Part shown: positions 1 through 64,000 of the stretch, piece after piece | Position numbering within the stretch: the first letter of the stretch is position 1 | Layout: every line of letters begins with the position of its first letter | Origin: Octopus sinensis | Taxonomy: Eukaryota | DNA: 64,000 nucleotides | Assembly: GCF_006345805.1 (NCBI RefSeq) | Contig: NC_043000.1 | Coordinates: 75,020,001-75,084,000 of the forward strand | Direction of reading: 5' to 3' | The notes under the pieces: generated by a model | Databases searched by the model: none | What the model saw: only the letters and a program-made list of their open reading frames with translations | Told to the model about the DNA's origin: nothing | Position numbers and translations under genes: made by a program

Positions 1-337
1 AAATTTACATTTATATCATTAATAATTGATGCATTTGGTTTTGTGAGTAAATGCCTAAAATGACAGTCTGGAAAAGTCAGGATTTTCAAAATAAAAGAAA
101 TCAACCATTTAATATGCACATTACAAATTCAATCTGTGAGTGAAACAGTAAAAATATGCAAGACTTTTCTCAAGTTCACAATGTGAATATGTTTATCTAC
201 ATTCCAACAATAGAGTTTTGTAGCTTTGTTAGAAACCACTTTATTTAAAAATAGAAGAGAACATACATACATACACTACACATGTGCTCACAAACATACA
301 CACAATTATGAAGTGAGGTTGTTAATGTACTTTTCAG

Positions 338-404
338 AAAAAACAAAGAGTGCTCTATGCATAATTTTTGTGAAAGAATGCGAAGGCTGCATTGATCAAC
401 AGCT
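338..404 (+). CDS. Candidate upstream coding exon of the host gene (KTKSALCIIFVKECEGCIDQQL)
   Basis: Acceptor ttttcag| and donor CT|gtaagt; one open frame. It ends in phase 2, and I could not find a convincing exon linking it to the phase-0 exon at 1505. Confidence 0.4.
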
Positions 405-1504
405 GTAAGTTCAATCATCTTAACATAAAAAAAAGATATAAAGAAAAATGTATTGCCATCATCATCATCGTCTGCATCTTGTTTGCATGAGATGGTTGGG
501 CCTCTCCAACACAGCATCTCATCATTTGTTGCATTCCTTTGTCAACTTCTATGTTTATGCATGGTTATGTGTCATCAGTTATAAACACTGAATCAGTTAT
601 TCATAGTCCACTAAGAACTTGTCAATCTGGATTTAATTAAGCAATGATGATTAAAACAAAGTTGTGCACATTTACATTCTACCAGTATACGAAGTTTTAA
701 AGTGTTTAGTTAACTAGAAATTGTCTGCTGTTCAAAAGGAAAAGATCCCATATTTACATTCAGATGTTAAAAGTGACTCTCTTGAAGAAGAAATTCTCCT
801 TATAGACAGTATGTGTGTGAAAATATATTGTACTTGGCATGTAGTCTATTAGGAGAATTTATTCTTCAAGACAGTAACCACAGCAAAGGTCTTATGATGT
901 TTCAGTGCATATGAACATTTTAAATATAAAGGTACACAGCTTTTCATTGACCACTCACCCCCACTGTGCCACCATACTATCTTGCCTCCCCCACCAACAT
1001 ATGTCTCGTCCACCTCATGCACTATGTATGTCTTACTCTTCCCATCCACTTCTGCAACCTACTCAACAGCATGTAATCTCTCTCTCACTCTCTCTTTTCC
1101 TGTTTACTCTATCATCATTACTATGCTTCTGCAAATATCCTTTATTTCCCCACTCACTCCTGACCCCACTCAATGGGCAAGCAAGCTACCAATTGGCTGG
1201 CTGGCTTCTGCACAGTTTTCATATGCCAATGTCACTTGCAAGGTACTAGTCAGTCTTGTTCTATAGTTAATGTGCCATGTAGGGAGACTGAACCCAAAAC
1301 CATTTGATTATAAAGTGAATTTTTTAATCTGTAGTCTTGCTTGTACTTGTTAATGTAAGATAAACACAGATTACATACCTGAACTGTGGTTTCATTTGAT
1401 CGGTTCTTTGATCAACCACACATATCAGTGTGTTGAAAAGCATATATAATATTTTCAAATGCATGAGTAAGAGTTATAATAATGAAGGTTGCTTTTAATT
1501 GTAG

Positions 1505-1562
1505 AGCCTCCCTAATGTGCTTGCCCGGCAGAAAAGGCGCCAGAAGCAATCTTTATCCTGTT
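1505..1562 (+). CDS. Host gene exon A (SLPNVLARQKRRQKQSLSC)
   Basis: Acceptor aattgtag|, donor |gtaagt; 58 nt, phase 0 to 1; joins in frame to exon B. Confidence 0.65.
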
Positions 1563-2189
1563 GTAAGTATTTCTCTTTTACAGTGCATATTATTTAAAGT
1601 TCTAGATTAGTATAACATGGATAACTAAGACTGCATGCCTATTAATATATACAGTTCTGTGTCTCACTGTTCAACATTCATACAGTGAGACATAGAACTG
1701 TATATACTAATAAGCTTGCTGTAATTGATAAAATAAAATCCCTATAAGATATTAGCTATATTTTTTCCTACTTTGAAACATTGTCCTTGTAACTAAGCTG
1801 AAATAATTATTGTCTTTTGGCTGCAACATGTAATGAAATGTGTTGGAGAATGCTTGTTCAACTTGTAGAAACATGGAAAAACAGACATACGATGAGGATG
1901 AGGATGAAGAATGTAATGATAATGATTATGATATTATCCTATTTTCTTTATTTCCTCCTCAAGTTTTCCTCTCCCTCCTACCAAACTTTACATGTACTTT
2001 ATGCTTTGCTGTGGTTTATGCTTAGCTCAGGCTAGGTTCTTAATAGTGTTTGTTGTTATGATCTGCTTCTGACTTCTCCAACACATTTATACTCATCACT
2101 CGTCTTAAGTGTTTTGATTTGTGTGCAGTGTCAATATTCAGTTATAGGATTTAGCATTTGATTTCATATATTAATACTATATTTACTAA

Positions 2190-2400
2190 GAAGGCAGTGA
2201 GGTGGCAAAATTGTTAGCATGGTGGAAAAAATGCTTAGCTGCATTTCATCAGTCTTTTCATTCTGAGTTCAAATTCTGCCAAAGCCGACTTTGCTTTTCA
2301 TCCTTTCAAGATCCATAAACTAAGTACCAGTTGAACATTAGGGTCAGTGTAATCAACTTACCTCTCCCCTTAAATTGCTGGCCTTGTGCCAAAATTTTAA
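2190..2400 (+). mobile_element. Degenerate tRNA-derived SINE, family B
   Basis: Diverged copy of the 28118 and 60834 elements (gagttcaaattctgcc B box; ctttgcttttcatcctttc...taagtaccagtt core). Confidence 0.7.
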
Positions 2401-3494
2401 ATCAATATTGTATTTACCAATGACTTTTTAATCTTAGATTATTTTAATCACTGTAAAAGCTTTATCTTAAAATCTCAATTTCTCCCTTGAATAAATATGT
2501 ATTCTACATACCTCTACTATATGAAATGTGCTCCTGTTACTGATGATACATGTGCTGAGGTACCATTAATATATGTGTCCTATTGGTCCTTGTTTTACTT
2601 TTCATACTACAATGTTTATTTTCAATAAATTCTTTCATATTACAGAATGTATCATAGTTATTGTTTTATACTTATTTCAAAACAAATGAATCTTATCATT
2701 GATCTACTTAAAATAAACTTGAATCATATCACACTCTTCTACCTGAATTTGTTCTCTACTCTCAAGTTCAGACCTTTGTGTACCTTCTGGCTCAGGCTTG
2801 CTTTCTTTACACTCTAGATAAAGGACTAATTCAACGTTAGTAACATTTAGAGTTTCAAAACTACTTATGTATTTTTTATTAATTTAAATAATTTAAATTG
2901 ATCTAAAATACTATCTTGATTTTCCAAAATAGCAATTAAAAGTAAATTCTCAGTATGTTCAGTCTGTAACACATTTTAGCTCCTAATTAGAAACATTTTA
3001 CTCTCTTATTTTGCTAATGCATGAATGTTTGGGCTTCCCATTTTTATTCGCATTTTATTCCTATGTAAGAAACAATTACTCAAAAAGATTACAATCAATA
3101 GGAAGATTAGATTTGCTTCCCTTAATTAAGTACAAAGTCTAAAGAAATATTATGCTGTATGAGAGAATATGTATCTATATATATAATGCTCAGTTTCATC
3201 ATCATTATCATCATTGCTTAACATCGGTCTTAAACAATGATGATGATGATGATGAAACTGAGCATATATACTTTTCTTTTTTGGTAACACTCAGCTGTTT
3301 GAAGAAGGAGGAAAGGAAACAAGACAGGGGGAAGAGAGAAAATATCATATACACATGAATACTAACTCAGGCATACTAATGCAAATTTGTATATATATAC
3401 ACACACATGCATGCATATATAGTACAAGTGATTATGACATAACAATAGAAATTGAAAGTTTAATCATATTCATTTTTTGTGTTCTCTATTTATA

Positions 3495-4255
3495 TCATCA
3501 TTATCATAATTATTTAGCATCTGCTTTCCATGCTGGTATGGGTTAGATGGTTTGACTGAAACTGGTAAGCTGGAGGGCTAGTTTGATATGGTTTCTATGG
3601 CTGGATGCCCTTCCTAATGACAACTGTTCCAAGAGAGTAATGGGTGCAGGAAAAGGCGCAGGAGTGGCTGTGTGGTAAGTAGCTTGCTAACCAACCACAT
3701 GGTTCCGGGTTCAGTCCCACTGCATGGTATCTTGGGCAAGTGTCTTCTGCTATAGCCCCGGGCTGACCAAAGCCTTGTGAGTGGATTTGGTAGACGGAAA
3801 CTGAAAGAAGCCTGTCGTATATATGTATATACATATATATGTATGCGTGTGTGTTTGTGTGTCTGTGTTTGTCCCCCTAGCATTGCTTGACAACCGATGC
3901 TGGTGTGTTTACATCCCCGTCACTTAGCGGTTCGGCAAAAGAGACCGATAGAATAAGTACTGGGCTTACAAAGAATAAGTCCCGGAGTCGATTTGCTTGA
4001 CTAAAGGCGGTGCTCCAGCATGACCGCAGTCAAATGACTGAAACAAGTAAAAGAGAGACTAAAAGAGAGAGTAAAGAGGTGCTTTTTGTGTGCCACCGGC
4101 ACAGGTGCATGTTACATGACACTGGCATCGATCTTGACTACAATTTCACTTGGCTGCACAGGTCTCCTCAAGCACAGCATATTACCAAAGGTCTCAGTCA
4201 CTTATCATTGCTTCTGTGAGGTGCAATGTTCAAAGGGTGCTTTTTATATGCCACC
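3495..4255 (-). mobile_element. Old RTE 3'-end remnant split by a family A SINE
   Basis: The RTE tail motif gctggatgcccttcctaa (3600-3617) continues after the SINE with gtgctttttgtgtgccaccggcac (about 4078-4101). Confidence 0.6.
3655..4075 (+). mobile_element. tRNA-derived SINE, family A (about 400 bp, internal AT/GT microsatellite)
   Basis: tRNA-like head (tggtaagtag A box, gggttcagtccc B box); central gtgagtggatttggtagacggaaactgaaag block (Deu/Nin-like from memory, unverified); several near-identical copies in the window. Confidence 0.85.
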
Positions 4256-4821
4256 AGCAAAGAAAATCTATTTTCAATCAAACATGCACATATATAGACA
4301 CACATATGCACACAAATGTATGGATGTGAATAATAATTATTATATATATTTGTAGCTTTTGCAGGGAATGTGTTATATATGTTGTAAATGTGCAACTTTT
4401 GCATAAACTAAACCTTCTGCCCCTTAACCCATTTGCAAGTTCATGTACCCATGTATGAATATGTATATATTTTGGTAGTTTTGAATACATATACAACATT
4501 TATGAAATTATGTAGAGTGTTTATTGTAGAAAACAGCAATGTAGAATAGCGAATGAATCATTAATTACAACATATTGTACATATTAACAGTAATCAAATC
4601 TGTGTAATATTTGGTGAGTGATAAATATAATTTTCTCAGTTTCTTGTTATTTTGGCATTTTTATTTACATCCTCATTCTCTCACTAGCAACTTTCATCAT
4701 GTACACTTTTCAACAATAGCTCCATCATTATTGATGACATGCGGGTATATCTATAATTTATTGATGATAGTAAACATTTCAAAACTTTGCATTATGATAT
4801 AAACCAACTACTCGCTTGTAG

Positions 4822-4910
4822 CACTGGAACGTCATGAATGTCGAGTAGAACTTAAACAACCATCAAAGTTAGCTGAATCATATGACATCCGCAGTGAACC
4901 AAGATCAGTT
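4822..4910 (+). CDS. Host gene exon B (LERHECRVELKQPSKLAESYDIRSEPRSV)
   Basis: Acceptor cttgtag|, donor |gtgagt; 89 nt, phase 1 to 0; open frame continuous with exons A and C. Confidence 0.75.
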
Positions 4911-4999
4911 GTGAGTATTAAATTTTGTTTTGCATGACATGTAAAAAATAATAGTTGTTTTTCAATTGCTTAAAAACAAAAATCAAATATTACAATGGA

Positions 5000-5710
5000 C
5001 CACAAATACTCATAATACTATTGCTTTATATAGACACTGAAGTGTCAAATAAATAATGTTCCTGTGGATAAGACATCAGTATATCACATTACATTCTCAA
5101 GTGATCTAGAAATTATATAAGTGGAAGCATATAGAATTTAGTCTCTTACTCAGGACCAGTGATTCACCAGCAACAAATATGATCTCACAACTCACAAAGC
5201 TGTACAATTTCTACACTACCATATTTCATCTATGATATCACTTTAATTATGAATAGAAAATCTATGGAAAGACTTAGTGGGCTGTAGAATTTGAGTTGGT
5301 TGGATCAGCATATATAGAATGATATATATTTTGATTTGTAATAATGATAGTAATCTTAAGTTTAAGAAGGTTGATTACTAAACTCATGTTCATCAGTTCA
5401 AATCTTGTTTTAACCATTTTTATGTACCCATAGACAATTAACATTAATCTGCATACTTCAGCTTGCCTAACTGACAATACTTTATGGTTGAGTATTTACA
5501 AGTAGAATGAGCATATAACAGTAATATATATAAAGGTGTATTAAATATCACATATTATTAATTATTGATTTATTGAAATTATCTTCTACAAATAACAAAG
5601 AAATGCCTGACAGCAGTTGTAACTGACTCAGAATTAGAAGGGGACATGATCTCAAGAATCAAGAATTCTTTAGAATTTACAAAACACTGTTTTTCTCTGG
5701 AGACAACAGG
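5000..5710 (+). mobile_element. Highly degenerate Penelope-like RT remnant
   Basis: Stop-riddled frames give WAVEFELVGSAYI, resembling the GAEICELVGLYI motif of PLE RTs. Confidence 0.3.
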
Positions 5711-7304
5711 GTGATTGTGAATACATGCTTCTGCATCTATAAGCTTCATCAGACTGCTTTTTCTTTGTTAATTGCATGGAATTCTTGAGATTCAGCATCA
5801 TCATGATATTATTTCCCCTTCTTACTCTGATCATTTTTATATAGTATTCAATATAACATATTCACATTGATAAAAGCCATATTCATGCTAATATGAATAG
5901 TGGAGGTAAACACTGCAAATGATTATTATTATTATATAACCGTTCAATATTTGGCAAGATTGAGGCAAATTTCTACTGCATCATCTACTACATCTTTGTG
6001 TTGCTGGGATGTGTATAGCATTGTATGTTCTTTTCTGCTGTTGGGAGTGTGCAGACTCTTCCCAATACTGTATTGTGTTAGTCTTTTTGTTTTTGTTTTT
6101 TCTCTTGAGGTGTGGTGCAGTCTTGTTGTGTTACAGCTTGTATTGTGTGTTGAGTGTGAAATGCTTTAATTTTCTGGCTTGCTAGTGGAAGTTTATTTCA
6201 CTGGGTAAAAGTCTGTCTTGTATTTGTGGGTTGTTTTGTTTTGGTTGTATTATTTGCTTTATAGTGTCTTGCATAGGATGTGGGCTGTTCCTAGCAGGAC
6301 TATTTTTGGGACAGTGTGTAGTGTTGAGGATCCAGGTATAGGCTCTACGTTTTTGTTCATATGTTTTTTATCATGCCCATTGTGCCAATTATTATTGTTT
6401 TTACCTTCATGCTCCACATTTTGAATACTTCAATTTTGAGGTCTTTGTACTTTGACAATTTTTCCGCTTCTTTTTTGACAATATTTTGATCAGAAGGGAC
6501 TGCAATATCTATCAGTAAGCTGGTGTTTTTTTCCCCAATCCTTGACTATTATGTCTGGGTGATTAGCTTTTATATCTTCGTTGGTTTGAACAGGCATATC
6601 CCAGATGATTGTGGTCTGGTCATTGTCTTGTACCTTGCTTGGCACATGCTTATGCCAGCTGTTATCAGTTTTGATGTTGGCATATTGTCCAATGGATATA
6701 ACTGCTTACTTTGTTGTGTCTGTATATATATTCAGACTTGGTAAGGACTAAGCAGCCTGAGATGACGTAGTCAACTGTCTCATTATACTAGTTGCACATT
6801 GAGGCCTGTTTTCATTATTTTGTTTATATAATTTTGTAGTCAGGCATTGGTCTTGTGCAGCAAGAATCAGTCCTTCCGTTTTGGCTTTTAGTCCAGAGCT
6901 TTTGAGCCATTGTTGGCTTTTATTTAGGCTCACTTCCTCTCTGTCAAACCTTGCAGGTTATTGGCCATGAAGTGATTTTTCTCTCCATTTCTTGTTCAGT
7001 ATCTTTTGTAATTCAGTTTTCATGTTTTTTGTCTCTTTGACCATTATGCTATGTTGACATCTGAGGTCAAGTGTAGTTTGTTTCTGTATTTTGTCGCCTC
7101 CTTGTGTATAGAGAAAAGCATTTTCTTTTTCTCATGTTGCTTTACTACATGCAGTAGTCTTCCACTCTTTGTTTCTAAGTATTTTGCTAGTCCAACTGTT
7201 GTGATTTTACTGTAAGTCTCTATCTATATCAGGCCATAGCCTCCTTCTGAGCAGGATAGATATATTCTGTCTGTGTCTGCTTTGGGGTGATGACTTCAGC
7301 ACAC

Positions 7305-7451
7305 TGTTAGTACATTATTTACATTTGAGGGATATTTGTCCTCATCTTGTTTGTTGTTAACACATTTCGGCTGATGTACTCTCCAGCCTTCATCAGGTGT
7401 CCTGGGGAATTTCAAATGAGGGTTCTCATTCCTAAGGTATTTTCACAATAC

Positions 7452-7514
<63 letters not shown>

Positions 7515-7605
7515 CATTCAAGTCACTGCCTGGAATCAAACTCGGAATCTTGGGGTTAGTAGCCTATGCTCTTAACCACTATGACATATGCCCGTGGGCA
7601 ATTAA
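7305..7605 (-). mobile_element. tRNA-headed SINE with internal (AAT)n and a hammerhead-like motif
   Basis: A box TAGTGGTTAAG (7571-7581), B box GAGTTTGATTCC (7532-7543), (AAT)n 7452-7513, then CTGATGA-A-GGCTG..CAGCC-GAAA at 7360-7402. Confidence 0.65.
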
Positions 7606-8747
7606 GGAGGCTTATAAATCTAATATTTTCCTATCCTTCCTTAATACTAGTTCCCATATGCTGCTCATATCTGCACTAGGTCTGCTTAGGAGGTTATTAT
7701 GTCCTAGCAAATATCCATCAAATGTAAATAATGTACATAATTCCTCATCTCTCAAATACAGAACTGTAACACTGTTAGTAGTTTTCTGATTCTTCTATCT
7801 AGGTTTCTCGATTCACTGATCTTCCAGTTTATTATGTTAATGCTGTAATTTATAATAGGTATGGCTAGTGTGTTTATCTCTATTATCTTATTTTTAGCAT
7901 TAAGTTCAGTGCTTAATATTAGTCTAACTCTTTTGTAATACCCCCTCCTAATTTTTTCTTTCATTCTGTGTGTTGTATTGTAGCTGTTTCATCTGTTCCT
8001 AGATATTTGTACAAGCAGTTGTAGTCTAAATATCTACTTTCTGTGTTTATGCTGAGTGCAGTGTTTTCAGTGCTGAATAATTTGCCTCTTCTCAGTGTGA
8101 CACTGGCAAATTTGTCCAACCCCATGGTCATTCCAATGTCATTGCTGAGACTCTGGACAATTTTGATAAGGTTTCTCTGTTCCGTGGTGCTTTTAGCAAA
8201 AAGTTTTATGTCATCCATGTACAGGAGATGGCTTATTTTTTGTCCATAACACCTATAACCCATGGTGGTTTCATTTAACAAGTTTGTTAGCAGAATCAGA
8301 GAAAGGCAGAAAAGCAGGGGTAACTGAATCTCCCAGGAAAATCCTCCTTCTTATGGGTATAGGGTAGGTTTTAATAACTTGTGAGTTATTTTTTAATGTT
8401 ATACTGGTTTTCCAGTTTGCCATATTTAATATACTTTAGTAATGGTGGAGTTAACTTATTTGTGTGGAGAGATTCCAGCATCCATGAGTTTGGAACACTG
8501 TCAAATGATTTCTGGCAATCAATCCAAGTCATGTTCAGGTTTGTCTTTCTCCTCTTACAGTCCTATGTAATGGCTCAGTTTACTAGAAGTTGCTCCTTAC
8601 AGCCATACATCCCTCTCCAGCACCATTGTAGTTTTCTAGGTGCTTTATAGGCCAGTTATAGATGACTGATGTTAGGGTTTTGTAGGATGTTGATAAGCAT
8701 GTTATTGGTCTGCAATTTTGTGGGTGTACAGTGTTTTTGTTATTGGC

Positions 8748-11700
8748 ATGGTTTGTGAATATCATAAACTCCCTTCCTTCTAGGAAATGACAAAAATGCT
8801 TCCCCACAAAATAAATAGCAAGTAATTCTCTTCCAAACATGCTATAGCGCATCCCAGCAGGCTTGAGATGATGGCAATAAAATGCCAGCAGTTGCAGAAT
8901 TCCTTGGTCAGCTTGCTGTAATATGGCACCCACAGCTGTATCTGATGCATTTACCACAAGCAAAAGCTTTGCATTGGATTTTAGGTGTACTAACATTGAA
9001 ACATTAGCCAGGGCTTGTTTAACAGTTTGAAAATCAGCAACAAGTGATGGGGAAAGGGTGATAACTTCATTCCTCTTCTTCCAATCTTTCAGCAATGCTG
9101 TAAGTGAACTCAATTTCTCCACACAATTTGGAATGAATCCATGATAAAAATTCGCCAAACTGAGGAAATGGTGAAGCTGCTTAAGAGAAGATGGAGAAGG
9201 AAGCTTCTGAATAGTTTGTACTTTCTCTGGGAGAGGACGAATTCCATTATATGGTCTAAGAATTCCAGCAATGCAGAACCAAACACACTCTTTGCTGGGT
9301 TGATTTTGACTTGATAATTTACATAAATGCTGAAAAAAGTAGTGTTAGATGCTGGATATGTTCTTCCTTTGTAGAACTTGTGATGAATAAATCATCAGTA
9401 TAAGCATAGACGAAGTTGTGACCATAAATGACTTTGTCTATAAACCTTTGAAAGGTGCTAGTGGTATTCCACAATCCAAAAGATATTGAAAGGAATTCAA
9501 ATGAACTAAAAGGAGTAGTAAGTGCAGTCTTTGGTATATCGTCTGGATTTAAAGGAATCTGGTGATATGCCTGGACAAGATCAACCTTAATAAAGACAGT
9601 ACTACCAAGCAAGGTAGCAAGAAAAGTCCTGCAAGTGTGAAAAGGGTATCTGTCCAGGGTCGTAATAGCATTTAATCTATGATAATCCCCAACTGGCTGG
9701 AAATCCATAACTTCTTTGCAAACCAAAGAAGGATGAATAAGCCCCAACTGGAGCATGTGGTTGAATTCTGCTTTTGCAGCCTTGAGTTTATCAGGAGGAA
9801 GATGGCGGGGATAAGCAAACACTGGTGAACCATTGGTGTTGATAAGATGCCTCATAGAATGAACAGGATCAGTGACTGGGAAAGTTAAATTGGTAAGCTC
9901 CAGGAAAGAGTCAAGAAGTGAATGGTAGGTATCACCAGATACAACACTAAAAAGTACCAGGCTTACAACAAGAGCAAATGCTGGACAACCAGAAACTGAT
10001 AACTCCATTAGGCTATCCAACAAATGCTGTTGGTGAACATCCATCAACAGTGAGAAGTGGTGGAAGAAATCTGCCCAGAGATTAGGATAGGGTAGATCAG
10101 CAATCACAAAACATCTATCCAAGGAGAGAGATATCTGCCCAAATGTGTCAATAGAAGAATTGTTGACAACTTGCTGAGAAATTCGAGAGAGAACAGACTT
10201 ATCTGTTACAAACTTTACCGGCCAGATGCTACATGAAGTACCAGTGTCAACCATAAAATTCTTATGCAAGTTGGGGTCCAGCACAAAAAAATGCATGATT
10301 AGGGGCTGACGTAGTGGGAGCTGCTGACATGCTCAGTGTCTCCCTAGCTAGATTTCTTGACTTGAGGATGAACATGGTGACACACACTTGTGTGCTTTTG
10401 TGCCAAAATGTGCATGATACAAGTATACAGTCCTTGACGAAGAAGGAGAGGAATAACAACGACGACTGAATGAACGGATATGACACCAGAACTCTCGAGG
10501 TACACACATCTTTTCAATCTGTCTCGTAAATTGCTGAATTGCTTCCATAGTCGCATGCATGATTAGAAATAAGATCAACAGTAACTATATTAGACAATGC
10601 AGAAATGACTTCAGTGGAAGAGGTTTAGTTTCCAGAAAATTCCATTATTTTGTCAGCTGAAGTGGCTATCTGATCTGCAGTGCTGACTTCAACCATAGGA
10701 GCTAAGATGGCCTGGACATTCTGCAGGAAACATAAGAAGAATAACTGTTTTAGGAGAGAGCTGTCTTCAGGAGACACGTCTGAGGTTGCGAATGCGACAA
10801 GGAAATTCTGTGAGCTTTCTGTCACCCAAATGCTCATAGTTTACAAGGGTCTGGAAGCGGCGCTCAACTGAAAAGGATGTCCTGCAAAAAAACCTCTTGT
10901 TTGATTGAGGAATAAGTTGCATCCTTTGGCATATCTGTTATCAAATCTTTCAAATGAGTAGCCAAGGCAGAAGGAAACACACTAAGCAAAATGTCAAGTT
11001 GCTGTTGAGCTGACTGGATATTATTCACAACAAAGTATGCCTCTTCTTGCGCGAAGTACAAAGGAACATCTCCACAAAAGAGCGGGAAGGAAGAATGCTG
11101 CCTGTTGCTGTCAAGAAATGTAGACGAATAGAAAAATATCAGCATGAAAATCAATAGACTACCCAGGAAATTGAAGAAGCGAGGCTAGGTGAAGAGGAGG
11201 AAAGCGAAGCTATAGAGTACTAAACATGATGGTTGTAGCAGTAGCAGCAAGGAAGAACTTCACTATACTTGGTTGCTGGAGTCAGTGATGCTGTCACATC
11301 ACCCCCGTGAGAAGACGAAGAAGACAATACCATTCAAAAGTTGAAAAAATAACTCACAACTATATAACTTCGTTTGCTGTCCACTTAAGTTGTTAGGTAA
11401 ACTGACTGAAAAGATGTAGGGTAAGAAGAGACAGGAAAACGTTGACTTGACGCATAAAAACATTTTTTTCTTCTTTCGGCGTCACCATTTTAGTGAAGAG
11501 TCAAACATGAATCCAGTTTTGTTGTTTGTGTTATATTAAGCTGTGTATACATTGGCCTGACAAATAACAGTCTGTCAAAGTTTAGTTAACAAGTTTTTAT
11601 ATAACTGTGCTTTTACAAAAAGTGCATGTGAAATAGTAAAAGGTGTACAAACGTGGTTGTTTTATAGCTAGTGAAAATTAGTTGGTCAGTAGGTGGTTGG

Positions 11701-12049
11701 AGAATAAGCCAGTTAGCATTAATGGTTAAAGGTTCATCTTATGTGATTCATGCTGGAACAGAAGAGAGTAAGGAATGCACCAGCTACATAATGAGGTAAC
11801 TGTAATGGCTGAGAATAAAGCAAGCCAACCTCTCTGAGAGCCAGGAGTCAAGAGCTCAGTCCAATGAGAGTTGCACCAAATAAGATAAGAGAGACTAAAT
11901 GTCCGTCTTGAGTTTGTATATCTTTCCAGTAGAAATGCTATGTCGCAAAGACTGTTGGGAGTACAGTGCTCTCAAAGCACCAACTACCTACAACAGAATG
12001 AGGGGACATAACTCTGCTCTTTTCCTTTAATTATTATTTAACTATGACA
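8748..12049 (-). mobile_element. Mag-like Ty3/Gypsy element, 5' part only (LTR, PBS, gag, PR, RT, RNase H); integrase and 3' LTR absent
   Basis: Probable LTR about 11489-12049 starting TGTCAT; canonical PBS TGGTGACGCCGAAAG (about 11473-11487); gag FPLFCGDVPLYFAQEEAYF; PR VDTG; RT DLVQAYHQIP and YTDD; RH VVNASDTAVGAILQQ...YSMFGRELLAIY. Many stops and frameshifts. Confidence 0.8.
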
Positions 12050-12887
12050 ATGCTTGCTCATCCAGTTTGGTGTTGATTCTGGCTCACTTATCAATAAATT
12101 AAATACTGCTGCTAAGTTGTTAATGGGTGTTGGTGAGGTGTTTCAACCAAAAGTTGAGGACCTTGTCTATCCCTGGAGCTTTCCAGTTGCTGGTACTCCT
12201 CAGTGTGTCCATGATCTCTTGGCCTGTGATGGTGGACCATATCTGTTGTTCAATTGTGTTCCTATCCTTTTCCCTACTAATCGATGGAGCATTTTTGTTG
12301 TGTTTTTTGGTTTGTTCCAAATTGCTTCCCAGTATGACTAAATCGCTGATGTTGTTGGCATGGCATCTATTGATATAGTTTTTTTTGTTTGGCTTTCTAT
12401 AAAAACTTTTTATGTATATTTTGAATTCTCTATTTTATTGGAAGAAGCGTTCCCATTTTTCATGTGGCAAGTTTTTGCTGCTATACCCTGTTTAATTTTT
12501 TCTTTTACCTCCCAGGTATCTACTTTATTTTTTATGTTGCATTGTTTTGTTATATAAGCCTTTTTTTTAATTTTTCATAGTTGATCCCATTTTCTCTAAT
12601 TCACAAAGTAGTGATGTCTTTCTTTTGTTTATGAATTTTATTTATTATGATCTGTTTCCATTTTGGGCTTTGAGATTTGGTTGGGACTTTTTTTTTCCTT
12701 GTAAGGGTCCAGTTTCCCTGGATATCACTACAGCTGTTGAGTTGATCAAGTCATTTACTTTGTTGGTATCTAGTGTATCTTTTGATATGGCCATTATTAC
12801 TTGTAATGTTCTAAATTTTTTTTAGCATGGGGAGACGTTTATGCTGGTCTATATTTATTGACTGTATGATATGATGTTTAGTTCATT

Positions 12888-12937
<50 letters not shown>

Positions 12938-12940
12938 TTC

Positions 12941-12992
<52 letters not shown>

Positions 12993-13546
12993 GAGTGAGA
13001 GAGCAGTGCATGCCATCAAAGTGACACTGGGGTAAAATATACGAAGCCCAGTATACCCATCATGACTACCCGTCTGATAAGGGTACACCAGGCACATGCA
13101 TCACAACCATATGTGCGCGACATGGTGATCTCATATCAAGATAAACAGCACATGACCTTGCAGGTGGGGCCCAGTTAGAATTTTCTTCAGGTTGAGTAGC
13201 CCATCCCGCTCAAAAGGTCCCTGAATAAGGGTTGTTTAAGGATGTTGAAAGAACCACCCATGTTTCCAGAGGTGAATTATTCAAACCCCAAAGAATCCCT
13301 CTCAACACATGGCTATGATGCTCCCCCACTACTTCTGCACGTGATCAGAGATGCACATATCGTCAGCCACTAAGGGACATGCTCAACTGGTTAAGGTCAA
13401 ACAACTGACAAGCAAATCTGTGGTACTGAGCAGAATATTTGCTGTAGCCCATCTTTTATACCAAGACAAAACAATGTACATGATAACACTTCCAATCAGT
13501 TAAGATCAGAAGCCATGAGAGCCACTGCCTGGTACTGCATCAGGGC

Positions 13547-13547
<1 letters not shown>
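12993..13547. mobile_element. About 555-bp non-coding element embedded in (TAT)n microsatellite
   Basis: Moderately GC-rich, CpG-retaining block with sharp edges, flanked on both sides by long (TAT)n tracts (to 12991 and from 13548); adjoins the 5' side of the R4/Dong element. Confidence 0.55.
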
Positions 13548-13594
<47 letters not shown>

Positions 13595-13659
13595 ATTAGC
13601 TCAAAGCCACAAATTTGTGAGTTGTAATTTATAGAAGTAAGTTGTAACCTACATCATAA

Positions 13660-14200
13660 TGTGAAGGCTGGCTGTAAAGTTCATAGGCTGACCAAGATAC
13701 TCTCATGGAATGTGACCAAATGAGGTTTATTTTCCGACATAGTCCCTCTTGTGGTCAACACATTTCATTAAGCACAATGCCTTTTGCATCCCAAAAAACT
13801 GAGGCCACCACATTTCCTGCAAATGAAATGACCTTGACCTTCTTTAAAGCAAGTGGAGAAGAGGTGTTTCCACTGCATTGATTGTCTCTGGCTCAAAGTG
13901 ATGAACCCAACAGTCACCCTTGGTCTGGAAATCAACTGGATCTGCCTCAAACGATGTCAGACTTTTCCATGGTATCATCAGTTTGGTGCACTTTTGATCA
14001 GGTATCAGAAGACATAGCACCCATCTAGCAGAAACCTTCATCATATCAAGTTCATTATGCAGAATATTCTCAACTCTCTCACAGAATGTGCTAATAGCAT
14101 TGGCTATTTGATTTATAATCAATTGCTTGTCATTCATCATGTTGTGAACATGATCAATGCTTTCCTTGGTGGTGGCAGCTGAACACAGAATATATAGTGG
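13660..14200 (-). mobile_element. Internally deleted Tc1/mariner remnant
   Basis: MKVSARWV..LL and WVHHFEPET mariner motifs (ORF 13844..14140); TIR-like end at about 13660. Confidence 0.75.
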
Positions 14201-14611
14201 CTAAATATTGCAATACATTTTGTCTGCCACAACTCTTACTCGACTCAAAGCAGCTGTATAGCATTACTGTTTTACATGTGTTTTACTGTAACATCTGAAA
14301 ACTTGTTATTGCTTCACTCTAAACTAAGTACAAATCCTGAATGGTTTCAGTTTGTAGAACCTTATAAATTGAGCAGGTACCCTATATATGCTGTAAGATC
14401 TGTAGGTTCTTCTTGCTCTCATTACCATCTCTCTTTTATCCTAAAGTGCAGGTTTGGTGATCTTAGGAAAGGGTACAATTTAAACCTAAGATTTCTAATT
14501 AAAGAAGTTATGAAATATTCTAATTCTTTTTAAAACTTGCATTTTCTTAAACCTTGCTAATGTAATAATCAGAAAGCTCCATATAAAAGAGTATTGCATA
14601 TTTATATTAAG

Positions 14612-14733
14612 GTACCTTTGAAGAATGTTCTGCCGCAACAACAATATCGTCAACCAGAAGATGATGAAGATGAAGAGAATTCTTCACCTGAAGATAACAC
14701 CAGAGCTACAAAGAATAAATGGGATAAATTAAG
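14612..14733 (+). CDS. Host gene exon C (VPLKNVLPQQQYRQPEDDEDEENSSPEDNTRATKNKWDKL)
   Basis: Acceptor tatattaag|, donor AG|gtagat; 122 nt, phase 0 to 2; acidic protein-like sequence. Confidence 0.75.
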
Positions 14734-15289
14734 GTAGATTTTACACATCAATTTTTAGTTGTCAAATTATACAAAATAGAAAATTCTTGCATGTAGATTT
14801 GTATATGTTACATATATGTGAACAAACTCTGTGTGTGCATGTATGTAATGTCTGGATTTTTATTTGTGGTAGTTACTCACTGGTCAGCCTTGATTTTTTT
14901 TTTATATTAGTTACCTTTTTTTTATATTAGTGACTACATTATCTAATATGTTCCATTTTAAAATTAATGTTACATGCTGGAAATAGTTAGATGTTCAAGT
15001 GAACAATGAACTAGTAATTTTCCACAAAGGTAATTATATTTTGTATATGTCCTATTTGCATTCAAGAAGTCAACTGCAGTTTTTAAAAAGTACAGTCTTG
15101 AATGCTGCTGTTTGACCAAGCTTGTGGATTATGCACAACTAAAATTTGAGCCACATAGCATTTTAAAAAGAACCTATATGTAAAAACGATATATTTTCAA
15201 AACACATCACCTAGTGTGTGGGCTAATAGCAAAGAAATTGAAAGCTTACATTGAAGGAATTTTTGTTTAAGATTGTATAGTTGCCACAT

Positions 15290-15870
15290 CCAATAACTCC
15301 CCTAACTTTCCCTAACCATGCATTATCTTACACACATCCTGACTCTCCAAACTGCACTGATTATGAAAATCGATACTAGTGAGGATCCAGTAGGACCATT
15401 TTAAATTTGTCTCTTTTAACAGCAAAAAGCACAGGTATAAAAAGCACTCGTATGTAAAAAAAAAACACCATCCCACCACTCTTCTAAAACATGAGCTAGA
15501 ACTCAGTATCTGGAGTCAGGTAGCCCCAAATGCTGCACTTCATTATCACTACAAATCTCTCCTGAAAGTAGTTAGGGCCACATCTCAAAAACTAGCACTT
15601 TTCTCCAATGCTAAAAAATATTTCAGCTCCCAACAGTTACTGAGGCCTGCTATGGACTACAGCTCCCACATCTGGGTGGTAGTGCTGCTACACACTCATG
15701 CATGCATCACATGCACATACACACACACACACACCCCTGACTGTATTCACTGCTTGGCATTAAATCACTGACTGACTGCAGCTCCTAACCCACAGGTGGA
15801 CTGTGTTTTTGTCTCCGTCTTTTCAGTTGCTACCATAATTGTACTATGGCCTCTGTTCTCCCCCAGAGCA
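15290..15870 (+). mobile_element. Degenerate LINE RT C-terminal remnant (CR1/L2/Jockey group)
   Basis: Fragments translating to RPAMDYSSHIW and SVFFSCYH resemble LINE RT thumb motifs. Confidence 0.4.
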
Positions 15871-16096
15871 TTGTATATATATATAACTATATTTATATAT
15901 AGTTATATATATAACACTGTATACATATAATTATATACATGTAATTATATATCTATATCTATCTATCTATCTATCTATCTACCTACCTACCTACCTACCT
16001 ACCTACCTACCTACCTACCTACCTACCTACCCACCCACCTACCCACCTACCCATCCTACTTACCTACCTACCTACCTACCTACCTACCTACCTACA

Positions 16097-16132
<36 letters not shown>

Positions 16133-16645
16133 TATATATATTTAGGCAATTTCTAGCCTACGATCTAGAAACATGTTCACCATTAACGGTAAGAGATTGT
16201 TTTCGTTTATTTACTACTCCGATTTTGCAGGGTTGTATCATATATGGAGCCTCCACTTGTAGAAAATGGAATTAAACAGTCTCTGACCGCCATTTCTAAT
16301 TCTTTCGGTATGCGGCAAAGCAACCTGTTGCCTGCCTTTTTAATTACTACTATATATACTGAACTCTACAGAAGTTCCAGACGCTAAAAGTCATATTTAC
16401 ATACCGAAATTTACCGGTAAATAATTGTTGGTTGTCTAAAAATCCACGAAAAAAATTATTTACCCTTTTTATTATATCTATATATATATATATCTATATA
16501 TCTATCTATATATATATGTAGTTAATCAAAAATTTTTAACTTGCTTCTATTTGTGTGTTTCTTAGTTTGTGTGTGTGCACCATAATTGTACACTGGCCTC
16601 TGTTTCTTCCCCAGAGCATTGTATATATATAACTATATTTATATA

Positions 16646-17405
16646 TCATCATCATCATCATCATCATCATCGTTTAGCGTCCGTTTTCCATGCTAGCATG
16701 GGTTGGACGGTTCTACTGGGGTCTGTGAAGCCAGAAGGCTTCATCAGGCCCAGTCAAATCTGGCAGTGTTTCTACGGCTGGATGCCCTTCCTAACGCCAA
16801 CCACTCCGTTAGTGTAGTGGGTGCTTTTTACGTGCCACCCGCACTGGTGCCAGACAGAGCTGGCAAACGGCCACGAACGGATGGTGCTTTTTATGTGCCA
16901 CCGGCACGAGGGCCAGGCGAGGCTGGCAACGGACACAAAACGGGGCGGTACTGGCAACGGTCGCGAAACGGAAAGTTCTCTTACATGCCACCGGCACTGG
17001 TAACACATCTGCAATTTCCATTGATCGATTTCCATTGATCGATTTCGATTCTGATGCATACGTAGGCTGGCTCCATCCCATGTAGAAGGCCACGGGTTAT
17101 GGACTCACTTGTCCTGCCGGGTCTTCTCGCGCACAGCACACTTCCAGAGGTCTCGGTCTCTAGTCATTTCCTCAGTGAGACCTAAAGTTCAAAGGTCGTG
17201 CTTCACCACCTCGTCCCAGGTTTTCCTGGGTCTGCCTCTTCCACAGGTTCCCTCAACCGCTAGGGTGTGGCACTTTTTCACACAACTATCTTCATCCATT
17301 CTCGCCACATGACCATACCAGCGCAAACGTCTCTCTTGCACACCACAACTGATGCTTCTTAGGTCCAGCTTTTCTCTCAAGGTACTTACACTCTGCCGAG
17401 TGTGA
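16646..17405 (-). mobile_element. 5'-truncated RTE LINE
   Basis: RT C-terminus QERRLRWYGHVARM...GRGRPRKTW (17189-17380), repeat-rich 3'UTR, (GAT)n tail; about 8-bp TTATATAT TSD. Confidence 0.85.
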
Positions 17406-18767
17406 GTTATATATAGTTATATATATAACATTGTATACATATAATTATATACGTGTAGTTATATATCTATATATATATATCTATATCTATCTATCTCTCT
17501 CTATATATATATAGTTAATCAAAAATTTTCAACTTGCTTCTATTTGTGTGTTTGTTAGTTTGTATGTGTGTATGTTGTATGTATGTTGAAGCTAATAAAT
17601 GTATGTTTCTTAATTGTTTACTTGTATTTTAATATGAAAATATTACTATCTATTTAATATTTGTTTTCCTTCCATTAGCTGGAAATTCAAACATCATCAT
17701 CATCATTTTTTTTATCAACAATAATGGTGGTGCCCCAGCATGACGTCAGCTCTTAAGCTGAAACTGGTAAAAATGTAAAAGAGAACAAATAATCAATAAA
17801 TAACTTTTCTTGACATTAAAAATATGCTGACTATCCTACTACATTGAGAAAGGAATGTATTTATGTATTTTTGTATGGATAATCATAGGATAGAAATTAA
17901 ATATTTACTAGAAGTACTTGTGGAAATTCCATGGTTATTTTGAAAATTGTAAAATGGAATTGTATAATTTTCTGAACCATTTGAGCCTCGGGATGATGTA
18001 AAAGTTCATATAAGTAGTATTAAAATTTCAATCTCAGGAAACATCTGAAAGATTTTATATTCTTACATCTACTTTGTGAGTTGTCTTATTTATCACTTTA
18101 TGTTAAAAAGTAAACAGTATTAACTATGGAGCAAAATCAAAGACATTATCTATAATATTATTTTGCTTCTCTACATTGGTAAAGTTTTAAAACTCAATAC
18201 AGTTATTTGAAAAAAAAACCCAACTTTATCGTTCTTTGTCTTGTTAGTTTTACATGTGTTGTTGATGTATTTTATAAGCTTTGACAGAGCAAACAATAGT
18301 TACTTCATTAAAGTGCATACATTAACTGATGGGTGATATGAATATTAAAAACAAAACAAAAAAAACAAAACACTTTTCACTGTTCTCTTCAGTAAATACA
18401 TTCTCTCTCTCCCTCATTTTCCCTCTTATTCTCTCCCTACCCTACTTTCTCCTTTTATTTCTTCCAACTATACCACATCTCCCCAGTGTTAAATATTTTC
18501 TTTCCCCTCTCTCTTTCTTTCTACTTCTTCCTTCAGCTATTTAACCACATACCATAATAGCAATCCTTTCCTCCTAGCTCTCACTGCCTAGCTCTCCTTT
18601 CTATCTTCTCTGTCTCACTTCAACTAACCACAATGTCACATTTTCTCTTTGTGTATTAATACAGAGATACTTATGCGTGCATATATACATGTGTACATCT
18701 TTCTCTACTTCTTTTTCTCACTCCTCCCCTCTCTCTCATTTCACCTCCCTCTCTCACTCTCATTCCA

Positions 18768-18807
<40 letters not shown>

Positions 18808-19223
18808 ACTAACTCAAGTAAGCAAACAAGCAGAATTATAATATAATTATGTATCAAATTATAATATATATCGAATTGTCAATCACTGGATGGTAGTTAA
18901 TCTCCCAGTAAATTGAATCTGGAACTTAGTTTTGATTACCATTTCTCACTAAAATCATTTCACTTATGTTGTTAATACTTTTGGGAAAGGTATAAATGCC
19001 AAAAGTTTGATTTTTATCTTTCTATGAAGTAAATTGATGGTGTTCACTTATCACATTAAAAAAATGCAGTTTATTTCACTTCTCTGTAAAATAATCTTTT
19101 TGTACTATTGATATTTAATATTTTCACATACTATAGGTATTTTTATACTCTATTGATATTTTCAAACACATTTTATACTTTCATAAACAATTTTTATTTC
19201 CATTCTCCACTAAAATTTTACAG

Positions 19224-19390
19224 AGAAGACAGAGATATGGAAAACCTGGCTGTAGTCTTAAATACCACTCTTCAAACCTACTGGAAAAGTAATGATGAGA
19301 AATCTGATGATGATTGCACAACTGTTATAAAGTCAACAAATAAAGTTATGGACACTAACTCAGATGATGGTGAAATAAATGATCTGCCCA
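19224..19390 (+). CDS. Host gene exon D (REDRDMENLAVVLNTTLQTYWKSND...INDLP)
   Basis: Acceptor aattttacag|, donor A|gtaagt; 167 nt, phase 2 to 1; matches the tail of ORF 19108..19413. Confidence 0.8.
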
Positions 19391-19929
19391 GTAAGTTAAC
19401 CATTTTTATTTAGATAATGTTAACCATGAAATATTATGTTCATTAATACATTGTGGTGTATTTGTTTACAATCCACTATTGCCTTATTCCAGTCATCATA
19501 ATCATTGTTTCCTGTTATTTCCAAGTTTAAACCAGTCATATGCAACACTGCAGCAACAGTGATTCATGTACAATTGTCAGGTGACTTGCAACATGTGGTT
19601 GGTTACTGTGCTGGCGATGGTTCAACCATGCCAACATGGAAAATGGATCTAAAGGACAATGATAATGGTTATCATCATCATTATCCTTGTTATTGATAGA
19701 ATGTTAGGAACTAAAGTAATTTCAGTATCTTGAGTTCAATTTCAGCAGAGTTGAATTATCCTTTCATCTCACTTTGATGAATAAAATAAATAACTGAATT
19801 TGATTCAGTTAGCTAGTTATGATATGTGTGCATTGAGCCCTTAAAATAGGTCATAAATTTATTATCTTAGTTTCCCCAAAATATCTTTTACTTTGAAATA
19901 TTTGATAATCATTTTCCACATAATAATAT

Positions 19930-20099
19930 AGAGAGGTTTGTGGGTAAGAGGTTTCCTTTGCAGCCACATAGTTCTAGTTTGATCACAGTATGTAGTACCT
20001 TGACTTAGTGCCTTCTACTATAGCTTTGGGTTGACCAATACTTTGTGAGTAGAATTCAGTAGATGGAAACTGTGGAAGCCTGTCATGTGAGTGTGTGTG

Positions 20100-20100
<1 letters not shown>
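19930..20100 (+). mobile_element. Partial degenerate family A SINE
   Basis: ttgtgagtagaattcagtagatggaaactgtggaagcc matches the family A core. Confidence 0.55.
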
Positions 20101-20147
<47 letters not shown>

Positions 20148-20441
20148 CATATATTTGATGATTGCTTCATCTTGACAGATGATAGTCATCCCATCAACAC
20201 ACACCACACCCCATCACACAGCACAATCACTCCATTGATGAGCCCTCAGATGACTTTTAAGACCAGCTGCTGACTGACAGGGTTTAAAATACAAGTAACA
20301 GATATTCAAGTTTCTGCTATATCTTTACCCTTTGGAATCTGATTCTGAAGGAATGTTTTTGTGAATTAGCATATGTCTTTTAAATCCAGATACAAATATA
20401 TACATATATGCACGCACACACACACACACATCTATCTATCT

Positions 20442-21667
20442 GCTGTCAACACCCGTTAAAAGGAGGGCTGGGCATGCCATGGTTGATGATGCGCAGACAC
20501 GCACTGAGACTGCGACATCTCTGGCTCTATGTAGACGACGGTGAACAGGTGTGGTCGCCATTTGTGAGGCACGCTTTCCCGCAGCTCGTTTCCATGACAG
20601 AACTGCAGTTGTGGATCAAAAAGAGGCCGAGGAAGGGCGAATGGCACCGCAAGTGTCGCGTTGCTCTCAAGCAACTATGCCGTCCCGGGTCGACCTTGAG
20701 TGACTTCAACACAACCAAAGCATTCTATAGGGGATTAGTAGAGGGGAGGTACAACGATGATCTTGGGGCGAACCTGGGCGTCGACGAGGAACACCTGACC
20801 CGCCTGTTTGAGACAACTTTCGGGCCTGGCAGTGCTACCGCGAAGAGCTACCCGTTCGGGATAAGCTCTATAGGCATGGCTCGAGAAACACGGGGCCGAC
20901 CTGCCCGAGATGCGGGCAGAGCAACGAAACTGTTCTGCACGCAATCGTGCAGTGTCCAACAATCTCTGACCTATGGGCTTATGTCGAACGACTGCTGTCA
21001 CGTGTGGGACGTGTCGGTTTATCAGCCGAGTCTATCGTTAATATCGTCACGCCTCCTTATTTCAAATGGGAAGGAAGAGCTATTTTTATCATACTTGTGG
21101 CTATGGCAAAAGAATGTATCTGGTGGATGCGCCTGAAAGGATTAGAGACAAACACTTTCCTCTCTGGTCAATCTCTCATCAACTTCTTCAAGTATCACTT
21201 GAAAGTGAGAGTAGAGGGGCAAGTTTTGTCTAGTGAATGTTTTAAAAAAAGATGGGTGAATGTAGCAAGGATGGCACGTATGAATGACGAAGTCACCTTT
21301 ACTATGATCCTATGAACTGTAAAAATTACTACAGAAAGTTGCTTATTTGTAAAAAATATAACATTGTGACTTCATTGATCGAGGTTACCATGGTCTTTTC
21401 CATAGGCTTTTCTTTCCACGGGTAAACCTCACCTCTCCTCCCCTTTACACTTTATATTGACATTTCTGTGATAACGATCCCTATCAATCAACTTTTTTCT
21501 TTTTCCTTTTATTTTCACCCCCCCCTTTTTTTTTGCTTTCCTCTTTCTTTCCTTTTACGATCCCTTTTGATCGAAAACCAAACCCCCTTTTTTTATCCCC
21601 AAAAAGAAAAGCTCTACCTTGTAGTTTGTCCCATCTGTGTGCAGCCCTGTGTAGCTAATAAAGAAAC
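20442..21667 (+). mobile_element. 5'-truncated L1/Tx1-clade LINE (ORF2 C-terminus with CCHC zinc finger)
   Basis: GGLGMP motif; AWQCYREELPVRDKL...CPRCGQSNETVLHAIVQC; stop at 21315; AATAAA near the 3' end; flanked by TCTATCTATCT on both sides. Confidence 0.75.
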
Positions 21668-21696
21668 ATATCTATCTATCTATATCTATCTATCTA

Positions 21697-21745
<49 letters not shown>

Positions 21746-22559
21746 TTATTTATTTATGAAAAAGAAGAACGAAAATGCTAGTTTTTAAAAATTAGGTACA
21801 TTTAAATTTCTTTATATAAGTACACCAAGAAAATGTTTTTAGTTTACATGTTTCAGTTGTTTATAAACCTTATCAAAAATATGCCATCATCTGATGTAGA
21901 GAAAACAGATTATTAATAAAATAAACGTTCATAGTGTACTTTTCTTTTTCCTGAAAGAGCATGTGGTAATTTCCATTAATTTTTGCGGCATTGCTAGTAG
22001 TAATTTCAGCTGTTGTCTGTGATGGTAAATTAAGTAGTGTGATCAAAATTGTTTTCAGGAGGAGTAGCTGTACTAATCAAATAAGCAGCAGTAGCAATAA
22101 TAGTCATCATAAAGTTATCTCCCCTGAGATCTTCACAGAAATGGATTTATTTATCCCTTTCGTTACTATATTTCTGACCAAAATACACCCCTTATGTGTT
22201 TCAATTAATTTCGAACATAATCATGAATTTAGTCTGGTTTCATTAAACAACTATAACTTTTTTATTTATCAATATATTAATGTGATTTTTGGAAGATAAT
22301 TTAATGAAATGTTCTCAACCAATTCTATACTATAATTTTTGTCACAAAGTGACTCTAATTGCAGGTAGATACAGGTAAATTCAACAAAATATAAAATTAT
22401 TAAAATTTTGTTCAAACATCGCTATAGAAAATGGGTTATTAGCTAATATTCAATTGGGTATACAACAAAATTTTACGATAGAATTTGTTATTCTGGGTAA
22501 CTTTCTGATACCCATAATAATATTTATGGCAAAATAGTCTTAAATTCATTTAAGGTTGT

Positions 22560-23233
22560 GGGAAACCACTAACTATCCTTTCTTTCGCTTTGTTTACATT
22601 TAGCATAACGGTTCGTTTCCGCCGTAATGAGTTCAAATAGACTCATCAGAAAAAGTAAAAAGAAATAGTCTATCACTTTACTCTCCTGGGAAAGTCTGTG
22701 GCTTGGTCCAGTTTCTTGAGAAAAATCACCGAAAGAAACAGTTTTTAAATTTTCACTCCATTCAGGTGCCAATTCATTTTCTTTATCGCTGTCGGAGCTC
22801 TCGGATTCACTGTTTTCACTTTCGGAAAATGAAACATCAGATTCATTATCAAATACCACGTGCTTTTTTTTTTTCAGTCATAGAGTTAGATTTATCAAGG
22901 TCTTCAGTAGAAAATCCTTCGAATTCTGACTCGCTGCTTGATATAATGAAATTCGTATGCATTTTTTGTCAGAATTACAAATTTTGAAAACACAATAGGA
23001 ACAAATTTCGGAAAAAAATCTCCCAAAATTCACGGAATTAAAATTACACTTCGATTGTTGTACAAAACTGTAGATAAACTGTTTACGAAGTATAATCACG
23101 TGTTTTCACCAATGTTCTAAAGAGATTTGCTCTGATATTCTCATTTAAATATGAATAGGTAAATACGGATGGGTTTGGTCACATTAACCAAAATTTTTTT
23201 CGGGCGGCTTTGGGCGGTTTGGTAACGAAAGGG
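22560..23233 (-). mobile_element. piggyBac 5' fragment (TIR + transposase N-terminus)
   Basis: TTAA (23234-23237) followed on the minus strand by CCCTTTCGTTACC; acidic N-terminus and IDYFFLLF..ELITAETNRYA (22569-22859). Confidence 0.75.
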
Positions 23234-23289
23234 TTAATCTCTTATCTTTATTTTTTATGAATAATATGCATATAGTTTCAGTGTTCTGA

Positions 23290-24412
23290 GCTTAAAGAAT
23301 TTAGACTTGGTTGATACTTTGATACTTTCTTATGAAATGCATTTCCTTGTTAATGCGTTCATTTTGGCTAGTGCTGTCTTTGAATTTGTATAATGGAAAA
23401 GTTGTGAATTTGGGATATTTATTGGATGCGCATCTGTCTATGTGTTTGCTGACAGATATTTTCCTGTATTCCAGAATACTAATTTGGGATTTGTGCACTG
23501 CCATCATCTGATGTAGGCTGTTTTTTGTGTGTCCAATATATTGTTGTTTGCATCCTGAGCATGTAATTATGTAAATCAAATTCTCTGATGCAGATGTAAA
23601 GTTAGTTTTTATGGTAAAATTTTGGCCTTGTTCCAATCAGTATTCTGATCCTTCTATTATGTTGATACAGATCCCACAGTTGAACCTCTCACGCTTTTTA
23701 CTGTCGGCTTTGTGGTTATTGTTGAGTGTAATTTGGCCTGGGTTAAAATCCTCTTCATTGATTTTGGCTGTCTCTTACTTTTGATGATGGTGTGTGTTTG
23801 GATTTGATTCATCTTTGGGTCCCTCTTAGTAGAACTGTGCTATGGAGTATAGTGTTATGTGGGTTCTGTGTGGAGATGTAAGGCAGGGTTTTCAAATTTT
23901 CCTGCTTCTTTGGTCTTGGTTGTCTAAGTTCTTGTGTATTGAATTTAAGGACTTGTTGGATCATATTGTTGATTAAGGTTTGTGGGTAATTCCTATTGAT
24001 GAGTGTAGTTTTTAGTTCTTGGAATCGTGTGTAACGGGTGTTTGTGTCTGATACTATTGTGAATATTCATCCTGGTGTGTCTCGATGGCAAAAATTAAAT
24101 AGTGGTACTGTTACAAGTCCATGGGTTTGTAATAGATATCTGTCTCTATTTTGTTCCCAACTTTCTTAATAAGGATATCTAAAACCAGTAGTTGTTCCTG
24201 GTTATACTCTATTGTAAATTGGAGGTTTTCATTTATTTCATTTAGAAGTGTTTTGAATTTATTAAGTTTTTCTATACTTTCATTCCAGAGGATGAAGCAG
24301 TCATTGAGATATCTTTTCCAGTTGTTTTGAATGTAGGTTGAAAAGGAGTTGCCATATTTCTCAAGTGTTTTCTAGTATAATTTAATTTCGAGATAGCCCA
24401 TTACCAGGTTTG
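23290..24412 (-). mobile_element. 5'-truncated Penelope-like element (RT C-part + GIY-YIG endonuclease)
   Basis: NLIYIITCSGCKQQYIGHT...H (23301-23636); upstream NDCFILWNESIEKLNKFKTLLNEINENLQFTIE. Confidence 0.8.
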
Positions 24413-24633
24413 AAAAGTACACTATGAACATTTATTTTATTAATAATTTTTTTCTCTACATATTTCATTTAAGTACATATTTTTGATAAGCTTTATAAAC
24501 AACCAAAACATGTAAAACAAAAGCATTTTTTAAACTGTATTTATATAAATTTAAATGCACCTAATTTTAAAAAAATAGCATTCTTGTTCTTTTTCATAAA
24601 TATCTACATACTCGTGTGTTATCTCTACATTTT

Positions 24634-24664
<31 letters not shown>

Positions 24665-24665
<1 letters not shown>

Positions 24666-25412
24666 CGTGAAGTATATTTGCCACTTAAATGTGGCTAACC
24701 ACTAAGGGTGGATGCTACTGTAGCTTATAACCCCAGGAGAACATCTTCTCCAGTTAGCTATTGACACATTTTCTGTGCCCTATCAGTATTTGCAAAGGGA
24801 AGCCATCCTTCCCATCGTCGACCTGATGTGATACGCACGAACCTGGGTTTCTGGATATTTACCCATCGTCAGTGCATGACAATCACCGGTCTTCGATGCG
24901 GAGGGGTCCCAATGCAAATACATATATCCTTTTTCCAGTGATGAAAAGTCACTAATCTCGAAAAAGTGTAAACAAGCAATAATAAATCTCTGAACGAGGT
25001 ATAAACAGTAGCTGCACGACAACGTGAAGTATATTTTCCACTTAAATATTGTGCAGCTACTGTTTATACCTCGTTCAGAGATTTATTATTGCTTGTTTAC
25101 ACTTTTTCGAGATTAGTGACTTTTCATCACTGGAAAAAGGATATATGTATTTGCATTGGGACCCCTGCGCATCAAAGACCGGTGATTGTCGTGCACTGAT
25201 GATGGGTAAATACCCAGAAACCCAGGTCCATGCGTATCACATCAGGTCGACAATGGGAAGGATGGCTTCCCTTTGCAAATACTGATAGGGCACAGAAAAT
25301 GTGTCAATAGCCAGCTGGAGAAGATGTTCTCCTGGGGCTACAAGCTACAGTAGCATCTACCCTTAGTGGTTAGCCATGTTTATGTGGCATATACCTTGTT
25401 CAAAGATTTATT
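24665..25412. repeat. 357-bp unit present as about 343-bp inverted arms with a 33-bp spacer; each arm carries a hammerhead-like motif
   Basis: Arms 24675-25017 and 25051-25392 (mirrored ORFs 24783..25022 and 25049..25285); ACGTGAAGTATATTT recurs at 24665 and 25022. Confidence 0.85.
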
Positions 25413-25419
25413 ATATATA

Positions 25420-25697
25420 TACAGGGGTTTTTTCAATGGCGGCCCATTTTCGCGGGGTTCCACTATTTCCCTTCTCTCTCTCCCTCTTTTACGTTGTCTG
25501 CCATCCCCCCTCTTCCTTTGCTAAGAGCATTTTTAAGCCAGCCCGTCATATTCCCGTGTCAGGCCGAAGAACGAAATGTTCCCAAGATAAGAGAGTCTTT
25601 CTAATCTAATGTTGTGGTTGAGCTGTTTATTATTTATTATTATTACTATTATTAGTAGTATTAGTATTGTCCCTTTGATCCTCGGTCGAAAATTTGC

Positions 25698-25764
<67 letters not shown>

Positions 25765-26075
25765 TTTCAGCTTCGCCTTGTATTGCATATTATTTCTCCA
25801 TACAGGGGTTTTTTCAATGGCGGCCCATTTTCGCGGGGTTCCACTATTTCCCTTCTCTCTCTCCCTCTTTTACGTTGTCTGCCATCCCCCCTCTTCCTTT
25901 GCTAAGAGCATTTTTAAGCCAGCCCGTCATATTCCCGTGTCAGGCCGAAGAACGAAATGTTCCCAAGATAAGAGAGTCTTTCTAATCTAATGTTGTGGTT
26001 GAGCTGTTATTATTATTATTATTATATTATTATTAGTATTAGTATTGTCCCTTTGATCCTCGGTCGAAAATTTGC

Positions 26076-26136
<61 letters not shown>

Positions 26137-26309
26137 TTTCAGCTTCGCCTTGTATTGCATATTATTTCTCCATACAGGGGTTTTTTCAATGGCGGCCCAT
26201 TTTCGCGGGGTTCCACTATTTCCCTTCTCTCTCTCCCTCTTTTACGTTGTCTGCCATCCCCCCTCTTCCTTTGCTAAGAGCATTTTTAAGCCAGCCCGTC
26301 ATATTCCCG
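25420..26309. repeat. Near-identical tandem repeat of about 375-380 bp (about 2.4 units), each full unit with two (TAT)n tracts
   Basis: tacaggggttttttcaatggcgg starts at 25420, 25801 and 26173. Confidence 0.9.
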
Positions 26310-26555
26310 GTGCACCCGCCCTTGCCCACCCCCACCACCAATACCGGATATCTCTATATTTTTGCTCCATCTATACCGGATGTCGCTTCTCCCACCACCA
26401 TTATAGGTGTCTACTCTTCGAACCCCCCTCTTCAATACGCTATTTCACCATGCATTACCCCTCTCTTGATATCCTACGTTCTACTTGCCTAGAACCTGTC
26501 ATCATTTCTCTGAACCACCCCTCCCCACTGGTGCTCCCCATTATTTCTCCCCCCC

Positions 26556-26805
26556 CCACATAAAAAGCACCATCCGAATGTGGCCGATGCCAGACCCCTC
26601 TGGCACCTGTGCAGGTGGCACGTAAAAAACACCCACTACACTCGCGGAGTGGTTGGCGTTAGGAAGGGCATCCAGCTGTAGAAACACTGCCAGACTAGAC
26701 TGGAGCCTGGGGCAGTCCCGAGCTCCCCAGACCCCGGTCGAAACCGTCCAACCCGTGCTAGCGCGGAAAACGGACGTTAAACGATGATGATGATGATGAT
26801 GATGA

Positions 26806-26808
<3 letters not shown>
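26556..26808 (+). mobile_element. RTE 3'-end fragment
   Basis: ggttggcgttaggaagggcatccagc...ggacgttaaac(GAT)n. Confidence 0.85.
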
Positions 26809-26841
<33 letters not shown>

Positions 26842-27899
26842 AATCTTTGAACAAGGTATAAACAATAGCTGCACGACAACGTGAAGTATATATGCCACAT
26901 AAACATGGCTAACCACTAAGGGTAGATGCTACTGTAGCTTGTATGTATGTGTATATATATATTAAAATTTCTTTGTGTATTGTATAGGCTGTAGTTTGAA
27001 GTGCTCAGATAAAAGCCTGAGACGCAAGATATAAAAATATGTTAAGAAGAATTCAAATAGGTTCAACAATTTATATAAACATATATTCTGTCATGGATCG
27101 ATGTATATCAGTTTTTAAATATACAAATGTATCAGTCATTAAAATATCAAAACATTTATAAAATCTATGAATACATAAATATATAAAAATTTAATATACA
27201 TATATAAATAGAAGAATGGGATTAAGTTATAAAAGTGTAAATGTATAAAGGTATAGATGTATATAGAAATGTTTAGTATTACATTCATATTAAAAGGCAT
27301 TCTAGAATAGTGTTCTAAAAATTATTTAAGAATAAATATGCCCTTATGAAAAGGCAAATAAAATAAAGTCTTACAAAAAAAGAGAATAAAGAAAAATTGT
27401 AGCTTTGAGATTGGATTTTTCAAAAAACATGTATATAATCCAAGAGAATAAGTAATACTGTTTAGATAAACTATTAGTGGTAAATCCTCTTATGGCCATT
27501 TCAGGGGCACAGTAATCCATAGATTTTAAGGGTATTTTCACTAAAAATTGGATACTACCTCCTTCATCAGAGAGTATATTATTCAGGATTCACATTTTGT
27601 ACAATGTTGTGCTGGGTAGATGAGATTTAGTTATATAGGGAGGTGAACTTGTTAACAGGAAGAGGAAATGTTATAGCAAGAATTATGGGAGATACAATTT
27701 AGAAAATGTTGTTAATGTTAAGCAGGTAATAATTGATCAGTATGAAGTTACAGGATGGCAGGAGTACAGAGATTAAGTGAAATATAGATAATTAAAAATT
27801 TAATGGTTAATTTATTGAGATTTATCAAAATATTTAAATGTTGAACGGTATCTGTGGTTACAGGAAAATAAAGCATCTAAGAACTTATTTAATGGTGTA

Positions 27900-29880
27900 G
27901 AGTCATATTGATGAAGAATATTCATGGACTCTCTAACACACTATTTACATACATGCATAATTGTATTATATGGGGATGCTTCTGCTATTACAGACTAAGA
28001 TAATGAGTATTGTATATTTTTAAGTTCTTGTATATACATAGCTAGCGTTGTAGAAAATTTATATTTTATGTTTGTAAAAAAGTCCAAATGGGCCCTATAT
28101 CGATATTTAAAATCTACGCCAAGCTGGCAGAACAGTTAGCACGCCGAGCGAAATGCGTAGCCGTATTTCGTCTGCCGTTACGTTCTGAGTTCAAATTCCG
28201 CCGAGGTCGACTTTGCCTTTCATCCTTTCGGGGTCGGTAAATTAAGTACCAGTTACGCACTGGGATCGATGTAATCGATTTAATCCGTTTGTCTGTCCTT
28301 GTTTGTCCCCTCTATGTTTAGCCCCTTGTGGTTAATAAAGAAAAAGATATTTAAAATCTACAGCGCTTCTGATATAAATTCTTACCCTCTGTGTGGCAAA
28401 GTTCTACACAGAACACCTATACACTACATTATTACGTAAACAGGATCCGGCTAGTGGACACGACTCCTTAATTCGACAATTACATGCATCAGCATTAATT
28501 TTCCAATTACTAGAGGTTAAGTCACCCTTGACCATCAGGGGTGACCTGGTGTAATATTTACATGAGAGCTAGTATCAGTTTTGGGGTTATAAAGTTCATT
28601 ATAAGGATTTATGTGGGTAGATTTCTTAAGCCTGAGTTTAGATCTATTAATGGAATCTATGATCAAACCTAGATTTGGAGTAGTAGAGTAAGACAATTTC
28701 ACAGAGGATTTATTAAAAATTGGATAGTATTTAGGATTTTTAGGAAAATTTTCCTTCAATATCTTGGAAAGTAATTTGGGTAAAGATTTGACCTGAAGAG
28801 AGAAGGGTGGGGCAAACCGTATAATTTCATGTTTCCTAGATTTTGAATGTTTGGTCTGATTAGATTAGTTAGAGATATAAGGTTTATATTTATGTGAATT
28901 CCTAAATGCTACATTATTGATTCAGACCTCATCAATATACTGTTCTTTCATATGTTTAATTGGTTTATCTAAATTGGAGGTTGTATTACTAGATTGTGAA
29001 CCATTTTCATTCAAGATATTTGCAATTGTAGTCTTAAGAATTGTATCAGGGATGTAAAATTTTTTTTGGTTATAATACAGAACATGAGTATTGAATATCT
29101 CCTAGTTCACTGATAAATTTGAAATTTTAATCAAGTTAGCCATTACCATACCATTGAGGGTTGATCTAGGATGATTAGAAAGAACGTTCAGGTACTAAAG
29201 GGTTTGGTTTGGTTTTCTATATGGGTTGTGAAGATTAGTGTTAAGATTAAGTGTGACATCTAAAAAATTAGCAATCTTATTATCTACTTGAAACACTATA
29301 TTTAAATTATAATTTTTACAGAATTTTATTAAATATTTCTTAGTACATTCAATCTCCAGACAGGATAAATTTTTAGTTGCCAAAAGTGAATCGTCCCTAT
29401 AGAGATCCCTCGAGATGTTAAGAAAGTGTTGCTTAATTTTCAAGAGAAGAAACAGTTCCACAAAGTCTATTATTTGGGCTGAATCTGAAGATCCCATTGT
29501 TATATCAAAAAGGGCCGAATTTGTATTTCGGGTCCAATCTTTACCATTAAAGCTTATAAGGGTATTTCTAGAACCCAGGATTATGACTATATGAGATGCA
29601 GGAATGGTTGTATAGTTTTGGGCAAATGATAATACTTCACTCAGTAATTTAGGTGTTATTGAGGTGTAATAATCCAAAATATCGAATTGGATGAAATTAA
29701 TGTGATGTTTGTAATTACATCACTGGTAGAGGAGGAGCTCTCCAATTTCTTTAATTTGGGGTAATACTCTGTCTAAAATTGTTTTACTAATCTTGCCTAA
29801 GTTCAATTTTGTAGGACATATTAACCGAATAGATAGTTTAGTTTGAAAGTATGGTCCTTCAAACCTCCTGATATTTTAAT
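27900..29880 (-). mobile_element. Degenerate Penelope-like element with YRDD-type RT and C-terminal Cys-rich/GIY-YIG region
   Basis: LFDITMGSSDSAQ..LYRDD..FLDVTLNL (29195-29677); KLSYS (28535-28759); CNCRIKESCPLAGSCLRNNVVY (about 28440-28510); split by the SINE at 28118. Confidence 0.75.
28118..28345 (+). mobile_element. tRNA-derived SINE, family B, with 16-bp TSD
   Basis: B box gagttcaaattcc; core ctttcatcctttcggggtcg..taagtaccag (Meta/MESC-like from memory, unverified); TSD GATATTTAAAATCTAC at 28102-28117 and 28346-28361. Confidence 0.9.
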
Positions 29881-29884
29881 CATC

Positions 29885-31345
29885 TCAGTGATGATGGGCT
29901 GGGGGCTTTCCCTGTCTTCATATCCTTAATTACTTTATCTACCAAGGTACTGTCAATTCAGATAGCTGGTCCTTCATTTGAGTTGATATTTGGCAGACTC
30001 TCCTCCATTCTGTTCATTCTCCACATGCAGCAGTCTTTCATAATGGCATTTCCAAGCCGCTTTCTTTGCAGAATCATTAAACGCAAGTGCACCATCATCC
30101 ATGCAGACACATTTCTCTCCTATGATATCACAGTTTTCCCTCACACACTGTCTTGCAATTCAAAATGCTTCAAGTCTTTGGTCCTCATGTCACTGAAGAT
30201 AAGAAAACTTCTTTTCAGCTTCTTCCTTGGCTAGATATATCTATCTCCTAGCTTCCCTTCTGACTATCTGATACAGATCCCTACTGCCCCCACTCTTCCA
30301 GACCTGTTTCTTTGCTCTAATGGTCTTGTCTACAGCATCGTTCCACCACCACGTCACCCTAGGTCTGGATGGTACTTTGCACCAGCTGCAGATTTGGTCT
30401 GTGGTATGCTGCAAGCTGTCCCACAGGAATTTTCAGTTGCCTTCTTTGTCTTAAGTCTGTAGTTCCTCTTCCCTCTCATCAAATTTCTCAATTAGGATAT
30501 CTCTAAATCTCAGACCATTTGAAGGGTCCTTCAGCTTCCAAATCCTTCTTTTCCAGATTGGTCTGCTTTTTGGCATCCTTCTGGCCTTGAGGCTAAAGTC
30601 ACCAATGACTAGTCTATGCTGGGAGGGGGGGTATACATTCTTCTCCAGGGAGGATCTTTGTATTTAGGAAAATCATGCATCCCGCTGTCTGGTGAGAATG
30701 TAATCGATCTGGCAATCTGATTGGTAGGTTATCAGGTGGCTGGCTGGCTTCTTGAAGTTGGCACCACAGAACTCCAGTAACTTTGTTACCCCTTCATTTC
30801 AGGAACCAATTCTGTGGCCCCCAAATACACTATGGAAGATACCAGGCTGTCATCCAACATGCCCATTGAAATCCCCAGCCATGAAGAGGAGATAATTGTC
30901 ATTTGTCTTTGAGGTAGCATGCAGAAGAATATCATAAAAGTGGTCCTTTTGTTCATTTGGTAGGCCCACTGGGGAGGGGGGCATAGGCAGAGATAATTGT
31001 CACTATACTATTCTGCAAGACTAGCCTGACATTAAGTACTTTATTGTACACTCTCACTACCTCTATGACCTTATCTGCCTATTTCTCTGCAAGAAGTATG
31101 CCCACACCACCTACTCTGTTACCTTCCTAGAAGATTTTATACCTATGAGTCTTGCCTGTGAGGAACCTGGCTGAAGCTCCTCTTGAATGCAACATACACC
31201 AAAACACCACCATTCAAGCATCTCAACAATCTCACTAGACCTACCTTGCAATGTGCCTACATTGGCAGTGCCAACTCTTAAAACTAGGAAAGAGAAATGG
31301 GAGGTAACATGGGAAGGAGAGATGGTATCCGGCACCTGAAAAGAA
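29885..31345 (-). mobile_element. Degenerate RTE fragment (APE endonuclease + linker)
   Basis: LRVGTANVGTLQGRSSEIVEMLE...VCCIQE (31111-31353); the downstream part matches the linker of the RTE at 34305. Confidence 0.75.
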
Positions 31346-32141
31346 GGTTTCAATGATCATTTGATAAAAGACATCAGTTCTCACTTTAACCTACCATCAT
31401 TCAAAAATGTTAAAATTGTTGCCCCTATTGGGGGTGAGTGTAATATAAGCATTGTAAGTATAAGTGTTATTGCTGTAAGCATAAATAGGTCAATATTTAA
31501 ATTAAGAAGATGAGCTGCTATTGGCTAATCCATTATATTTAGAAAAAAAAGAGGTAGGTGGTTTGTTAATTTACTAAGTAACACATCTCCATTTGGCACA
31601 TGCAGTAGTGTGGAGGATTGCTGGTGATGGTTTTGGGGTCTTCTGGTACAGAAGTGAGGCAGAGACCTGTAGGGGTTTCCAGTATAAGAGAAGAGATTTC
31701 TAGTATAGGTGGTGGGGGCATCGTGGACAAGCAATGACCAGCTTTACCTCAGGAAATAGCAATAAGAAGACATTAGTGAGGCAGAGAGAGAGAGAGAGAG
31801 AAAGGAAGAGAGACTTGAAAGATTTTACCACTGGGAGAAACATGGCAAGTATGAGTAAGACAGAAGTTATAAAACAAGGCAAGAAAGTTTACAAATTTTA
31901 GAGAGAGTGGGAGAAATCGCTGAGGAAGTCATGGCAAAGTATGGAAACACATGGCTTATGAAACAGGGAGAGAATATTGCAAAGGTTTAAAGAATTACAA
32001 GTTTTGAAAGTTATTCTAAGAATTAAAGAATTACAAATTTTGTATATATATATATATATATATATGCATTCTTATGCTTGTATGTTTGTGGACATATGTC
32101 TGATGTGTATATGTCTATATATGTGTGCGTACAGATGATTT

Positions 32142-33325
32142 TACTGATATCATCATCATCATCATCATCATCATTTAATGTCCGCTTTCCATGCTAGCAT
32201 GGGTTGGACGATTTGACTGAGGTCTGGCGAACCAGACTCCAATCTGATCTGGCAGAGTTTCTACAGCTGGATGCCCTTCCTAACGCCAACCACTCTGAGA
32301 GTGTAGTGGGTGCTTTTACGTGCCACCGGCACGAGGTCCAGTTTGGTGGTACTGGCAACGGCCACGCCAAAATGGTGCTTTTTACATGCCACCTGCACAG
32401 GAGCCAGTCCAGTGGCACTGGCGATCACCTCGCCTGAATATTTCACATGCCACCTGCACAAGTGCTGGTAAGGTGACGCGATAACGATCACACTTGAATG
32501 GTATGCTTAACGTGCCATTGGCACGGAGGCCAGCTTGTTGCTCTGGCAACGATCTCATTCGTATGGTACTCTTAGCACTCCACTAGCAACAGATGCCAGT
32601 CACTGAATTTGATTTCGACTTCAATTTCACTTGGCTCAACTGGTCTTTGCAAGCAGAGTTTAGTGTCCAATGAAGAAAAGGCATGCACAAGTGGACTGGT
32701 TACACCCCTTGCATAGGCCACAAGGTTATGGTCACACTTACGCTTGTTGTGTCTTCTGCAGCACAGCATATTTCCAGAGGTCCCGGTCACTAGTCATTGC
32801 CTCAGTGAGGCCCAATGTTTGAAGGTCATGCTTCACCACCTCATCCCATGTCTTCCTGGGTCTACCTCTTCCACAGGTTCCTTCAACTGCTAGGGTATGG
32901 CACTGTTTCACACAACTATCCACATCCATTCTCTCCACATGACCATACCAGCGCAATCGTCTCTCTTGCACACCACATCTGATGCTTCTTAGGTCCAACC
33001 TTTCTCTCAGGGCACTAACACTCTGTCAAGTATGCACACTGATATTACACATCCATCGGAGCATGCTGGCTTCATTCCTTGTGAGCTTACGTTTGTCCTC
33101 AGCAGTCACGGCCCATGTTTCACTGCCATGTAGCATGGCTGTTCATACACATGCATCGTACAGTCTACCTTTTACTCTGAGCGAGAGGCCCTTTGTCACC
33201 AGCAGAGGTAAGAGCTCTCTGAACTTAGCCCAGGCTATTCTTATTCTAGCGGCTACACTTTCAGTGCACCCTCTCCCGCTACTCACTTGGTCACCTAGAC
33301 AACAGAAGCTATCAACTACTTCTAG
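32142..33325 (-). mobile_element. 5'-truncated RTE LINE
   Basis: RT C-terminus ORF 32738..32998, 3'UTR repeats, (GAT)n tail. Confidence 0.85.
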
Positions 33326-33391
33326 TTGTTGGTATAAGGTGTATGTATATATTTATACATACATATTTATATATGATCTTATGTATGTGCA

Positions 33392-33453
<62 letters not shown>

Positions 33454-33602
33454 CATGCACACATACACACATAAGCAAGCACATAAATGCAAAACATGGT
33501 GGAAAAAATAGTACTAGAATACCAAAAGTTGAGTAATATGCTTTTATTAAAGATTCTTGATCACAACTGCCCAACGAACAGGGGAAAATGTATAATAAAA
33601 AA

Positions 33603-33638
<36 letters not shown>

Positions 33639-33639
33639 A

Positions 33640-33842
33640 TACTCTTTTACTTGTTTCAGTCATTTGACTGCGGCCATGCTGGAGCACCGCCTTTAGTTGA
33701 GCAAATCGACCTCGGGACTTATTCTTTGTAAGCCCAGTATTTATTCTATCAGTCTCTTTTACTGAACCGCTAAGTGACGGGGATGTAAACACACCAGCAT
33801 CGGTCGTCAAGCAATGCTAGGGGGACAAACACAGACACACAA

Positions 33843-33875
<33 letters not shown>

Positions 33876-34046
33876 CATATATACGACAGGCTTCTTTCAG
33901 TTTCCGTCTACCAAATCCACTCACAAGGCATTGGTCAGCCCGGGGCTATAGCAGAAGACACTTGCCCAAGATTCCACGCAGTGGGACTGAACCCGGAACC
34001 ATGTGGTTGGTTAGCAAGCTACTTACCACACAGCCACTCCTGCACC
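33640..34046 (-). mobile_element. Family A SINE
   Basis: Full-length reverse-complement match to 3655-4075. Confidence 0.85.
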
Positions 34047-34304
34047 TATGTGTTGCCTTATCTTTATTATTTTATACTCCTGATAGTAATATTTAACTCT
34101 TTATATAGTCAATTCGACCACCTTCAGTATAACGGTAATTCAAATTTTGAACTTATATAGATATTAACAATGTTTATAGGACACTTATGTGTAAAATTTT
34201 TTAATATATCTAGCTGTATGGTAACAGTAATTACATATTCTCAGACGCTATTTCAATGAATGCATACCAATATTATCATTGTATGTATTTACCTTATAAG
34301 GGGA

Positions 34305-36940
34305 TATAGCTTCACATGGTGTAGAAGACAACTGGAGGTTTTTACGGGACAACATGCTGAGAGCCACTGACCAGATCTGCGGATGGTGCAAAGTCCCCTC
34401 TCAACCCAAAGTAACGTGGTGGAGGAACAATGTTGTTGACAGGGCTATTAGAGAAAAGAAACAGGACTGGAAGGACGGTGGTAGCAGGGAATTGTATCAG
34501 ACTGCCAGAAGGGAAGCTAGGAGACAGGTTTATTTAGCTAGAGGGGAAGCAGATAAGACAAAATTTGCCAATGTTCTGCACTGTGAGGACCAAAGAATTG
34601 AGGTATTTCATGTTGCAAGACAGTTTTGCAAGACAGATGTTGGTTGCTATGATGTTGGTTGCAAGACTATGAAAGGTTGCTCAATAAAGAAAATGAATGG
34701 GAGAAAGAGAGTCTGCAGAATGTTGACTCAACAGAGGGGCCAGCTATCCGAGTTGACAGTACCTTGGTAGATAAAGCAATTAAAAGTATGAAGACAGGGG
34801 AAGCCCCTGGCCCATCAGGAATCACTGCAGAGATGCTCAAAATATCTGGCAGTGTCGGCTATAGCCTAGTCACCCGTATAGCTAACCAGGTGATACATGA
34901 AGGAGTCATATTCAATGACTGGTGTAGCAGCGTAATAGTCAACTGCTACAAAGGTATAGGTGAAGCTTTAGATACAAATAATTACAGAGGTATCAAGCTA
35001 TTGGATCAGGTAATGAAGGTCATGGAGAGGGTCATAGCCCAACTAATTAGGGAGAGATGCAGTTTGGTTTCATGCCAGGGAAAAGCACCACTAATGCTAT
35101 ATTTCTGGTAAGACAGCTGCAGGAGAAATACCTAGCCAAAGATAAGCCCCTGTACCTGGCTTTCGTTGACATGGAGAAAGGCTTTGACAGGGTCCCCCGA
35201 TCCCTTATCTGGTAGTCAATAAGGAAACTAGGGATAGATGAATGGTTAGTGAGAGTCATGCAAGCCATGTACAGGGACACTGTCAGTAAGGTTAGGGTTG
35301 GTAACAAGTACATTCAAGAATTCAGGGTAGAGATAGGGGTCCACCAAGGTTCAGTCCTTAGCCCCCTCCTATTTATCATAGTCCTCCAGGCAATAACGGA
35401 GGAATTCAAGACAGGATGCCTCTGGGAGCTCCTCTATGCTGATGACCTTGCTCTAATTGCTGAGTCACTATCAGAACTAGAGGAGAAGTTTCAAGTGTGG
35501 AAACAAGGATTAGAATTGAAGGACCTTAGAGTCAACTTAGCTAAAACCAAGGTCCTAATAAGTAGGAAAGCAGGCAAACCATAAATCCCTTCAGGTAGAT
35601 GGCCCTGCTCAATCTGTAGAAAAGGCATAGGTAGAAACTCTATAAGATGTACCCAGTGTAAGCTATGGGCACATAAGAAGTGCAGCAATATCAAAGGAAA
35701 GCTAACTAGGAGGCTCATTTTTGTACGTGGCAGATGCTCTGGAGCAATAAATAACACTGAAAATGTGCAGAGAACAACTTCTGCCACATTCCAGGGAGAA
35801 AAACTAGACGTAGTTGATAGCTTCCATTACCTACGTGACCAAGTGAGTAGCGGGGAGAGGGTGCACTGAAAGTGTAGCTGCTAGAATAAGAATAGCCTGG
35901 GTTAAGTTCAGAGAGCTCTTACTTTTGCTGGTGACAAAGGGCCTCTCGCTCAGAGTAAAAGGTAGACTGTACGACGCATTTGTGTGAACAGCCATGCTAC
36001 ATGGCAGTGAAACATGGGCCATGACTGCTGAGGACAAGCGTAAGCTCACAAGGAATGAAGCCAGCATGCTCCGATGGATGTGTAATATCAGTGTGCATAC
36101 TTGACAGAGTGTTAGTGCCCTGAGAGAAAGTTTGGACCTAAGAAGCACCAGATGTGATGTGCAAGAGATACGACTGTGCTGGTATGGTCATGTGGAGAGA
36201 ATGGATGTGGATAGTTGTGTGAAAAAGTGCCACACCCTAGCAGTTGAGGGAACCTGTGGAAGAGGTAGACCCAGGAAGACCTGGGATGAGGTGGTGAAGC
36301 ATGACCTTCAAACACTGGGCCTCACCGAGGCAATGACTAGTGACTGGGACCTTTGGAATTATGCTGTGCTTGAGAAGACTCGGGAAGCGCAAGTGAGACC
36401 ATAACCTTGTGGCCTATGCCAGGGGTGTAACCAGTCCACTTATGCATGCCTTTCCCTCATTGGACACTAAAGTCTGCTTGCAAAGACCTGTTGAGTCAAG
36501 TGAAATCGAAATTGAAGTCAAATTCGATGACTGGCATCTGTTGCTAGTGGAGCGTTAAGAGTACCACACATGTGAAATCATTGCCTCCGTGCCGATGGCA
36601 CATTAAGCACACCATTCAAGTGTGATCGTTACCTGCGTTGCCTTACTAGCACTTGTGCTGGTGGCATATGAAAAAACATTCGAGCGAGCTCGTTACCAGT
36701 GCCGCTGGACTGGCTCCCGTGCAGGTGGCACTTAAAAAGCACCATTTGAGCGTGGCCATTACCAGTACCACCAAACTGGTACGTAAAAGCACCCTCTACA
36801 CTCTTGGAGTGGTTGGCATTAGGAAGGGCATCCAGCTATAGAAACTTCCAGATCAGATTGGAGTCTAGTGCAGCCATCTGGTTCACCAGACCTCAGTCAA
36901 ATTGTCCAACCCATGCTAGCATGGAAAGCAGACGTTAAAC
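34305..36940 (+). mobile_element. RTE LINE (RT domain with frameshifts + 3'UTR)
   Basis: APGPSGITAEMLK, NYRGIKLL, AFVDMEKGFD, GVHQGSVLSPLLF, LLYADDL, RLCWYGHV motifs. Confidence 0.9.
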
Positions 36941-37483
36941 AATTTAATATTGTTCATATTTTTCTTGATATCAATCCTTATATCTCATAAATATTGTCTG
37001 TAAGAACTTTTATTTAGATTCACTTCATTATTTTTTCAGTCTTTATAATCTATTATTTTCTTGGTTATTAATGATAAATATATGATTTTCCTTTTGTTGT
37101 ACCAAAATTTTGTACTAGTTACTTTTTAATATCTTACTATATTTTTCTTCCTTTCCTTAGAAAACTGTCTTATTAATTTCTATTTAATTTTATTCTTATT
37201 GTCTTCTATATTTTTTAAGGTTCTTTATTTTAAATATTGACTTTGTGTTCTTGAAATATTATGTCAAGGGATTATTTTTTAATATGTATTTCTTTTAACC
37301 TGAAGAGCTAGCTTATTATCTACATTAATTTAAAGATTGTTTATATTAATATAGGCTTGTAAGTAACTTATTACTCATTATATTCTATAATAAGATAAAT
37401 TATCTATAGATGTTTTATTAAACTGCAAAACAATTGTTGTTAATTAAATTTTCCAATGATTAAATATATTCTATCATACTATA

Positions 37484-38742
37484 CGCGGGGCGTTCAATAA
37501 GTAATGCCCCTGACCCACTTCCCATAGCAGTAGAGCAACAACACTTGGCACAGTTATTAGTCTTTTCCTACATAGGAACTACCCAGAGTTATGCATTTCT
37601 CCCATCATTTGATACAGCTCTGGAGACCGTTTTTGTAGAAGACCCCAGCTTGGTCCTCCAACCACGACGTGACTTCAGAAATCAAGGCTGCATCATCTGG
37701 GAAACGCTTTCCTTTCAAAATCAACTTCATGGCTGGGAAGAGGTGAAAATCAGAGGGTGCAAGGGGAGGAGTTCATAGCTGCACGCCTGTGCTTCTGATC
37801 TGGCGACACGCGAGTTGTGGACCGGAGCGTTGTCCTGCAGGAGGAGGATGCCTTTGCTGATCTTGCCCCGCCTCTTGATTTTGATAGCTTCTCTTAATTT
37901 CCTCAAAAGTGAAGCATAATAGGCTCCTGTAATTGTGGTACCCTTTGCCAGGAAATCTGTCATCACTACTCCGTCCTGGTCCCAGAAGACTGTGAGCATA
38001 ACCTTGTCAGTGGAGGGCTGCACCCTTGCCTTCTTTGGAGGAGGTGAGTCACGGTGCTTTCACTGCATTGACTGGGCTTTGGTCTATGGATCATAGTGAT
38101 GGACCCAGGTTTTATCCTGTGTGATCAGTCTTTTGAAAAATTTTGACTCATCTTCTTGGCACATCTCCAAATTCATCCCCGAGCACTCAACTCGTTCTTG
38201 CTTCTGGAAAGGTGTGAGCAACCTGGAAATCCATCTGGCAGACACCTTTTGCATATGCAAATGGTCATGAATGATAGTTTCCACAGACCCGGTACTAATC
38301 TTGACCTTATGGGCTATTTGGCGAATAGTTATGTGTTGACCTTCCAAAATGGCAGCCTCAACTTGACGGACAGACGTCTCAACAGCAGAAGGGGGCGACC
38401 AGATCTGGGAGCTGTTTCCACAGAGTTCCGACTATGTTTGAATTCACAATGCCAGCGTTTTACAAGGTCATATGATGGGGCATCATCACCATAAGTTACT
38501 TTCAAAAGTCTCCCGTGGTGTGCATCCTTTCAAATACAAAAACCAGATCACTGCTCGACACTCAACAGGCTCCATTCCACACTTGACTCAGTTCAAACAC
38601 CTGTAAATCAGAAACCACAATTAGTTCAGAGCTGTAATTCACCACTTAATCTATAGAGGTATAAATAAGTACACATGCAAAATTTCAGCTAGATCAAACA
38701 ACTGCAAGTGGGTCAGGGGCATTACTTATTGAACGCCCCTCG
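37484..38742 (-). mobile_element. Full-length mariner transposon, inactivated
   Basis: About 37-bp TIRs (cgcggggcgttcaataagtaatgcccctgacccactt / aagtgggtcaggggcattacttattgaacgcccctcg); TA on both flanks; ITQDKTWVHHYDP, LLQDNAPVH and SDFHLF motifs; in-frame stops near 38060-38085. Confidence 0.92.
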
Positions 38743-40038
38743 TATCTCTCTCATTATTCATAACTTTATACACAACTTATGTTTTTCTCTTGTAACATTC
38801 TATATATTCTCTATGTTTTGTAGAATGATACACTAATGAGTTTTCTTAATGAGAATCACTGGATTAGTTGAATCCATATAGTATGACTTAAATTTATATA
38901 TGTACTAGTTGAATAGCCTGTCATTGCCAGGCAATTTTTACAATAGAATATCTTATATCAACTCTTATTTATTCCATGTCAGAGCATGCCTTCCCTGACA
39001 GATGAGCCTCTTGATCAGGACAGATTTGTGCAATGTTTCACCATAAAACTTCATTGAGGATTTTTTTTTCCTTTTTGAATTATTTATGTGTCTGTTTGAC
39101 TGTTTCAAACAGACACATTCATTAAAACTGCAGAAGTTCTTTCAACTTTGGTCATTGTAATGCTTTGCTTTCATGTGTTTGATAAAAATTCTTCCTCTTA
39201 ATGATTTTCCTTTCGTTTCATGATAGACAGCTATCATGCAGAAAATGCTAGCTCTCATACAGCTATCATGTAGAAAATACCAGCTTCCAAATCCTGTTTT
39301 CTAATTAGATAAAATTGATTAAACTTTAAACCTCAATAACATTTTTATGCACTTTTTCTGGAACAAATAAATAACAAAATCGAATTTAACATGCAAAATT
39401 ATTTCAGTATACCAAATTTGAATATTTTGACGTAATTTTAAAATCTCACAATATGTGACAGCAACAGGAATGACCCAACAAAAGTAGAGAGACAGACAGT
39501 TATAGGATATCACACACACACACATAGTTTCAAAACATACACACAGGTAATCACGAATTTAAAATGGTGTATGGTAGACATGTATGTATGTACGTATGTA
39601 TATATACGTATGTGTGTCTTATGCGATGGACAGCAGAAAAGCCACCTGTCCCTTAAAGTTACATATTCTTCACACCCACCTTTCTGTGTGTATGTGTTGT
39701 ATCTATGTATTTACAAAAGTATGTATGCAGTTGCGTATATATGACAGCCATATTAATGTTACCATCCAGTTTTCACTACTCTTCTCACCTTCACTAATAT
39801 AAGTCACCCTCTCTCTGCTACTACCTTTTCCTTAGACTTATACTTTTTGCAATCTTCTCATTTTATCATATAATTCACCCAACGCCCTGGGGGGGGGGCA
39901 CATTATAGATTTTTATTCAAATCCAATTAGCCTATTATTGAACTGGATGTTAGTGTAACATTATGCAAAGTTTCATGAATATTGGTTTAAGCACTAAGAT
40001 GGTAACAGAGAGACAGAAATTGCCATTTATATATTATA

Positions 40039-40071
<33 letters not shown>

Positions 40072-40087
40072 CCAAATTTGAATATTG

Positions 40088-42096
40088 AAGGTTACGGTCA
40101 TAGCCCAACTGATTAGAAAGAGAGTCAACCTAGACGAGATGCAGTTTAGTTTCATGCCAGGGAAAAGCACCACTGATGCCATATTTCTGGTGAGACAGCT
40201 GCAGGAGAAATACCTAGCCAAAGATAAAACTCTGTACCTGGCTTTCGTTGACTTGGAGAAAGCCTTTGACAGAGTCCCCTGATCCCTTATCTGGTGGTCA
40301 ATGAGGAAACTAGGGATAGATGAATGGTTAGTGAAAGCTGTGCGTGCCATGTACAGGGACGCTGTTAGTAAGGTGAGGGTTGGCAACGAGTACAGTGAAG
40401 AATTCCGGGTGGAGGTTGGGGTCCACCAAGGCTCAGTCCTCAGCCCCCTCCTATTTATCATAGTCCTCCAGGCAATAACGGAGGAATTCAAGACAGGATG
40501 CCCCTGGGAGCTCCTCTATGCTGATGACCTTGCTCTAATTGCTGAGTCACTATAAGAACTCGAGGAGAAGTTTCAGGCGTGGAAGCAAGGATTAGAATCA
40601 AAGGGCCTTAGAATCAATCTAGCTAAAACCAAAGTCCTAATAAGTAGGAAGGTAGACAAATCTCAAACGCCTTCAGGTAGATGGCCCTGCTCGATCTGTA
40701 GAAAAGGCGTAGGTAGAAACTCTATAAGATGCACGAAGTGTAAGCTATGGACACATCAGAGGTGCAGCAATGTCAAAGGAAGGCTAACTAGGAAGATAGT
40801 TTTTGTATGTGGCAGATGCTCTGGTTCAATAAAGACTGAAAGTGCGCAGAGACCATCTTCCGCCACATTCCAGGGAGAAAAACTTGAAATAGTTGATAGC
40901 TTCCATTACCTACGTGACCAAGTCAGTAGCGGGGCTGGGTGTGCCGAAGGTGTAACTGCTAGAGTAAGAATAGCCTGGGCAAAGTTCAGAGAGCTCTTAC
41001 CTCTGCTGGTGACAAAAGGCCACTCGCTCAGAGTAAAAGGCAGACTGTATGACGCATGTGTGCGAACAGCCATGCTACATGGCAGTGAAACATTGGCCGT
41101 GACTGCTGAGGATATGCGTAAGCTCGCAAGAAATGAAGCCAGTATGCTCCGTTAGATGTGTAATGTCAGTGTTCATACCCGACAGAGTGTAAGTGCCTTG
41201 AGAGAAAAGTTGGACCTAAGAAGCATCAGATGTGGTGTGCAAGAGAGGCGTCTACGCTGGTATGGACACATAGTAAGAATGGATGAAGATAGTTGTGTGA
41301 AAAAGTGCCACACCCTAGCTGTTGAGGGAACCTGTGGAAGAGGTAGGCCCAGGAAAACCTGGGACGAGGTGGTGAAGAACGACCTTTGTGCTTTAGGTCT
41401 CACCGAGGAAATGACCAGAGACCGAGACCTTTGGAAGTATGCTGTGCACGAGAAGACCCGGCAGGACACATGAGGCCATAACCCATGGCCCCTACCTGGG
41501 ACGTAGTCAGTTCACCTGTGCATACCTTCCTTCTTGGGACACATAACTCTACTTGTGAAGACCTGTTGAGGCAAGTGAAAATCAAATCAAATCAAATCAA
41601 AATCGATGAACATCAATGGAATTTGTAGTTTTGTGGTACCAGTGCCGGTGGCACATAAGAAAACCATCCGAATGTGGCCATAGCCAGTACCGCATCGTCT
41701 GGCCTCCATGCTGGTGGCACGTAAAAAACATCATCCGAGCGTGGCCGTTCGCCAGCCTCGTCTGCCACCTGTGTCCGTGGCACATAAAAAAAAAAAAACA
41801 CCATCCAAGCGTGGCTGTTCACCAGCCTCATCTGGCACCTGTGTCCGTGGCACATAAAAAACACCATCTGAGCGTGGCTGGCCGTTCGCCAGCCTCGTCT
41901 GGCACCTGTGTTGGTGGCACATAAAAAGCACCCACTACATTCACGGATTGGTTGGCGTTAGGAAGGGCATCCAGCTGTAGAAACACTGCCAGATCTGACT
42001 GGCCTGGTGCAGCCTTCGGGCTTCCCAGACCCCAGTTGAACCGTCCAACCCATGCTAGCTTGGAAAGCGGACGTTAAACGATGATGATGATGATGA

Positions 42097-42100
<4 letters not shown>
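40088..42100 (+). mobile_element. 5'-truncated RTE LINE
   Basis: AFVDLEKAFDRVP, GVHQGSVLSPLLF, LYADDL, RLRWYGH; 3'UTR tandem units; (GAT)n tail. Confidence 0.9.
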
Positions 42101-42170
<70 letters not shown>

Positions 42171-43257
42171 TACAGACAGAGTGAGATATATTACTATAGA
42201 GAGCTGTACAATGAAGACAAGCACAGTTTGAACACAAAAAACACATTTTCTGGTTTATATTTTCAGGTCAAAATAAAATTTTCCATGGAAAATTATATAT
42301 CACTTGAAAGCTTTGGATGTAAACTTACTTTTCATATAGTGTTAATTAAAATCTGACAGTTACATATTATGTCAGGATCCCTCAGACACCCTGGTATTCC
42401 CACACATTTACAAAAGTTTGTCTCATTTTTTTTTTGTTTTTGACTGCCGAACAGTAGGTCTCATTCTAGTTCAATGCTCTCAAGTGCTATAACTCAAGTT
42501 GTGTTGAAGATCATACCTTGATGTAGATGAATGTTTTAGCTTTATTTTGATATAAAACTCAATGAGGGTAGGTCAGGTAATCAATACAAAATATAAACCC
42601 GAAAATTTTATCATCAGTTTTTACTTAGAAAAAACAATTTCTACAAGATTTTTATACCATAAGAAAGAAAAATTTCTTTCTAATTATTATGATCATTTAT
42701 GATCATTGCCAAATCTAGTCACAGTGTGGAAACAAAGTACAGAGTTAAAAGAGAGGGTGGTATACTAGTACTTTTTATATATGATTAACACATATTCAAG
42801 ACAGTTTCAAGGCTTCAGATACAGATTTTGATCCAGAATTTCAAGGAATGGACAAATTAATTGTTAAGTAAACATATTTCTACAAGAATATGCTCTAAAT
42901 TTAGTTAAATAGGGCTTCTAGAATCCAAAATTAAGCGTGTAATCATGTTTATTATGTTGTTTATTTCCTCTCACTGTATGCCAAGCATCATATGAATTTT
43001 GCCTCATGCATATTCTTGTTCAAGTGAATTTCATTTGTTTTAGAGAAATATTGGTCTATTTTCATTAATTAAAATTATATTGTGCGATAAATATTATTTT
43101 GTAGGCTATTAAAGTTCAGTGTGATGTTTTTTAATAATGTTTAAATATTTACAAATGAGTGCTGATTCATTTTTTTTTTTCTCACTCTCCCTCCTACTAA
43201 AAAATTTGCTGTAACTTCTAGGTGTTTTTAATGTTAACGCAAGTAATAAATTTTCAG

Positions 43258-43316
43258 ATATTACCATTTACAAATGGCAGGCATATGAACTGAATGATGG
43301 CCATATTTGGCAATGA
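43258..43316 (+). CDS. Putative terminal coding exon of the host gene (NITIYKWQAYELNDGHIWQ-stop)
   Basis: Acceptor aaattttcag|; the phase-1 start matches exon D; TGA at 43314-43316; candidate AATAAA at 43457-43462. Extra phase 1-1 exons inside the 24-kb intron cannot be excluded. Confidence 0.6.
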
Positions 43317-45553
43317 CCATAATGAATTAGCAAGAAATTTTTCTTTATGGTATGAAAAAATATCTTGAAGAAATTATGTTTTTTTCTAAGAGAAAATTAA
43401 TGGTAAAATTTTCACTTTTATATTTCATAACAATTATCTATTAAGTTTTATATCAAAATAAAGCTAAAACATTCATCTGTATGAGAATCATAGCATTCAA
43501 GCGCATTGATCTAGACTGAGGACTACCATTCAGCAGTCAAAAAATATGGGATAAACTTTGTGAATGGAAGGAAATACCAGGGTGTTTGTGGGATCATGGC
43601 ATCTTAGGTAGGTGTTAGATTTTGATTAAAACTATATGAGAACAAAGTTCACATCAACTTTCAAATGATATATAATTTTCCAAGGAAAATAGGTGTTTTG
43701 TCATGAAAATGATGTACCAAAAATGGGTTTTTGCTTGGTCAAACAGTGTGCATCACCCCTTTCACAGAGATCTCCAAAGATACTTATTAAATTTATTGTA
43801 AAGCTTCAAACTTAGAGTCAATTCAGTTTTATACCATGTACCAGAGTATTAAACTGAGACCCCTACAGATAACAGATTGCAATATTACCATGTTTGAATA
43901 TACAATGAAATGCTTGCGACAGCTGCAATTTCATTTAATTATTTGTAGGGTTGAGTTTTGGGATCAGGACACTCATAAATTGAATTTTCTCTATTCTGAG
44001 AGAGATTTTTCTAATTTTTTTTCACACCAGCCTTGAAAATAAAGAGGGGAAGCTTTTTATAAAACAACATTTTCAAACATTTACAATTTTATTTTACTCC
44101 CACCTCACCCTTGGGACCAATTCTGGCTAATTTTTTTTCTACTTGGCACTTAAAAACAATGGGAGAAGCCTTCATGGTAGGAAAAAAATTTATGAAAATA
44201 TTTTGAGACAAAAAGGTGTGATTTAAGGGAGATTTAGCTGCTGTTTCTAGCACATCCCTCAACATCCTAGTAACAGAGATGTAGAGAAGTGAGTAAAAAT
44301 CACAAATCTTTGTAAATTTTTTTTCATAAAAAGTTCCCTGCCATCATTTCCAAGCTAGTGATGACAAAAAATAGGAAAAATCCCTGTGAAAATGGAGAAA
44401 ATCCAACTTATGTGGGTGTCTTGATCCAAGCCATTTTTAATAGTCCATTCAAATTTTATTGAAATGGTGACATGTCCCAAATTTAATTGCAAAAAAAAAG
44501 TTTTCTGTACCTGAAAAAAATAAGCAATACTGTACCATGGTCACTATTAATTTGAATAATTTGAAGATGATTATCATCTCACTTTAAAATACATGACACC
44601 CCAAATATGGCTATTTATTCATTTAGGCAAATTAGACAAAATTTTAACAAATTTGTTGACCATTCAAGCTGTCATATTTCCTAAAATATTCATCCAAATT
44701 TCACAAATAAGGCATGAAAATGTCTGTTTTTGGATGATCTCTATGAAAAAGTACAGTAGAAATTACATTTAAATATTAAAAAAAATTCAAAGTGATACCT
44801 AATAATACAGTAGACTCTGCTTTATAAATCCATCATGGGACTGCCTATTTTGGAATTATTAAATGAGGGATTTGTTAACCAAAGGAACAAAATTCGCTGA
44901 TAGATTAAGCATGTGTATTTATTAAAATATGCAAATACATGAATAAAATCATTATAAACAATGTCATCATCTCCTTCGGTTTCCTTCTCAGATTGCCGAA
45001 TGTCATGAATGATCTCGTCTAGTCTTTCTTCTTCAGTGTAAGATGATTTGACCAGAGCTGGTAAGCCAGAGAGCTGCACCAGGCTCCAGTTGTTTGATTT
45101 CTATGGCTGGATGCCCTTCCTAATGCCAATCACTCCACAAAGCATGCAAACTATGTGTGGGTATGCTGGGACAATGCATACATAAGAATAAATTCAAATA
45201 TGAAATAGAAGCAGTACTAGTGTAATAAAGATATACTTAATGTATACAGCTCATGTATTTGCTGTTTGGCTGCAATTTGGCATGATGGAGTATACTCTCT
45301 CAAAGTGCTGTGTATTAAAGCACCTGAAAGTCATGGACAGGCAAGATAACTTACCTATAATCTCATCTAGGAGAGATGGACATTGGTGTGGTGATTGATG
45401 TCAGAAAGGGTATCCACCCATAAAAACCATTCCAAAACAGACACTGAAGCCAGCGCCAGTCAAATCGTCCGACCCATGCCAGCATGAAAAGTGGACGTTA
45501 AATGATGATGATGATGATATATGATACACACACACACACACACACACACACAC

Positions 45554-45636
<83 letters not shown>

Positions 45637-46162
45637 CACACTTAAATATCAAACACTGAGAATGAGTGCTCAACACTGCATTGGTGGATACAGATTCTTT
45701 ATTTGTGTATTAAGGTTACCATTGGTTTCATGTTAAGAAAATATCTCAACTATTCTTCAAGCTGATCACAGAAAAATTGTTTTTTTCTCTCCAATTTGGA
45801 TTAAAACATGAAAAAACATGGGAAGTCACAATAAAATCTTGTGAGAATTTTTGGTAAACAAAAACAAGAAATCAAGGAGATGACTGTTCTTTTGGGTAAT
45901 AATTCTTGGATGATTATTTCCCTTGGGTTTGACTTTTGGTAAAAATTGTGTTTATATTATATAATGTCCTGGGTATGTGTAATGTTCCTGTATTGAAGGA
46001 GATCAGCATGATGGAATGTGACTTCTATATGTAGAGTTCATATGATCTATAAGTTTCATATTCATGTTCAGTGAAAGACTAGCCAACTTGGTTGGAACAT
46101 TTAGTTTGATTATCTTTAAAAAAATCATTTTTTCTTAATTTAAAATTTATAAATTTCTCAAT

Positions 46163-46665
46163 AAGTGGTCATATTAATTTGTTCACTTTCTTTTTTCATA
46201 TGAATTGATCCTCATCTGTGTGTGTATAGATCATGGTGTACCTATGTGCATACATACATAAATACATACATAGATATGTGACTGTGTGTGTATGTATGTG
46301 TGTACAGTGATGAATTCGAGGTTTTCATTTATTTATGACTTGATTTCTTAATTCACCAGAGTATAAATACCTATAATGGTGATACGTAAGAAAAAATTTT
46401 TTTTTATTGGATTTAGAAGTGGTCATATTATTTTGTTTGCTTTCTTTTTCATATGAATCAACCCTCATCTGCATGTGTATAGATCATGGTGTACCTATGC
46501 ATATGTTCATACATACATAAACACATACATAGATATGCAACCCTGTTTGTGTGTGTGTGTGTGTGTGTGTACACTGATGGATTCAAGGTTTTCTTTTATT
46601 TACAAATTGATTTCTTAATTTCACCAGATTATAAATACCTATAAGGATGATACTTAAAAAAAAAA
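46163..46665. repeat. Diverged tandem duplication, about 255-bp unit x2
   Basis: agtggtcatatta...tataaatacctataa occurs from about 46163 and about 46418. Confidence 0.75.
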
Positions 46666-48394
46666 GAGATAAAAAAGCATGGTTAAGCAATGCATTGTAA
46701 GCTATGCTATAATTTGCAAAAAAGTTTATATGCGCGCAGGGTATGCTTCACCCCTCCGATGCCTTTTTTTGTCTTTAATAATGTATCTTCATTAGCACTA
46801 CAGACACTAATTTTTAATTTTAATTTAAATTTATTTTTAAAAGTTAACATTATTTTAATATTAAATTATTTTTATTTATTTTACTTTTATGTCTTAACCT
46901 TTTTATACCACAAATCTTAACTCTTTTCTTTACTAAATCACATCTATTTCTAGCTATTCTTAGTGACTAAACAATCCTATGTATCCACCATAGTAAGATT
47001 TGACCACCCACTATGCATTTGTCTATAATATTTCTTGTGTCCACTTTATTGCCTACAACCCCACCTCTATAAGTCTGTAACCTGTCTTGTTTTATATTTT
47101 TCCCTTATCAGGTCTTTACATTTTTGCCCTCACCCCCTAACTTCTTTGGATGGGAATGCCAACTTACTAGCCTTTTGTAGTTATTCCCTCTGGTCCTCCC
47201 ACCCCGAGACAAAAGTATCCCTCATTATATTGCTTAATATATATCTACTACAATGCCCTTACCTATCTGTCTACCTATCTTTCTAATACCAGAATGTATT
47301 ATTTATTCCTCCCCATTCTCTCTGGACTGAATACCTTTCAATATACTGAACAGTATATATCTAATAAAATGCTCTTACCTATCTATCTTTTTCTCATCAG
47401 AATGTATTATTTATTCCTTGTCTCATTATTCACACAGCTTTGGAACTGCAAGCATTCATTCTCCCACAGGACTGAATATCCTTCAATATATTGAACAATA
47501 TATAAATTTAATACAAACCTCTTATCTATCTATCTCACCGGAATGTATTTTCATTCCTCCTCTCAGTATTTGCACAACTTTGGATCTGCTAGCATTCATT
47601 TTCCCTCAATATGGAGTACTGTATAACAATCCTTTCCTTCCTCTTACTATGCTGTGTTACCTAGCCATCCTTTCCGATCATGGATTTTCCTGAAGAAGAC
47701 CCAGTCTAACTGGATTTAATTGGACCCTCTTAGACTCAACAAACATCGTTATTGAGAATCAGTCTTCCACCCTTCCACCCTCCTGGACACAATAAACATC
47801 ATTGTTGATGATCATTCTTTCACTGTCTAACCTATATCTTTCCAACTTACAGATTCTTCATTCAATACAATGCTCCAATAGTTGGGATATCCTAGAAACA
47901 GTTATCAGACACTATTTTTTAATATTTTTACCATTTGTTATGTAGCTGAATTTAGACTGAATTAAGTGAAATTAATTGTCCTTGTCCTGCCTTGCCTAAT
48001 TGTTTGCCTTTCCTCACTACTTTAACATTTACCTAATGACTCAAAGGGATGCCACCTTTAGCTGTTTTTGAACAAGACAGTCACATAACCACAATTTCAA
48101 CTGCTGTTCAGCTGATATTTTGGTGGCACACCTATTTGAACATTCAGAATGCATGCCTATTGGTTTGAGTTATCATGAGAAAAATTCCTCATATCTTATA
48201 TATATATATATATACACACACACTAATAAATGTCCCCCATCCATTGGACAGTATAAGTTTGTGATAGGACTGGAGTCTAAAATAGTGTAATTCTGCTTCT
48301 GTCTATGGTTAAAATTGAGGTTTATTTGACATAGTTGAGACATTAAATCAGAAATGAGCTGGTATTCAAAAAGGAACATGCTTTATTTACAGAT

Positions 48395-48688
48395 ATTGGG
48401 CATCTGCGATGCTCTGCTGATCAAAGTAGAAGCAGCATTGCAAGCACACCAGAGTTCTGCTTGTTGAGCTGTCTGTGATGCTCTGGTGATCAAATTAGAG
48501 GCAGCATTGCAAGCTTGCCGGAATACTGCTTGTTGGGCTGTCTGTTATCCTCTGACAGTTGAAGTAGAAGCAGCATTGCAAGCAGGCTAAAGCACACATT
48601 GTTCTTCTGTCTCACTTGCCTGCAAGGAATGCAAAATGGAAGCATTTTTTGTTTTTCTGCCAGTGTGACTCTTGCTTTTTCGAGGCAT
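48395..48688 (-). mobile_element. Helitron Rep-helicase N-terminal remnant with 23-aa repeats
   Basis: MPRKSKSHTGRKTKNASILHSLQASETEEQ followed by three 69-bp repeats (ACNAAS..RASQTAQQA), with stops; resembles the RASETPEQ repeats of animal Helitrons. Confidence 0.55.
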
Positions 48689-50150
48689 CCTATAAAAAAT
48701 CTGTAATTGAATGAATCTTTTAAAAAATCAATTAAATTTACTTTGTTGCTGTTTACAAGCACTATACATAGTATTTCAATGCAAAAAATTCCTGCACTGC
48801 TAAAGCACACAATTATTTGCAATGGTATTGTAAACACCAAATGGCACATGGATGCAGACAGTTGTGAATGAGCATTCACATCTATAAGCACATGTGGTCA
48901 GAACGTATTTTGAAAAAAATTAATATTCTATCTACCAAAAGTGCAATTGTGGTAAAATGTAAATGATCAATGCAAATACCAGTGCACTGACAGGTAGCAG
49001 AAGGTAAAGGGTATTTCTAAGAAATATCACACTTAAGTGTGAAATTTAAATAAAAAGAATGTGCAAATCAAAACAGCTTCTAGGACTTCTCCGAAAATGA
49101 AAGACAGCCAAAACTGGGCTTCCTTTGGGAAAAAAGGATATTACCTTATATTGATTTGAAACTAATAAAAATTCTTTATAAATAAAGTTATCTAAGTCCA
49201 CATAACTGGAAAACTTCAAATGGGATATAGGGTTTGGCAATATGCAATGTTGACTGATAAAGTAACAAATCTTGTGGATGAATAAGCTACAAGAACCAAC
49301 TAAATAGTGCTTTTTTTTAGAATGTAATCAATGAATATGATCTGTAAAATTCGTTAAAATGATAAGAATTTGCCAAAATATCATTCAGTTATGCTTATTA
49401 ATAAAAAATAACACATAATTTGAAATGTTGATACTAATACTCCTTCTTCATGAAATGGAATTAAAAAATAAACAATGGGCATGTACATGTCAAATCAAGT
49501 GAGTCACGCAAAAGTCGAAAAATACCACTCATTTTTTGTTTTATATAAGTTTTAGATATTTGTCACCCAAATTTCCATGTTCAATTGCCAATCGATTTGT
49601 CATTTTCTACTGTCAATTGAATTTTGTTAGGAGAAAATATTCACACATTATATTGCCAATTAGTTCTATTTGTTAAAGTTAATATTTTATTTCATTTTTA
49701 CTTATTCAAAATAATTGCCTTGTCTTCTTACTCTTTCATGTCAGCTTATTTATTAAACACAGAGGGACATGCCTAGATGCATGCATTTGAGTACAGTTCA
49801 TTCTAGAATTATACCGATTTTCACATATTTTCTTTCAAGAAATTGCTTAGAAAGCTTAATGCTGATTGGATGAACATAGCAGCTGTTCATACACGATTTG
49901 CAGAATGATAGCCAATAAGTGCTAATGAAATTGGATTTTCCATCAAGATTTTGATTAAAAAAGGGCAGATCTCACTTTGAAACTACCGATTATGTTATGA
50001 AATTTAACTGATGCATCCACTGTGACATCTTTTACCTATGTGTAAAATCTCAGTGCGATCAGTTGAAAAATACGACCACTATAATCTTTTACACACATAC
50101 GTGCACACAGACAGAACGTGATTTATATATCATATATGTATATATTCTTT

Positions 50151-51183
50151 TATTCTTTTACTTGTTTCAATCATTTGACTGCAGATGTGTGGAGCACTGC
50201 CTTTAGTCAAGCAATTCGGCCCCAGGACTTATTCTTTGTAAGCCTAGTACTTATTCTATCAGTCTCTTTTGCTGAACTGCTAAATTACTGGGACATAAAC
50301 ACACCAGCATTAGTTGTCAAGCAATGTTGGGGGGGACAAATACAGGCACACAAATACATACATGCATACATGCATGCATACACACACACACACACACATA
50401 CACACACACATACACTAGAAAAAATAAGGTACTCAGAAATCTGGATGGTTTTATATTTACAGATATTTATTAATATGTCACATGTACTTATGCGTACCTT
50501 TCCTTCATCGGACACTAAACTCTGCTAGTGAAGACCTGTTGAGGCAAGTGAAATCGAAATCAAATTCGATGACTAGCATCCGTACTAAAGGAGAGCTAAG
50601 AGCACCATCCGAGTGTGATCATTGCCATAGCAGCTAACTGATCGTTACCTGTGTTGCCTTACTGGCACTTGTGCTGGTGGCATATGAAAAAACATTCGAG
50701 CGAGCTCATTGCCAGTGCCACTGGACTGACTCCTGTGCAGGTGGCACATAAAAAACACCATTTGAGCATGGCCATTGCCAGTACTGCCTGACTGGCCCTC
50801 GTGTTGATGGCACGTAAAAGTACCCACTACACTCTCAGAGTGGTTGGCATTAGGAAGGGCATCCAGCTGTAGAAACTCTGCCAGATCAGATTGGAGCCTG
50901 GTGCAGCCATCTGGTTTGCCAGTCCTCAGTCAAATCGTCCAACCCATGCTAGCATGGAAAGCGAACGTTTAACGATGATGATGATGATGATTATGATATA
51001 TACATATATACATACACACACACACAACAGGTTTCTTTCCGTTTCTGTCCACCAAATCCACTCACAAGGCTTTGGTTGGTCTGAGGCTAGAGTAGAAGAC
51101 ACTTGCCCAAGGTGCCATGCAGCAGGACCCAGAACCATGTGGCTGGAAAGCAAGCTTCTTACTACACAGCTGCTCCTGCACCT
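50151..51183 (-). mobile_element. Family A SINE split by an RTE 3'UTR insertion (+ strand, about 50490-50995)
   Basis: SINE 3' half 50151-50410 and 5' half about 51000-51183 surround an RTE tail ending in (GAT)n. Confidence 0.7.
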
Positions 51184-51526
51184 ATTAATATTTAGCAGAA
51201 GTAACAGGGTAACTCAGGGTCCAAGAGTTTCATGCATTGGCACTTAACAAACTAGTCACAAGTTGAAGGCCTGTGAGTTTATAGATGCTGCTAAATAAAT
51301 AAATATATTTCCCTATGGAATGTTCCAGAACAAATTGTAATAATGTCATGTGGATAATTCAAAAATTTTGCTATATTGTTCAATAAGCAAATACATAAAT
51401 AAGAAAGAAATAAAGAAGAAAAAAGAAAAATATCTTATGCATGTCATCACACAATCATACACACACTCACATATATATACACATACCCACACATGTACAT
51501 ATCAAAAAAACCCACAAAATTTGCAC

Positions 51527-51557
<31 letters not shown>

Positions 51558-51721
51558 TATATATGAATTAGGTGTATGGATGTGCATGCATATATATATT
51601 CGAATACACACACATATATATATATATACACACAAGTACATATACATACAAATATATATATGTATGTGTATATATATATACACACACACACACATGCATA
51701 TACATATATATATATATATAT

Positions 51722-53818
51722 ATCATCATCATCATCATCATCATTTAGCGTCCGTTTTCCATGCTAGCATGGGTTGGACGGTTCAACTGGGGTCTGGGGA
51801 GCCCGAAAGCTGCACCAGGCCAGTCAGATCTGGCAGTGTTTCTACAGCTGGATGCCCTTCCTAACGCCAACCACTCCGAGAGTGTAGTGGGTGATTTTAT
51901 GTGCCACCGACACAGGTGCCAGACGAGGCTGGCGAACGGCCACGCTCGGATGGTGTTTTTATGTGCCACCGACACAGGTGCCAGACGAGGCTGGCAGACG
52001 GCCACGCTCGGATGGTGTTTTTATGTGCCACCGACACAGGTGCCAGATGAGGCTGGCAGGTGCCAGACGAGGCTGGCAGACGGCCACGCTCGGATGGTGT
52101 TTTTATGTGCCACCGACACAGGTGCCAGATGAGGCTGGCGGACGGCCACGATCGGATGGTGTTTGTTACGTCCCCAAAGCACGGAGGCCAGTCTATGCGG
52201 TACTGGCTACGGCCACGTTCGGATGATTTTCTTGTGTGCCACCGGCACTGGTACCACAAAGATACAAATTCCATTTATGCTCATCTATTTTGATTTGTTT
52301 TGATTTGATTTGATTTTCACTTGCCTCAACAGGTCTTCACAAGTGTCACAAGAAGGAAGGTATGCACAGGTGGACTGTCTACGTCGCCGGGTCTTCGGAT
52401 GGTGTCTTTATGTGCCACCGACACAGGTGCCAGATGTGGCTGGCGAACGGCCACGATCGGATGGTTTTCTTGTGTGCCACCGGTACTGGAACCACAAAGA
52501 TACAAATTCCATTGATGTTCATCTATTTTGATTTGGTTTGATTTTCACTTGCCTCAACAGGTCTTCACAAGTGTCACGCGTGTCACACACTTGCCTCAAC
52601 AGGTCTCCACAAGTGTCACACACTTGCCTCTGCCTCAACAGGTCTTCACAAGTGTCACACACTTGCCTCTGCCTCAACAGGTCTTCACAAGTGTCATAAG
52701 AGGGAAGGTATGCACAGGTGGACTGACTACGTCGCCGGGTCTTTGGATGGTGTTTTTATGTGCCACCGACACAGGTGCCAGGTGAGGCTGGCGAACGGCC
52801 ACGATCAGATGGTGTTTGTTGTGCCCACAGCACGGAGGCCAGTCGATGCGGTACCAGCTACGGCCACTTCGGATGGTTTTCTTGTGTGCCACCGGTACTG
52901 GAACCACAAAGATACAAATTCCATTGATATTCATCTATTTTGATTTGGTTTGATTTTCACTTGCCTCAACAGGTCTTCACAAGTGTCACACACTTGCCTC
53001 AACAGGTCTTCACAAGTGTCATAAGAGGGAAGGTATGCACAGGTGGACTGACTACGTCGCCGGGTCTTCGGATGGTGTCTTTATGTGCCACCGGCACAGG
53101 TGCCAGATGAGGCTGGCGAACGGCCACGATCGGATGGTGTTTGTTGTGCCCACAGCACGGAGGCCAGTCGATGCGGTACTGGTTACGGCCACGTTTGGGT
53201 GGTTTTCTTGTGTGCCACCGGCACTGGTACCACAAAGAATACAATTCCACTGATGTTCATCTATTTTGATTTGTTTTGATTTGATTTGATTTTCACTTGC
53301 CTCAACAGGTCTTCATAAGTGTCACAAGAAGGAAGGTATGCACAGGACTGACTACGTCCCAGGTCGGGGCCACGGGTTATGGCCTGACTAGTCTTGCCGG
53401 GTCTTCTCATGCACAGCATACTTCCATTGGTCTCGGTCTCTAGACATTTCCTTAGTGAGACCTAAAGTTCGAAGGTCGTGCTTCACCACCTCGTCCCAGG
53501 TTTTCCTGGGTCTACCTCTTCCACAGGTTCCCTCCACTGCTAGGGTGTAGCACTTTTGCACACAACTATCTTCAGCCTTTCTTGTCACATGACCATACCA
53601 GCGCAGCCGTCTCTCTTGCACGCCACAACTGACGCTTCTTAGGTTCAGCTTTTCTCTCAAGGAACTTACACTCTGACGATTATGAACACTGACATTACAC
53701 ATCCATCGGAGCATACTGGCTTCATTTCTTGCGAGCTTACGCATATCCTCAGCAGTCACGGCCCATGTTTCACTACCATGTAGCATGGCTGTACGTACAC
53801 ATGCATCATACAGTCTGC

Positions 53819-53822
<4 letters not shown>
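51722..53822 (-). mobile_element. 5'-truncated RTE LINE with greatly expanded tandem-repeat 3'UTR
   Basis: RT C-terminus (TGRLYDACVRTAMLHGSETW...RLRWYGHV) 53388-53820; 3'UTR about 1.6 kb versus about 0.5 kb in other copies. Confidence 0.9.
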
Positions 53823-53855
<33 letters not shown>

Positions 53856-53906
53856 TACAATATACATATATATACATGCATATATATACACAATATACAT
53901 ACATAC

Positions 53907-53950
<44 letters not shown>

Positions 53951-54523
53951 ACACATATACACACACTCATACTTATTTACACATATGTGCATGTATACAT
54001 ATGTATATGTATACACACACACGCAAATATACATGTGCACACATACATTTAAATATACAAGCTCCTATGTGTGTGCATATATATGTGTGTGTGTGTGTGT
54101 GTATGAATACATAGTAAGCAGTCTAAAGTAAAGAATAAGTATACATCAAAATATATTAAATAGATATGAATGTATAAGATGAAGAAAGAATATAAAAAGA
54201 AAAGAAAATGAACACAGTTCTTGTTTTCTTTTTCTTCTTATGTATATGTATGTATGTGTGCAGGTGTGTGCATATATGCATGTATCTGCTTATATATGCA
54301 TGAACATCCATATGCCTAATTCATGTATGCTCTCTCATATATATGTATGTGCTAATTTTGTGGGGGGTGTTTTGGTATGTGTATATGTGTGCGTAGAAGT
54401 GTGTGATGACATGCATAAGATTTCTTTTTTCTTTTTTCCCTCTTTATTTCTTTTCTTATTTATCTATGTATTTGCTTATTGAACAACATAACAGTCAAAC
54501 TTTTTAAATTATCCATGTGAGAT

Positions 54524-54855
54524 TGTACTGAGTGTGCGATTTGAATATAGAGGCACCTACCTTCTCTTCGTAGTGATAGAGACCCTCCAGAGACGACTAG
54601 TCCTTCCTCACAGCCCCGACCCGAACACTAACGATAGCAGCTGCTAGCCCAAACCCTTAGCGATGTCCTCGCACGTCTTGTCACCTCCACGACCCACGTT
54701 GGAAAGGGCGATTTCCGCTCCCTGCGCACGCCTGACAGCTGACCCCTTCCGCTTGCCCCGCTTCCGGTCAACACACCCGGCTGCTGACGTCCGGCTGCTG
54801 ACGTCCGGCTGCTGACGTCCGGCTGCTGACGTCCAGCTGCTGACGTCATCCCACA
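54524..54855 (-). repeat. 3' LTR (332 bp), TGTGGGATGAC...CACTCAGTACA
   Basis: Preceded by a purine-rich tract (aagatcagggtggtg) directly after the integrase stop; bounded by the TSD. Confidence 0.85.
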
Positions 54856-54868
54856 CACCACCCTGATC

Positions 54869-56299
54869 TTAAAGATCACAATCTCTCCGCTCCATGTTGT
54901 AGTCTACCATCCAACCGGGAGAGCGCCTTGCTCGTCGAGATCTTCTCAAGCTGGGCTCCTCATTCTCCCCCTCTCCAGAATCATCGTCCGTCGAAGCAAC
55001 AATCCTGCGAAGGTCCAAGACGTGTCGTGGTGTTCCATCTACGGATATGTTGCTTCTGGAATTGATCGCCGTCACCGTTCCTCTGCTCCATTGAGACGTA
55101 CAGCACGCCTTTGGTGGCTTGACCCAGACTTCCTCCCCTATTTTCACGCGAACGGGTCCCTTCTCTTCCTCGTGACCCTCCGGCGCTTTGCTCGGGTGCC
55201 TCCATTCATATTTGAACACAGCTCTCTGCGGCACAGATTCCTCAGCTTGTCCGGATTGGGGAGACAAGTTGTACCAAAAAACTGCTTCAAGCGGCGAAAT
55301 GTACCCTCTTTCCGCTATGGCCTTGACTGTCCGATGGTGCCTCTCCACGATCCCGTTACCGCCCGGCCTATATGCTGCTCTGAACAAGCGTCGCACGTTC
55401 CACCGATCAAGCATAACCCTCAATGCTTCCGAACGAAACGCCGCCCCGTTGTCCATCAGTAGTTCTTCCACGGGACCTCTCTCTAAAAATATCCCGTTCA
55501 GGATCTGCACGATCTCGTCAGCAATGCCCGATCTCAACTCCCTCCAAATGGCCAGCCGGCCCGGCCCACAGTCGACCATGGAGAGGTACATTTGCTGACG
55601 GTAGTGTGTCACATCCACAGCTAGCCTTTTCCAGTTCTGCTCCACGGAAAGGCTTCCCTGTTCATGCCCACACGGAGCAGGGTCGATGGACTGACACCTG
55701 TTGCAGCTCCCGACCACCTTCCGGACGCTTCTCCTAGTGACGTCAGCATCAATTTTTTTTGCCAGATACAGGGTCCTGTCCACACCCAGGTGATGCATAG
55801 CGTGCAGTTTCTTCAGTTCAGAGTCATCCAACCGACACGCCACAGCTATCCCTTTCCGGGCCTCCTCCGGTTCTTCCAACCACGCCCTTTTCACCCTGGT
55901 CAGTACGTCCGCCCTGTTTTTCTCCGAAGGCACGAAAACCATGTTCAGCTTCAGTCCGAATTCGGCGATCAATTCACCTAGAACTCCTAGACGGCGCTTC
56001 ACTAACATCTCCGCAGCACCTTTCGTCCGCACTCTCCTGTCACCGGTGATCACCGATCCTACCCAGCCAAGCACAGTGGCCGAATCCGTCCGCATTTCAA
56101 TCGTGCGCAGCCCCCATTTCAAGGCCAAGTTCACCCCTTTCAGCAGCGTGTCTAATTCGGCGACATTGATGTGGTTGAAATCATCTGCTTTCTGAAGCCA
56201 GGCCGCGTCCTCCACCGCAGTGCCTTCGATTGCCAACACCACCCCTATCGCTATAGTGCTAGCATCACACCAGACGGTCCCGCATTTCGTCTTGGGCAC
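54869..56299 (-). CDS. Gypsy pol 3' half: RNase H + integrase (open, 476 aa)
   Basis: RH WCDAS..INVAELD..TDS; HHCC HAMHHLG..CNRC; D-D(35)E AVDVTH / MDNG / IVERHH; C-terminal GPY/F-like segment. Confidence 0.93.
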   Translation of the reverse strand: MPKTKCGTVWCDASTIAIGVVLAIEGTAVEDAAWLQKADDFNHINVAELDTLLKGVNLALKWGLRTIEMRTDSATVLGWVGSVITGDRRVRTKGAAEMLVKRRLGVLGELIAEFGLKLNMVFVPSEKNRADVLTRVKRAWLEEPEEARKGIAVACRLDDSELKKLHAMHHLGVDRTLYLAKKIDADVTRRSVRKVVGSCNRCQSIDPAPCGHEQGSLSVEQNWKRLAVDVTHYRQQMYLSMVDCGPGRLAIWRELRSGIADEIVQILNGIFLERGPVEELLMDNGAAFRSEALRVMLDRWNVRRLFRAAYRPGGNGIVERHHRTVKAIAERGYISPLEAVFWYNLSPQSGQAEESVPQRAVFKYEWRHPSKAPEGHEEEKGPVRVKIGEEVWVKPPKACCTSQWSRGTVTAINSRSNISVDGTPRHVLDLRRIVASTDDDSGEGENEEPSLRRSRRARRSPGWMVDYNMERRDCDL

Positions 56300-56307
56300 T
56301 CACTACA

Positions 56308-56319
56308 AGCTATTTCGGC
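56308..56319 (+). promoter_or_regulatory. Putative non-canonical PBS AGCTATTTCGGC, complementary to nt 1-12 of tRNA-Phe(GAA)
   Basis: Immediately follows CACTCACTACA (10/11 match to the LTR 3' end); exact reverse complement of GCCGAAATAGCT (metazoan tRNA-Phe 5' end, recalled from memory). Confidence 0.7.
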
Positions 56320-56353
56320 TGTTCGTAAACATTCACATTTTTTTTTCAACACG

Positions 56354-57118
56354 ATGTCTGCAAAAATTAGGATCGCCAGTGACGTTGTCAGACCTTTTAA
56401 CGGCGAAGGCGATGTAGTGGCCTGGATTCGCAAAATCAGGCTGGTGGCGAGACTGCAGGGCATAAGTGACGTGGCGAGTCTTATGGCGCTGTATTTGGAA
56501 GGGAGCGCGTTGTCGCTCTACCTGGAGATGGATGAAGAGGAACGGCTCAGCGATGAGAATATAGAGCGACGCTTGTGTGACGCATACACGGAATGCGAGT
56601 ACACAGCTTTCGCTAAGCTAGGTGCAATCAGGTGGACGGGAGGCCACATGGACGACTTTGCATCAGAAGCTAGAAGGCTAGCGACTCTGGCCGGGTTTGC
56701 CGGAGAAGGACTGGAGAGAGCAGCCCGACTGGCGTTCGTGAATGGGTTCCCCGACGATGTAGGGATTCACCTACAACGACTGCTCGGGGTTAAAAAGATG
56801 CCATTGAGTGAACTTGTAGCTCAGGCTCGCGCATTGACGAGACACTCTGGGTGGAAGGCGATAGCGATGGCGGTGACGGAGGCGCGTAAAGACGGACGAC
56901 GTCCCGAGAAAGAGGTACAGAAGCTCACCGTGCAACGAGAGCGGCCGTTCTCAGGACGGTGTTTTAGATGCCAGGGACCGCACATGGTGCGGGACTGTAC
57001 GCAGCCGGGGCCCGTTTGCTATCGATGCAGGCAGACAGGGCACATTGCCCGTGATTGCGGCCAGGGAAACGACTGCGGGGAAGTTGCTGCCTCTCGAACT
57101 TTCCCCTCAAACGAGTAG
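56354..57118 (+). CDS. Gypsy gag (254 aa) with zinc knuckles
   Basis: MSAKIRIASDVVRPFNGEGD...; CFRCQGPHMVRDC and CYRCRQTGHIARDC. Confidence 0.92.
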   Translation: MSAKIRIASDVVRPFNGEGDVVAWIRKIRLVARLQGISDVASLMALYLEGSALSLYLEMDEEERLSDENIERRLCDAYTECEYTAFAKLGAIRWTGGHMDDFASEARRLATLAGFAGEGLERAARLAFVNGFPDDVGIHLQRLLGVKKMPLSELVAQARALTRHSGWKAIAMAVTEARKDGRRPEKEVQKLTVQRERPFSGRCFRCQGPHMVRDCTQPGPVCYRCRQTGHIARDCGQGNDCGEVAASRTFPSNE

Positions 57119-57123
57119 AGGCA
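57064..57123 (+). promoter_or_regulatory. -1 programmed ribosomal frameshift signal (GGGAAAC + H-type pseudoknot)
   Basis: G GGA AAC in gag phase; 6-nt spacer; S1 57077-57085/57097-57106; S2 57088-57094/57117-57123. Confidence 0.8.
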
Positions 57124-58127
57124 CTATTGGAGATGGTGCCATTGATTGACGTGGAGGCCGAGGGGGAGACGTTCAAGGCCCTTGTGGATACGGGCTGTAC
57201 GACCACCCTGGTGACTTCGAGGGTGACGAAGGAATGGAACGGGGTGAGTAGTGTCCGGGCGGTCGACGGCAGCGAAATCCGTTGCAGAGGCAAGGTAGAG
57301 ATAGTGGTGCGCAGCGCGACGCTAAGGCTGCAGGCAATTGTGGCTGAACGCGTGATAGATGGAGTTGATGTGGTGATGGGGATGGACGCCATCAACTGCC
57401 TCGGTGGCGTCAGTGTTGTGGGAAATGAGGTCACGTTCGGAAGTGTGGGGACGTCGTGCACTGCGAGTCAGGATCGCCAGAGAGAGCAGAGCTCCGTGAG
57501 GGACTGCACTGCTTACACCATCGAGGACAAAGACTTTCAGGCAGCGTTCGATGGTCAGCGGTGGACGATAGAGTGGCGATGGAAGGACGAGCCCCCGATG
57601 CTGGAGAACAGGGTGAGCTGTTACCAGCATACCCTGAAAGGCCACGCCAGGGTCGAGTTTGAAGACGAGGTGGAGAGGTGGATCGAGGAAGGGGTCCTTG
57701 TCCCTTGGAAGGAGGAGGTAGCGGGCGGAGTGCTACCCCTGATGGCGGTGGTGCAGCCTACGAAGGGAAAAGTCAGACCGGTGCTGGACTTCAGGAAGCT
57801 AAACCAGCACATATCGTGTCACACGGGAGGTGAGGCGACAGACGTTTGTGGTGAGGCATTACGTAAGTGGAGACAGTCGACTGAGGCAGCGGCGATTGTC
57901 GACTTGAGATCGGCATACTTGCAGCTCCATGTGAGCGACAAACTGTGGCGATATCAGCTGGTGCGGTACAAGGGCCGGACGTACTGTCTAACCAGGCTGG
58001 GTTTCGGGCTGAATTCCGCTCCGAAGATCATGGCGGCAGTGCTTAGGTCTGTCCTAGGGAAAGACGGCAAGATTAGAAAGGCCACCAGCTCCTACATTGA
58101 CGACATTTTGGTGGACGAAACTGTAGT
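57064..58127 (+). CDS. Gypsy pol 5' half: protease + RT truncated just after YIDD, in the -1 frame to gag
   Basis: ALVDTGC (PR), VRPVLDFRKLN, DLRSAYLQ, LGFGLNSAP and YIDDILV; runs into an inverted LTR remnant at 58126. Confidence 0.92.
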
Positions 58128-58136
58128 CATCCCACA

Positions 58137-58497
58137 GAGATATATAAATGTAAGGAGAATTAGGTATTAGAAGAAGGGAAGAAAGAAGAAAGAAAAATAT
58201 AAAAGAGTAAGTTGAAGGAGGGATTGGGCAAGATTAGTTGACTGGTAGTAGATGATATGGTAGTTTTGGCTGAATCACAGGATTCTCTCTCCCCCATGAC
58301 CAGAAATATTTTCTCACCCTCTCCCCTCCAATTTATCTGTTCTTCAAGTACCGATCCCACTACTAAATCCTGTGATTCGGCCAAAATTTCTATATCATCT
58401 ACTATCAGTCAACTAACCTTGCCCAATAGCTCCTTCCTCACACTACCTTATATTTTTTTTTCCTCCTTACATTTACATATCCCTCTCATACTGTGCC
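58137..58497. repeat. Foldback/MITE-like imperfect palindrome
   Basis: Arms about 58137-58287 and 58364-58497 are reverse complements (mirrored ORFs 58160..58384 and 58257..58622). Confidence 0.7.
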
Positions 58498-58681
58498 CTC
58501 CATACATTGTGATTGAATCTTCTTTGCATCAACATGTACCTCCTTGCGACAATGTAACTTTCAATCTAATCAAGACATCCTTGGCCTCACTTTTACCACT
58601 TCTGAGGTTCCACTCACTATGAAGCATATATAGCCAAGATTTCTCCTACTCCATTCCATAACTCTTGTGTGTGTGTGTGTG

Positions 58682-58715
<34 letters not shown>

Positions 58716-59110
58716 TACTCTTTTTACTCTTTTACTTGTTTCAGTCATTTGACTGCGGCCATACTGGAGCACCGCCTTTAATCGAGCAACTCGACCCTGG
58801 TACTTATTCTTTTTGTAAGCCCAGTACTTATTCTATCGGTCTCTTTTGCCGAACCGCTAAGTAATGAGGACATAAACACACCAGCATCGGTTGTCAAGCA
58901 ATGCTAGGGGAACAAACACACACACGCATATATATATATATATATATATACATATATACGACGGGCTTCTTTCAGTTTCCGTCTACCAAATCCACTCACA
59001 AGGTTTTGGTCGGCCCGAGGCTATAGTAGAAGACACTTGCCCAAGGTGCCATGCAGTGGGACTGAACCCGGAACCATGTGGTTGGTAACCAAGCTACTTA
59101 CCACACAGCC
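58716..59110 (-). mobile_element. Family A SINE
   Basis: Full-length reverse-complement match to 3655-4075. Confidence 0.85.
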
Positions 59111-59639
59111 TCTATATATAGGGAGAATTCCCAAAAAGAACAAAAGATGAAGACAGGTGGTGTAGGCAACAAACAGATGTATTAGTATAACGCTCTGGAA
59201 GTAAAAAAGTCTTTAACATTTCGAGCCTATGTTCTTCCACAGAAAGGAACACAGACAGAAACAAGGAGACAAAATAAAGAATGTGTAGTGGCTAGCGATC
59301 TATCATGTATGTATGTATATATAGAAAGCATTGTAGTTTGATTGAAGCATTGTTGTACAGAAGTAGAAAATGAAGAAAAAGAGAGATAAAGAAAGCTTCT
59401 AACAATGCAGAAAGCTTTACAAAAAAAGGAACATTTATATTTCAGATGCAAAGTTCTGTCTTCAGATGAAAGTTTTCAAAGATATGTATATTTTCATAGA
59501 TTTTGTTATTTTAAACTGCTTGGCATTTGGGTTAGCAGCGGCAGCAACTCTCTGACTGTTGGTGCAAGCAACTCTCCAACAGTTGGTTGTGGTCATTATG
59601 ACATATTTACACATGTTAGTCATGGTGTTGGAAGATGGT

Positions 59640-61460
59640 AATGGTGGCGTATGTTAGTTGTAGTCGCAGTGATATATTAATAGGAACCACTTGCCCATCT
59701 CCAATCAACTATTAATTTTCAGGTTGAGGCAGTAGAATCAGTATATCTTCTTTGTCACAAATAGTTCCTGTGTTCCTCTCCAAGGCTTGTATGGAAGCAT
59801 CTATAGCTTTGGTGATGTTGCCACATTTAATTAAGTGTTTGTGAAAGGAAGATGTATTGGTAGTGAGGTTCTCCTTCACTCAGATGCTACTGATATAATA
59901 GTTGTAGCATTTGGAGTTTATGTACACTATGTATGAATGTTGGCACATGTTTGTGTTGTAAATAGGGCAGTTTGTCAGTGTGCAGGGTTGCTGTTCTGCA
60001 CATAACCACCTCTTTGATAGGTGTTTATGTAGGGGTGATTTCGAATCAGCTAGTAGGATGTAAATGGCAGAGGTGGTCATTTCATTAAAGTGGGGCATCT
60101 TCAAGAAGCAGGTCTTAGACAAATCCCTATCGTCACATTTATTTGGCTTGTGTCCATGTATGGAGTTAATAACAGATGTTGGGTATCCATTGGTCTCAAG
60201 CACCTTCAGAAACTGAGCAACATGTGTGTCCTGGCTGGCCTTGTCACTCACTGCATCTCTTGTTTATTCAAGCAATTTTGTTATGTACAAAGTTGATCTT
60301 AGCTCTGATGGGAAAGTCCAACTTGTAATGGATGAAGACATCCCAGCAGATTGACTTTCAGTAGAACACAATGTCAATCTTTTCCTCATCCATGATGTTT
60401 AGCCAAAAGTCAACCAAGAAGAGGGAACCATTATTGTTTGGGTGTTCAGTGGTTGAGTTAAAGTGTTGGTCCATCCTATTGAAATTCTATAGTATTGTGG
60501 AGGTGTCCTCGTGGGATGCAGTGAGCATGAGGTTCTTGTCTGCATACCGAGTGAAGAATATGCATGAATGACAGGTACTAAGTGTTCTATGCTCCAGCTG
60601 GTCTAAGTAAATAATGTCAAGCAGTCCTGAGTGGTTGGATCCCATAGACAGGCTTGAACACTGTTTACATATGTTGCCAAGGAAATCAGAGTGTGTGTGT
60701 TTGTAATTATGACTGACAGTTGCTGGTAGATATCAGGGGTGATAAGTTTGAAACAGTGTGAGTCCAAGGTGACACATTCTGTGATCAGGTTGACCGCAGG
60801 AAGGACAGGAACTAAGGTATATAGCAAGACCATGCCAAAGCTGAAGGCAGAAACGTTAGCACGCCGGGCGAAATGCTTAGCGGTATTTTGTCTGCGTTAC
60901 GTTGTGAGTTCGAATTCCGCCGAGGTCGACTTTGCCTTTCATCCTTTCGGGGTCGATAAATTAAGTACCAGTTACGCACTGGGGTCGATGTAATCGACTT
61001 AATACCTATGTCTGTCCTTGTTTGTCCCCTCTGTGTTTAGCCCCTTGTGGGTAATAAAGAAATAGGTATATCTGTTGTCTCTGAGTGTGTTGGGTTCAAG
61101 ACAGAGCTGTTGTTGAATGACTTTGTCTGGGCTGACTTGACCTAAGAAAGTCAACAGTACGGGTTTCAGGATCCTGAACAGGAACCATGAGATTTTATAA
61201 AATGGTCCCTTGGAGACTGTGGGTCTGATGTGGAAGGTCAGGTTCCTGCTTATGTGTCTTGATAAGAAAGTAAAATGTAGGCATCTTACTGTTTTGTGTA
61301 GTGAAGTTCCTTTTGATCCTTGCTGGAAGTTTACACTGTTTACAGATGTTGACAATAGGCTTTTGCACCCAAAATATAAAGGATTTTGGGTTTTTTGGTA
61401 AAACTTTCTGCATTGTCAGAAGCTTTCATTATTTCTCTTTTCCTTCATTTTTTACACATA
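59640..61460 (-). mobile_element. Degenerate Penelope-like element (RT + C-terminal region), split by a family B SINE
   Basis: PTFYFLIKTHK (61195-61413); FTRYADK..HFNSTTEHPNNNGSLFLVD; LETNGYP..KMPH..C..C (59880-60251). Confidence 0.7.
60834..61064 (+). mobile_element. tRNA-derived SINE, family B
   Basis: High identity to 28118-28345. Confidence 0.88.
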
Positions 61461-61619
61461 AATGTGTGTGTACACATGCTGGAGCACCACCTGTATAATC
61501 ACTTTTTCCATGGCCATTCTTATATGGTTGGCTTTTGGTAAAGGAGGAAGTTTGACATTGCTGCCCTGTTTTGAGTTTCTTGCCATGATGTAAGCTTATC
61601 CGGAACTTTGGACAATAGG

Positions 61620-62090
61620 AGGTCAAGTTATTTTTTGAAAACATCTACACCTACTCCATGTAGATCCCTCAGATGTTTTGGCAAGGTATTAAGTAGCCAT
61701 GGGCCCTTGAATCCCAAAGCTATTACAGTACATGGACCTCACTCTAGATGGGACAGTTGGAACCTTTAAAACAATGCAGTGACATCCAGTTTGGGGGCTG
61801 GTATAGCACTTGATGCCGTAGATTGGTGCCAACCTCTCCAGGATCTTCCATACATATATCACTGCATATCTCTCCTGTCTTCACTTCAGGGAGTAGAGCC
61901 GTAGCTTTTTTGTTCTCTCCCAGTAGCTCAGCTGTTCCATTAATGCAATCTTCTTGATGTAGCACTGCTGAACTGCCTCAAGTTTTGCTGTTAATTTGAT
62001 ACTGTGAGGTGACCACAATATTAATGTCTTCCAAAGAACCAGCATAGTTTCCTGATCCTTTGTTCTCAAGGTCCTCAGAATCCATCTATT
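61620..62090 (-). mobile_element. CR1-type LINE RT C-terminal remnant
   Basis: KLEAVQQCYIKKIALMEQLSYWERTKKLRLYSL (61881-62069). Confidence 0.65.
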
Positions 62091-62741
62091 ATGTATGGGG
62101 TTCCTTCCTCTTTAAAGTACCATATGTGGCTGGCCAGAGATTTGGTGTTGTATCTTTCCAGTATCCTTAAAGAGGGCTTGTGTTTGTTCAGACATTGCTT
62201 AGACGAGACCGCAGTTGAACTGACATACTTTTGTGTCTGTGTACTGGATGTGCAACCACATCTGATGTTTCTTTGTTGTTGTTGCTTGAGTTGCTGCCAG
62301 TGCTGATATTCCTGGATTTGATTCTGGTGGTTCCATTGCTGCTGACATAGCAGCTATTTCTAGATGCTATATTGGTGTTGCTACTGCCATCATAATTGTT
62401 GGTATTGTTGTCTCTGTTACTTGATGCATTGCTGTTGTAGGTACCACCACCACTGTCGTTGTTGTTGTCAGCAGATGTGTCATTGCTGCTTTGGCTGTTA
62501 TTCTGGCTGCTGTGGTGGCCACCCCCTCAGCTTTGCATTAGTCTTCCCTCCACATTCAGCAGTCATTGTACACCCTACATGAGCATTCTGCCTCTGCTCA
62601 TGGTCTAAAGGTGTTCATTAAACGTTTCTTAATGTTTTGTGCACAACTGAAGGATGCCCTCTGTAATTGGCCATAACTTATGACTTCCTAAGAAATATAT
62701 TACTTTAGAATGTACTTCTTTTTCAGATATATGAACTGCTG

Positions 62742-62785
<44 letters not shown>

Positions 62786-62859
62786 CATGTATATACATAT
62801 ATATATATAATATGAGAAAAAGAGAAAGAAAATGGAATTCACAGTAAATTACAAGGTTG

Positions 62860-63075
62860 TCAAGTGTTGGTGGGGAACATACACAGACACAAAGACACAC
62901 ACATGCATATATAGATAGCAGGCTTCTTTTAGCTTCTGTCTACCAAATTCACTCATAAAGCTTTGGTCGGCCTGAGATTAATGTGAAACATACTGCCCCA
63001 GGTGCCACACAGTGGAACTGAACCCAGAATTGTGGTTGGAAAGCAAGCTTCTTATTACACAGCCATGCCTGCGCC
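62860..63075 (-). mobile_element. Partial family A SINE
   Basis: caggcttcttttagcttctgtctaccaaattcactca...gtggaactgaaccc matches the family A head and core. Confidence 0.65.
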
Positions 63076-63097
63076 TATATATATATGTATATATGTA

Positions 63098-64000
63098 CAG
63101 TGTGGAGGTACCCAGAAGTAACTGGAAACGTTCTCTGTGGAACAAGCCCATTGTTGTTCAGGCTTCTTCCACTAGAAGTCATTTGATGCAGCCCTCGAGC
63201 ATCAGTCAGCCAACTAGTGGTGTTGACTGAAGTCATACTGCCAAGTGGTGCGTCTTTGTTTTACAGTGCTTCTCCCCTATTTGTTGATTTTTGTGATGGC
63301 TGAAACAAAGGAACAGTGTGCTTCCATGAAATTCTGTTTTCTGCTGGAGAAAACAGCAGCCAAAACAGTTGTCATGCTTCAAACAGCTTACAAGGACATT
63401 GCCATGAGCAAAACATAAGTCCACAAGTGGTTTTCACACTTTAGGAATGGTTGCTTGTCGCTTGAAGACCAACCTCATTCAGGGCAACTGTCAACCTCCT
63501 GAACAAATGAAAACATCATGAAAATTCATGAACTGATCTTGGAAGACCATCACCAAACAATTGACAAATTTGTTGATATGACTAGTGTATCCTCAACTTC
63601 TTGCCAATGAATTTTGAGCGAGGAATTATGAAGGAAAAGTGTTGCAGCATAATTTGTACCTCGCTTACTCACAGAAGATCAAAAGCAGTCAGGACTGAAT
63701 GTGAGTCAAGAACTGGAAGAACAGTCAGAAGTTGATCCAAACCTTTTTCAAAAGTCATCACTGTTGATGGAAAGCTGGTGCTACAGCTACGACCCAGAAA
63801 CAAAGTAGCAATCAAGTCAGTGGAAGCATTCAATGTCACATAAAGCACATCAAATGAATTCCAATGTCAAGATGATGCTGATTTGTTTCATTGATGTGAA
63901 AGGAATTGTCCACACAGAATTTGCTTCTCCTGGTCAAACTGTTAACCAAATTTTACTTGGCAGTTTTGAAGTGTTTGCGAGATGCTGTAAGATGAAAATG
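63098..64000 (+). mobile_element. Degenerate mariner transposon (runs off the window)
   Basis: FVPRLLTEDQK, WCYSYDPETK and KMMLICFIDVKGIVHTEF motifs with stops; TA-flanked left end. Confidence 0.8.

Follow-up and report, generated by a model that had tools for sequence, protein, structure and literature searches.

Introduction

Three kinds of minus-strand primer for LTR retroelements are, to our knowledge, supported by experiment, namely tRNA 3' ends, internal cuts of initiator tRNA-Met or tRNA-Arg, and self-priming. Canonical tRNA-Phe-primed elements such as mouse IAP and IAPE use an 18-nt TGG... primer binding site (PBS) complementary to the 3' end of the tRNA (PMC7472051). Drosophila copia, as well as Ty5, 1731 and Tca2, lacks a TGG PBS, and its primer is thought to be the 5' part of a host tRNA, about 39 nt long, with a 3'-OH made by internal cleavage; these elements appear to pair with the anticodon-stem region (about nt 25-39) of initiator tRNA-Met or tRNA-Arg (Kikuchi et al. 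1986; Ke et al. 1999). In Tf1/sushi self-priming, an 11-nt PBS without TGG directly abuts U5, the primer is the 5' end of the element's own transcript, and its 3'-OH has to be created by a cut at the end of an RNA:RNA duplex, and a run-off at the primer's 5' end defines the length of the PBS. Additionally, dictyostelid Skipper elements have lost the TGG PBS and have no LTR self-complement, so that an unconventional primer is suspected, but their polypyrimidine tract has no known partner (PMC5006619).

Here, we analyzed a 64,000-nt stretch of the Octopus sinensis genome (GCF_006345805.1, NC_043000.1, positions 75,020,001 to 75,084,000), referred to as the window. An initial annotation had proposed that an LTR retrotransposon in this window carries, directly at the LTR edge and without a TGG, a 12-nt site complementary to the 5' end of tRNA-Phe. 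We found that this site is conserved at the same position in related elements. In contrast to the canonical tRNA-Phe-primed elements, the site corresponds to the opposite end of the same tRNA species and is 12 nt long. In contrast to copia, it matches nt 1-12 including the 5'-terminal nucleotide, so that the primer would be only 12 nt long and cut in the D-stem, and the element, with the domain order PR-RT-RH-IN, is not of the Ty1/copia type. In contrast to Skipper, the site has a precise candidate tRNA partner.

Results and Discussion

A 12-nt site complementary to the tRNA-Phe 5' end abuts the LTR terminus

On the plus strand, the region upstream of gag reads GGG-CACTCACTACA-AGCTATTTCGGC-TGTTCGTAAACATTCACATTTTTTTTTCAACACG-ATG. 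The 11-mer CACTCACTACA at 56297-56307 is a remnant of the U5 end of the 5' LTR, the rest of which is missing. It is followed without a gap by the candidate PBS AGCTATTTCGGC at 56308-56319 and by a leader of 34 nt at 56320-56353, which contains no TGG and is not conserved among relatives. The LTR terminus CACTCAGTACA occurs once in the window, on the minus strand at 54534-54524, and is matched by the plus-strand 11-mer at 10/11 positions, while farther upstream the similarity stops. The first 3 nt of the 11-mer (CAC) also read, on the other strand, as the Val codon of the RNase H piece, and the junction is therefore ambiguous by 3 nt.

The 12-mer occurs once in the window, with 0.08 matches expected at up to 1 mismatch. 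Its reverse complement, GCCGAAATAGCT, equals the first 12 nt of human tRNA-Phe(GAA) as given by a published primer sequence (PMC10505166), and this 5' end is probably conserved across Metazoa, although no tRNA gene was found in the window by ARAGORN, by pattern search or by Rfam from which the tRNA-Phe of the host could have been read. An exact 12-mer at one fixed position has a chance of about 6e-8 per candidate tRNA end, which is roughly 3e-6 over about 50 tRNA 5' ends and still about 2e-4 if any internal 12-mer of any tRNA were allowed.

The window copy is a rearranged relic of a compact gag-pol element

The ATG at 56354 opens a gag ORF of 254 aa (56354-57118, plus strand) with a CCHC zinc knuckle (PF00098, E = 5.6e-7). 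It is followed at 57055-58128 by the protease and the N-terminal part of reverse transcriptase, through YIDD, and homology to relatives stops at about 58128. On the minus strand, an open RNase H-integrase ORF of 476 aa (RVT_3, rve; DAS motif onward) runs from 56299 to 54869 and abuts the gag piece at 56297-56299 in inverted orientation. Downstream of it lie a polypurine-tract-like AAGATCAGGGTGG (54858-54870, minus strand) and a 3' LTR of about 332 nt (54524-54857, minus strand; TGT...ACA), which ends with CACTCAGTACA and whose start is ambiguous by 2 nt (54857 or 54855). Its U3 holds five 14-nt tandem units with CRE-like GACGTCA cores. The element is thus in two head-to-head pieces that share 3 nt at the junction, the connection between RT and RNase H is missing, and no second copy was found in the window by blastn. 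The LTR that the initial annotation had described as intact is the 3' LTR of the inverted RNase H-integrase piece, so that this copy is rearranged and dead and cannot replicate.

In order to place the family, we compared its domains with those of known groups. Pfam found only RVT_1, DUF7047, an RVT_3/PF00075-type RNase H, rve and zf-CCHC. None of the BEL/Pao signatures (Peptidase_A17, DUF1759 and DUF5641) and no Gypsy-type RT_RNaseH were detected, while the Gypsy element at 8748-12049 in the same window does hit RT_RNaseH_2. By these signatures, the family is neither BEL/Pao nor classical Gypsy. The TGT..ACA termini also exclude Troyka, which is defined by CG..CG ends (PMC12440569). Interestingly, all solved-structure matches of the pol, whether used as a single sequence or as a profile, are retroviral integrases and MLV-type RT, although the PDB is dominated by retroviruses. 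The layout, with gag-pol only, TG..CA LTRs and a cellular/retroviral-type RNase H after an extra domain (DUF7047) behind RT, resembles that of Odin retrotransposons, which have a tether plus a new RNase H, lack env, and were reported only from sea anemones (PMC9040795, PMC12440569). In the absence of a phylogeny, this resemblance, which may extend to lokiretroviruses and Retroviridae, remains a lead.

The site is conserved at the LTR edge of related elements

To obtain information beyond the relic in the window, we searched for relatives of its gag protein and found 34 homologs at 36-50% identity. We retrieved 17 contigs encoding twelve of them, most of which are 4.1-4.5 kb contigs of unknown hosts from metagenome or sequencing-run assemblies, with gag, a 920-990-aa pol and one collapsed LTR. 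Two were uninformative, since L003, to which the RNase H-integrase ORF was aligned by tblastn, is 5'-truncated, and the contig L132 starts with a sequencing adapter. All ten informative element sequences (14 contigs) carry AGCTAT-NNN-GGC directly after the LTR end (..ACA or ..ATA). Only the bases opposite tRNA positions 4-6 vary. GAA is found in the window and in the contig L133, which has exactly the 12-mer of the window, as well as in a decayed form, AGTTATTTTGAC, in L004. TAG (AGCTATCTAGGC) is found in L001, L005, L002, L006/L007, L011 and L134/L135, GTG (AGCTATCACGGC) in L008, and TCG (AGCTATCGAGGC) in L009/L010.

When the sequences were stacked on this block, the information per column was maximal over the nine fixed positions and intermediate over the three variable ones, and it fell to near zero right after GGC and upstream of the last three LTR bases. 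The LTR edges are supported independently, since in relatives the LTR start lies 2 nt after a conserved AGATCAGGRGGG tract and forms short terminal inverted repeats with the LTR end. These data exclude that the match in the window is due to chance and speak strongly against debris in a degenerate copy, as could have been suspected from its rearrangement, its 11-nt LTR remnant and the ambiguous junction. Debris from read-through copying of a whole tRNA primer would moreover be preceded by the rest of the tRNA complement and not by the LTR end. Scans of IMG/VR viral contigs with gag and pol revealed no relatives, and a 14-mer PBS scan gave 70 hits, none of which encoded the element, so that these are chance matches.

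tRNA-Phe as the candidate partner

Read as RNA, the complement of the site is GCC-NNN-AUAGCU, which corresponds to acceptor-stem positions 1-7, U8 and A9, and D-stem G10-C11-U12. We scanned metagenome contigs for GCCKHGATAGCTCAGTTGGGAGAGC and found, among 122 matches, the 5' ends GCCGTGATAGCT (32 times), GCCTAGATAGCT (11 times) and GCCTCGATAGCT (7 times). The sampled ones were called tRNA-Phe(GAA) by ARAGORN, and most share the usual metazoan-type body. Eukaryote-type tRNA-Phe(GAA) genes with each non-GAA 5' end thus exist, but no element copies were found on the tRNA-bearing contigs. The existence of a matching tRNA-Phe is, however, a weak test, because the pattern was built around tRNA-Phe and all six allowed combinations at positions 4-6 turned up. 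On a gag NJ tree the site types are interspersed, with GAA in three places, which fits tracking of the host tRNA rather than simple descent, though only weakly, because the tree has no bootstrap values.

It is possible, though unlikely, that the site binds a different host RNA with the same terminal 12 nt, such as another tRNA isoacceptor with a GCCNNNAUAGCU 5' end, a tRNA-Phe-derived pol III transcript or a pre-tRNA form, in which case priming would still come from a 5' fragment but not from mature tRNA-Phe. In one dense tRNA array (L063), tRNA-Thr(UGU) begins with GCCTCTATAGCT, which also fits GCCNNNATAGCT and is 1 nt from the TCG type, and the isoacceptor for the non-GAA types is not settled. 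Furthermore, the TAG-type tRNA-Phe genes are multi-copy and carry a conserved 30-nt 3' trailer, which suggests an unusual precursor. In contrast, the 12-mer of the window and L133 matches canonical metazoan tRNA-Phe exactly, exact tRNA-Phe(GAA) matches exist for all other types, and no exact non-Phe match was found among the 50-odd tRNAs examined.

We also considered self-priming of the Tf1 kind, with which the lack of a TGG and the shortness of the site would agree. However, no complement of 10/12 or better was found anywhere in L001, L002, L005, L006/L007 or the window LTR, the five element sequences scanned, even when G:U pairs were allowed; the best is a 9/12 complement, GCGGAAATCGCC, in the window LTR. 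The conservation of the 12-mer across relatives whose LTRs are otherwise unalignable fits a host partner. On the five element sequences scanned, we regard self-priming as very unlikely. Two alternatives named by the initial annotation, namely a TGG or variable sequence at this position in related copies and complementarity of the 12-mer to the 5' end of the element's own transcript, thus found no support in the sequences examined. Neither a conserved second contact with tRNA-Phe nor a hidden 3'-CCA site was found. Only T-rich, G:U-heavy stretches opposite the D-arm were observed in U5 or the leader, at varying distances, which we judged to be chance.

A proposed priming mode

The results suggest that the 12-mer is the minus-strand PBS of a family of compact (about 4.1-4.5 kb) gag-pol LTR retrotransposons, and that its partner is the 5'-terminal 12 nt of cytoplasmic tRNA-Phe(GAA). 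We consider this the most probable explanation and hold it with moderate confidence, since PBS type and tRNA-Phe type have not been matched within one genome, and both the use of the tRNA as primer and the origin of its 3'-OH are inferred. The argument rests on the pattern as a whole, i.e. the fixed position at the U5 edge, the length that ends at the first nucleotide of the tRNA, the variation only where acceptor stems vary, and the exact match of the window type to canonical tRNA-Phe. Alternatively, the 12-mer might be a conserved cis element with another role, such as packaging, dimerisation, translation control or integrase end recognition, with a complementarity to tRNA-Phe that is coincidental or serves only to bind the tRNA without priming. 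The fixed parts (AGCTAT, GGC) could indeed be a protein or RNA recognition motif, and direct evidence of priming is lacking. We regard this as improbable, because the site lies exactly where LTR elements must start minus-strand DNA, no alternative PBS (TGG, polypyrimidine, self-complement) is present in the sequences examined, each variant equals a real tRNA-Phe 5' end, and the block ends exactly at tRNA G1.

In the proposed cycle, the zinc-knuckle Gag helps tRNA-Phe nt 1-12 (acceptor 5' strand, U8, A9 and the first three D-stem bases) to anneal to the PBS. The resulting 12-bp RNA duplexes are predicted at -18.7 to -21.4 kcal/mol, and these tRNA nucleotides apparently carry no modification that would block Watson-Crick pairing (only m2G10). 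RT could only extend a 3'-OH at U12, because the next template base is the last base of U5 and the tRNA bases C13-G15 cannot pair with the obligatory ..ACA end. The primer would therefore be either a pre-made 12-nt 5' fragment or an annealed tRNA cut at the duplex end, by the element's RNase H, as Tf1 appears to do on an 11-bp RNA duplex, or by a host enzyme, as proposed for copia. A 12-nt primer with its 3' end inside the D-stem has no known biogenesis route, and the proposed priming mode is not supported by experiment or small-RNA data. Plus-strand strong-stop DNA would later copy the 12-nt primer and run off at G1, which would explain why complementarity and conservation stop exactly there. 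If the site is re-copied from the primer, as in some retroviruses (PMC7472051), this would also explain why it seems to follow host variants.

A more far-reaching reading, which we put forward only tentatively, is that a whole lineage of metazoan LTR retrotransposons primes with the first 12 nt of intact host tRNA-Phe. The element's RT/RNase H would cut the annealed tRNA between U12 and C13, in a trans version of the Tf1 self-primer cut, and the site would be re-copied in each cycle and track the acceptor-stem variant of the host. This would be a fourth class of minus-strand primer for LTR elements and would give 5' tRNA fragments a direct link to retroelement replication or control.

Host-tRNA priming of LTR elements is known, whereas the use of the other end of the tRNA appears to be new. 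Full-text searches revealed no report of a PBS for a tRNA 5' terminus, although an older report cannot be excluded because most subscription journals were not covered, and the Odin and Troyka papers do not discuss a PBS. As far as we know, PBS finders in LTR annotation tools test only tRNA 3' ends and, if so, would report this family as lacking a PBS. A conserved site for the extreme 5' end of tRNA-Phe would raise the concrete biochemical question of who makes a 3'-OH at U12. It would also predict that 5' tRNA-Phe fragments, an abundant but functionally obscure class of small RNA, can either prime or block these elements, mirroring what 3' tRFs do to mammalian ERVs (PMC7472051). Finally, the family may be closer to retroviruses than to classical Gypsy or BEL elements, which would make it relevant to how priming evolved on the way to retroviruses.

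Rearrangement of the element and its sequence context

The element in the window is rearranged, in that the RH-IN-LTR piece is inverted against the PBS-gag-PR-RT piece, with breakpoints at 58128 and 56299. The two pieces share 3 nt of microhomology (CAC / GTG) at 56297-56299, and the RT-RH connection and nearly the whole 5' LTR are lost. All three ORFs are still open, indicating that the event, or a misassembly, is recent. A foldback / inverted-repeat element at 58136-58484 starts 8 nt after the RT breakpoint. Its arms (58182-58284 and 58366-58468) are 83% complementary, and outer arms were located at 58136-58157 and 58463-58484. The LTR contains five tandem 14-nt units, GACGTCAGCAGCCG, in U3 (~54775-54850, minus strand). 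Each of these units contains a CRE/ATF-like (T)GACGTCA core, which makes the region a likely enhancer array.

Other repeats were also observed in the window. A Gypsy-type RT and RT_RNaseH_2 fragment was found at 8583-10296 on the minus strand. The initial annotation had proposed an ordinary TGG PBS for this Gypsy, and a TTGGTGC lies near 11975 on the minus strand. Two direct repeats longer than 1.1 kb (35054-36158 and 40136-41236), which are about 5.08 kb apart and 88-90% identical, may be the LTRs of another element or a segmental duplication. Furthermore, several interspersed SINE-like repeat families and many microsatellites occur at many sites, for example at 50878-50976, 58730-59100, and 33680-34038.

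Contigs and metagenomic tRNA genes

Among the contigs collected for comparison with the element, L132 begins with an Illumina adapter sequence (acacgacgctcttccgatct) at positions 1-20, and its 5' end is thus an assembly artefact. Very dense tRNA gene arrays of unknown origin that contain the GTG-type tRNA-Phe were found in the metagenome loci L063, L030, and L027, the first of which comprises 33 tRNA genes in 5.8 kb. In L063, tRNA-Thr(UGU) begins GCCTCTATAGCT.

The tRNA-Phe(GAA) genes that start GCCTAGATAGCT are multi-copy and were observed in the metagenome loci L014, L091, L092, L102, L112, L115, L087, and L100. These genes carry a conserved 3' trailer of ~30 nt (accccaggttagccccgggggtcgg) before the T-run, as well as ..ccg upstream. 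The CCCAGG of the trailer could pair with the 3' acceptor strand, which would free the 5' strand.
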